Origin: Phycisphaerae bacterium
Lineage (GTDB): Bacteria; Planctomycetota; Phycisphaerae; UBA1845
DNA length: 41,748 nucleotides
Reading direction: 5' to 3'
Assembly (NCBI GenBank): GCA_029260025.1
Contig: JAJDDZ010000312.1
Span: 1-41,748, forward strand
Below are positions 1-41,748 of this stretch, in pieces. The number at the start of each line of letters is the position of its first letter. Positions within the stretch are counted from its first letter, which is position 1. Under the pieces are notes generated by a model. The model had not been told where the DNA came from and did not search any database. It worked only from the letters and a program-made list of their open reading frames with translations. The position numbers and the translations under genes are program-made.

Positions 1-67
1 GCGGCGCGGCAATTTCGATCTCAAATTCATACTGGGCTACTTGAGCCCCGACGGCGGCTGTTGGCAT
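1..67 (-). CDS. SRPBCC/AHSA1-like domain protein, N-terminal fragment (runs off window start)
   Basis: ATG at 67-65 overlaps the ArsR stop (TAATG coupling). Translation MPTAAVGAQVAQYEFEIEIAAP resembles the first strand of SRPBCC domains, and ArsR-SRPBCC pairs are a common operon. Confidence 0.6.
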   Translation of the reverse strand, partial: MPTAAVGAQVAQYEFEIEIAAP

Positions 68-435
68 TATGTATTCCTTCCTGATTCCACGGCGTCCAAT
101 TCGTCAACCTTGATTTCGACAACCTCCTTCAGATGGCGCAACGCGGACGTCATCTGCCGTCGCCGTCCGTCAATCCACCGGCGTGAGATTGTATCGATGG
201 GTACTGGGTTGAAATGGTTCCAGCGAACACGACCGTCCCATCGGACGACAACAAGTTCAGCGGCGACCAATACTTCCAGGTGCTTCATGACGGCCGTTCG
301 GCAGAGGGGTTGGAATTTTTCCACGAGCGATCCTGTGGTCCTTGGCGCCTTCGCCAAGAAGTCCACCATGCCTCTACGGCGCTGATCTGCGAGGGCTCGC
401 CAGACACGATCGTCATTGGAGGCTGGCTGTAGCAT
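67..435 (-). CDS. ArsR/SmtB family transcriptional regulator
   Basis: VWRALADQRRR...TTGSL...RTAVMKHLEVLVAAELVVVRWDGRVRWNHFNP winged-helix signature. Start placed at ATG 435, downstream of the promoter; the ORF-track start 453 lies inside the promoter. Confidence 0.88.
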   Translation of the reverse strand: MLQPASNDDRVWRALADQRRRGMVDFLAKAPRTTGSLVEKFQPLCRTAVMKHLEVLVAAELVVVRWDGRVRWNHFNPVPIDTISRRWIDGRRRQMTSALRHLKEVVEIKVDELDAVESGRNT

Positions 436-469
436 GTCACTATAATATGACATAATGCCACTTTGTCAA
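434..469 (-). promoter_or_regulatory. Sigma70-type promoter with overlapping palindromic operator (probable ArsR autoregulatory site)
   Basis: Minus strand TTGACA (469-464), 16 nt, TATTAT (447-442), 6 nt, ATG (435). Inverted repeat ATGTCA-N8-TGACAT at 434-453 covers the -10 and the start. Confidence 0.65.
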
Positions 470-604
470 GTCCTCTGGCCCTTGAGGTCTGTAAACAAGG
501 GGCGATTCGAGAGGGTGGGTGATCTGCATCGGGGCGCCTTTGGTTCATCTTGGACAGTTCTGCAGCGCGTTCTCCGATCGGGGATGCGGTTTACGGATTG
601 GGTT

Positions 605-1624
605 CTAGCGCTTGGCGGCGAAGCGGTTGAAGCTGACGCGGGGGGTTGTGTAGTTGTCTTTTTCGGGTTCGTCGCGGCAGAGGTCGGTGGAGAGATACTT
701 CTTGTTTGAGTCGGGTAGGACCGTTACGACGGTTGCCTCTGGTCCGTAGCGTTCACAAAGCTGGATTGCGCCGATGATGTTCGCGCCAGATGAGATCCCG
801 ACTGCGAGACCTAATTCTGCGCATAGCTTTTGTGCCATCAAGATAGAGTCGCCGTCCCATGCGTCAGTGATGTCGTCGAGTTCGTTGAGATGGACGATGG
901 CCGGGATAAATTCGTCGGAGATGCCTTGGATGCGGTGCTTGCCGACTTTGCAACCCGTTCGCAGGGTGGGTGAGTTGGCTGGTTCTAGCGGATGGACGTG
1001 TACGGGCCGCCGCCTGCCACGGAGATAGTCACCTACGCCCATGACTGTTCCGCCGGTTCCGACGCCTGCGACAAATACGTCAGCGCTGCAACCAAACATG
1101 GCTAATTGTCGCTCTATTTCAGGCCCGGTGGTTAGCAAGTGCGCTTCGGCGTTTGCCGGGTGGGCGAACTGTCGAGGGAGAAAAACGTGATCGTGTTCGA
1201 TTGCGTACAGTTCGGCTGACTCGATCGCTCCGACAAAGCCGCCCTGTTCTCGCGAGATGGGGACGACCCATGCGCCGAAGTTGCGAATCAGTTGAACGCG
1301 TTCTCTGCTCATCCAGTCGGGCATGAATATGCGAACGGGATGTCCCAAGGCGCGGCCGATTGCTGCGAAGGATATACCGGTGTTGCCGCTGGATGTTTCT
1401 ACGATGGTGTCGTTTGGTTTGAGCATTCCGGATTGGTATGCTCGCCGAATGATGTGGGCGGCCATCCGGTCCTTGATGCTGCCGGTCATGTTCATCAGTT
1501 CGTATTTGGCGAAGATGCGCCCTGGTCTGCCGTCGATGTCGTAGCTGATTTCGAGAAGGGGTGTGTTTCCGATCAGCGCGGCGAGTTCGTCGACCGATGA
1601 GATGCTTTTTGTTGATGTGGCCAT
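605..1624 (-). CDS. PLP-dependent cysteine synthase family protein (CysK/CysM-like)
   Basis: IGNTPL, AKYELMNMTGSIKDR (PLP lysine), ETSSGNTG, AGVGTGGT, HRIQGI, GISSGAN motifs. Start could be 1624 or up to 1648. Confidence 0.9.
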   Translation of the reverse strand: MATSTKSISSVDELAALIGNTPLLEISYDIDGRPGRIFAKYELMNMTGSIKDRMAAHIIRRAYQSGMLKPNDTIVETSSGNTGISFAAIGRALGHPVRIFMPDWMSRERVQLIRNFGAWVVPISREQGGFVGAIESAELYAIEHDHVFLPRQFAHPANAEAHLLTTGPEIERQLAMFGCSADVFVAGVGTGGTVMGVGDYLRGRRRPVHVHPLEPANSPTLRTGCKVGKHRIQGISDEFIPAIVHLNELDDITDAWDGDSILMAQKLCAELGLAVGISSGANIIGAIQLCERYGPEATVVTVLPDSNKKYLSTDLCRDEPEKDNYTTPRVSFNRFAAKR

Positions 1625-1907
1625 CGGTCGCATTTTGCCCAAACCCATCGAAAGTCGCTGCGCGCTTCGATTCCTCGTGATGCCCCCTGCAATTAGGGTG
1701 CCAGGAGAGAATTGACGGTCGTAATACTGGGGTGGCCTGTGATTTTCCCCCTGTCAAGGTCCTCCTCGACAGTGAAAGATGATCGTAGCTGGCCAACGAG
1801 TCGGTCGTTGATCGCTATCGACGATCGAAAACGGCGTTTTCGTGATCTCAAGCGTCCGGTAATACCGCTCGATACATTGGGGGGATCATGCGCGCGGACG
1901 AGCAGAT

Positions 1908-3677
1908 ATGAAAGCCTTTTACGACAACCAAGCTGGAATTGCTGAGATTTTCCAGGGCCGGTCCGCGCGAATGGGCGGGGGCGTGTGGGTCTACGCTGGT
2001 CTTGGGGTCATCCTTGTGCTTGGTGGATGGATTCGGATTGGTGGGGTGGATCGAGTTGGGATTCGGTTTGAAGACGAGGCGATGTATTTCGTGGACGCTC
2101 GTTTGTGGAATCGCGTCGCTATGGTCGCGACCGATCCGGTTACGGTGGCCGCGGTTATCACGGGTTCAAAGGAGATACTTCGCGATCGGATTGTTCGAGC
2201 TGAAATTCGGTTTGGGGATCGCAATCGAAAGCCGTCTCAGGGGTACACGTTCCTTGGCGCTGCGATGATGTTCGTTGTAGGCGAAGGGGCTGTCGCGCTG
2301 GTAACGCTTAACGCAGTCGCGGGTACGGTGAGCCTTCTCTTGGTCTACTTGATCGGCGCGGCGCTTTGCGGTCGGTCCGTTGGGCTGATTTCGGCGGCGT
2401 TTCTTACCATCTCGCCTTACCACCTTCTTTATTCGAGGGGTGCCCTACCGGACTCGACAGCGATGATGTTTTCGCTTTTTGGGGTTTGGTGTTGGATTCG
2501 CGCCGGTCGAGAAGTGTATCGTGGTCGAACGGCGGTGATGTTGGCGGGGCTTTCGTTTGGGTATGCGCTGACGTGTCATTATCGAAGTGGTTATCTGATC
2601 TGCGTGTTGGCGCTTGTGGAAGGGATCCGTTACCTATCGGGTTCAACTCCATTCGCGCTAGATCGTTTGAAGCCGTTTCTGTCGCGGTGGGTGATTTTCG
2701 GGTGCATGGTCCTAGCTCCAGCGATTTCGATTGAGCTGCTATTCAGATTTGGTCAGCTAGCCGCCTGGGTGTGCGGCGGGGACTTGCCGCTTCGTACCTA
2801 CTTCGAGTCGGCGTACGATCATGCGGTGTTGGAGCACACGGTTGGTGCGACCGCTCGGGGCGGGGCGTTTTGGGGGCTAAACGTTGCAGCGTTGAGGGCG
2901 TTTGCGGAATATGTGAGCAAGTTGGAAGGATTCCCTGCTTGTGGGCTTTGCTTGGTTGGGATGATGGCACTCGTGCGACGCCGAGGAATTAGCGTGCTGC
3001 CGGTGGCGGTTCTTCTTGTGACGATTGGGCTACTTCTCTGTCAGCCATACGTTGTCGCGCGGGGATTCTCCTTCGCCGTTCCATTTTTCTCGATCTGTAC
3101 CGCGGTCGGGATCGTCTGGGTTTCGACGTGGATGGCGAGACGCCGAGGCATTGCTTTGACGGTGGTTTCTTTTGCGCTTGTGGGGGTAGTGGTCGGTTCC
3201 GTCATCGATAGCACTGCCAAGATTCATGGTCGGGTGAGTCAGATTGATGATGCTTGTGCGTTTTTGTCGTTTGAAGGGGGGGGTCGAGCTGTTGTGGCAG
3301 AGGATCCTCTGAAATATGAGGCGTTCAGCGACGGGGGGGTGAAGTTGGTCGAAGGCCGTCGTTACCGCGCGAGCGGCAGCCCCGCGGAAATGTTGGAGAA
3401 GATGCGTGCGGATGGGATTCGTTGGGTAATTGCTGATCCTCAGCGATGGCACTATCGAGATGCGAATTTCGCTGCTCGTGACGGTATTTTTTTCTGGTGG
3501 CAGGAGTTGGAGGAGCTTTTGCGCGACCGGGCGAAGCTTGTTTTCGAGGCCGAGCATATCGCGGGTGATCCCTGGGAATTCTTGGCGGAAGGTCCTGGAC
3601 TGATCTACCTTGAGGAGATGCACCAGCGCGGTGACGGGGCGATTCGCATTTACGAATTGTCGTCGATCGCTGGGTGA
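1908..3677 (+). CDS. Glycosyltransferase family 39 / ArnT-PMT-like multi-pass membrane protein
   Basis: N-terminal TM then 'FEDEAMY' (DE motif), 'LVYLIGAALCGRSVGLISAAFLTISPYHLLYSR...PDS' GT-C signature, many TM helices and a C-terminal soluble domain. Confidence 0.75.
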   Translation: MKAFYDNQAGIAEIFQGRSARMGGGVWVYAGLGVILVLGGWIRIGGVDRVGIRFEDEAMYFVDARLWNRVAMVATDPVTVAAVITGSKEILRDRIVRAEIRFGDRNRKPSQGYTFLGAAMMFVVGEGAVALVTLNAVAGTVSLLLVYLIGAALCGRSVGLISAAFLTISPYHLLYSRGALPDSTAMMFSLFGVWCWIRAGREVYRGRTAVMLAGLSFGYALTCHYRSGYLICVLALVEGIRYLSGSTPFALDRLKPFLSRWVIFGCMVLAPAISIELLFRFGQLAAWVCGGDLPLRTYFESAYDHAVLEHTVGATARGGAFWGLNVAALRAFAEYVSKLEGFPACGLCLVGMMALVRRRGISVLPVAVLLVTIGLLLCQPYVVARGFSFAVPFFSICTAVGIVWVSTWMARRRGIALTVVSFALVGVVVGSVIDSTAKIHGRVSQIDDACAFLSFEGGGRAVVAEDPLKYEAFSDGGVKLVEGRRYRASGSPAEMLEKMRADGIRWVIADPQRWHYRDANFAARDGIFFWWQELEELLRDRAKLVFEAEHIAGDPWEFLAEGPGLIYLEEMHQRGDGAIRIYELSSIAG

Positions 3678-3883
3678 GGGTTTCGCCATCCATGGAATTG
3701 GGATAGTGGCTGATCTGGTTGGGTTCGGATAGAATATGTCCTCGTGCGGGCGGAGTTGCCCGTCGGGTCAGATAAATTAGAACAAGCACTATTCTGCTGC
3801 AGTATCTGGTGGTTCGTATTGCCCGGAGAAGCCTCGCGGAGGTCCGTTGCATCTGAACTGTCGGTGCTGCGGGGCGGTTAGCC

Positions 3884-6268
3884 ATGAACGAAGTATCGAA
3901 TCCACGCGGCGGGTCCTCCTCTGGTCGGCGGCGTAGTCCTGTCACGGTTTTTCTAGATCTGTTCAGTGTTTGGACGGGGGTTGCGCTCGCTGGTCTCCTT
4001 TTTCTGTACTGCTCTATCGGTAGCGGCATGCCTCAGGTGCGCCAGCGTCCTGAGTTGGAGATGACGGAGTTCGAATGGTTTCATTGGTGGCCCTTCGTTT
4101 GGTTGATTGGGCTTTTTACGGTCAACATGATCGTGATTACGGTTCGGAAGATCCCTCTTCGCAAGATCAATGCTGGCGTTTGGTTGATTCACACTGGGAT
4201 CATCATCATGACGCTGGGCAGTTACTACTATTTTTCGACGAAAATCGAGGGAGATGCGCCTGTCTTTCGTCGGCAGGTAAAGATTGAACTTCCGGGAATG
4301 GATGAGCCGCGGACCTTGGTTGCGCTTCCTGGTAGTCATACGCATGCGTCGACCGGCGGAAAGACTTGGGAGTTTCAAGTTCAGAGCACGAACACGGATT
4401 GGCCTATTCTTTCTGACGAAAACAAGGGCGAAATTGCGTACGCGGTAAACGTGATGGTCACTCCGCCGGACGGTGAGCCTTTTATTCGGCAATTGCTGGG
4501 GGGGTATCCTCAGTACACCGAGGACGTAATTCCTGGGAAGGGTCGGGCGATCAAATCGACTGGGAAAAAGCTGTTGCGTGATGAGCTGGAGCTTTCGCTT
4601 GAGTATCATTCGACAGAATATTTTCATGTGATGGATACGTCGGCGCTTTTTGTTCGGCGGGTCGGGGAGAGCGAGTGGGTCGAGAGGCCTATCGAGCGTT
4701 TGCCTCGGTATAATGAGCGGATTGCGTCGCGCGATCAAGTTTTCTTTGATCCCCATCACCCAATACCACTTCGATCGATTGATATTGAGGTTCCGCCAGC
4801 AGTTGGTGGCGATGCGTTGTCTGATGCGTCGGTTCATGTAACGGGTTTTCTACGTTACGCGCATATGGAGCGTCGATGGCGGGGTGGCAGCGATCGGTTG
4901 AATCCGGTTTTGAACATTTCTTTGTTGTCGGATCGGGCAGCGACGGAATCTTTTGAGCTTGCAGCGCTTGACCCCGCTCGTCGAACTGCGGGAAATGGGA
5001 ACATAGAGTTTTCGTGGTTGCGAGATGCGTCGCAGGTCGCGTCTCTGCCGACGGACTCTCGGGCGACGTTGCGAATTAAGTTGTCGGACGTTGCGGATGA
5101 GATTGTTGTGCCAATTACGGCCGAGTCCCTCGGTGGCGGTTTTCTACCGATCGGCGAAAGCGTATTTTCTTATCGTATTAAGAACATTCAAGATCGGCTG
5201 ACGATTCCTGGTCGGGAGATCCCTGTTTCGGTTGCGATCGTCGAACTGAAGACGCCTGAGCGGACGATCACGCGGTGGGTTGCGGATCAGCCTGGTATGT
5301 CGCGTGACATGGATGCTGGGCAGAATGATCCGCACGCCAATATTCCAGATGCTGGAATGTCGCCGACAACTCCAATCGAGCCGGATTCTCGGGTTGTCAT
5401 GACGTATCAACCTGGGTCTGCTCCGCTGATATTTGCTGGTTATCCGGGCGGTTTGCATTTTATTTTCAATGGTGCTGAGGGGCGTGCGATCAGTCGTGAC
5501 GTTCGCCCGGGTGAGTCGATCGAGGTGATGGAGGGGTTGACGCTGCGTGTCGATGGATTTTTCGCGAATGCGACTGCTGAGGTTAAGCCGTTTGTTGTTC
5601 CGCCCAATTCACGGCAGCGGGGCGTCGGCGATCTTTTTTCGATGATTCGTCTAGAGGTGAATACGGGCGGAACTGCACAAACCAAGTGGGTTTCATTTAA
5701 TCGCTACGTGTTTCCCGATAGTCAGTACGCGTATCAAGGGCGGTTCGCTTATCTTCCGTATCGGTTTAGGTTGGTTGATGGCGGGGAGGTCGAAGTGATG
5801 TTCTCTCGCGAGCGACGAAAGCTTCCCGCTGCGATTGGACTTGATGATTTCGAGATTGACGCCCATCTCGGCGGTTATACGGGGAGCACGTCTACGATTC
5901 GTAATTACGTGAGTCACTTGCGATTTAATGACGGTAGCGGTTGGACAGAATCCGAGCCGATTCAGGTCAATGCTCCTACGGAGTTTGGTGGGTATTGGTT
6001 TTTTCAATCGACCTGGGATAAGCCGCAGGACACCAATCCTAGCGGGGCGATGAACTATACCGGTCTTGGGATCGGAAATCGCAACGGTGTCTATGTGCAG
6101 CTTGCTGGTTGCTGTATTGCGGTTGTGGGAATGCTGTTTGCGTTTTATGTGAAACCGATGATGAAGCGGAAGCGGGCGGCGCAGTCACGGGCGAAGGTGT
6201 CGCAATCGACTGTCGCTTCTGGTCGTGACGAGGTCGCTGCTGATTCGAAGCACACGGTGGGTGTGTGA
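3884..6268 (+). CDS. Cytochrome c biogenesis protein ResB/CcsB-like (system II)
   Basis: Three N-terminal TMs with 'GVWLIHTGIII' conserved His, a large periplasmic domain, 'IQVNAPTEFGGYWFFQS' motif and a C-terminal TM ending 'FAFYVKP'. Directly upstream of CcsA. Confidence 0.82.
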   Translation: MNEVSNPRGGSSSGRRRSPVTVFLDLFSVWTGVALAGLLFLYCSIGSGMPQVRQRPELEMTEFEWFHWWPFVWLIGLFTVNMIVITVRKIPLRKINAGVWLIHTGIIIMTLGSYYYFSTKIEGDAPVFRRQVKIELPGMDEPRTLVALPGSHTHASTGGKTWEFQVQSTNTDWPILSDENKGEIAYAVNVMVTPPDGEPFIRQLLGGYPQYTEDVIPGKGRAIKSTGKKLLRDELELSLEYHSTEYFHVMDTSALFVRRVGESEWVERPIERLPRYNERIASRDQVFFDPHHPIPLRSIDIEVPPAVGGDALSDASVHVTGFLRYAHMERRWRGGSDRLNPVLNISLLSDRAATESFELAALDPARRTAGNGNIEFSWLRDASQVASLPTDSRATLRIKLSDVADEIVVPITAESLGGGFLPIGESVFSYRIKNIQDRLTIPGREIPVSVAIVELKTPERTITRWVADQPGMSRDMDAGQNDPHANIPDAGMSPTTPIEPDSRVVMTYQPGSAPLIFAGYPGGLHFIFNGAEGRAISRDVRPGESIEVMEGLTLRVDGFFANATAEVKPFVVPPNSRQRGVGDLFSMIRLEVNTGGTAQTKWVSFNRYVFPDSQYAYQGRFAYLPYRFRLVDGGEVEVMFSRERRKLPAAIGLDDFEIDAHLGGYTGSTSTIRNYVSHLRFNDGSGWTESEPIQVNAPTEFGGYWFFQSTWDKPQDTNPSGAMNYTGLGIGNRNGVYVQLAGCCIAVVGMLFAFYVKPMMKRKRAAQSRAKVSQSTVASGRDEVAADSKHTVGV

Positions 6269-6323
6269 CCTCAAGAATACTTTCAGAGACTTGGCCGGGG
6301 CGAAGAAAGAATCGAGCTGGATC

Positions 6324-8291
6324 ATGAAACTTCGTGTTCGAGTGATTGATGTGATGGTGGTTCTCGCGATCGTTTTGTATGCGGGATACGTGTCCATTGG
6401 GGGAGTTGCGACGAAGCAAGATGAGGTTGGGAGCTTCGCCAACGAAGTCAATCTGGATCCATTGTTTGGGACGGCGGTGCAGGCGGATGGGCGTTTGCGG
6501 TCGTTCGAGTCTCATGCCAAGACCTTCATGGGGCTTGTTAGTGGTCCGCGCGTGATACATGGTCAAGCGTATGCGTTTACGTATCTTGATCTGATGTTTC
6601 GCCCGGAGGCGTATCGCGATGTTGATCTGATTTACGTTAAGAACAAGGACGTTCGGCAGCAGCTTCTTGCGGCAATTTCGCCGAATGACGAGATGAGCTT
6701 GGAGCGCCGAGAAGAGGTCCAAAAGGTTGGGCTCTTTCCGCAGAGCGTTTTCGCGACGCAGCCCGTCGGTGTTCTCTTGCAGAGGTTGGGGAAGGATCTC
6801 ATTCGCACGGCGAAAGAGGTTGATGCGATCAATGTCGCGTTGTCGGTGGCGAATCCGAACGTCCTGGCTAATAATCTTCGACTCGTTGCGTCTCCGAGCG
6901 GCGATATTCAAGATCAGTGGTTCACGATGGATGCACTCGTTTCGGCGGGCGGTGCGCCGCAGGACAACGTCCACGCTGCGATTGCCAAGCCAGCGGCGAT
7001 ACCCGGTCTTGACGCCGAGCTGCAAGCGAAACTGGCTGATTCTTGGTCGAAGTTGCGGGCGAGTTGGCGCCTCGAGGATATCCCTGGGATCAATGAGCAC
7101 CTTGCGTCGCTTGCGGGGCTGCTGCCGACTGTCGCGCCGGGTCTCTATCCGTCGTCGGATCGCCTCTCGATGGAGAGCTGGTATTTTCGCAATAAGAGCA
7201 TGACCTGGGTTTGGTTGTTGTATCTTGTGGCTGTCGTTCCGCTCTTGATGTCGGTGATTTACAAGTGGGATGGTGCACGAACGACGGGGATGGTTCTTTT
7301 TGTTATCGCGTTCTTGGCACAGACGTCGTCGATCGGGATTCGGTGGTACATTTCGGGAAGGTGGCCTAATTCGAATATGTTTGAGGCGGTAACGACTGCT
7401 GCCTGGATGGGCGGGGTGCTTGCGATGATTCTCGAATACGTCGTGAGAAAGAGCGATTTTCGTAATCTTTTTGCGTTGGGTTCCGCAGTCGTTTCGATGG
7501 GCGCCTTGATGGCGGCGTATTTTCTGCCGGCTGCGCTTGATTCAGGGATTGGAAACAAGATGGCGGCGCTTAACGATGTTTGGCTTTACATTCATACGAA
7601 CATGATCATCTGGGGATATGCGGTGATTGGACTGGCTTGTATTCCGGCGCTTCTGTTGCTTCGGCACCGCTGGTGTCGGGCGTGGGACGAGGGAACGATT
7701 CCGAAATTCCGGTTGATGCTGCTGCCGATGGCCTTGACGGTCTTGAACTACGCGGCGTACCTGTTGCTCATGCATGTGATCGCTTACGAGAAGTTCGGTC
7801 TTTCGCAGAACGCACTCTTGGGGACGGCGGGCGCTTTTTGGGGGTCGCTGTTTGTTGTGATGCTGGAGGCGTTGGGTGCCCGCGAGCGACGACTTTCTGG
7901 AATGAAAGTGGAGCGAGCGGCGAGCGGCGGGGCGTCTGCTCTGATGGCTGGAGGCGGGGGGATGCTTTCAAATGAGAAGCCGACGGCTGCCCAGGTATAT
8001 GATGGTGCGACGATGGTTCTGGTTGAGCTGTCCTTCATTATGCTTTGGACGGGGATTGTCATGGGAGCGATCTGGGCGGATCACTCCTGGGGACGTCCTT
8101 GGGGTTGGGATCCGAAAGAGGTTTTTGCACTCAATACGTTTTTGATTTTTCTTGTTCTGATTCACGTTCGACTGAAGGTGAAGGATCGAGCATTTTGGAC
8201 GGCGATTCTGGCGCTTGTTGGGTTTGAGGTGATGATGTTCAACTGGATCGCGGTTAACTTTGTGATTACCGGTCTGCACAGCTACGCTTAA
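6324..8291 (+). CDS. ccsA: Cytochrome c biogenesis protein CcsA/ResC (system II heme lyase)
   Basis: WWD domain 'GAIWADHSWGRPWGWDPKE', 'RWYISGRWPNSNMFE', 'WLYIH' and C-terminal 'GLHSYA'. Start uncertain (6225, 6261 or 6324). Confidence 0.92.
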   Translation: MKLRVRVIDVMVVLAIVLYAGYVSIGGVATKQDEVGSFANEVNLDPLFGTAVQADGRLRSFESHAKTFMGLVSGPRVIHGQAYAFTYLDLMFRPEAYRDVDLIYVKNKDVRQQLLAAISPNDEMSLERREEVQKVGLFPQSVFATQPVGVLLQRLGKDLIRTAKEVDAINVALSVANPNVLANNLRLVASPSGDIQDQWFTMDALVSAGGAPQDNVHAAIAKPAAIPGLDAELQAKLADSWSKLRASWRLEDIPGINEHLASLAGLLPTVAPGLYPSSDRLSMESWYFRNKSMTWVWLLYLVAVVPLLMSVIYKWDGARTTGMVLFVIAFLAQTSSIGIRWYISGRWPNSNMFEAVTTAAWMGGVLAMILEYVVRKSDFRNLFALGSAVVSMGALMAAYFLPAALDSGIGNKMAALNDVWLYIHTNMIIWGYAVIGLACIPALLLLRHRWCRAWDEGTIPKFRLMLLPMALTVLNYAAYLLLMHVIAYEKFGLSQNALLGTAGAFWGSLFVVMLEALGARERRLSGMKVERAASGGASALMAGGGGMLSNEKPTAAQVYDGATMVLVELSFIMLWTGIVMGAIWADHSWGRPWGWDPKEVFALNTFLIFLVLIHVRLKVKDRAFWTAILALVGFEVMMFNWIAVNFVITGLHSYA

Positions 8292-8334
8292 AAGTACGAC
8301 TACGCTTGGAAATGCCACGGAAGGTTCGCATGTT

Positions 8335-10041
8335 ATGGCACAATTGGATTATCCACGTAAGTTTGTCGCCACTGATGAGGTGTTAGACTCCTGGGAGAAG
8401 ATCGCCCCCTATTTCGATCGACTTGGGAGTGCGCCGATCGATTCGGTGGAGGAGCTGGCGTCTTGGCTTGAGAATTACAGTGAGCTTGTAGCCGGGGTTT
8501 CGGAAGTTGGAACGGATCGTCATGTAAAGATGACGTGTCAGACTGACGACGAGTCGCGGAAGAGAGCGTTCTTAGATTTTGTTGAGAATATTGCGCCGCA
8601 GTTCAAGGTCGCGTGTCATTCGCTTGATATTCGGTACACGGAGTCGAAGGCTGCCGGTGCTCTGGCTCCGGATCGTTATGCGGTTTTAGACCGCAGCGTT
8701 CGTGCGGGTGTTGAGGTCTTTCGCCAGGAGAATGTTCCTCTTCAGACGGATGAGACGAAGCTTGAGCAGGAGTATCAGGAAGTCAGCGGCGCTCAGATGG
8801 TCGAGTTTGACGGGAGAGAGCAGACCATGCAGCAGCTTGGTCTCTATGCGGAGAAGACGGATCGAGCCATTCGGCAGGGGGCGTGGGAGGTTGAGTGGAA
8901 CCGTCGCAGTCAGGACGTTGACAAGCTCGAAAGCATTTTCGATCAGCTGATCGCGCTTCGTCAGAGGATGGCTGGGAATGCGGACTGTGCGGATTATCGC
9001 GAGTACGCGTTTAAGGTGAAACAGCGGTTCGATTATTCGGCGGACGACTGCATCGCGTTTCATGATGCGGTGGAGCGGGCGGTCGTTCCGGCGGTTCGGG
9101 AGCTGCAGAAGCAGCGGGCGGCGACGCTTGGGCTGGATACGCTTCGTCCTTGGGATCTGGCGGTTGATGTGAAGTCGCGTCCGCCGCTTCGACCTTTCAC
9201 CGAACCGAGCGATCTTTGTGAGAAGGGGTCTCGGGTCTTTCATCGAGTTGATCCTGTGCTGGGCGGTCAGTTTGACGATATGCAAGCCAAGGGATATTTG
9301 GACCTCGCAAGTCGAAAGGGGAAAGCGCCGGGTGGTTATCAGGCGACTTACGACGAGGGGCGTCATCCGTTCATTTTTATGAATGCGGTTGGGTTGCAGC
9401 GTGATGTTAGTACGCTGATTCATGAAGGTGGGCATGCTTTTCATAGTTACGCGGCCCGGGACGATGCGCTGTTGAATTATCGAAGCAGTCCGATTGAGTT
9501 TGCTGAGGTCGCTTCGATGGGGATGGAGCTCTTGGCGGTTGAATTTCTCGACGAGTTTTATGATGAAGAGCAAATGGCTCGGGCGAAGCGTCAGGAGCTT
9601 GAGGGGTTGATCGGTTTGTTTCCTTGGGTGGCGACGATTGATGCCTTTCAACATTGGATATACACAAACCCGACGCACGATCGCGGGTCGCGGAAAGACC
9701 ATTGGTTGTCTTTGCATCAGCGGTTTGGCGGGATAGCGGATTTTACGGGTTATGAAGATGCCCTTGCTTATCGATGGCATAAGCAACTTCATCTGTTCGA
9801 GGTTCCGTTCTATTATATTGAGTACGCCATAGCGCAGCTCGGCGCTATGCAGGTTTGGCGAAATTCAAAGAACGATTATTCGAGAGCGGTTACTCAATAT
9901 CGAAAAGCGCTTGCACTTGGCGGTTCGCGTCCATTGCCGGAGCTTTTTGAAAGCGCGGGAGCGAAGTTTGATTTTTCATATGATACGCTCGCCCCGTTGG
10001 TTGAAATGATTCAGTTGGAACTTGGGAAGCTGCCAGCGTAG
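8335..10041 (+). CDS. M3 family oligoendopeptidase (PepF-like)
   Basis: 'DLASRKGKAPGGY', 'PFIFMN', 'HEGGHAFH' zinc motif, 'EFAEVASMGMEL', 'HLFEVPFYYIEY'. Confidence 0.93.
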   Translation: MAQLDYPRKFVATDEVLDSWEKIAPYFDRLGSAPIDSVEELASWLENYSELVAGVSEVGTDRHVKMTCQTDDESRKRAFLDFVENIAPQFKVACHSLDIRYTESKAAGALAPDRYAVLDRSVRAGVEVFRQENVPLQTDETKLEQEYQEVSGAQMVEFDGREQTMQQLGLYAEKTDRAIRQGAWEVEWNRRSQDVDKLESIFDQLIALRQRMAGNADCADYREYAFKVKQRFDYSADDCIAFHDAVERAVVPAVRELQKQRAATLGLDTLRPWDLAVDVKSRPPLRPFTEPSDLCEKGSRVFHRVDPVLGGQFDDMQAKGYLDLASRKGKAPGGYQATYDEGRHPFIFMNAVGLQRDVSTLIHEGGHAFHSYAARDDALLNYRSSPIEFAEVASMGMELLAVEFLDEFYDEEQMARAKRQELEGLIGLFPWVATIDAFQHWIYTNPTHDRGSRKDHWLSLHQRFGGIADFTGYEDALAYRWHKQLHLFEVPFYYIEYAIAQLGAMQVWRNSKNDYSRAVTQYRKALALGGSRPLPELFESAGAKFDFSYDTLAPLVEMIQLELGKLPA

Positions 10042-10074
10042 TAAGTGTCAGCATTGCGGACTTGAAGACCGAAA

Positions 10075-11355
10075 ATGATCGCTTCATCTGCGAATCTAGA
10101 ATTACGAGCGAAGATCGTCGCGGGCGAACAGCTTTCGGCTGAGGAGGGTCTTGCGCTCTACGAGTCGCCTGACCTCCATACGCTGGGCGAGTTCGCCAAT
10201 ATCATTCGCGAGCGTTTACATGGTCGCAAGGCTTACTTCAACATCAACCGCCACATTAACTACACGAATTTTTGCGTATTGCGATGTAAGTTTTGCTCGT
10301 TCTATCGGCCTTATGTGAAGACGGGGGAGGGCGATGAGTCTGCGGCGCCCGAAGAATCTTCGCTGGCTGCTAGCGATACTTACGAACTCTCCGTCTTCGA
10401 GATCGTTGAGCGGGCGAAGGTTGCTTATGCTCGTGGCGCGACGGAAGTGCATATCGTTGGTGGACTACACCCAAAGCTGCCGTTTACATATTACACGCAC
10501 ATGTGCAAGGCGATTCGCGAAGCGTGCCCCTACATGCACATCAAGGCGTTTACTGCGATTGAGATTATTCACTTTTCGCGCATCGCCAAGCCTCGCTTGT
10601 CGATTGCCCAAGTTCTTTCACAGCTGCGCGATGCTGGCTTGGGGAGTCTTCCCGGCGGTGGTGCGGAAATATTCGACGATCGCGTTCACGAAGAAGCTTT
10701 TATGAACAAAGTCGGCGAGGAGGAATGGTTCGAGGTTCATCGCACAGCCCATAAACTCGGGATTTTCACCAACGCAACCATGCTCTACGGTCATATCGAG
10801 ACCCCTGCTGAGCGAATTGCGCATCTGGTCAAGCTTCGCGAGCATCAGGAAGAGAGCTTGCGATCCCGGATGGCGCATTTTAATTGCGTGATTCCACTTT
10901 CATTTATACCGGATGGTAGCGACCTTTCTCATCTGCCAGGTCCGGATGGTTTGACCGACCTGAAGACGCTTGCGATTTCGCGGGTCATGTGCCCGAATAT
11001 TCCGCATATTAAGGCGTTTTGGATCATGCAGACGCCGAAGCTCGCTCAGGTTTCGCTCAGTTATGGCGTGGACGACTTTGATGGGACGGTTGTCTACTAC
11101 GATATCACCAAGCGGGAGGGGGCTGGCACGACGCATCAAGAGTTGACGGTGGATCGACTCAAGCGATTGATGGTAGAGGCCGATTGTACTCCGGTGGAGC
11201 GCGATACGCTTTATCGCAGAATTGTGCGCGATGAGAAGAGTTGGCACGTCGAAGGTGAATCGTGGCTTGTCCCTTTCGAAGCGATGCCTGCGGGTGACGC
11301 TTCGGACGCAGCCACTCAAGAAACGGTGCAGCTTCGGATCGCCAGCAACGACTAA
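10075..11355 (+). CDS. mqnE: CofH-family radical SAM enzyme, most likely aminofutalosine synthase MqnE
   Basis: 'INYTNFCVLRCKFCSF' CxxxCxxC, 'EVHIVGGLHP', 'HIKAFTAIEI', 'SLPGGGAEIF', 'TNATMLYGHIE', 'HIKAFW'. The KAFTAxEI and HIKA(Y/F)W motifs favour MqnE over MqnC. Confidence 0.82.
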   Translation: MIASSANLELRAKIVAGEQLSAEEGLALYESPDLHTLGEFANIIRERLHGRKAYFNINRHINYTNFCVLRCKFCSFYRPYVKTGEGDESAAPEESSLAASDTYELSVFEIVERAKVAYARGATEVHIVGGLHPKLPFTYYTHMCKAIREACPYMHIKAFTAIEIIHFSRIAKPRLSIAQVLSQLRDAGLGSLPGGGAEIFDDRVHEEAFMNKVGEEEWFEVHRTAHKLGIFTNATMLYGHIETPAERIAHLVKLREHQEESLRSRMAHFNCVIPLSFIPDGSDLSHLPGPDGLTDLKTLAISRVMCPNIPHIKAFWIMQTPKLAQVSLSYGVDDFDGTVVYYDITKREGAGTTHQELTVDRLKRLMVEADCTPVERDTLYRRIVRDEKSWHVEGESWLVPFEAMPAGDASDAATQETVQLRIASND

Positions 11356-11399
11356 CTCCGTCGGCGTTCGTGGGCACCCTGGACACGGATGTTTGATCA

Positions 11400-12146
11400 A
11401 TGCAAGATATTTATCCCTACCTCGGTGACCTTCATGACGAGCTTTCTCCTCACTGGGCTGGGTTGGTATTGGTTTTCGTATCAGTCCTGTGTGGGATGAT
11501 CGTTGGGGCGGAACGCCAGATCAAACAAAAGTCTGCGGGGACTCGAACACTTACGTTGATCTGCGTTGGAAGTACGATTTTCACGCTCGCGTCCATCCTT
11601 CTGGCCGGCGGGTCGGCAATGGCAGATCGGACGCGCATCGCAGCTCAAGTCGTTACCGGAGTCGGATTTCTCGGCGCTGGGGCGATCATTCGTCATCGTG
11701 GCGCGGTCGTCGGTCTTACAACTGGCGCAACAATCTGGGGGGTGGCAGCCATCGGCGTCCTTGTCGGCGGAGGGTACGCAGCTGCGGGGATTGTGCTGAC
11801 GCTGCTGGTTGTAGGAATGCTCGTTGCGGTTCAAAAACTGGAACGTAGCGTTCTAGAGCCATGTCAGTACGCCGAGTGCAAAGTTGTTTACAATCCGGAG
11901 TCAGGCAAGACGCGACTTCGATTGCTCCGTGTGCTTGATGACTACAAGATTTCAGATGGCGCTTGGCAGGTCTACGAGAAGGGAAACAGCGAAACGATGA
12001 CGATTCGGTATTGCCATTATCATCGCGGCCATCGTTCGTTGCTATTTGAGATCGTCGAGATTCCTGGGGTGGTAGAGATTGCACGCGAGCGTGCTCCTCG
12101 GCAATCCTATGGGAGCGTTTCTTCCAAGAAGAGTGGGGCGGGATAG
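11400..12146 (+). CDS. MgtC/SapB family membrane protein
   Basis: 'IVGAERQ...KSAGTRT', 'RIAAQVVTGVGFLGAGAI', 'GLTTGATIW' signatures, plus a C-terminal ACT-like soluble part. Confidence 0.92.
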   Translation: MQDIYPYLGDLHDELSPHWAGLVLVFVSVLCGMIVGAERQIKQKSAGTRTLTLICVGSTIFTLASILLAGGSAMADRTRIAAQVVTGVGFLGAGAIIRHRGAVVGLTTGATIWGVAAIGVLVGGGYAAAGIVLTLLVVGMLVAVQKLERSVLEPCQYAECKVVYNPESGKTRLRLLRVLDDYKISDGAWQVYEKGNSETMTIRYCHYHRGHRSLLFEIVEIPGVVEIARERAPRQSYGSVSSKKSGAG

Positions 12147-12167
12147 GAACCGGCGGGGCGTTTTCTT

Positions 12168-12530
12168 CTAATCTTCGCTTTCTACGCCGCTGTGCTCTGC
12201 GGTGATTGTGGTGTTGATTCCCCCGCGGACTGTCCACCGCGATTCGACTTGCATCCAATCTGGTTTGCAGGCGGCGACTAGATCGTTGAGGATCACGTTA
12301 GTCACGTCTTCGTAGAAAATCCCCTCGTCTCGAAAACTCTGTAGATAAAGCTTGAGGCTCTTGAGTTCCACGCACTTCTCGGCCGCGATGTAACGGATGC
12401 TCATGGTGGCGAAGTCGGGTTGCCCTGTCTTTGGGCAGACGCTGGTGAACTCGTTGACCTCGTGCTCGATAGAATAGTCTCGCGAAGGGTGGGAATTCGG
12501 GAACGTTTCGATTGTTGGTTTCTCACTCAT
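12168..12530 (-). CDS. queF: NADPH-dependent 7-cyano-7-deazaguanine reductase (preQ1 synthase), unimodular type
   Basis: 'EFTSVCPKTGQPDFA', QueF motif 'ELKSLKLYLQSFR', 'RGGI'. Confidence 0.95.
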   Translation of the reverse strand: MSEKPTIETFPNSHPSRDYSIEHEVNEFTSVCPKTGQPDFATMSIRYIAAEKCVELKSLKLYLQSFRDEGIFYEDVTNVILNDLVAACKPDWMQVESRWTVRGGINTTITAEHSGVESED

Positions 12531-12584
12531 GATTGGCGAGACTCTATCTCAGAGCGTGTTGCACGACAAGGTCTTTCTGACGGG

Positions 12585-13190
12585 TTACTCGGCGAAAAGC
12601 AGTTGTTGCCCAGGTTGCTCTGGCGTTCTGGGGAGCAGGGGGGTGCGGGCTGCTTTCACACTTCGCCGCTTATCCTTTGCGGCGGCGACGAAACCATCGA
12701 GATCTTGAAAGTTCCATGATTCTCGAGGGATGGGGCGGTTGTCGCCGTCTCGAATGGGTGCGCCGAAGTGATCGACCAGGAATCGGGCAGCGAAACGGTC
12801 GCACATAGACTCTTTTTGTCGGGTGTTGCGTCGGGCGCGCTTCACGAGCAGGTGATACAGTTCGTGCATGAAAATAAACATTGCCAATTCGTAGGCGTCG
12901 CGCGTTTCGATCGTCACGAGCTGTCTGCGCCAACCACGTCGGACGACCTGGACCTTGGCGAGGTTGGTGGCGAGCTTGTAGGGGAACTTAAGATGTCGTC
13001 CGAGATTGATATAGATACGGCAGTCGGCGTAGAAGCACGTTCCGGAAAAATCTGCGCCGCGACTGTACCTCACTCGAACAGTAAGCGTTCCGACCGACCA
13101 TCCGTCGATCCCGTTTTTGAACATGGATTCGAGGCGCTCGTCGCAAAGCGAGGTTGAGTTGGCAAAATCCATTCGCGACACAGAGTCCAT
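12585..13190 (-). CDS. Hypothetical zinc metallopeptidase (HExxH, ImmA/IrrE-like) with C-terminal QQLLF motif
   Basis: 'FIFMHELYH' followed by 'ESMCDRFAARFL' (third-ligand helix typical of ImmA/IrrE-like zincins). The ORF-track extension to 13475 overlaps xerD and is unlikely; start is 13190 or 13172. Confidence 0.65.
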   Translation of the reverse strand: MDSVSRMDFANSTSLCDERLESMFKNGIDGWSVGTLTVRVRYSRGADFSGTCFYADCRIYINLGRHLKFPYKLATNLAKVQVVRRGWRRQLVTIETRDAYELAMFIFMHELYHLLVKRARRNTRQKESMCDRFAARFLVDHFGAPIRDGDNRPIPRESWNFQDLDGFVAAAKDKRRSVKAARTPLLPRTPEQPGQQLLFAE

Positions 13191-13249
13191 TCCTTTTGAT
13201 TCGGCGCATGCCCGGTCCGTGCCATGATACAGGGAAGTGCGAGACGATG

Positions 13250-14173
13250 CTAAGGGCGTGGGTGGAACTGGGTGTGGACTCGTTTGAGCTGTGCTTCGTC
13301 CACGTGGGTGTAGACCTGGGTTGTAGTAACGTCGGCGTGACCCAGCAGTTCTTGGACGATGCGCAGATCTGCGCCGCCAGCGAGCAGATGCGTCGCGAAA
13401 CAGTGGCGAAGCGTGTGTGGCGAAAGCGGGTTGTCGATCCCAGCTGCGTAAGCATACTTTCGCACGAGTCGCCACATATTGGTTCGATCAAGCCGGCGAC
13501 CTGTCCTCGAAAGAAAAATGGCGTCGCTGGTTCGACCAGCCAATAGTCGATCGCGGAGATCTTCGATATACTCGCCCACGGCTTCTCTCGCGGCACGACC
13601 CACCGGGACGATTCGCTCTTTTCGACCTTTCCCGAAACAGCGGACGTAGCCAAGCTTAAGGTTTACTTGTCCTAGATCCAAGTCTACCACCTCCGAAACG
13701 CGCATTCCGGTGGCGTACATTAACTCGAGAAGCGCTTTGTCGCGGAGGTAGAATTCGTCTTTTGGATCAGGAGCGTTTAGTAACGCCTCGACTTGCGAGT
13801 GATGGACGGTCTTGGGGATCGTGCGCCATTTTTTGACCGACTCGATCAGTGACGCGACGTCGCGGCGCATTACGCGTTCGGCGAACAAATGTCGCAAAAA
13901 GACCTTAATCGATGCGAGGTGTCGGGCGATCGACGAGACGGCGAGTCCGCGCTGTTGTAACGCGATGAGGTGCCTCTGCACTTCATCTATCGTGATGTCA
14001 CCAGGCTCGACGTCGTCGGCGATCAAGAAGTCCCAGAACTCGTTGAGGTCGCGTTGATAGGCTGTGACGGTCGAACCGGCGAGTCCGCACTCGATAAACA
14101 AGTAGTCGAGGAAACGCTTTACCAAAGGCGCTGGTGCTTTGGGTTTATTCGCGGGTTGGGTTGCAACTAGCAT
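13250..14173 (-). CDS. xerD: Site-specific tyrosine recombinase XerD
   Basis: 'FLDYLFIECGLAGSTVTAYQRDL', 'RDKALLELMYATGMRVSE', 'GKGRKERIVP', 'SPHTLRHCFATHLLAGGADLRIVQELLGHADVTTTQVYTHV', ending 'FHPR'. Start at ATG 14173 after a purine-rich RBS-like tract. Confidence 0.92.
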   Translation of the reverse strand: MLVATQPANKPKAPAPLVKRFLDYLFIECGLAGSTVTAYQRDLNEFWDFLIADDVEPGDITIDEVQRHLIALQQRGLAVSSIARHLASIKVFLRHLFAERVMRRDVASLIESVKKWRTIPKTVHHSQVEALLNAPDPKDEFYLRDKALLELMYATGMRVSEVVDLDLGQVNLKLGYVRCFGKGRKERIVPVGRAAREAVGEYIEDLRDRLLAGRTSDAIFLSRTGRRLDRTNMWRLVRKYAYAAGIDNPLSPHTLRHCFATHLLAGGADLRIVQELLGHADVTTTQVYTHVDEAQLKRVHTQFHPRP

Positions 14174-14305
14174 TTCGTAAGCTCTTCCTCTCACTTCGGC
14201 GCGTGCGTCTTTATCACAAGTGACGCTCACTGTCACCAAATGCAGAAGTAGGACCCCCGCAAAGGCGCTCGCCGCTCTCCTTTGTTGGCATCTATTGTAC
14301 TCCAA

Positions 14306-14539
14306 CGCGAGTTGAGGTCCAAGGGCTGCGGGGTTTTACGGGGCACGCCGAAATCGTTCCAGCAGGGACAATATCGGACTCACGCCGAGTTCCTGTTTAT
14401 CGCTGCTTCTCAAAGCGCCGAGTGTGACGAATTTCACGGTCCACATGTGGTATCTGCGCACAAATTGCGCCGCCCCAATAAGTTATTAGGAAAGTCGAAC
14501 GAAGAGATCTGGACTGTCGTTTTTGGACCTCAACCCGCG
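14306..14539. repeat. 17-bp imperfect inverted repeats bounding a 234-bp structured intergenic segment
   Basis: CGCGAGTTGAGGTCCAA (14306-14322) versus TTGGACCTCAACCCGCG (14523-14539): 16/17 reverse-complementary. Confidence 0.6.
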
Positions 14540-14610
14540 AACCGATTCCCCGGGGTTTGACTGAATTCACTCTTCCCGCAAAAATGCTCGAACAATCGAA
14601 GGCGATCGTA

Positions 14611-14694
14611 GCCGGAGTGGCGGAATTGGCAGACGCGCGGGATTCAAAATCCCGTCCTGGCAACAGGGTGAGGGTTCAAGTCCCTCCTTCGGCA
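14611..14694 (+). tRNA. tRNA-Leu (anticodon CAA)
   Basis: Acceptor GCCGGAG/CTTCGGC+A, D-loop GGAATTGGCAGAC, anticodon arm CGGGA-TTCAAAA-TCCCG, long variable arm, T-arm GAGGG-TTCAAGT-CCCTC. CCA not encoded. Confidence 0.96.
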
Positions 14695-14813
14695 TATGTT
14701 GAGGATCGTGGGGTTCGGATCTTGGTGGCCGTTTAGACTCCCGAGCCTAGTCCGGACCCTTCGTTCCTAGACCGGAGTCAGGCGGACCAATCGCTCGGCT
14801 GGAGGCCGCGGTT

Positions 14814-17030
14814 TTACTCGCTTTCGCCACAAGTTTCCAAATGCGCGAGCACTAAGCGGATTTCTCCGTACGAGACGCTTTCATTGAGGTGTTCATAAAT
14901 CGGCTTTAATAGTTTCGAGTCAACTTCGCACGCGGCGTGTGCGACTGCTTCGTAGTGCGCCTTGCTTATCCACTTCTCGATCGAAGCTGGTTGAGTGGAT
15001 GCGACGAACTCACCTAAGTATCCGAACACTGTGGTTTTCGCGCGATCAAGAGAGGTGGCCACCTTGTCTACGGAGGCGCCTTTCTCGAATAGACTGAAGG
15101 CGGCGACTTTCGCCGGTGATTCCGTCGCTCTCATGACTGGCGTTGCTTGGTCCCGCGCGTTGTTGAAACTATTGGTCGAAAGGTCGTGTCGTTCGCAACA
15201 CGAGACGACCTCATTGAGGAATTGTCGCCCATACTTTTCCCATTTCGCGTTACCGACACCGTGGATCTTTCTGAAGTTATTTTCGGTGGTGGGGCGGTTT
15301 CGGGCGAGTTCACGAAGCGTCCGGTCGCCGAAGACGACAAACGCTGGGACATGCTGCTTCTCAGCAATCTTGCTTCTCAGAGTACGAAGTTGGCCAAACA
15401 GCCCCTCGTCGACGCCATCCCACGAGATCTCCCCGGCGCGTGTCTTCTTGATTTCTTGTGAAGGCGGGCGGACCAACTGGACCCGTCGCTCGCCACGCAT
15501 CACTTCCCAGGATGCCCGGTTGAGCGCTAGAACGGGTCTATCATCCAGGCTTTGCGACAAGAGTTCTTGATCAACAAGCTGGTAAATTAAATTCTTGATT
15601 GATTGCTTAGGCGTACCCTTAAGTAATCCATAGGTCGTCACCTGATCGTGCCCGCGCTTGCGTACCGCCTCTGTGTTTGCCCCTGTGAGAACGTCGGCTG
15701 TGTGGGCGACCCCGAAAGCGAAACCGCTCATCCTTTCCATGCGCGCGATGTTCGAGAGGATTTTTTGCGCCGTCTCGGTCGCATCTTCGACTCCTTCGGT
15801 CTCGTTAAGGCAGACGTCGCACGCTTCGCAATCATCCTTTGGGAATTTCTGACCGAAGTGCTCCGACAGAGCGCGGTGGCGACATTGTGGAGCGCTGCAG
15901 TAGCGTCGGACTTGCTCAATCAATTGCTGATGGGCCGCCACGACCTCGGCGGATGCGTCAGCTTCCGCCGCGCTCTTGGCGATCAGCGCTTTCCATCGTA
16001 TCGGGTCCGCCGCGGAATAAAACAAAACGCACTCAGCCTCAAGTCCGTCACGTCCCGCTCGCCCGGTCTCCTGCTGATAATGGTCGACTGACTTGGGCAT
16101 TGTTGCGTGAAGAACGCATCGCACATTGCTCCGGTCGATCCCCATCCCAAAGGCAACAGTCGCTGCCACAACATCCAGCGATTCGTTCGCGAAGGCTTCT
16201 TGCGTTCTTAGTCGATGCTTGGCGTCTAGGCCCGCGTGGTAAGAGGCTGCGTTGACGCCTGCTTTCCGTAAGGCCGCGGCCATCGCTTCGGTGTCCTTGC
16301 GACTCAAGCAATAGACGATCGCGCCCTCGTTCTTGTGTCGCCTGAGTACTTCGACGGTCTGCGCATAGACGTCTGTCCTAGGTACGATTCGGTACGTCAG
16401 GTTCGGGCGATCGAAAACGCCTACGAGCATCGCAGGGTTTTCTAGTTGCAACTGGACGGCGATATCTTCGCGAACGCGCTGTGTTGCGGTTGCGGTGTAA
16501 GCGTGGACGCTTGCTTTTGGGAAATCTTGTTTCAAGAGGGCGAGCTGGCGATATTCGGGACGAAAGTCGTGCCCCCACTGACTGATGCAGTGGGCTTCAT
16601 CGATCGCAAACGAGCGAATGTCGAGTTCTCGGGCAAGTCGCAAGAAACTCGAAGTCAATAGTCTCTCGGGTGATACAAAAATGAGTCGCAAGTGTCCGTC
16701 GCGGAGGTTCTGAAAGGTCTCGGCGTTCTCGGCTGGCGTGTGTCCACTATGGATTGCGGCGGCGGGGTAGCCGCAGGTGAGCAGGCCGTCTACCTGGTCT
16801 TTCATCAATGAGATAAGCGGCGAAACCACAACGTGGGTGCTATCGCTAAGCAGGGGCGGTACTTGATAGCACAGGGACTTCCCGCCGCCCGTTGGCATGA
16901 CGACGACCGAGTCGCGGCCATCAAGTGACGCCTGAATCGCTTCTTCCTGAAGTGGCCTAAGCGCGTCGAAACCCCAGTAGCTGCGGACTTGTTCAAGGAT
17001 TTGTGAGAGCAGAGAACCCAATTCGACCAC
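14814..17030 (-). CDS. recQ: ATP-dependent DNA helicase RecQ
   Basis: 'MPTGGGKSLCYQ', 'IDEAHCISQWGHDFRPEY', 'ATVAFGMGID', 'QETGRAGRDG', Zn/RQC Cys cluster, HRDC 'VPAFVVFGDRTL' and a C-terminal HTH. Confidence 0.96.
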   Translation of the reverse strand: MVELGSLLSQILEQVRSYWGFDALRPLQEEAIQASLDGRDSVVVMPTGGGKSLCYQVPPLLSDSTHVVVSPLISLMKDQVDGLLTCGYPAAAIHSGHTPAENAETFQNLRDGHLRLIFVSPERLLTSSFLRLARELDIRSFAIDEAHCISQWGHDFRPEYRQLALLKQDFPKASVHAYTATATQRVREDIAVQLQLENPAMLVGVFDRPNLTYRIVPRTDVYAQTVEVLRRHKNEGAIVYCLSRKDTEAMAAALRKAGVNAASYHAGLDAKHRLRTQEAFANESLDVVAATVAFGMGIDRSNVRCVLHATMPKSVDHYQQETGRAGRDGLEAECVLFYSAADPIRWKALIAKSAAEADASAEVVAAHQQLIEQVRRYCSAPQCRHRALSEHFGQKFPKDDCEACDVCLNETEGVEDATETAQKILSNIARMERMSGFAFGVAHTADVLTGANTEAVRKRGHDQVTTYGLLKGTPKQSIKNLIYQLVDQELLSQSLDDRPVLALNRASWEVMRGERRVQLVRPPSQEIKKTRAGEISWDGVDEGLFGQLRTLRSKIAEKQHVPAFVVFGDRTLRELARNRPTTENNFRKIHGVGNAKWEKYGRQFLNEVVSCCERHDLSTNSFNNARDQATPVMRATESPAKVAAFSLFEKGASVDKVATSLDRAKTTVFGYLGEFVASTQPASIEKWISKAHYEAVAHAACEVDSKLLKPIYEHLNESVSYGEIRLVLAHLETCGESE

Positions 17031-17317
17031 CTTCGTTTACCGCGCCAGACGACCCATTTGTGCGATTCCGTTTGCGACAGCGTATCGACAGGGCGTTCTT
17101 CGACAAGTTTTTAAGGACCATACTTGGCGGTGGGGCGATTCATTGCGGCACATCGATCGAATGATTGTCATACTTGTAACATTCCTGGGAAGCGTTGGGA
17201 CACCGATTCGGGACAAAACGCCATTCTCCGGGTATGGTCTCTGTGGTCGCTATCGCTCGGGCTGGCGGTTTCGTGGAAATTATGGGGGATCGTTGTGTCC
17301 ATAGCGAGAGGGCAGAG

Positions 17318-19591
17318 ATGTTGAATCCGGATCCAGCAGCCATCGTCAAGTTGATTCTTGTTGGAGTCGCGATCGGCGCTCTCCCATTTCTCGCGGCGAC
17401 GCCGGTGTCTGCGTCTGGTACGTCCGTTCGTAAGCCGCTACCCGGACCCGATGAGATCAAGAAACTCCCCAAAGATGGCGGACCCAACTACAACCGACTG
17501 ATCTTCGAGAAGAGTCCATACCTACTTCAGCATGCCGCAAATCCTGTGAACTGGTACGCGTGGGGCGAAGAGGCTTTTGAAGCAGCCCGCAAACAGGATA
17601 AACCTATTTTCCTCTCTATCGGATACTCAACCTGCCACTGGTGTCATGTCATGGAGCATGAGTCTTTTGAAGACAACGAAGTCGCTACCGTCATGAACGC
17701 GCATTTCATTGCTGTCAAAGTCGATCGCGAGGAGAGACCTGACATCGACAACGTTTTCATGAAGGCATGCCGAGCGCTGGGTAAGCGTGGGGGTTGGCCC
17801 CTGACGATCATGATGTCCGCGGACAAGATTCCGTTTTTTGCCGGAACGTATTTCCCCAAAACGAGCAGGTTCGGTCGCGAAGGAATGATGGAGCTCATCC
17901 CTCGGATTGGAGAGGAATGGCGTAATGGGCGTAACGGGTTGCTGGATGCGGGGAAAAAGGTGCTCGCTCGCATCAAACCGCGCGTCAGTAACCGATCCGG
18001 AGCGGACCTCGACGAGTCCGTCTTGGCAAAAGGGTTTTCGCAACTCAGCCGGAGCGTTGATTCTGTCAATGGCGGTTTCGGGAAGGCGCCGAAGTTTCCA
18101 ACGCCTCATCGACTCAGCTTCTTACTTCGATACTGGCGACGGAGCGGCGATCCGGTTGCGCTGAAGATCGTCGAGCAGACGCTGCAGTCCATGCGTCGGG
18201 GCGGTATTTACGATCATATCGGGTTTGGGTTTCATCGCTATTCGACGGACGCGAATTGGCTTGTGCCTCATTTCGAGAAAATGCTTTACGACCAGGCGAT
18301 GTTGGTGATCGCTTTTGTCGAGGCCTACCAGGCAACAGGGAAAACAGAATACGCAGACACAGCGAGAGATGTCCTCGACTACGTTCTTCGGGACATGACC
18401 GATGCGAAAGGCGGGTTTTACTCGGCGGAGGACGCGGACAGCGAGGGCGTCGAGGGTAAGTTCAATGTCTGGTCGGCTGATGAAGTCCGGAAAGTGCTCG
18501 GGGGTGACGCGGACCTGTTTATCGAAGCGTACAACATTTTTCCCGGGGGTAATTTTAAGAATCCTCACACACCACCCACGACGAACATTCCGCACCTCAC
18601 GCAGACGTGGTCTGAGTTGGCGGCGGAATTCGGGATGGGCGAGGCTGATCTTCGCGGTAACCTCGAAGCGTCTCGATTGAAACTGTTTGCCGTGCGTGAA
18701 AAGCGCATCCATCCATATAAGGATGACAAAATCTTAACAGATTGGAACGGTCTGATGATCGCGGCGATGGCGAAGGCTGCGCAAGCGCTCGAAGCTCCGG
18801 AATACGCGGCTGCTGCCCAGCGTGCGGCGGACTTCATCTGGGATCATGTTCGAGATTCGCGCGGGCGACTGCTCAAAAGGCATCGCGGAGGCGCCTCGGC
18901 GCTGCCCGCTCATGCGGCTGATTACGCCTTTATGATTTGGGGTCTACTCGATTTATACGAAGCGAACTTTGATGTTGGGAATCTAAAGCGTGCGATCGAG
19001 TTGAACGACCAGCTTCTTACGCACTTTTGGGACGACCCTGCCGGCGGACTATTCTTCACCGCGGACGATAGCGAACCACTTCCCGTGCGGTCGAAAGAAG
19101 TGTATGACGGCGCGATCCCCTCTGCCAACTCCGTCGCCATGTTGAATTTTTTGCGGATCGCACGAATGACGGGCGACACCTCGCTCGAAGAAAAAGCGGC
19201 AGCCATCGGGCGTGCGTTCTCGGCGGGCATCTCAGGCGGTCCCTCGTCTTACGCGCAGTTGTTATGTGCCCTTGATTTTGGTGTTGGTCCTAGTTACGAG
19301 GTCGTCATCGTCGGTTCCCGCGATAGTGAAAGCACCAAGGCAATGATTTCGTCGCTACGAAAGACGTTTGCCCCAAACAAGGTTGTGCTGTTTCGCCCCG
19401 ACACCGATTCTCCAGAAATAACCGAGATCGCGACGTTCACCAAAAACCAAAAGGCCAAGGGCGGTACGGCGACAGCCTATGTATGTCGAAATCACCGCTG
19501 CAAGTTGCCCACAACAAACCCGAGTTTTATGGTTGAGAACTTGCTTGAAAAACCCGCAGCCACCAAGAAGGTCAAAGAGGCGGGGAACTAA
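17318..19591 (+). CDS. Thioredoxin domain-containing protein YyaL/SSP411 (DUF255 plus six-hairpin glycosidase-like domain) with N-terminal signal peptide
   Basis: '[21 protein letters not shown]', '[19 protein letters not shown]', '[11 protein letters not shown]', 'GGWPL', '[12 protein letters not shown]', '[13 protein letters not shown]'. Hydrophobic leader '[21 protein letters not shown]'. Start estimated. Confidence 0.92.
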
Positions 19592-19618
19592 TCTCGGCGC
19601 CATCGACGGATAGAATTC

Positions 19619-22600
19619 ATGAAAGCAATTGAAGTAACGCTACGCAATCCGCATCTGGTTGTTGTACTCGTACTTGCGACCGCGGTCGTCGGTTTTCGGG
19701 CGATGATGGACATTCCCGCAGACCTTCTTCCGCAGTTCGAAACGCCGGCGGTGCAGATCGTGACGTTCTATCCGGGCATGCCGCCAAAGGTGATGGAAAA
19801 GGACATCATGAGTCGCCTCGAGCGGTGGACCGGACAGTCTGTCGGTATCGAGCATCAAGAGGCGAAGGCGATGCTCGGCGATTGCATCGTCAAGGACTTC
19901 TTTCGCGAGGATATCAGCTTCGACACAGCGATGTCTCAGGTCACGTCGTACGCGATGTCGGATATGTTCTACCTGCCGCCGGGGACGATCCCGCCGATGG
20001 TCATGCCTTTCGACCCGACCGCATCGGTACCGCTTTGCTTGGTCGGCGTGTCGAGTCCGACGATGTCGGAGCAGCAACTCTACGACGTGGCGTACTACGA
20101 ATTAAGAAACAAACTACAGGCGATCCAGGGAGTTATTGCGCCTGCAGTCTATGGCGGTGTTCTCAAACGGATTCTCGCCTACATCGATCCGATGAAGCTA
20201 TCGGTTCGCGGGCTCGCACCGATGGACATCGTTGACACGCTGAACAAACAAAGCGTGTTCATCCCAACGGGCAACGCGAAGATCGGAGACATCGATTATC
20301 AGATCGTTTCTAACGCGATGACGGAGACGGTCGAGGAAATGAACGAGTTCCCGGTCAAGGTTGACGGCGATTCGGTCGTTTTCATGCGCGACATCGGCGA
20401 GGTCAAGAACGCCAGTCAGATTCAGTCCAACAAGGTCCGCATCAACGGACGCACGATGGCCTACATTCCGATCTATAGACAACCGGGCGCGAACACCCTT
20501 GAGATCGTTTCCTCGATCAAGGAGAAGCTCCAGCGAATCGGCTCTCAACTCCGCGAAGAAAAACCTGAGGCGAAGGACCTTGTACTCGGCGTCGTCATGG
20601 ATCAGTCGCTGACGGTGCAAAAGTCGGTGAAGTGGCTTCAAGTGTCAGCTGCGCTGGGGGCGATCCTCGCCGGGCTTGTAGTCTTGGTTGCGCTTTGGAG
20701 TTTGCGCCTGACGTTCATCGTCGTTCTTGCGATTCCGCTTTCGATTCTTGTGACACTGATTGGACTGTTCTATACCGGGGATACGCTCAATAGTATGACG
20801 CTTGGAGGGCTGGCACTGGCGATTGGCATTCTGGTTGACCAGTCAATTGTCGTCCTTGACAACATCGTGCGTCATCTTGACATGGGCAAGACCAACGAAC
20901 AAGCCGCCCTCGATGGTACTCGCGAGGTCTCGCTGCCGGTGCTTGTTTCGACAATTACATTTATTATTGTCTTCTTCCCCGTTGTCTTTCTCACGGGAAT
21001 TCCACGGTTCTTGTTTGAACCGCTTGCCCTTACGGTTAGCCTCGCCGTCGTCGCGAGTTATTTGATTGCGATGCTGGTGATCCCGGCGTTTTCTGCGAAG
21101 TTATTGCGCCGCCGACAGCAGGATGAAGGTACTAAGCGAAAGAGTGAAGAGCGACGAGTCGCGTTCTCAGGCCTGTTTGGAAGAATCATCGCATCCCGCC
21201 ACGTCGTGGTCCTCGCGTCGTTCGGTTTGGTGATCGCGGCTGGGTTTATTGGCTGGACGGGTTTAGGACGCGAGCTGTTTCCGCCCGTTGATTCGAACCA
21301 GTTCATGATCAACGTGCGGTTGCCGTCCGGGACTCGCATCGAAAACACCGAAGCGGTCGTTGCCGAGATCGAAAAGAACATTACGGATCTCGTCGGCTCG
21401 CCGGACCCGGATTTTCCCGAGGCGGAAAAAGACGCGGACTCGAACTTGGTGATCCTGATTTCGAACATCGGCGTTCTCATGGATTGGCCCGCTGCGTATA
21501 CGCCCAACAACGGACCGATGGACGCGTTCCTGCTTGTACAGCTAAAAGGCAAGTCAGGACACCCAAACACGTTCGCGACGGTCGATACGTTGCGTGAACG
21601 GTTGAATCGAGAGTTTCCCCAGGCGAATTTCGCGTTTGACACGGGCGGGATGATGACGGCCGCGATGAACTTCGGTTTGCCGTCGCCGATTCAGGTTCAG
21701 GTGCGCGGTAGCGATTTGAACACGTCGATGCAAATCGGGACTGAGATTCTCCAGATCGTGCAATCGGTACCCGGTACGACGGACGTTCGTATCGCGCAGC
21801 GAATGGATTATCCGCAGATCGGTATCGATGTGGACCGTGTCCGAGCGGCGCAGCTAGGGCTCACTCAAGACGACGTGATTAAGAACGTCGTTACGGCGCT
21901 CAACTCTAGTATCGGATTTGATCCCGCTTTTTGGATTACGCCAAGCGGTGGTCACTATTTCATTGGTGCTCAATACGCTGAGGCGGACATCAACTCATTG
22001 GAAACCATTCGCGATATTCCGATTAGCGGCGCGAACAGCAAGGTACCCGTTCCGCTTCGAAACGTGGCAGATTTCTATCGTTCAACGGGACCGGCGGTTA
22101 TCAATCACCACAACATTACGAAAGTCATCGACGTCTACGCGAACGTTGCGACCGGGGTCGACGCGGGTTCGGTCGCAGAAGAGATCGAGCGGCGACTTGC
22201 AGAGTCCACGGTGCTCGCGCCGAAGGCAGAGACCGATGCGCGAGGAACTTTCTACGGGGTCAACGGCGACTACGCGGGTCGCGGTTATTCGTTCAAGGTC
22301 AAAGGCGAGACGGAGACGATGAGAAATGCGTTTTCCCAGTTCGCCGCCGGTCTCGGGATCGCCGCGATTCTGGTTTACCTCGCGATGGTAGCCCAGCTTC
22401 GATCGTTCACCGTTCCGTTTATTATTATTTTGAGCGTCCCGCTTGCACTCGTTGGAGTGGTCGCAGCCCTGTTTGTCACGGGGACGAATCTGAACATCCC
22501 CGCGTTCATGGGAATTATCATGATTACGGGGATCGTTGTTGAATACAGCATTATTCTCCTTGAATTCGCCGACAAGCGCGTGCGCGAAGGCGTCCCCGTT

Positions 22601-22843
22601 CGCAAAGCTATCGAAGAGGCGACGTTCATTCGACTTCGCCCGATTCTGATGACGTCCTTAACAACCTGGCTGGCGCTGATCCCCATGGCGATCGGAGCAG
22701 CCGGCGGCGAGGCGAACGCTCCCCTGGCACGAACGATCATCGGCGGCGTCTTGGCAGCGACGCTGCTTTCGCTCATCGTGATTCCTTGCATGTATGTGAT
22801 GGTCAAACGCGCACCGGAAGGTTCCAAGGCGGTGGCGTCGTGA
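19619..22843 (+). CDS. RND efflux transporter permease subunit (AcrB/CusA superfamily)
   Basis: 1074 aa with 12-TM RND topology; 'LNSMTLGGLALAIGILVDQSIVVLDNI', 'RLRPILMT', 'APLARTIIGG'. Confidence 0.95.
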   Translation: MKAIEVTLRNPHLVVVLVLATAVVGFRAMMDIPADLLPQFETPAVQIVTFYPGMPPKVMEKDIMSRLERWTGQSVGIEHQEAKAMLGDCIVKDFFREDISFDTAMSQVTSYAMSDMFYLPPGTIPPMVMPFDPTASVPLCLVGVSSPTMSEQQLYDVAYYELRNKLQAIQGVIAPAVYGGVLKRILAYIDPMKLSVRGLAPMDIVDTLNKQSVFIPTGNAKIGDIDYQIVSNAMTETVEEMNEFPVKVDGDSVVFMRDIGEVKNASQIQSNKVRINGRTMAYIPIYRQPGANTLEIVSSIKEKLQRIGSQLREEKPEAKDLVLGVVMDQSLTVQKSVKWLQVSAALGAILAGLVVLVALWSLRLTFIVVLAIPLSILVTLIGLFYTGDTLNSMTLGGLALAIGILVDQSIVVLDNIVRHLDMGKTNEQAALDGTREVSLPVLVSTITFIIVFFPVVFLTGIPRFLFEPLALTVSLAVVASYLIAMLVIPAFSAKLLRRRQQDEGTKRKSEERRVAFSGLFGRIIASRHVVVLASFGLVIAAGFIGWTGLGRELFPPVDSNQFMINVRLPSGTRIENTEAVVAEIEKNITDLVGSPDPDFPEAEKDADSNLVILISNIGVLMDWPAAYTPNNGPMDAFLLVQLKGKSGHPNTFATVDTLRERLNREFPQANFAFDTGGMMTAAMNFGLPSPIQVQVRGSDLNTSMQIGTEILQIVQSVPGTTDVRIAQRMDYPQIGIDVDRVRAAQLGLTQDDVIKNVVTALNSSIGFDPAFWITPSGGHYFIGAQYAEADINSLETIRDIPISGANSKVPVPLRNVADFYRSTGPAVINHHNITKVIDVYANVATGVDAGSVAEEIERRLAESTVLAPKAETDARGTFYGVNGDYAGRGYSFKVKGETETMRNAFSQFAAGLGIAAILVYLAMVAQLRSFTVPFIIILSVPLALVGVVAALFVTGTNLNIPAFMGIIMITGIVVEYSIILLEFADKRVREGVPVRKAIEEATFIRLRPILMTSLTTWLALIPMAIGAAGGEANAPLARTIIGGVLAATLLSLIVIPCMYVMVKRAPEGSKAVAS

Positions 22844-22861
22844 TACGAGTCTCTTGACGAT

Positions 22862-24169
22862 ATGGAAACAAAGATGAAAACCTCAAGAACCGCAACGACT
22901 CATCGGCATATCCCCGTGATAACGACCTTTCTGGTCGCATTGTTGTCGTTGTTTTTTGCGCAAGCGCGCGCGATCGGACAACAAACCAAACCAAACACAG
23001 CCGTCAGAGCGGAGGTCGTGAAACCCGCAAGTCGTCCGCTTCTACGTAAGGTGACGCTTCCGGGGAGTATCCGGGCTGAAGAATTGGTCGATCTTTATTC
23101 GAAGGCAAGCGGTTTCGTTGGATCGATTAACGTAGACATCGGAAGTCGCGTCAAAAAGGGCGATGTTCTTGTGCAGATCGACGTGCCCGAGATGCAGGAC
23201 GAACTGCGTCAAGCGAAATCGTTGGTCCAAGCCAAAGAGGCCAAGGTCAGTGCTCTTCAAGCGAAAGCAGGACACGCGGAGCAAGAGATTCTGACAGCTT
23301 CTGCCGACGTTCAGCAATACGAAGCGAAGTATACGCTTAGTCAAATGAATCTGAAGCGCAAGCAGGAACTTCGCGAAGGCAACGCGATCCCCGAGCAAGT
23401 ACTCGATCAGGCGCAGAGCGATCACGCAGTGGCTGGGGCGCAGGCGGAGATGGCGCGGATCAACGTTGCCGCCGCCCGCGCACAGAAACAAGCAGTAGAA
23501 GCTGATGTAGAGGTCGCCAGGGCGGACGCAGGCGTGGTTCGCGCCGACGTAGCAAAACTGCAGACGCTGATGGCGTACGCCCAGATCAAAGCGCCGTTCG
23601 ACGGTTTGATTACGATGCGTAACATCGATCACGGCGCATTCGTGCGCTCAGCCGCTGAGGGTGCCACCATGCCGCTGCTGCGAATCGCCATGAACGATCG
23701 CGTGCGCATCGTCATGGAGATTGCCGAGGGGGATGCGCCTTATGTTCGTGCGGGAACGGCTGTCACCGTCACGATCGCCGCGCTCGGCGGCGACCCGATC
23801 TCCGCGACCATCGCTCGGACGGCGGGTGCGCTCAATCCGAGTACACGCACCATGCGAGCGGAGGCGGACCTTGATAACGCCGACAATAGGTTGACCGCTG
23901 GTATGTACGCGATCGTCGCGGTGAATCTTGAGTCCAAGCAGCAAACGATGATGATCCCGTCCAAGGCAATTCGCACCGTAGGAGAGGATACGGTTGTGTT
24001 CGTGATTGATGGCGGCGTCGCGACTGCGAAGCCGATCACCATGGGATATGACGACGGGATCTGGGTTGAAGTGCTATCGGGACTCGACGGAAGCGAAGCA
24101 ATCATCACTGCCACCAACGGTGCGGTTACCATCGGGATGGCGGTCGCTGCTGTGCAGGCTGGTCTTTGA
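22862..24169 (+). CDS. RND efflux periplasmic adaptor (membrane fusion protein)
   Basis: Lipoyl halves 'SKASGFVGSINVDIGSRVKKGDVL' and 'IKAPFDGLIT', long coiled coil, 'TRTMRAE', 'VEVLSGL'. Confidence 0.93.
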   Translation: METKMKTSRTATTHRHIPVITTFLVALLSLFFAQARAIGQQTKPNTAVRAEVVKPASRPLLRKVTLPGSIRAEELVDLYSKASGFVGSINVDIGSRVKKGDVLVQIDVPEMQDELRQAKSLVQAKEAKVSALQAKAGHAEQEILTASADVQQYEAKYTLSQMNLKRKQELREGNAIPEQVLDQAQSDHAVAGAQAEMARINVAAARAQKQAVEADVEVARADAGVVRADVAKLQTLMAYAQIKAPFDGLITMRNIDHGAFVRSAAEGATMPLLRIAMNDRVRIVMEIAEGDAPYVRAGTAVTVTIAALGGDPISATIARTAGALNPSTRTMRAEADLDNADNRLTAGMYAIVAVNLESKQQTMMIPSKAIRTVGEDTVVFVIDGGVATAKPITMGYDDGIWVEVLSGLDGSEAIITATNGAVTIGMAVAAVQAGL

Positions 24170-24201
24170 TTCGCGCGATCATCCAAGGGAGTGGAATAAT
24201 A

Positions 24202-25869
24202 ATGGCAAACTCAAACATTTCTTGTTGCACCGTACCTGACGATCGTCGTTCCGATCCGCGAACAGCGAGGAGCATCAGACCGCATCAGCTGCGCGACTAT
24301 CGCCTGCTGCTCGCGCTGTTCACGCTTGCCTTTGTTCCGATTGGCTGTCAAAAGCCGACGATGGACCTCCTGCCGCCTCGTCCGAGTCTTGCTTCCACGG
24401 AAGTTACCGGCGACCATGAACCCCTTCGTCTCGACGCCTCGCATATTCGCCCAATGTACACCGAGCTGCTTCCGATCGACTTATCGACGGTCGCTCGCGT
24501 TGCAACGGCAGAGAACTTTGACATTCGCCTCGCTCGGTCCGCCGTTGAAGCGTCACTCGGTCAATACGAGAGCACCGTTGGCAGCGCCTTCCCAGCGATC
24601 GTACCTACCGCGGTTTTCGAGCATGTCGAGGGAACAGTTCGAGCGACCGAGGGCAATCTCGTCGGCGTCGGTTTTGATACGTTTCAGGCTTCGGCTGCGA
24701 TCCAGTGGGTTGTCAATCCGGGGCGCGTCATCTACGACATCGTCGCCGCTAAGAAAAGGCTTTACGCTTCCGAGCGTCAAGAGCAGGCTGTTATTCAGAA
24801 GACGCTTCGGCGGGCTGTCGTTGGGTATTACTCGCTCGCGTTTGCCCAAGCGAGCGTTTCCGCCGCGAATCAAGGTGTGATCGAGGCAGACGAGCTGCTT
24901 CGCATAACCAAAATTCGTGTGCAGACCGGAACCGGCGTCCTTGCTGATGAACTTCGGGCGGACGCGAGACTAGCTGAGCGAAAGCAGGATCTCGTCTCCG
25001 CGCTCAACAACCTATACCGCGAGTCGGTCGCATTGTCGTTGACGTTGCATCTGGATTCCACGGTGACGCTCTTGCCGAGTGCGAGCGAGCTTCCGCCGAT
25101 CGGGCTCGTTCGCGACGATCTTGAGATTGATGAATTGCTCGGTTTCGCCATGGCCTTCCGGCCAGACCTCGAAAGCTTCCGGCAGATCGCCCAGGCTGCT
25201 GAGGCTGACGCGGGGAGTACATGGTGGAGCGGATTCGGCCCCGAACTTGCGCTGAGTTATCAATACGGCGGGATCATGGCCCAGGCTGATAGTGTAGAAA
25301 GCGCCGAAGGCATCCCGTCAAACCTCATCGTGAATCCCGGATCGGCGAACGGCTCATTTTCTGGGAATCCGGTCGCCAACGGGTTCATTCGCGAAGGCAT
25401 TTCGAGGGGGTCAAAGCGGCTAGATGGTCGCGATAACAAGAGATACGGATTCAGTGACCAACAGCGAGGAAGGGCGGGCGTGGGTTGGCGTTTGAGTCTC
25501 GCGACGTTTGGTCAAGTAAAGTCAGCCAACGCCGCCAACCAGCAAGCGATTATCCGGGCCGAGCAAATGCTCGACATGGTTCGCGCCGAGGTCGTCACCG
25601 CCGCCCAGATGAGCAAGACTCAAGAACAATTAGTCGCCTTAGCTCGCCAGCAGGTGACGTCCGCCGAAGAAGCACTGAGACTTAGCGAGGCGAATCTCAG
25701 CGCGGGTGCGATGACAACCCTCGACGTTCTCCAGGCTCAAGACGCCGCAACCCAGGCAAGACTTCGATACGCTCGCGCTGTTGTTGGGTACAACCAGTCG
25801 CAGGTGAACCTGTTGGCTTCGCTGGGATTGTTGTCAGAAGAGTCGCTTTTGCTACAAAACGACTCTTAG
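24202..25869 (+). CDS. TolC family outer membrane efflux protein (probable lipoprotein)
   Basis: Lipobox-like 'VPIGC', OEP repeats and 'AEEALRLSEANLSAGAMTTLDVLQAQ'. Follows the MFP gene. Confidence 0.88.
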   Translation: MANSNISCCTVPDDRRSDPRTARSIRPHQLRDYRLLLALFTLAFVPIGCQKPTMDLLPPRPSLASTEVTGDHEPLRLDASHIRPMYTELLPIDLSTVARVATAENFDIRLARSAVEASLGQYESTVGSAFPAIVPTAVFEHVEGTVRATEGNLVGVGFDTFQASAAIQWVVNPGRVIYDIVAAKKRLYASERQEQAVIQKTLRRAVVGYYSLAFAQASVSAANQGVIEADELLRITKIRVQTGTGVLADELRADARLAERKQDLVSALNNLYRESVALSLTLHLDSTVTLLPSASELPPIGLVRDDLEIDELLGFAMAFRPDLESFRQIAQAAEADAGSTWWSGFGPELALSYQYGGIMAQADSVESAEGIPSNLIVNPGSANGSFSGNPVANGFIREGISRGSKRLDGRDNKRYGFSDQQRGRAGVGWRLSLATFGQVKSANAANQQAIIRAEQMLDMVRAEVVTAAQMSKTQEQLVALARQQVTSAEEALRLSEANLSAGAMTTLDVLQAQDAATQARLRYARAVVGYNQSQVNLLASLGLLSEESLLLQNDS

Positions 25870-25913
25870 TTGTTCAAGGTTAAATCCTGCGAATCGCAGA
25901 CAGATCGGACGCA

Positions 25914-26465
25914 CTATCGCGGGTCCGGCGGTCTCAGAATCGACAGATACGCTTTCCACGGTCCAACCTCATTCTCAAGCTGAAATGCCATCGCTTTCGC
26001 CATTTGTGAGATATGGTTGAGATCGTGAACCACCCACGCGGATAGCAATTCGCGAAGCTTTACGCCTCCAAGCGCCGGATGCAATCCGCGACTGTTGAGT
26101 TGCTTTTCAGAAAGATTCATCGCGAGGAGCGACTCGATATTCTCGGCACGAAGTCGTCCAAACTCGGCCAACAAATCGGAGATCTTTTTTCCTTGACTGT
26201 CCTTCACCTGCGCAAAGCGATCGAAGGGCTCAAATGGTTGTGACTCACCATGTTCGAGGACGATTCGCATGCGCGGAATCCAGTCCGTTCTCTCGCCGTG
26301 AATCAGATGCCCCACAATGTCAAACGCGCTCCAAGTGTCCGCGCCGTAGTTGTTTTCAGACCACTCCTGACTCAGGCCACGCAACATCATTTTCAGCACG
26401 TCGGGCGTGTTGGATAGAATCTCAACCGTCCGTTGTACGGAGTACTCCACCACGCTTCCTTTCAC
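25914..26465 (-). CDS. DinB family protein (DinB_2 / thiol S-transferase-like four-helix bundle)
   Basis: 'WSAFDIVGHLIHGE', 'FEPFDR', 'WVVHDLNHISQ' His triad. Confidence 0.9.
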   Translation of the reverse strand: MKGSVVEYSVQRTVEILSNTPDVLKMMLRGLSQEWSENNYGADTWSAFDIVGHLIHGERTDWIPRMRIVLEHGESQPFEPFDRFAQVKDSQGKKISDLLAEFGRLRAENIESLLAMNLSEKQLNSRGLHPALGGVKLRELLSAWVVHDLNHISQMAKAMAFQLENEVGPWKAYLSILRPPDPR

Positions 26466-26510
26466 CAGTCCGTATTCTGATGTTTGAACTGTTCGACGCT
26501 TCGGCGTTTC

Positions 26511-28604
26511 CTACGACGACGGCTTATCCTCACTCGGCTTTTCCGCATCCTCCGCGGGCGTCTCAAGGATATACCGATCGAACCACGCGACGTCCCATTC
26601 CATCTTCGCTTTGCGGTGCTTGTACGTTGTTAGCCCGTGACCTTCGCCGGGGTAGACGACCAGTTCGGTGGGAACGTTGAGGTATTGTTTGAGTCCGCGA
26701 TAGAGAGTCTTCGAGTGTGCGACGGGAACTCGTGCATCATTTTCGCCAACGTGAATGAGTGTCGGCGTCTTGACCTTGTGCAGGTTATACAGCGGCGACC
26801 CGGCTCGGTACTCATCGAGATTCCCCCACGGTTGTGCGCCCTTCATGAAATTAATCACGTGGCCTGGCGTGTCTTCGACGCCCCATTGAATGACTTGATC
26901 GACAACGCCCGCACCGCTGCTCGCCGCCTTGAATCGGTCGGTCGTCGTTATCAAACAGTTCGTGAGAAACCCGCCGTTGCTCCAGCCCATCACGCCAAGT
27001 CGATCCGCATCGGCCACACCGCTCGCGACGAGCGAATCAACGCCCGCAAGAATGTCTTGCACCTCGATGTCATTCTCGTGGCCAATCAGATCGATCATGA
27101 ATTTGTCGCCGTATCCGGTTGACCCGCGATAGTTGGGACTAATGACCGCGTAGCCTTTCGCTGCGAGCATGGTCCGCCCGTAGATCCAAAAGCGCATCCG
27201 AAACTTGCTGGCTGAGGTCGGTCCGCCGTGAATTTCGACCACCATCGGAAGCGGGTCGTCACCTTTCTTGTAGTCCGGCGGTAGTTCGAGAACGCCCTCA
27301 ACCTGAGAACCATCCGGCGCTTCCCATTGCACGAGTCCAATCTGCGGAAGTTTCCACGTATCGACCTGCGGGTTGACCTGCGTCAGTCGATCGAGCTTCC
27401 CGTCATTTCCCACAAGATAGACGTCCGGCGGATCGGTCAGCGTGCTCGTGATGACGGCTTGTGTCTTGCCGTCGGGGGAGAAGTGATAGCTATCAACAGT
27501 AATGTCGCCCGGCGTTAGCGTCGTAAACGAGCTCTGCGTTCCGCCGCGAACGTTGGTGATGGCATACACCCGCGTTCGCGCATGGTCGTCACCTTCAAAG
27601 CAGAGGTCGCGTGTTTCTCCTCGCCAGCGCAGTGTTCCCCCAACGACCGAAACAACGTCAGGGCGCTTCAGCTCAGCGAGTTTTGGAGAGTCTCCCATCC
27701 ACTCTGCCACAAAAATCTGCGTAGGAAACCCATCGAATGAGAGCGTAAATCCTAGCGCCAAGCTATCCGCCGACCACGCGATATCGTCAAGCCATCCATA
27801 TGGCGACGCATGTGAAGCGCGCCAACCGTCTTCGGTCACGATGCTGACTTCCTTCGTCTCGGCATCGTAGACGTCCACGCGCGACCAACCCTCGTTGTGG
27901 ACGAGTTCGTTGTCCGGCGTCGTAATCATCCCAATGCGGCGCTCGTCGGGCGAGACTTTCATGGAACCAACCACGCGATCTTCGTCGATGATTTTTTCCG
28001 CGCGCCAGTTGACTAGGTCGAGCTTCCAGATCTGCGTGTACTTCGAGATTCCGTGGCCGTAGGTCAACGTGGAGTGCGAATCGCGCATCTCCTTCCACTC
28101 ATCCTCCTTGCCTTCGTGGGTGACGGCGTAGTAGAGAGATTTTCCGCTTGACGATAGTTGATATTGTCCCACGCCGTCTTTCACGCGAGTGACAGCCGTC
28201 GGTTCGCCGCCAGTGGGCGAGATTCGCCAAACTTGTCCCTTACCATCGAGTGGCGGCTTTTCCTCGCCGGCGCGCTTGTGGCCTGCTTTGTAGTAGATGA
28301 ATTTTCCGTCGGGGCTCCACTGGATGCTGCCCTCGTTCGCTTTGTCGAAGGTGAGTCGGTTCGGTTGCTTCGTCGCGGTGTCAACAACCCAAAGGTCGGT
28401 GTTTCGGCGATCCTCCGGCGGTTCCCAACGTGTCTCGGTGAAGGCGACGGTCTTACCGTCCGGTGAAACCGCGACGCTGCTGACAACGCCGATAGTAAAG
28501 TAGTCTTCGGGTTCGATGTCGTGGTCCCTCACCGGCGAATCAGCGTCCGCGAGCGGCGAGAACAGTAGCGAGATCGAAATTGCGATGAAAAATAGACGAA
28601 TCAC
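26511..28604 (-). CDS. S9 family peptidase (dipeptidyl aminopeptidase/acylaminoacyl peptidase), exported
   Basis: Signal peptide, beta-propeller repeats (SPDG), 'IHGGP', 'NYRGSTGYG', nucleophile 'GWSNGG', 'D.RVP', 'YPGEGH'. Strong RBS AGGAGG before the GTG. Confidence 0.94.
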   Translation of the reverse strand: MIRLFFIAISISLLFSPLADADSPVRDHDIEPEDYFTIGVVSSVAVSPDGKTVAFTETRWEPPEDRRNTDLWVVDTATKQPNRLTFDKANEGSIQWSPDGKFIYYKAGHKRAGEEKPPLDGKGQVWRISPTGGEPTAVTRVKDGVGQYQLSSSGKSLYYAVTHEGKEDEWKEMRDSHSTLTYGHGISKYTQIWKLDLVNWRAEKIIDEDRVVGSMKVSPDERRIGMITTPDNELVHNEGWSRVDVYDAETKEVSIVTEDGWRASHASPYGWLDDIAWSADSLALGFTLSFDGFPTQIFVAEWMGDSPKLAELKRPDVVSVVGGTLRWRGETRDLCFEGDDHARTRVYAITNVRGGTQSSFTTLTPGDITVDSYHFSPDGKTQAVITSTLTDPPDVYLVGNDGKLDRLTQVNPQVDTWKLPQIGLVQWEAPDGSQVEGVLELPPDYKKGDDPLPMVVEIHGGPTSASKFRMRFWIYGRTMLAAKGYAVISPNYRGSTGYGDKFMIDLIGHENDIEVQDILAGVDSLVASGVADADRLGVMGWSNGGFLTNCLITTTDRFKAASSGAGVVDQVIQWGVEDTPGHVINFMKGAQPWGNLDEYRAGSPLYNLHKVKTPTLIHVGENDARVPVAHSKTLYRGLKQYLNVPTELVVYPGEGHGLTTYKHRKAKMEWDVAWFDRYILETPAEDAEKPSEDKPSS

Positions 28605-28847
28605 GGATCCACCTCCTATGGGGATTGGGAGTCAAAAACTCAATCACATGGAGCAGTCGAACGACCGCAAATATCAGGCGCCTGCGCTCCACCTCGCACC
28701 GCTGTGTCATTTTGCGGGGATTGTGGACACAGGACAAGCGGTGGGGCCGTGCGATTTTGGGTTCATCAGGCGTTGCTCCCGGCGAAACAGCCACTAAACT
28801 AATGCCGCACGGGCGGAAGATGTCGCCCAAGACATTTTCGTGCACCG

Positions 28848-28934
28848 GGAGGAGTGGCCGAGCGGCTGAAGGCGACGGTTTTGAAAACCGTTTGGCGGGA
28901 AACCGTCACGGGGGTTCGAATCCCTCCTCCTCCG
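28848..28934 (+). tRNA. tRNA-Ser (anticodon TGA)
   Basis: Acceptor GGAGGAG/CTCCTCC+G, D-arm GCCGAGCGGCTGAAGGC, anticodon arm ACGGT-TTTGAAA-ACCGT, long variable arm, T-loop TTCGAAT. CCA not encoded. Confidence 0.96.
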
Positions 28935-28974
28935 GTGGTTGGGACGGTACTGTTTGGGGAAAGGATCCAATCCG

Positions 28975-30222
28975 ATGAGGTTTACGAACCGGCGATCGTC
29001 TCGTCTCGCGTTTTTCGCGGCTACAGCTCTTCTACTAAGCTTTCCTCCGGCCACCGCCCGCTCTGCCCCACCAGAGGTCAATGGAAGGGTCGAGCAAATC
29101 GGAGAGTTCCGCCTGCTCCGCGTCTGGGGGACGCCCGAGGAGATGGGGTTCGCTCACGGGTATCTATTAGCTGATGGCGTCGTGACCGTGATCAATGCGT
29201 CATGCGATTCGCTCGCGAAACAGGGTCGCGCTAGCTTCGACGACGTTCTTGCTCAAATGCTTCCGTTCGTGGAGATTCCGGAACGCTACTTGCGTGAGCT
29301 CAAAGGCATCATTGCCGGAATGAAAGCCAGGAAGGGATCGCTCCCAACTCTAAAGGCGCTCGGACGACCGATCCGGCTCGATGATTTGATCTTCCACAAC
29401 GCGGGCGACATGATTCGCGCGTTCGGTTGTTCTGGGTTTACGGTCTGGGGCGACCAGGCAGGCCCACTCGGCGTCATGACGACCCGGAACTTCGATTACC
29501 CCATCGCTAGTCCAGCGATGCACGCGGAGCACCTTCTGATCGTTCGGCAACCCGAGGGCAGACGACAAGTCCTTAGCATCGCCTGGCCAAGCTATCTTGG
29601 GACGTTCACTGGGTTGAACGACGATGGCGTTAGCGCTTTTATGCATGATGGAACTGGCGGCGCGATCCGAAAACCCGACCGAAAACGTGTGCCGCTTCCG
29701 TTGGTTCTCGCCGATGCTCTTGAACGCAGCACCAAGAGCGACGCTGCCAAAAACATAAACACATCGCTAAGGACTTTGCAAACGTACCCATTTAGCTACA
29801 TGGTCCGGGTCGCCACCTCCCGAGTTGAGGATGACGTCCCGGCCCATGTGTTTCGGATCGACAAGAGCGGCGTCGGCGAGAATCCGCTAGGTATGAATCG
29901 ATGTATTACCACAAATCATTATCTCACCCGAAATGGAAAGCCAGCAGCCCAAGCTTACAAAGGCTCCCTCTCGCGATATCAGAAGCTCGAAGACCGACTT
30001 TCGACAACCATGACGCGTGAAGCCGCGTGGGCAGCCCAGGCGGTCGTCGCATCGGACAATCAGGATTTTCCAACCCTCCATACGTTAGTTGTTTGCCCGG
30101 AAAAGCGGCTCATCGATCTTGCTTTCGCCAAGTGGAAGAGCGGGAAGGTTGTCCCTGCAACCAAGTTCAACCCAACGACCATCAATTTCGACGAGCTATT
30201 CCCGAAACAACCCGACCCGTAG
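28975..30222 (+). CDS. C45 family autoproteolytic Ntn-hydrolase (AAT / acyl-CoA:6-APA acyltransferase-like), exported
   Basis: Signal peptide, 'GTPEEMGFAHG', cleavage site 'G-CSGF', 'RNFDY', 'TGLNDDGV', 'TNHY'. Confidence 0.85.
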   Translation: MRFTNRRSSRLAFFAATALLLSFPPATARSAPPEVNGRVEQIGEFRLLRVWGTPEEMGFAHGYLLADGVVTVINASCDSLAKQGRASFDDVLAQMLPFVEIPERYLRELKGIIAGMKARKGSLPTLKALGRPIRLDDLIFHNAGDMIRAFGCSGFTVWGDQAGPLGVMTTRNFDYPIASPAMHAEHLLIVRQPEGRRQVLSIAWPSYLGTFTGLNDDGVSAFMHDGTGGAIRKPDRKRVPLPLVLADALERSTKSDAAKNINTSLRTLQTYPFSYMVRVATSRVEDDVPAHVFRIDKSGVGENPLGMNRCITTNHYLTRNGKPAAQAYKGSLSRYQKLEDRLSTTMTREAAWAAQAVVASDNQDFPTLHTLVVCPEKRLIDLAFAKWKSGKVVPATKFNPTTINFDELFPKQPDP

Positions 30223-30237
30223 TCGCAAAGCAAGATA

Positions 30238-30693
30238 CTACCCAGCCTCACCCGCAAGTGTTGCCGGTTGAACACAAGATTCTGCCCGAACGAGGTATCC
30301 CAGGAAACCGCGCGTGCAGTGACCGACCGTCGCCTCGATTGCTACACGGCAACCTTCCACGTCAACAGTCCAAACCGAAACACTGTTCCCGACGCGTAGT
30401 CGTTTTCTCACCCAAGACGCGATGCCACTATCTGACACGTTGCGCAATCTTGCATTCGTAGTGCGTTGCGGAAGCGACGCTTCCATCCCATCAGTTCGAG
30501 GAAGGGAGGCCGTAAACCTCAGGATATGACGCTTGCCCATGTACGGATCAGTCGTCCCCAGTCCACGAGCCGCACGGAAGATCACTTGGAAATGATCCTG
30601 CTGCACTATGTCGAAACAAGGTTGGGCTACAAGCTTCTTTTTTTCCTCTACTTTCTTCTCGACCTTGCCGGTTCTCGGAATCGGAGTCCCCAT
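30238..30693 (-). CDS. PilZ domain protein (divergent paralog of 30867-31262)
   Basis: 'GKRHILRF' (RxxxR) and 'RNVSDSG' (NxSxxG). Aligns by eye with the upstream paralog (W.RKRL / W.KKRL, HCTRGFLGYLV / HCTSGIMGFLV). Confidence 0.65.
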   Translation of the reverse strand: MGTPIPRTGKVEKKVEEKKKLVAQPCFDIVQQDHFQVIFRAARGLGTTDPYMGKRHILRFTASLPRTDGMEASLPQRTTNARLRNVSDSGIASWVRKRLRVGNSVSVWTVDVEGCRVAIEATVGHCTRGFLGYLVRAESCVQPATLAGEAG

Positions 30694-30866
30694 CCTGTGA
30701 GACGCGCCCGGCTGTCAAGCGTTGGTGTAGGACTATATTCTGGGAAGGTCTTTGCAGGGAGGTGCGTTATGGTTGAAGAGTCTTAGTTCGCGCGTGGTCA
30801 TTTTAGTCTACGGTTCCAAGTGGGATGTCGTAGAATCTTCAGCATGGGATGATGTGAAAGATGTGC

Positions 30867-31262
30867 TTACTCAGCGGCTTCAAATTGAAACTCGACACCA
30901 ACGAGAAACCCCATAATTCCGCTCGTGCAGTGGCAAACCTTAGCAGGAAGCCAGTCCGTCGGAGTCCCGTCAACGAAGCTACGGACGAAGACCCGACGTT
31001 TGAGAGCGAGTCGCTTCTTCGCCCAGAAAGATAGGCCTCCTCTGGAGACGTTGTGCATCTTAGCCCAAGAAACGCGACCGTTTGCATTCGGATCGAAACT
31101 GAATTCGAGAGAGGTCGAAGACCGAAAACGCTGAGCCTTCCGCTTCCCGTCTATACCGTCCGACGACCCGGTCTCGCGAGCATTTCGAACAAGCCGGCGA
31201 ACCAGAAGCTCTCTACTCTCCCGAGATGTTTCAGTTGTATTTGGCAAAAGTTCCCGGTCCAT
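30867..31262 (-). CDS. PilZ domain protein (c-di-GMP receptor)
   Basis: 'GKRKAQRF' (RxxxR), 'HNVSRGG' (NxSxxG) and C-terminal 'LVGVEF'. Confidence 0.85.
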   Translation of the reverse strand: MDRELLPNTTETSRESRELLVRRLVRNARETGSSDGIDGKRKAQRFRSSTSLEFSFDPNANGRVSWAKMHNVSRGGLSFWAKKRLALKRRVFVRSFVDGTPTDWLPAKVCHCTSGIMGFLVGVEFQFEAAE

Positions 31263-31556
31263 GCGACACCCCACGTAGAGACCCGCCTATACACACTAAT
31301 ATTACAATTTCTCTTTCATTGAGCAGGGCGGTACTGAGAAATGCTGAAATCATCACGAGTCCGAAAAATAACGGATTGTCGGATGGCGCAACGCGCGCCT
31401 GGCCGGCGTGGCGTCGCCAACACCACTGAGGCGCCTTCCTGGACCATCTTCCGCGAACGAGGACGAGCCTCACAGCAACCCCCTAAAAAAGGCCAAACTT
31501 ACCGGACCCTCGCTTGCGCCTGCCGTTTCGTCACGTCCATCGAGTTCTATCGCGTC

Positions 31557-31715
31557 CTAGGGACGCCGCGACCCGCCAATGAAGAACAGCGGAATACCCG
31601 CCAAAATCATGCCCGAACCGAGCATGTTGAGCGGATCGCCTCAGCAGTACGCAAATCTCAGTCCCAGTCCAGCCAGGGGCAAGGCAAGGGCGACCCAGCG
31701 AAGTTTCCCCGTCAT
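31557..31715 (-). CDS. Candidate small membrane selenoprotein, 52 aa (MTGKLRWVALALPLAGLGLRFAYC-U-GDPLNMLGSGMILAGIPLFFIGGSRRP)
   Basis: AGGAG RBS 7 nt before ATG 31715. In-frame TGA at 31643-31641 directly after a Cys codon; the frame continues as a second hydrophobic helix to TAG 31559-31557. SECIS-like hairpin 3' of the TGA. Confidence 0.6.
31596..31636 (-). promoter_or_regulatory. Putative bacterial SECIS element
   Basis: Minus strand: upper stem CATGCTC/GGGCATG with apical loop GGTTC (plus-strand 31608-31626), lower stem ATCCGC(T)CAA/TTGGCGGGT. The loop starts 21 nt after the TGA and begins with G. Confidence 0.55.
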
Positions 31716-31916
31716 TTTTTCACTCCTGATTCATTCCCACGGTATATCGACCATCCAACCCCGGCCTGTTACATTTTGACATCGTTCGCACGCCCGGTAA
31801 CAATATCTCGTCGAGTCGGAGTCCTAATGCGACGGATATGGGATTGCTTTCGGGACCGGGCTGAGATTCCAAAATGGATGGATTGATCAATCGTGAACAA
31901 CGACAAACCCGCTGAG

Positions 31917-32324
31917 ATGCGCGTTGAAATACTCAAATCAAAGCTGCACCAAGCGTGCGTCACACAGGCAGACCTTCACTACGAGGGAAGCTTGGGCGTC
32001 GATGTCGAGCTAATGGAAGCGGTCGGACTCTATCCGCACGAAAAAATCCTCGTTTCCAACATGAACAACGGCGAGCGCCTTGAAACGTACATCATCCCCG
32101 AACCATTCGGCTCGCGCCGGATTATCCTAAACGGGGCTGCAGCTCGCAAAGGGACCGTCGGCGACCGGGTCATTATCATGTCGTTTTGTCATGTGGATGA
32201 ATCCGTTGTTCGCGAAGGCAAGCACAAACCGCGCGTCATAAGGCTTGACGAAAAAAACGAACCCGTCATGCCAATTCCCAAAGCACCGACGACCGAAGAA
32301 ATCGCTGCCATGCTTGAAGACTAA
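31917..32324 (+). CDS. panD: Aspartate 1-decarboxylase
   Basis: 'LKSKLHQACVTQADLHYEGSLGVD' (G-S autocleavage), 'NNGERLETY', 'LNGAAAR', 'GDRVII'. Alternative GTG start at 31893. Confidence 0.95.
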   Translation: MRVEILKSKLHQACVTQADLHYEGSLGVDVELMEAVGLYPHEKILVSNMNNGERLETYIIPEPFGSRRIILNGAAARKGTVGDRVIIMSFCHVDESVVREGKHKPRVIRLDEKNEPVMPIPKAPTTEEIAAMLED

Positions 32325-32396
32325 CGAAAGGCGAAGCCCTAAGTTCAAGTCCTTTGCCCTCCGTTGCCAACGCCGGTTCATGACGCTATCGCCACA

Positions 32397-33377
32397 ATGA
32401 CCGAACCAACAACCATTAAAAACGTCCTCGTCACGGGCGCGACTGGGTTCGTCGGTAGAAACATCGTCCGCGAACTTCTACTGCGTGGCTACAAGCCCAT
32501 CTGCCTCGTGCGAGACGCTGCCAAGCTCCGCAAGCAGCACCCAACAGTCGATCCCGACAGAATCACCCCGATCATTGGCAGCTTGCGCGACGAGAAAGCG
32601 CTCCAACACGCCGCCGACCTTAGTCAAGCTGCGATCCACCTGGTAGGAATCATCATCGAAAGGCGCTTGCGGGGAAGAACATTCGATCGCATTCATGTAC
32701 GCGGCACGATAAACGTCGCAAACGCCGCCAAGCGCGCTGGCATCAATCGTTTCCTCCACATGTCGGCACTCGGCGCAAGACCAGACGCCGTATCGAAATA
32801 CCATCAGACAAAATGGACCGCCGAACAGTACGTCCGCGACACAGACCTCGATTGGACCATATTCCGTCCCAGTCTAATCCACGGACCAGACGGCGAATTC
32901 ATGCAGTTGATGAAGCGGTTCACCTCCAAGCTCATCCCCCCAGTGATTCCGTATTTCGGTTCAGGCGAAGCGAAATTGCAGCCAGTTTATGTCAAAGACG
33001 TCGCAAGATCTTTCGTCGCAGCGCTAAAAAACGATGAAGCGATTGGCCAAGTAATCCCTCTTGGTGGACCTCGTCAATACAGCTGGAAACAGCTCTACAC
33101 CGTGTGTCGAGCAATCATTCCAGAATCCAAACTCTGGAAACCGATCGTCTCTCAGCCTATCCCGATCGCCAAGCTTCTCGCCGCAATATCCGGACCACCC
33201 TTAGCCCTCGCCGAAATCGCGATCCCTTCGGTGGGCCTGCTGCGTTTCGATAAGGGGCAAGTTCAGATGTCACAAGAAGACTGCACCTGCGACCACACCG
33301 TTGCCGAGAAGTCACTGAGCATTACGATGCGAGACTTTGAGGAAGAGCTGGCGATTTACGCTGGCAGAATCAACTAA
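32397..33377 (+). CDS. NAD(P)-binding atypical SDR, complex I NDUFA9-like family
   Basis: 'VLVTGATGFVG', 'IHLVGII.E', 'MSALGA', 'YHQTKWTAE', 'IFRPSLIHG', 'LQPVYVKDVA'. Confidence 0.88.
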   Translation: MTEPTTIKNVLVTGATGFVGRNIVRELLLRGYKPICLVRDAAKLRKQHPTVDPDRITPIIGSLRDEKALQHAADLSQAAIHLVGIIIERRLRGRTFDRIHVRGTINVANAAKRAGINRFLHMSALGARPDAVSKYHQTKWTAEQYVRDTDLDWTIFRPSLIHGPDGEFMQLMKRFTSKLIPPVIPYFGSGEAKLQPVYVKDVARSFVAALKNDEAIGQVIPLGGPRQYSWKQLYTVCRAIIPESKLWKPIVSQPIPIAKLLAAISGPPLALAEIAIPSVGLLRFDKGQVQMSQEDCTCDHTVAEKSLSITMRDFEEELAIYAGRIN

Positions 33378-33402
33378 ACAAGCAAAGCGAAGGACAGGGC
33401 TA

Positions 33403-35019
33403 ATGTCCGAACAGCATCGACCGATCGTCATCATCATTCGCGACGGGTGGGGGGCGAACCCGCATCCAGAGTGGAATCACGCGAATGCAGTCCATCTTGC
33501 GAGAACCCCTGTCGATACCCGACTGATGAATACGTACCCCCATGTGCATATCAAGACATGCGGGAATGACGTCGGTCTTCCAGATGGCGTCGCCGGTAAC
33601 AGCGAGGTAGGTCACCAGAACATCGGCGCAGGTCGAATTGTCGAGCAAGAACTCATGCGGATCACCGCTTGCATTCGCGACCAGTCATTCTTTGCAAACC
33701 CCATGCTAATTGAGGCATTCGCCAGAGCCAAGAAAACCGGTGGCGACGTTCACATCATCGGTCTAGTCAGCGATGGGCGTGTTCACAGTGACCCCGAACA
33801 CCTCGAAGCCATTCTCGATTTAAGCAGAATGCTCAGCTTTCCCGGTGAGCGTGTCTTCGTCCACGCTTTCACAGACGGGCGCGATACATCTCCGAATAGC
33901 GGTATCCAGCACGTTGGCCGGGTCGAAGAAAAATGCAAACAGCTCGGAATCAATCCCGTCGCGTCAGTAATCGGACGATTCTATGCGATGGATCGCGATA
34001 ACCGATGGGATCGAATCCAGGTTGCTTATCGTCTACTAACGCAAGGTCGCGGGAAGCAAGTCGCCAGCGCAGGCGATGCGATAAGAGATCACTACGACAA
34101 CCCAACCACTCAGGACCAACAGGGCGACGAATTTGTCCCGCCAAGCATTGTCACACGAGACGGAAACCCAACCGCGACGATCAAGAATGGCGACACGGTC
34201 ATCTTTTTCAACTACCGAGGCGACAGACCTCGCCAGTTAACCAAGGCGTTCACCTTCGACGAGTTTCCGTTTCAAACTCCGGGATCAACAAACGAGACCC
34301 TCGGATTTGATCGCAAAGAAAAGCTGGACATTCACTTCGTCACAATGACAGCCTACGAATCAGGTCTACCGGTGAGGGTCGCTTTCAAAAAACCGCCAAA
34401 GATGAAAAACATCCTCGGCAGGTGCGCCGCCGACCAAGGATTGAAGCAGTTCCGCTGCGCCGAAACGGAAAAATACGCCCATGTGACGTTCTTTTTCAAC
34501 GACTACCTAGACGAACCATTTCCGGGCGAGGACCGAAAAATCGTCCCCTCGCCGCGTGACGTCACCACGTACGATCAGAAACCAGAAATGGCAGCGATTG
34601 CGCTAACCCAAGCAGTTCTCGATCGCATCGACGCAGCTAAGGACGATCTCATCGTCCTCAATTATGCAAACGGAGACATGGTTGGCCACACCGGAAATCT
34701 GAGCGCCGCGGTTCGCGCAGTCGAAACTGTCGACGAATGCGTGGGGAAGGTTGTCGAGGCTGTCATCGCGCGAGGCGGCGGACTCATTGTCACAGCAGAC
34801 CATGGAAACTGTGAACAAATGATCGACCCAGAGACCGGGGGACTACACACGTCGCACACGAACTTCGACGTCGAACTCATTGTCGTCGATGATCGATACA
34901 GAGGGTGCTCGTTGCGCCAGGGCGGAAGACTCGCAGACATCGCCCCCACAGCCCTCACGATGCTTGCGCTCGAAAAACCAACTGAAATGACCGGCGAGTG
35001 TCTAATCCACAGCGAATGA
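33403..35019 (+). CDS. gpmI: 2,3-bisphosphoglycerate-independent phosphoglycerate mutase
   Basis: 'DGWG', 'GNSEVGHQNIGAGR', 'DGRDT', 'GRFYAMDRDNRWDR', 'AETEKYAHVTFFFN', 'NGDMVGHTG', 'TADHGN'. Confidence 0.97.
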   Translation: MSEQHRPIVIIIRDGWGANPHPEWNHANAVHLARTPVDTRLMNTYPHVHIKTCGNDVGLPDGVAGNSEVGHQNIGAGRIVEQELMRITACIRDQSFFANPMLIEAFARAKKTGGDVHIIGLVSDGRVHSDPEHLEAILDLSRMLSFPGERVFVHAFTDGRDTSPNSGIQHVGRVEEKCKQLGINPVASVIGRFYAMDRDNRWDRIQVAYRLLTQGRGKQVASAGDAIRDHYDNPTTQDQQGDEFVPPSIVTRDGNPTATIKNGDTVIFFNYRGDRPRQLTKAFTFDEFPFQTPGSTNETLGFDRKEKLDIHFVTMTAYESGLPVRVAFKKPPKMKNILGRCAADQGLKQFRCAETEKYAHVTFFFNDYLDEPFPGEDRKIVPSPRDVTTYDQKPEMAAIALTQAVLDRIDAAKDDLIVLNYANGDMVGHTGNLSAAVRAVETVDECVGKVVEAVIARGGGLIVTADHGNCEQMIDPETGGLHTSHTNFDVELIVVDDRYRGCSLRQGGRLADIAPTALTMLALEKPTEMTGECLIHSE

Positions 35020-35030
35020 ATCCCACGCCG

Positions 35031-37691
35031 TTAATCCAGTGAACCGTCAACGGTTGCCGTGATGGCTACGCGGTCTTCTTGGGTGCCCTCGTTTGCAGTG
35101 TCCGCGCTATCTGGGTCCTCAGAACGAAAACGATCGAACTCGTCTTGATTTCGGATAAGCGCATCGACCACAACCGGGTCAAACTGAGTCCCAGAAGCTT
35201 CAAGAATCAAAGTAATCGCCTTTTCGTGCGAGATCGGCTCCTTGTAAGGCCTCCTTGTCGTAATCGCATCGTACGCGTCAGCTACGGACACGATTCGACC
35301 GACCAGCGGAATTTCCTGCCCCGAGAGTCCGTTCGGATAACCCGCACCGTTGTACCACTCGTGATGCGAACGCGCGATTTCCTCAGCGATTTCGAGCATC
35401 GCGAAGTTAGGAGACTGCAAACGCACGCTCCGAATCGTGTCCGCGCCGGTGTTTGCGTGCTTTTTTACGATCGCCATCTCCTCTTCCGTCAGCTTCCCCT
35501 TCTTCAAGAGAATACGGTCGGGGACAGCCACCTTACCGATGTCGTGAAGCGGAACACCTCGCTCAAGGTCATACAGCAACCGGTCCGAAATCTGATCGCG
35601 ATAATCGGGTGTCTCACGAAGGGACGTCGCCAGAGTTACAGAGTATCTCGTAACCCGTTCGACATGACGGTACGTCGCGTCGTCGCGGTGCTCAGCCAGT
35701 TTTGCAAAAGCGATCATGATTGCGTCACGCGCACAGTCGCGGGCCTCAGCCGTCGCGATCCCATGGAGGGCCGTCGCAGCAACTCCGATTACAAGATCAA
35801 CCGAGTCGAGGATCCGTTGGTCAAAAGAAAGCCCAGTAACGCGGCTCCCCACGGCAATGACCGCGCCAATCGAGTCCCGCACAGGAACAGCCACAAACAG
35901 TTGTGGAACCTTACCGTCAAACCAAGAATGCGTTTCGCCGCGCCGCGCCGGAGATGAAAGCTCGTCGTTCAAAACAACAGTCCGCCCAGTCGCCAGAACA
36001 TCCGAAACAACCGAATCCGCAACCTGAGTGGATCCTTCAAATCCAGGATCAAACCCGGATGCAGCCTCCACTTCCACCGAATTGTTGCCTTTGCGCGGCA
36101 CCAGCGCCGCGACTTGCCGGCATCCGGTGATCGCACCAATCGTCTCGACCGTTTCTTCTAGGACTTCCGCCCGAGATTGACGGTCAACAAGATCACGGCA
36201 AAACTCGAAGAGTAGCATCAAGATACGGGTCTGTTCGCCTCGGTTATCATAGCTTGCTGCAAGCGTTTGTCGGTCCGTCGATCGCTGCACCGCGTATCGA
36301 ATACGTCGTTCGATCTCCGTCGGACACATACAAAAGGCGACGCATTCGTCAGCTCCGGCAGCCCCGAAATCCCGCAGATCATCAGGTGAAATCTCAGGAC
36401 AGATAACGATCACAGGCGTGTTGCTCTCACCGGCCAATTCTCGAACGCAGCGCGTGAGTCTAAGAGCGCCCTCGTTGGGAAGGGATGCATCCAGAACGAC
36501 TGCATCTGGGTGCGTTCGCGTGATAGATTCGAACGCCGCAGCTTCAGACGCTGTATCAGAAACCGAATATCCATCTGCCTCAAGAGTCGCGCGCAAGTTG
36601 AAACGCGCTGTTTGATCTGTCAGAACCAATAGAATTTGCCCAGAAGGACTCGTCGCTGGAAGAGAAGAATCGAATCCAGCAGCCGCGGCATAAGCGTCTT
36701 GTAACGCGGTCTCATTCGCCGCTGCATCTGGAATATCTTTATCGCAGCAGACGCGATTTCGACCTGATTGTTTTGCCGCGTAAAGGGATTCGTCAGCGAT
36801 TCGTAGGACCGACTCCCAACCGTCGTCGCCAGACACCGCAGCCCCGAGGCTAATCGTCACGTGATTCGCCACCGTGCTCGCAGGGTGTTCAATTTCGAGT
36901 GCCGCGACAGCTGCGCGAACTCGTTCTCCCAGCAAGAGCGCCGATTCGAGATCCGATTCCGGCGCGAGAATGACAAACTCCTCTCCCCCATACCGTCCAA
37001 CCACATCCGTCGTCCGGCAGCTTTTCGTTAGGCATTCAGCCACCGCTTCAAGACACCTGTCGCCAGCTTGGTGTCCCAGCGTGTCATTGTAGGTCTTGAA
37101 CTGGTCAACATCGATCATGAGAATCGAATACGCCGACTCGTGTCGAATATGCCGGTCGTGTTCAGTTGTGACGCACTCCTCCCAAGCTCGTCGGTTAAAA
37201 AGGGACGTTAGCGAGTCGGTCCGAGCTTGTCGTGCAAGCTTGAGATTCGTCTCCGCAACCACCTGAGACATTTTCTCTAATCGAAGGTTACGATCGACCA
37301 GAGCGCTCTGGGCATTTTGAAGGCTGAGGTGGACGGAAACTCGGGCACGAACCTCGCTGAGACGAAATGGCTTGGTAACGTAGTCACATCCACCAACGGC
37401 GAACGCACGTTCGATATCTTCCGACTCGGACTTTGCCGTCACGAAAATAATCGGAATCTCTGAAGTCTCCGCGTCGGCCTTGAGAATCTCGCAGACCTCA
37501 AATCCGTCTCGCCCGGGCATCATGATGTCCAGAAGCAGGAGCGAAGGGTGACGCTCATGCACAAGATCAACCGCCAGGAAACCGTCGGCCGCTTCCCGGA
37601 CGTCATACCCGTCCTTCTCGAAAGCTCGTACGAGAATCTTGCGATTCGTAGCATTATCGTCAACTACAAGAATATCGTGTTTCGTATTCAT
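35031..37691 (-). CDS. Response regulator with REC-GGDEF-(degenerate REC)-GAF-HD-GYP domains (c-di-GMP cyclase/phosphodiesterase)
   Basis: REC 'ILVVDD...LLDIMMPGRDG...KPF'; 'TDSLTSLFNRR', 'DVDQFK.YND..GH..GD', 'RTTDVVGRYGGEEF'; second REC-like 'VVLDASLP'; HD-GYP 'LHDIGK', 'HHEWYNGAGYP', 'ADAYDA...RPYK', 'GTQFDP'. Confidence 0.92.
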   Translation of the reverse strand: MNTKHDILVVDDNATNRKILVRAFEKDGYDVREAADGFLAVDLVHERHPSLLLLDIMMPGRDGFEVCEILKADAETSEIPIIFVTAKSESEDIERAFAVGGCDYVTKPFRLSEVRARVSVHLSLQNAQSALVDRNLRLEKMSQVVAETNLKLARQARTDSLTSLFNRRAWEECVTTEHDRHIRHESAYSILMIDVDQFKTYNDTLGHQAGDRCLEAVAECLTKSCRTTDVVGRYGGEEFVILAPESDLESALLLGERVRAAVAALEIEHPASTVANHVTISLGAAVSGDDGWESVLRIADESLYAAKQSGRNRVCCDKDIPDAAANETALQDAYAAAAGFDSSLPATSPSGQILLVLTDQTARFNLRATLEADGYSVSDTASEAAAFESITRTHPDAVVLDASLPNEGALRLTRCVRELAGESNTPVIVICPEISPDDLRDFGAAGADECVAFCMCPTEIERRIRYAVQRSTDRQTLAASYDNRGEQTRILMLLFEFCRDLVDRQSRAEVLEETVETIGAITGCRQVAALVPRKGNNSVEVEAASGFDPGFEGSTQVADSVVSDVLATGRTVVLNDELSSPARRGETHSWFDGKVPQLFVAVPVRDSIGAVIAVGSRVTGLSFDQRILDSVDLVIGVAATALHGIATAEARDCARDAIMIAFAKLAEHRDDATYRHVERVTRYSVTLATSLRETPDYRDQISDRLLYDLERGVPLHDIGKVAVPDRILLKKGKLTEEEMAIVKKHANTGADTIRSVRLQSPNFAMLEIAEEIARSHHEWYNGAGYPNGLSGQEIPLVGRIVSVADAYDAITTRRPYKEPISHEKAITLILEASGTQFDPVVVDALIRNQDEFDRFRSEDPDSADTANEGTQEDRVAITATVDGSLD

Positions 37692-39733
37692 TCACTCGTC
37701 CCCGATCCCAGAGCTACTTTGTTCGCGCCCGAGATTCCCAACTCGTCTACAACAGTCCTCTTGTCCGGCGCGACACCACCTTCGGCACGTGGTAGCTGCA
37801 GTCGAACAATGAAAGAACTTCCGCAACCAGGCGCGCTCTCAACCCAGATCTCGCCACCCATCAGTTCGATGAGTTGTTTGGAAATCGCAAGACCAAGTCC
37901 TGTCCCGCCGTATTCACGAGTCGTCGCCCCGTCAGCTTGCGTGAAGCTCTCGAAGATCGCGCTCAATCGATCTGGAGATATCCCGATCCCCGTATCCTTG
38001 ACGCAGACTCGAACAGTCGCCGAGTTTTCCGAAATCTTCTCGGGAACGGCACTCACGATGACCGATCCGCGCTCCGTAAACTTGACCGCGTTGCTCATGA
38101 GGTTCGTCATGACTTGACGAAGTCGATGCGGGTCGCCAATAAGGTCGCCGGGAATCTCTTCGCTAACTTCAGCGCTAAGCGTAATCGATTTCTCCCGAGC
38201 ACCTGGCCCCAAAACGTCAAGCACCGATCGAATGCAACCCTTCAGATCCAAGGCAACAGACTCCAGCTCAAGTTTTCCGGCGCCAATTTTCGAGAAATCC
38301 AAGATGTCGTTGATCAAAACGAGTAGCGACTCAGAACACTCCATCACAATCTCAAGATTCTCGCGTTGTTCGTCTTCAAGATCATAGTCCAGGGCGATTT
38401 GCGTCATCCCAATGATCCCATTCATTGGTGTCCGGATTTCGTGGCTGATGTTGGCGAGGAATTCGCCCTTCGCCTTGTCGCCAGCCTCCGCTCGTTCTTT
38501 GGCGATACGGAGTTCTTCGACTTTCGCCTTCGCATCGGTAATATCTCGCGTCGACGCCAAATGGGCCACGACAGACCCATCCGCATCCCTGAGAGGAACG
38601 GCATGTGTTTCCATCCAGCGGATATCACCGCTGAGAATTCGGACTTCAAACTGAAGAGACAGTGATTCACCATCAAAAACGCGACGATTCAAATCCTTGA
38701 AAGCGCCGTGGTCTTGTGCGCAGATAAAGTCGTAGACTGAGGCACCTTCGATACTCTCTTCCGGATCCATTCCTAAGATGTTTCGCCCTGCAGGGTTCAT
38801 CGCGATAACTCGCCCTTCCCGGTCCAAGGTTTTCACGCACTCAGGCTGTGAGGCAAGAACCGTACGAAGATGAAGCTCCTTCTCAGCAAGCGCAGCCGCG
38901 GACCGGGTGAGCTCCGAAGTACGCTCGCGAACTTGGTTTTCAAGATCCTCCGTGTTCTCGCTCAGAGCTTGCGCCATCCGATTGAAGGACCGCGATAGCA
39001 CGCCGATCTCACCAACCGAGTTTTCGCTAGCACGATGGTCGAGATCGCCCTCCGCCAGGCGAGTCGTCGTTTCCACTAAGTCTTCAACAGGCAAGAGTAG
39101 CTGTCGGACGGCAAGCACAGTGATCCCTGCGCAAAGTGCAATCACAAGTGCCAACACCAAGAGGCTAAAAAGGATGTCAGAGTTTGTCTGCGCCTGAAGA
39201 TCGTCGAGTCGATGCGTGATACTAACGGTTCCGATCGGAAGTCGATTGTCTAGATCAGCCTCCGAGTCCTCTCCGTCACCAAGGTCAAGTTCAATTACGT
39301 CACCGCTCAGCCAAACCGGCAATGTAACAAAGAGATAATCTGCCGTGCGTAATAATTCAGGTTTGGCGTCACGCTTCGGTGTCGTCGATAGAGGAAACTC
39401 GCATGAGCAATTGGCCGGGTCCGTATGCCCAGCGCGACAGAAAAGAGCGATCGCCTTCCCGCTTGAGTCATGAACGCGAACGTTCGAAATCTCGCTGTCG
39501 GGGGAAAGCGTCCGTACGATCCGAGTGAGCGCTTTCTTGTCGCCCAAGAGAATGCTCGGCTCGGCGTTGTAAGCGAGACTATGGCATTGCCGAACAGCTT
39601 CCTTCTCAAGCGTCGCAACGGCCTTTCCTTGCGTTCGCCAGACCAGTGCGGTCGTAATGCACACTCCCGTCCCGAGCACCAACAAGATGCAAAGGAGGAT
39701 TGCTCTACCTTTAAGTCCAAACGCGCTCAGCAT
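37688..39733 (-). CDS. Membrane sensor histidine kinase (TM-periplasmic-TM-HAMP-PAS-HisKA-HATPase)
   Basis: H-box 'FLANISHEIRTPMNGI', N-box 'NLMSNAVKFT', 'DTGIGI', 'FTQAD...GGTGLGL', HAMP 'EIGVLSRSFNRM', PAS/PAC 'RW...RDIT'. ATGA overlap with the downstream regulator. Confidence 0.93.
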   Translation of the reverse strand: MLSAFGLKGRAILLCILLVLGTGVCITTALVWRTQGKAVATLEKEAVRQCHSLAYNAEPSILLGDKKALTRIVRTLSPDSEISNVRVHDSSGKAIALFCRAGHTDPANCSCEFPLSTTPKRDAKPELLRTADYLFVTLPVWLSGDVIELDLGDGEDSEADLDNRLPIGTVSITHRLDDLQAQTNSDILFSLLVLALVIALCAGITVLAVRQLLLPVEDLVETTTRLAEGDLDHRASENSVGEIGVLSRSFNRMAQALSENTEDLENQVRERTSELTRSAAALAEKELHLRTVLASQPECVKTLDREGRVIAMNPAGRNILGMDPEESIEGASVYDFICAQDHGAFKDLNRRVFDGESLSLQFEVRILSGDIRWMETHAVPLRDADGSVVAHLASTRDITDAKAKVEELRIAKERAEAGDKAKGEFLANISHEIRTPMNGIIGMTQIALDYDLEDEQRENLEIVMECSESLLVLINDILDFSKIGAGKLELESVALDLKGCIRSVLDVLGPGAREKSITLSAEVSEEIPGDLIGDPHRLRQVMTNLMSNAVKFTERGSVIVSAVPEKISENSATVRVCVKDTGIGISPDRLSAIFESFTQADGATTREYGGTGLGLAISKQLIELMGGEIWVESAPGCGSSFIVRLQLPRAEGGVAPDKRTVVDELGISGANKVALGSGTSE

Positions 39734-39970
39734 GAAACAGTTTCCGGGAGTTCGAGCACGCTACGATCTATGACCAGCAGCGTCGAAACCCCTCTCAAGA
39801 CAATTCTTCTGGATCCTCAATCGATACAAGCGGGAACGCCCGCTCGACATTGATTCATCGGAAACCATCTAGACGTGTTCCAGAACCACCCAAATACCCG
39901 TGCGACCGATAATAACGACACCTATTGCCCGTCAAGATGGTACCTCAGTGACTCCGAGTGTCGCCCATAA

Positions 39971-39998
39971 CAAAGCGAGCAACGCAACAAGCCGATAA
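39971..39998 (+). promoter_or_regulatory. Possible sigma28 (FliA)-type promoter
   Basis: Perfect GCCGATAA -10 box at 39991-39998 with imperfect -35 (CAAA, 16 nt upstream), about 65 nt before ATG 40064. Confidence 0.3.
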
Positions 39999-40063
39999 AA
40001 ATGAGATAGCACGCACCGTTCTAAAGGACGTGGCTGCTTGCAGATTCACATGACGCTTTTTTC

Positions 40064-41068
40064 ATGGACATTAACTGTTTGAAAGTACTGTCGGAAACCA
40101 AGAGCTCCTGGCGCTCGATTTTGATACTTATCGCGCTCACGGCGATGACTTTTACAGCAGATTCCGCGCTCGCGAAGGGCAATCCGAAAACGAAATCAGT
40201 CGCAATCCTCTATTCAGCCAAAACCAGATACCTCAGCGCAGCCACAGCAATCGAAACGAAGCTTCGGTCTCAAGGACTTGATATACGCGCGATCGAGCTT
40301 CCTCCAAAGTCCAAGGGCAAAGAGTTCGCCGCTGCCGTCGCAGAATTGAAGAAGTTCAATCCGACCGTCGTAGCGACAGGCGGACGCGCCGCGACCGAAG
40401 TCGCGCTTGGTGAAATACCCAATGCAAAAGTCGTTTTCTTCATGGTTCCAAACGCGCTCGATGTCTCCTTCGATGATAGTAGTTCGCAAGGAGGCAGACA
40501 GATCGTGGGTGTTACGTCGGATATCGCCCCCGACGAACAGCTAAGATTGATCAAGAATCTCACCCCAGGAGTGACACGCCTGACGATTCTCGCAAGCGAT
40601 CGAACCAAGAAAACCGCCACTGCGATTTCCCAAGCGGGTACCAGGCTCGGCGTCGAGCTCCAAGTACTGATCGCCAGCCGCAACGAATTCCCCGCGACCA
40701 TCGACAAGCTGACAGCGAGCGGAACAGATGGTGTCATCATGATCCCCGACGCCAACATTTACAACTCAACCACCGTGCAACGTCTATTAGTATGGGGAGC
40801 GCGCAAACACAAATCCGTATGGGGGTTCTCCCCAAATATCGTTCGAGCAGGTGCGATAGCGGGGATCTTCTCAGACGCGGAGTCGGTTGGAAAACAAACT
40901 GCCATCTTGATCGAAAGCGTCCTGAGGGGCGAAGAAACCGAGTCTATCGGGCTTCACTATGCGACAGAAGTCCAAATAGCGATCAACGATAGAACAGCAC
41001 AAGTGATCGAAGTCAGTATCGAAGAACGGCATTTAAGCGCAAACACTGTGAGGTATGGTGACCAATGA
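40064..41068 (+). CDS. Periplasmic substrate-binding protein (ABC_sub_bind-like), not linked to an ABC permease here
   Basis: Signal peptide ending 'SALA'; 'VVFFMVPN', 'IVGV', 'TPGVTRL.IL', 'IPD', 'VRAGA', 'INDRTA' pattern of the ABC_sub_bind family. Confidence 0.75.
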   Translation: MDINCLKVLSETKSSWRSILILIALTAMTFTADSALAKGNPKTKSVAILYSAKTRYLSAATAIETKLRSQGLDIRAIELPPKSKGKEFAAAVAELKKFNPTVVATGGRAATEVALGEIPNAKVVFFMVPNALDVSFDDSSSQGGRQIVGVTSDIAPDEQLRLIKNLTPGVTRLTILASDRTKKTATAISQAGTRLGVELQVLIASRNEFPATIDKLTASGTDGVIMIPDANIYNSTTVQRLLVWGARKHKSVWGFSPNIVRAGAIAGIFSDAESVGKQTAILIESVLRGEETESIGLHYATEVQIAINDRTAQVIEVSIEERHLSANTVRYGDQ

Positions 41069-41748
41069 TTATCAGGACAAAACCAGACTCGACCAATCAA
41101 GACGACGGCTCTTGCGATCGCCAACCGCAAGACCCACGCGTCCCAGCCCCGAATCGTACGATGCAAAGGATCCTCGTTCGCCGTGGGCCGCGCCAATCGG
41201 CCTTCGTCGCCGACCCGACATCATACCGTCGCCCCGTGCGAGCCTCGCTCATCCTGGCTATCGCATGCGCTAATCTTGCTCCGTTTCACGGCGCTTCAGC
41301 TCAACTCCTGGCAGAGGAAAAAGAACCCGCACCAGATTCTGATCTAGTTGCGGACGCTGAGGAATTCGACGACATAGACCTGTTCGACCTGGACGTCCCG
41401 ATTGTCGTGACGGCTTCGCGAAAGGCCCAGTCCCTCGCTAAGGTGCCGTTTGCGATGAGCGTTGTCACCGCCGAGGACATTCGACGAGCCGGCGCAAGGT
41501 CGATTCCGGACGCACTTCGCTTGGTTCCAGGTGTCGATGTTGCCGAGCTTACCGACGGAAACGCGGCGGTTTCCCCCAGAGGATCCCACAGCTTTACTTC
41601 GCGTGCCGTACTCGTTTTGATTGACGGGCGACAGATTTTTGACTCATTTTTCGGCGGAACCCTCTGGGGAAGCTGGCCAATACAAATCGAGGACATCGCT
41701 CGAATCGAAGTCATTCGTGGTCCAGGCGGCGTCTCATGGGGGGCAAAC
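41065..41748 (+). CDS. TonB-dependent receptor, N-terminal plug domain (truncated by window end; not in ORF track)
   Basis: Open frame from ATG 41065 (ATGA overlap with the upstream stop; alternative ATG 41161) encoding 'IVVTASRKAQSLAKVPFAMSVVTAEDIRRAGARSIPDALRLVPGVDVA...VLVLIDGR...IEDIARIEVIRGPGGVSWGAN'. Confidence 0.92.
   Translation, partial: MIIRTKPDSTNQDDGSCDRQPQDPRVPAPNRTMQRILVRRGPRQSAFVADPTSYRRPVRASLILAIACANLAPFHGASAQLLAEEKEPAPDSDLVADAEEFDDIDLFDLDVPIVVTASRKAQSLAKVPFAMSVVTAEDIRRAGARSIPDALRLVPGVDVAELTDGNAAVSPRGSHSFTSRAVLVLIDGRQIFDSFFGGTLWGSWPIQIEDIARIEVIRGPGGVSWGAN

What the first reader, a model, noticed from the sequence alone, without database searches (positions are those of the whole stretch)
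31557..31727. Hidden 52-aa two-helix membrane protein with a Cys-Sec (CU) dipeptide and a SECIS-like hairpin: candidate new selenoprotein
Seen: on the minus strand AGGAG-N7-ATG (31715) opens MTGKLRWVALALPLAGLGLRFAYC-[TGA 31643-31641]-GDPLNMLGSGMILAGIPLFFIGGSRRP-TAG. Both halves are hydrophobic helices, so the TGA falls in the loop of a helical hairpin, right after Cys. A stem-loop follows (CATGCTC-GGTTC-GGGCATG on a lower stem ATCCGC.CAA/TTGGCGGGT) whose G-initiated apical loop starts 21 nt after the TGA. Established: bacterial Sec insertion uses a SECIS hairpin just 3' of the UGA with a G at the start of the apical loop, and CU dipeptides occur in thiol-redox and metal-binding selenoproteins. 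Inference: a small membrane selenoprotein missed by ORF callers, possibly a redox or heavy-metal-binding accessory; I do not recognise the family. Caveat: the second helix also resembles generic terminal TMs of APC permeases.
Basis: partly seen in the sequence, partly recalled or inferred. Interest (0 to 1): 0.85.

Follow-up and report, generated by a model that had tools for sequence, protein, structure and literature searches.

The report
Hidden small membrane selenoprotein family
A 52-residue, two-helix membrane protein with a cysteine-selenocysteine pair at its tip is almost certainly a real but unannotated gene, and it defines an undescribed selenoprotein family widespread in Planctomycetota bacteria.

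Summary
On the minus strand, AGGAG-N7-ATG (31715) opens a 24-codon frame ending ...Tyr-Cys, then TGA (31643-31641), then 27 more codons to TAG. The genome has selA, selB, selD (itself with an in-frame TGA) and tRNA-Sec. The same small ORF, always with the in-frame TGA, occurs in 66 of 101 genomes of the same family (70 of 70 matches). A DNA pattern scan found it in at least 119 species-level genomes, almost all Planctomycetota. Codon periodicity continues across the TGA. A 7-bp hairpin with a GGUNC loop sits 21 nt after the UGA. It shows compensatory changes and frozen synonymous sites, and it matches the GGUUC-loop hairpins of three established selenoprotein genes in this genome. Rare natural homologues carry Cys-Cys at the site. 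No Pfam, NCBIfam or PDB entry matches, and a 2026 inventory of 119 prokaryotic selenoprotein families has no counterpart. Gene callers see only fragments. Function is unknown: there are no conserved neighbours and no RNA data. My inference is a Cys-Sec-Gly-His/Asp soft-metal or redox centre on the outer face of the cytoplasmic membrane.

The parts
31723..31727 (-). Shine-Dalgarno-like AGGAG, 7 nt upstream of the ATG
   Evidence: A purine-rich GGAG-type motif precedes the start codon in most of the 34 orthologues printed (judged by eye, not counted).
31557..31715 (-). Whole gene: ATG, 23 further sense codons, Sec-UGA, 27 codons, TAG stop. It encodes 52 residues.
   Evidence: The frame is open in 96 of 96 orthologous regions. 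The profile matches with an in-frame TGA in 66 of 101 family genomes.
31641..31643 (-). In-frame TGA read as selenocysteine (residue 25), directly after Cys24 (TGC, 31644-31646)
   Evidence: TGA is invariant in 36 of 36 aligned orthologues. Cys aligns here in five natural homologues.
31608..31626 (-). SECIS core: 7-bp stem CAUGCUC/GGGCAUG with apical loop GGUUC (31619-31615). The loop begins 21 nt after the UGA.
   Evidence: 92.9% of cells are paired, against 24-46% for slid controls. Three of 7 pairs have double-sided changes, and 0 of 500 shuffles reach the covariation score. Third-codon-position entropy is 0.22 bits here against 1.6-1.7 outside. selD, DsbA-like and DUF3179 genes of the same genome have the same loop.
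31650..31712 (-). Helix 1 (residues 2-22), hydrophobic, with a conserved P..G..L pattern
   Evidence: AlphaFold2 model. G16 is invariant in 78 sequences.
31572..31634 (-). Helix 2 (residues 28-48), hydrophobic, followed by the basic tail SRRP
   Evidence: AlphaFold2 model. The tail after helix 2 carries a mean of +2.24/-0.34 charges in 38 short forms.

Best explanation
This is a real, translated gene for a 52-residue integral-membrane selenoprotein, the short form of an undescribed family. Decoding (inferred from sequence, not measured): the ribosome starts at ATG 31715 behind an AGGAG. It reaches UGA 31643-31641 while the mRNA 15-33 nt downstream folds into a 7-bp hairpin with a GGUUC loop. 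SelB carrying Sec-tRNA(Sec) binds that hairpin and inserts selenocysteine, and translation continues for 27 codons to TAG. Product (inferred): a helical hairpin with both ends in the cytoplasm and a tight loop, [FY]-C-U-G-[HD]-P, at the outer (periplasmic) face of the cytoplasmic membrane. Function (inference only): the vicinal Cys-Sec pair, with the neighbouring His/Asp, most likely binds or hands over a thiophilic metal ion at the membrane surface (about 40%; copper(I) is my guess). Nearly as likely, it cycles between a selenenylsulfide and a selenol/thiol as a membrane-anchored redox relay (about 35%). Something else accounts for about 25%. The stated confidence refers to 'genuine Sec-encoding gene of a new membrane selenoprotein family', not to the function.
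For: Sec machinery in the genome: selA 573.6 bits, selB 328.4 bits next to it, selD 369.2 bits with one in-frame TGA, tRNA-Sec 66.1 bits. Conservation: a DNA search hit 7 of 40 relatives exactly over the TGA-hairpin-helix 2 stretch, and all 7 loci translate to the same small ORF with C-TGA-G. Profile A1 matched 65 of 101 family genomes, and 68 of 69 matches had exactly one TGA. The broader profile A3 matched 66 of 101, and 70 of 70 matches had an in-frame TGA. Coding selection on both sides of the TGA: entropy by codon position is 0.96/0.65/1.62 for the five codons between the TGA and the hairpin, and 1.54/1.25/1.70 upstream (96 distinct sequences). Only this frame is open in 96 of 96. SECIS: for position, loop, covariation and frozen synonymous sites. 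A genome-wide scan for UGA + 16-37 nt + a stem of at least 5 bp + a GGU[ACU]C loop, with open frames on both sides, gave only 11 hits. These include selD, a DsbA-like U-P-Y-C protein (Thioredoxin_4 at 1.6e-31, spanning the U) and a DUF3179 protein (9e-28), all with GGUUC loops 18-32 nt after the UGA. Sec/Cys pairs: five natural homologues have Cys at the Sec position. TGA is an ordinary stop in this genome (334 of 1152 long frames end in it). Topology: N-tail +0.87 and C-tail +2.24 positive charges against a loop of +1.29/-0.82 in 38 short forms; in 40 long forms the loop after helix 2 carries +2.58. Metal hint: His (70 of 96) or Asp (about 18 of 96) two residues after Sec. One Cys-form homologue (P0008) ends in a His/Asp-rich tail. 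Haft & Gwadz argue that CU motifs mark heavy-metal handling (passages read).
Against: There is no direct evidence of transcription, translation or selenium incorporation, and no RNA run holds the locus. No conserved gene neighbour exists: the best neighbour cluster is in at most 6 of 79 loci and consists of Ser/Thr kinases, so function rests on motif reasoning only. The gene was not found in 35 of 101 family genomes, although selA is in 96 of 101. It was found in only 9 of 400 other genomes sampled across the phylum, though only 13 candidates per genome were scored there. Three database homologues show Trp at the Sec position (P0007, P0010, P0069). These may be real TGG variants or TGA read as Trp by a gene caller, and I could not tell which. 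Five homologues lack both Cys and Sec (P0005, P0009, P0021, P0030, P0068), so the scaffold can exist without the pair. The conserved LG[ST]G of helix 2 is encoded by the hairpin itself, so part of the protein conservation may be RNA-driven. The stem is short, the lower stem is not conserved, and Rfam gave no SECIS match at E up to 10.
Confidence: 0.9

Rival explanations
1. The UGA is a true stop. The product is a 24-residue micropeptide ending in Cys, and the conserved downstream stretch is a second mini-ORF or a regulatory RNA hairpin.
For: Under table 11 the ORF ends at the TGA. A hairpin follows it. An in-frame ATG lies 6 codons downstream in the window.
Against: The five codons between the TGA and that ATG (G-H/D-P-x-x) show coding periodicity of 0.96/0.65/1.62, although they would belong to neither ORF. 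The downstream ATG position is a start codon in only 54% of 96 sequences, and no downstream position exceeds 62%. Long forms continue for 50-90 more codons in the same frame. Cys replaces the stop in five homologues.
Confidence: 0.04
2. The UGA is recoded, but not as Sec: near-cognate read-through inserts Trp, Cys or Arg, stimulated by the hairpin.
For: Three database homologues carry W at the position. Stop-codon read-through stimulated by downstream structures is known (recalled).
Against: The hairpin has the loop and spacing of the hairpins behind the in-frame UGA of three established selenoprotein genes in the same genome. The full Sec machinery is present. The residue that replaces it in natural homologues is most often Cys, the classic Sec/Cys pair. 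The site follows a Cys, as in known CU selenoproteins.
Confidence: 0.03
3. It is a conserved non-coding RNA element or an antisense artefact. The real gene would be the 181-codon + strand ORF 31341-31886.
For: A 181-aa ORF overlaps on the + strand. The DNA conservation is short, about 100 nt.
Against: Antisense frames are open in only 59, 46 and 12 of 96 orthologous regions, against 96 of 96 for the proposed frame. The variable positions are the third codon positions of the minus-strand frame. A start codon and an SD-like motif are kept. Rfam gives no family here.
Confidence: 0.02
4. It is a decayed remnant (pseudogene) of a larger membrane protein, such as the last helices of an APC permease.
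For: The second helix is a generic hydrophobic segment.
Against: There is no Pfam match for the window protein at E up to 10. None of the 78 family members matches a permease family at E up to 1. It is a stand-alone ORF with its own start in dozens of genera and in varied neighbourhoods, and it is under purifying selection.
Confidence: 0.01

Closest known systems
MerT-family selenoproteins with a CU pair, and the MerT/MerF/MerC mercury transporters with a vicinal Cys-Cys in a membrane helix (Haft & Gwadz, bioRxiv 10.1101/2022.07.06.499078, passages read; MerT/MerF details recalled)
   Same: A small membrane protein with a vicinal Cys-Cys or Cys-Sec pair followed by a Pro a few residues later. 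A soft-metal ligand set sits at the membrane.
   Different: There is no sequence membership: 0 of 78 members match PF02411 or any mer family at E up to 1. There is no second Cys pair and no mer operon or any conserved neighbour. The pair sits in the hairpin loop rather than inside helix 1.
Other CU-motif bacterial selenoproteins: SaoL, SaoB, SaoC, HgcA, MbdU, Csac_0668 and KCU-star/DUF466 (Table 1 of PMC13188914, read)
   Same: A Cys-Sec dipeptide. Several are truncated at the CU site in databases. KCU-star and SaoC are also small.
   Different: None is a two-helix membrane hairpin. No member of this family matches their NCBIfam models. Here the CU is internal and followed by an invariant Gly and then His or Asp.
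C-terminal Gly-Cys-Sec-Gly redox centre of animal thioredoxin reductase (recalled)
   Same: A vicinal Cys-Sec followed by Gly, which can form an eight-membered selenenylsulfide ring.
   Different: In thioredoxin reductase the motif is the flexible C-terminal tail of a soluble flavoenzyme. Here it is the tip of a membrane hairpin with no flavin domain. No homology exists.
Eukaryotic small membrane selenoproteins SELENOK and SELENOS (recalled; titles seen in the listing)
   Same: Short membrane-anchored selenoproteins.
   Different: Those have a single-pass anchor, with Sec near a disordered cytosolic C-terminus and a eukaryotic 3'-UTR SECIS. There is no sequence relationship.

Membership tests
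Bacterial selenoprotein gene (SelB/SECIS-dependent UGA decoding) | In-frame UGA with protein-level conservation on both sides | tested here: met
   70 of 70 family matches carry the TGA, codon periodicity is seen on both sides, and the frame is open in 96 of 96.
Bacterial selenoprotein gene (SelB/SECIS-dependent UGA decoding) | Stem-loop shortly 3' of the UGA with G (GU) at the start of the apical loop (the 16-37 nt spacing is the bSECISearch range, recalled) | tested here: met
   The GGUNC loop lies 21 nt after the UGA. 92.9% of cells are paired and 3 of 7 pairs are compensatory. The loop is identical to that of the hairpins of selD, DsbA-like and DUF3179 genes in the same genome. No bSECISearch program was available.
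Bacterial selenoprotein gene (SelB/SECIS-dependent UGA decoding) | Genome encodes selA, selB, selC (tRNA-Sec) and selD | tested here: met
   all above the curated cut-offs.
Bacterial selenoprotein gene (SelB/SECIS-dependent UGA decoding) | Homologues with Cys aligned to Sec | tested here: met
   P0003, P0004, P0008, P0016 and P0017 have CC(G) at the site. They are rare: 5 of the 13 full-length hits read, out of 66 hits among 1.84 billion representatives.
Bacterial selenoprotein gene (SelB/SECIS-dependent UGA decoding) | Selenium physically incorporated at the UGA position | not testable with these tools
   This needs 75Se labelling or mass spectrometry.
MerT / MerF / MerC mercury transport proteins | Match to the family profiles (PF02411, with MerF and MerC models also in Pfam-A) | tested here: not met
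   0 families for the window protein at E up to 10. No mer family appears among the first 25 of 42 families listed for the 78 members at E up to 1.
MerT / MerF / MerC mercury transport proteins | mer operon context (merR/merP/merA), as recalled | tested here: not met
   The window neighbours are panD, an NAD-epimerase and PilZ-like ORFs. No conserved neighbour exists in 79 loci.
Known CU-motif selenoprotein families (SaoL NF040728, SaoB NF040727, SaoC NF040734, HgcA NF040863, MbdU NF045648, KCU-star NF033934) | Match to the NCBIfam model | tested here: not met
   (NCBIfam release 20.0): none of these models appears for any of the 78 members at E up to 1.
APC-type amino-acid permease (C-terminal fragment) | Match to a permease profile, or being part of a longer permease frame | tested here: not met
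   It is a stand-alone ORF with its own start codon.

The most novel reading that the evidence does not exclude
This is a phylum-wide family of tiny integral-membrane proteins that depends on selenocysteine almost obligately, with Sec forms outnumbering Cys forms by at least about 20 to 1. It places a Cys-Sec-Gly-His centre on the outer face of the cytoplasmic membrane. It would be a new functional class of bacterial selenoprotein, a membrane-embedded metal or selenenylsulfide relay that current annotation cannot see. It may also be one of the reasons these mostly aerobic heterotrophs keep the Sec machinery (selA is in 96 of 101 genomes of the clade).
Probability: 0.3. Interest if true: 0.9.

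Novelty: new variant of a known kind. Interest (0 to 1): 0.8.

Why it matters
If confirmed, this adds a family to the roughly 119 known prokaryotic selenoprotein families, and it differs from them in kind. It is a hairpin of only 50-60 residues buried in the membrane, it has almost no cysteine counterparts, and it is common across a whole bacterial phylum. It also exposes a systematic blind spot. Gene callers stop at the UGA, so public protein collections hold only the miscalled post-UGA halves or nothing at all. Methods that depend on Cys homologues (the deep-Sep authors state this limit) would tend to miss it. The CU-G-H/D motif at the membrane surface gives a concrete, testable handle on what selenium chemistry is used for outside soluble redox enzymes. 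At least one cultured, fully sequenced carrier exists for experiments.

Tried and rejected
Function by context: clustering ORFs around 36 loci and 79 loci found no conserved partner. panD lies divergently upstream in only 8 of 36 loci. The largest cluster in the 79-locus set (6 loci) is Ser/Thr kinases. In the Rohdeia-like group the neighbours are an aldehyde dehydrogenase and an isocitrate/isopropylmalate dehydrogenase on the other strand.

Fold search: Foldseek against the PDB gave nothing at E up to 0.001, only generic helical hairpins. A PDB sequence search with the profile gave 0 hits at E up to 10.

ESM Atlas with a natural Cys-form relative (P0017) gave only unnamed clusters at 0.90, with recognition below the tool's mark. 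This is uninformative.

Self-association: complex prediction with two copies of the natural Cys-form alignment A5 returned 'no answer' (score 0.02). This is no evidence either way.

Expression: the look-up of sequencing runs listed 5 DNA runs from 2 studies and no RNA holder.

Rfam: only two tRNAs reached the gathering threshold in the window, and nothing meaningful appeared at E up to 10 around the locus.

Terminator and promoter scan: there was no convincing terminator after the gene. The one 'terminator-like' hit lies inside helix 2.

Lower SECIS stem: rejected.

Literature: searches of the held library for selenoprotein + Planctomycetes + SECIS, bacterial Cys-Sec membrane, prokaryotic selenoproteome and new families, selenoprotein + Phycisphaerae, and the motif strings CUGHP, CUGH, Cys-Sec-Gly-His and CUGD (the 10 listed hits were only the acronym CUGH) found no description of this family. 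For PMC4807772 I read passages only. Its S9 table of planctomycete selenoprotein candidates is a supplement I could not see, and it may bear on novelty. For PMC13188914 I read section 7, parts 1 and 2 (the whole of Table 1). For PMC12013277 and PMC13326102 I read passages only. BSepDB itself could not be queried. I did not run a profile-profile comparison with MerT/MerF alignments, because I held no such sequences from a tool.

Full report
THE OBSERVATION. On the minus strand the window reads AGGAG (31727-31723), 7 nt, then ATG (31715). There follow 24 sense codons ending Tyr-Cys, TGA (31643-31641), 27 further sense codons and TAG (31559-31557). The hairpin CAUGCUC-GGUUC-GGGCAUG occupies 31626-31608, and its loop starts 21 nt after the UGA.

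THE GENOME CAN MAKE SELENOPROTEINS. The assembly that holds the window (393 contigs, 88.7% complete) encodes selA (573.6 bits) and selB (328.4 bits) side by side. It also encodes selD (369.2 bits, itself interrupted by one in-frame TGA) and a tRNA-Sec (66.1 bits). All four are above the curated cut-offs. TGA is otherwise an ordinary stop: 334 of 1152 stop-to-stop frames of at least 400 codons end in it.

THE SMALL ORF IS CONSERVED, TGA INCLUDED. A DNA search of 40 relatives hit 7, all in the same family, and always over the stretch that holds the TGA, the hairpin and helix 2. All 7 loci translate in one frame to M...hydrophobic...[YFA]-C-TGA-G-[HD]-P...LG[ST]GM...hydrophobic...basic tail-stop. 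A profile of these 8 sequences matched 65 of 101 genomes of the family. Of the 69 matches, 68 contained exactly one TGA, and the other was marginal (E 0.0027). A broader profile (78 sequences, A3) matched 66 of 101, and all 70 matches carried the in-frame TGA.

Of the 80 loci returned, 79 encode the family. Their record titles are almost all Planctomycetota: Phycisphaerae, Pirellulaceae, Planctomycetaceae, Gemmataceae, an Isosphaeraceae MAG, Limnoglobus, Bythopirellula, and the cultured Rohdeia mirabilis Pla163. There is also one Limisphaerales MAG, one MAG labelled Paracoccaceae and three labelled only 'bacterium'.

In an even sample of 400 other genomes of the phylum, the profile found 9 matches. 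Eight carried the TGA, and one marginal match had none. Only 13 candidates per genome were scored there, so this is a lower bound (the narrower profile gave 7). Two architectures exist. Of the 78 aligned members, 38 are short two-helix forms of 50-63 residues, like the window's. The other 40 are longer forms of 73-114 residues with one or two extra helices. A few members run longer still.

IT IS CODING ON BOTH SIDES OF THE TGA. In 96 distinct orthologous sequences, entropy by codon position is 1.54/1.25/1.70 bits upstream of the Cys. It is 0.96/0.65/1.62 for the five codons between the TGA and the hairpin, and 1.62/1.08/1.67 after the hairpin (the same picture appears for 36 sequences). The proposed frame, read through the TGA, is open in 96 of 96. 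The other two sense frames are open in 12 and 79, and the antisense frames in 59, 46 and 12. No in-frame position after the TGA is a start codon in more than 62% of sequences. This rules out a separate downstream mini-ORF. It also rules out the 181-codon ORF on the + strand as the source of the conservation. A GGAG-like motif precedes the start codon in most of the orthologues printed.

THE HAIRPIN BEHAVES AS A SECIS. In 36 aligned orthologues the 7-pair stem is formed in 92.9% of cells, against 24-46% when the 3' arm is slid by 1-3 columns. Three of the 7 pairs show changes on both sides (for example U-A to C-G or G-C, and C-G to G-C). None of 500 shuffles reaches the observed covariation score. 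RNAalifold finds the same helix. The loop is GGU[A/U/C]C in nearly all sequences. Inside the hairpin, third codon positions are almost frozen (0.22 bits on average) even in four-fold degenerate Leu and Gly codons. Third positions outside the hairpin vary freely, so an RNA constraint is laid over the coding constraint.

The genome supplies its own positive controls. A scan for UGA, then 16-37 nt, then a stem of at least 5 bp closing a GGU[ACU]C loop, with open frames on both sides, gave only 11 hits in 4.1 Mb. Among them are selD, a periplasmic DsbA-like protein with F-Q-U-P-Y-C, and a DUF3179 protein with G-W-U-P-L-A. For the last two the Pfam alignment runs across the U (Thioredoxin_4 at 1.6e-31 and DUF3179 at 9e-28). 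Both families are listed as selenoproteins in Table 1 of the 2026 review. All have a GGUUC loop 18-32 nt after the UGA, as the candidate does.

SEC/CYS PAIRS EXIST BUT ARE RARE. A full HMMER search of 1.84 billion representative proteins with A3 gave 66 hits at E up to 0.001. Fifty-two of them are proteins of 51-64 residues that align only from profile position 30-32 onward. I read three of them, and all begin MLGP... These are the post-TGA halves of long forms, called as genes from an internal Met. Of the other 14 hits I read 13. Five have Cys at the Sec position (P0003, P0004, P0008, P0016, P0017). One has Leu and two have Trp. Five have lost both Cys and Sec. The word-indexed collection of 5.8 billion proteins gave 1 hit with the narrow profile and 3 with the broad one. 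Two of those three are named only 'hypothetical protein' by their source, and one of these is another Trp form; the third carries no name. So the family is essentially invisible in protein databases, and Sec forms outnumber Cys forms by at least about 20 to 1.

WHAT THE PROTEIN LOOKS LIKE. AlphaFold2 on the 78-row alignment gives helix 2-22, a five-residue loop 23-27 (Y-C-U-G-D) and helix 28-48, with mean pLDDT 78. Invariant residues in the 78 sequences are G16, C24, U25, G26 and G33. The residue after C-U-G is His in 70 of 96 sequences and Asp in about 18.

Charges place the loop outside. In 38 short forms the N-tail carries +0.87 and the C-tail +2.24 positive charges on average, against +1.29/-0.82 for the loop. 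In 40 long forms the loop after helix 2 carries +2.58. By the positive-inside rule (established knowledge), both ends are cytoplasmic and the C-U-G-H/D tip lies at the outer face of the cytoplasmic membrane. Part of the conserved LG[ST]G of helix 2 is encoded by the hairpin, so it may be conserved for the RNA rather than for the protein.

WHAT IT DOES. Nothing measured bears on this. There are no conserved neighbours, no family match, no PDB relative and no RNA data. From the chemistry of the motif I commit to a thiophilic metal site as the most likely function (about 40%). The reasons are as follows. CU dipeptides are rare in selenoproteins. In the published lists most of them lie in proteins annotated as metal-handling: SaoL, SaoB, HgcA, MbdU, a 2Fe-2S protein and some MerT relatives. 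A His or Asp follows two residues later. One Cys-form relative ends in a His/Asp-rich tail. A membrane-anchored selenenylsulfide/selenol-thiol redox relay, like the Gly-Cys-Sec-Gly of thioredoxin reductase (recalled), is nearly as likely (about 35%). A periplasmic DsbA-like selenoprotein in the same genome is a conceivable partner, but that is speculation.

COMPARISON WITH WHAT IS KNOWN. The decoding mechanism is canonical bacterial Sec insertion. The protein family is not canonical. None of 78 members matches any Pfam-A or NCBIfam (June 2026) model beyond noise. That includes MerT and the NCBIfam models of the known CU selenoproteins. Table 1 of the May 2026 review of the prokaryotic selenoproteome lists 119 families and subfamilies. 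None of them is a two-helix membrane protein with CUG[HD]P. Five literature searches found no description. One supplement that might list planctomycete candidates (S9 of PMC4807772) could not be read, and BSepDB could not be queried.

VERDICT. Function is open. See the last paragraph of Tried and rejected.

Noticed in passing
window 30867-31274 (-) and 30238-30693 (-): Two paralogous ORFs (135 and 151 aa) lie downstream of the small gene on the same strand. The first matches the PilZ domain (1.1e-08). The second matches no Pfam family but clusters with the first by BLASTP.
   Followed up: partly
window 31893-32324 (+) and 32364-33377 (+): Aspartate 1-decarboxylase (panD, 3.2e-42) lies divergently upstream, followed by an NAD-dependent epimerase-like gene. 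panD keeps this position in 8 of 36 related loci, so this is local synteny and not a functional link.
   Followed up: partly
G000:C5:4811-5821 (-) = L185:112-1122; G000:C321:10422-11216 (+) = L186:123-917: These are two further selenoprotein genes of the same genome. One is a 337-aa SurA_N + DsbA/Thioredoxin_4 protein with F-Q-U-P-Y-C. The other is a 265-aa DUF3179 protein with G-W-U-P-L-A. Both have GGUUC-loop hairpins, 18 and 20 nt after the UGA.
   Followed up: partly
database proteins P0011-P0067: 52 representative 'proteins' of 51-64 aa align only to the post-UGA half of long-form members. The 3 that I read start MLGP... They are annotation artefacts caused by the Sec codon.
   Followed up: partly
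P0008; L101:6703-6969 (-); P0009 and P0021: Some relatives carry extra metal-binding-looking modules. P0008 (a Cys form) has a His/Asp-rich C-terminal tail. The L101 member has a C-terminal CxxC...CxxC zinc-ribbon. P0009 and P0021, which lack the CU pair, have N-terminal zinc-ribbons.
   Followed up: no
P0007, P0010 and P0069: Three database homologues show Trp at the Sec position (AW, CW, CW). These could be true TGG variants or TGA translated as Trp by a gene caller using another code. The encoding DNA could not be fetched.
   Followed up: no
L066:3624-4619 (+): One Pirellulaceae member continues for about 290 residues after the membrane core into a large, presumably extracytoplasmic, domain.
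   Followed up: no
long-form members, third helix: 22 of 40 long forms have an acidic residue (mostly Glu) inside the window of the third hydrophobic helix, which hints at an ion- or proton-binding site in the membrane.
   Followed up: partly
window 28848-28934 (+): tRNA-Ser (anticodon UGA) scores 42.9 bits on the tRNA-Sec model, below its 47-bit threshold. It is an ordinary long-arm tRNA. The real tRNA-Sec is on another contig (C195).
   Followed up: yes
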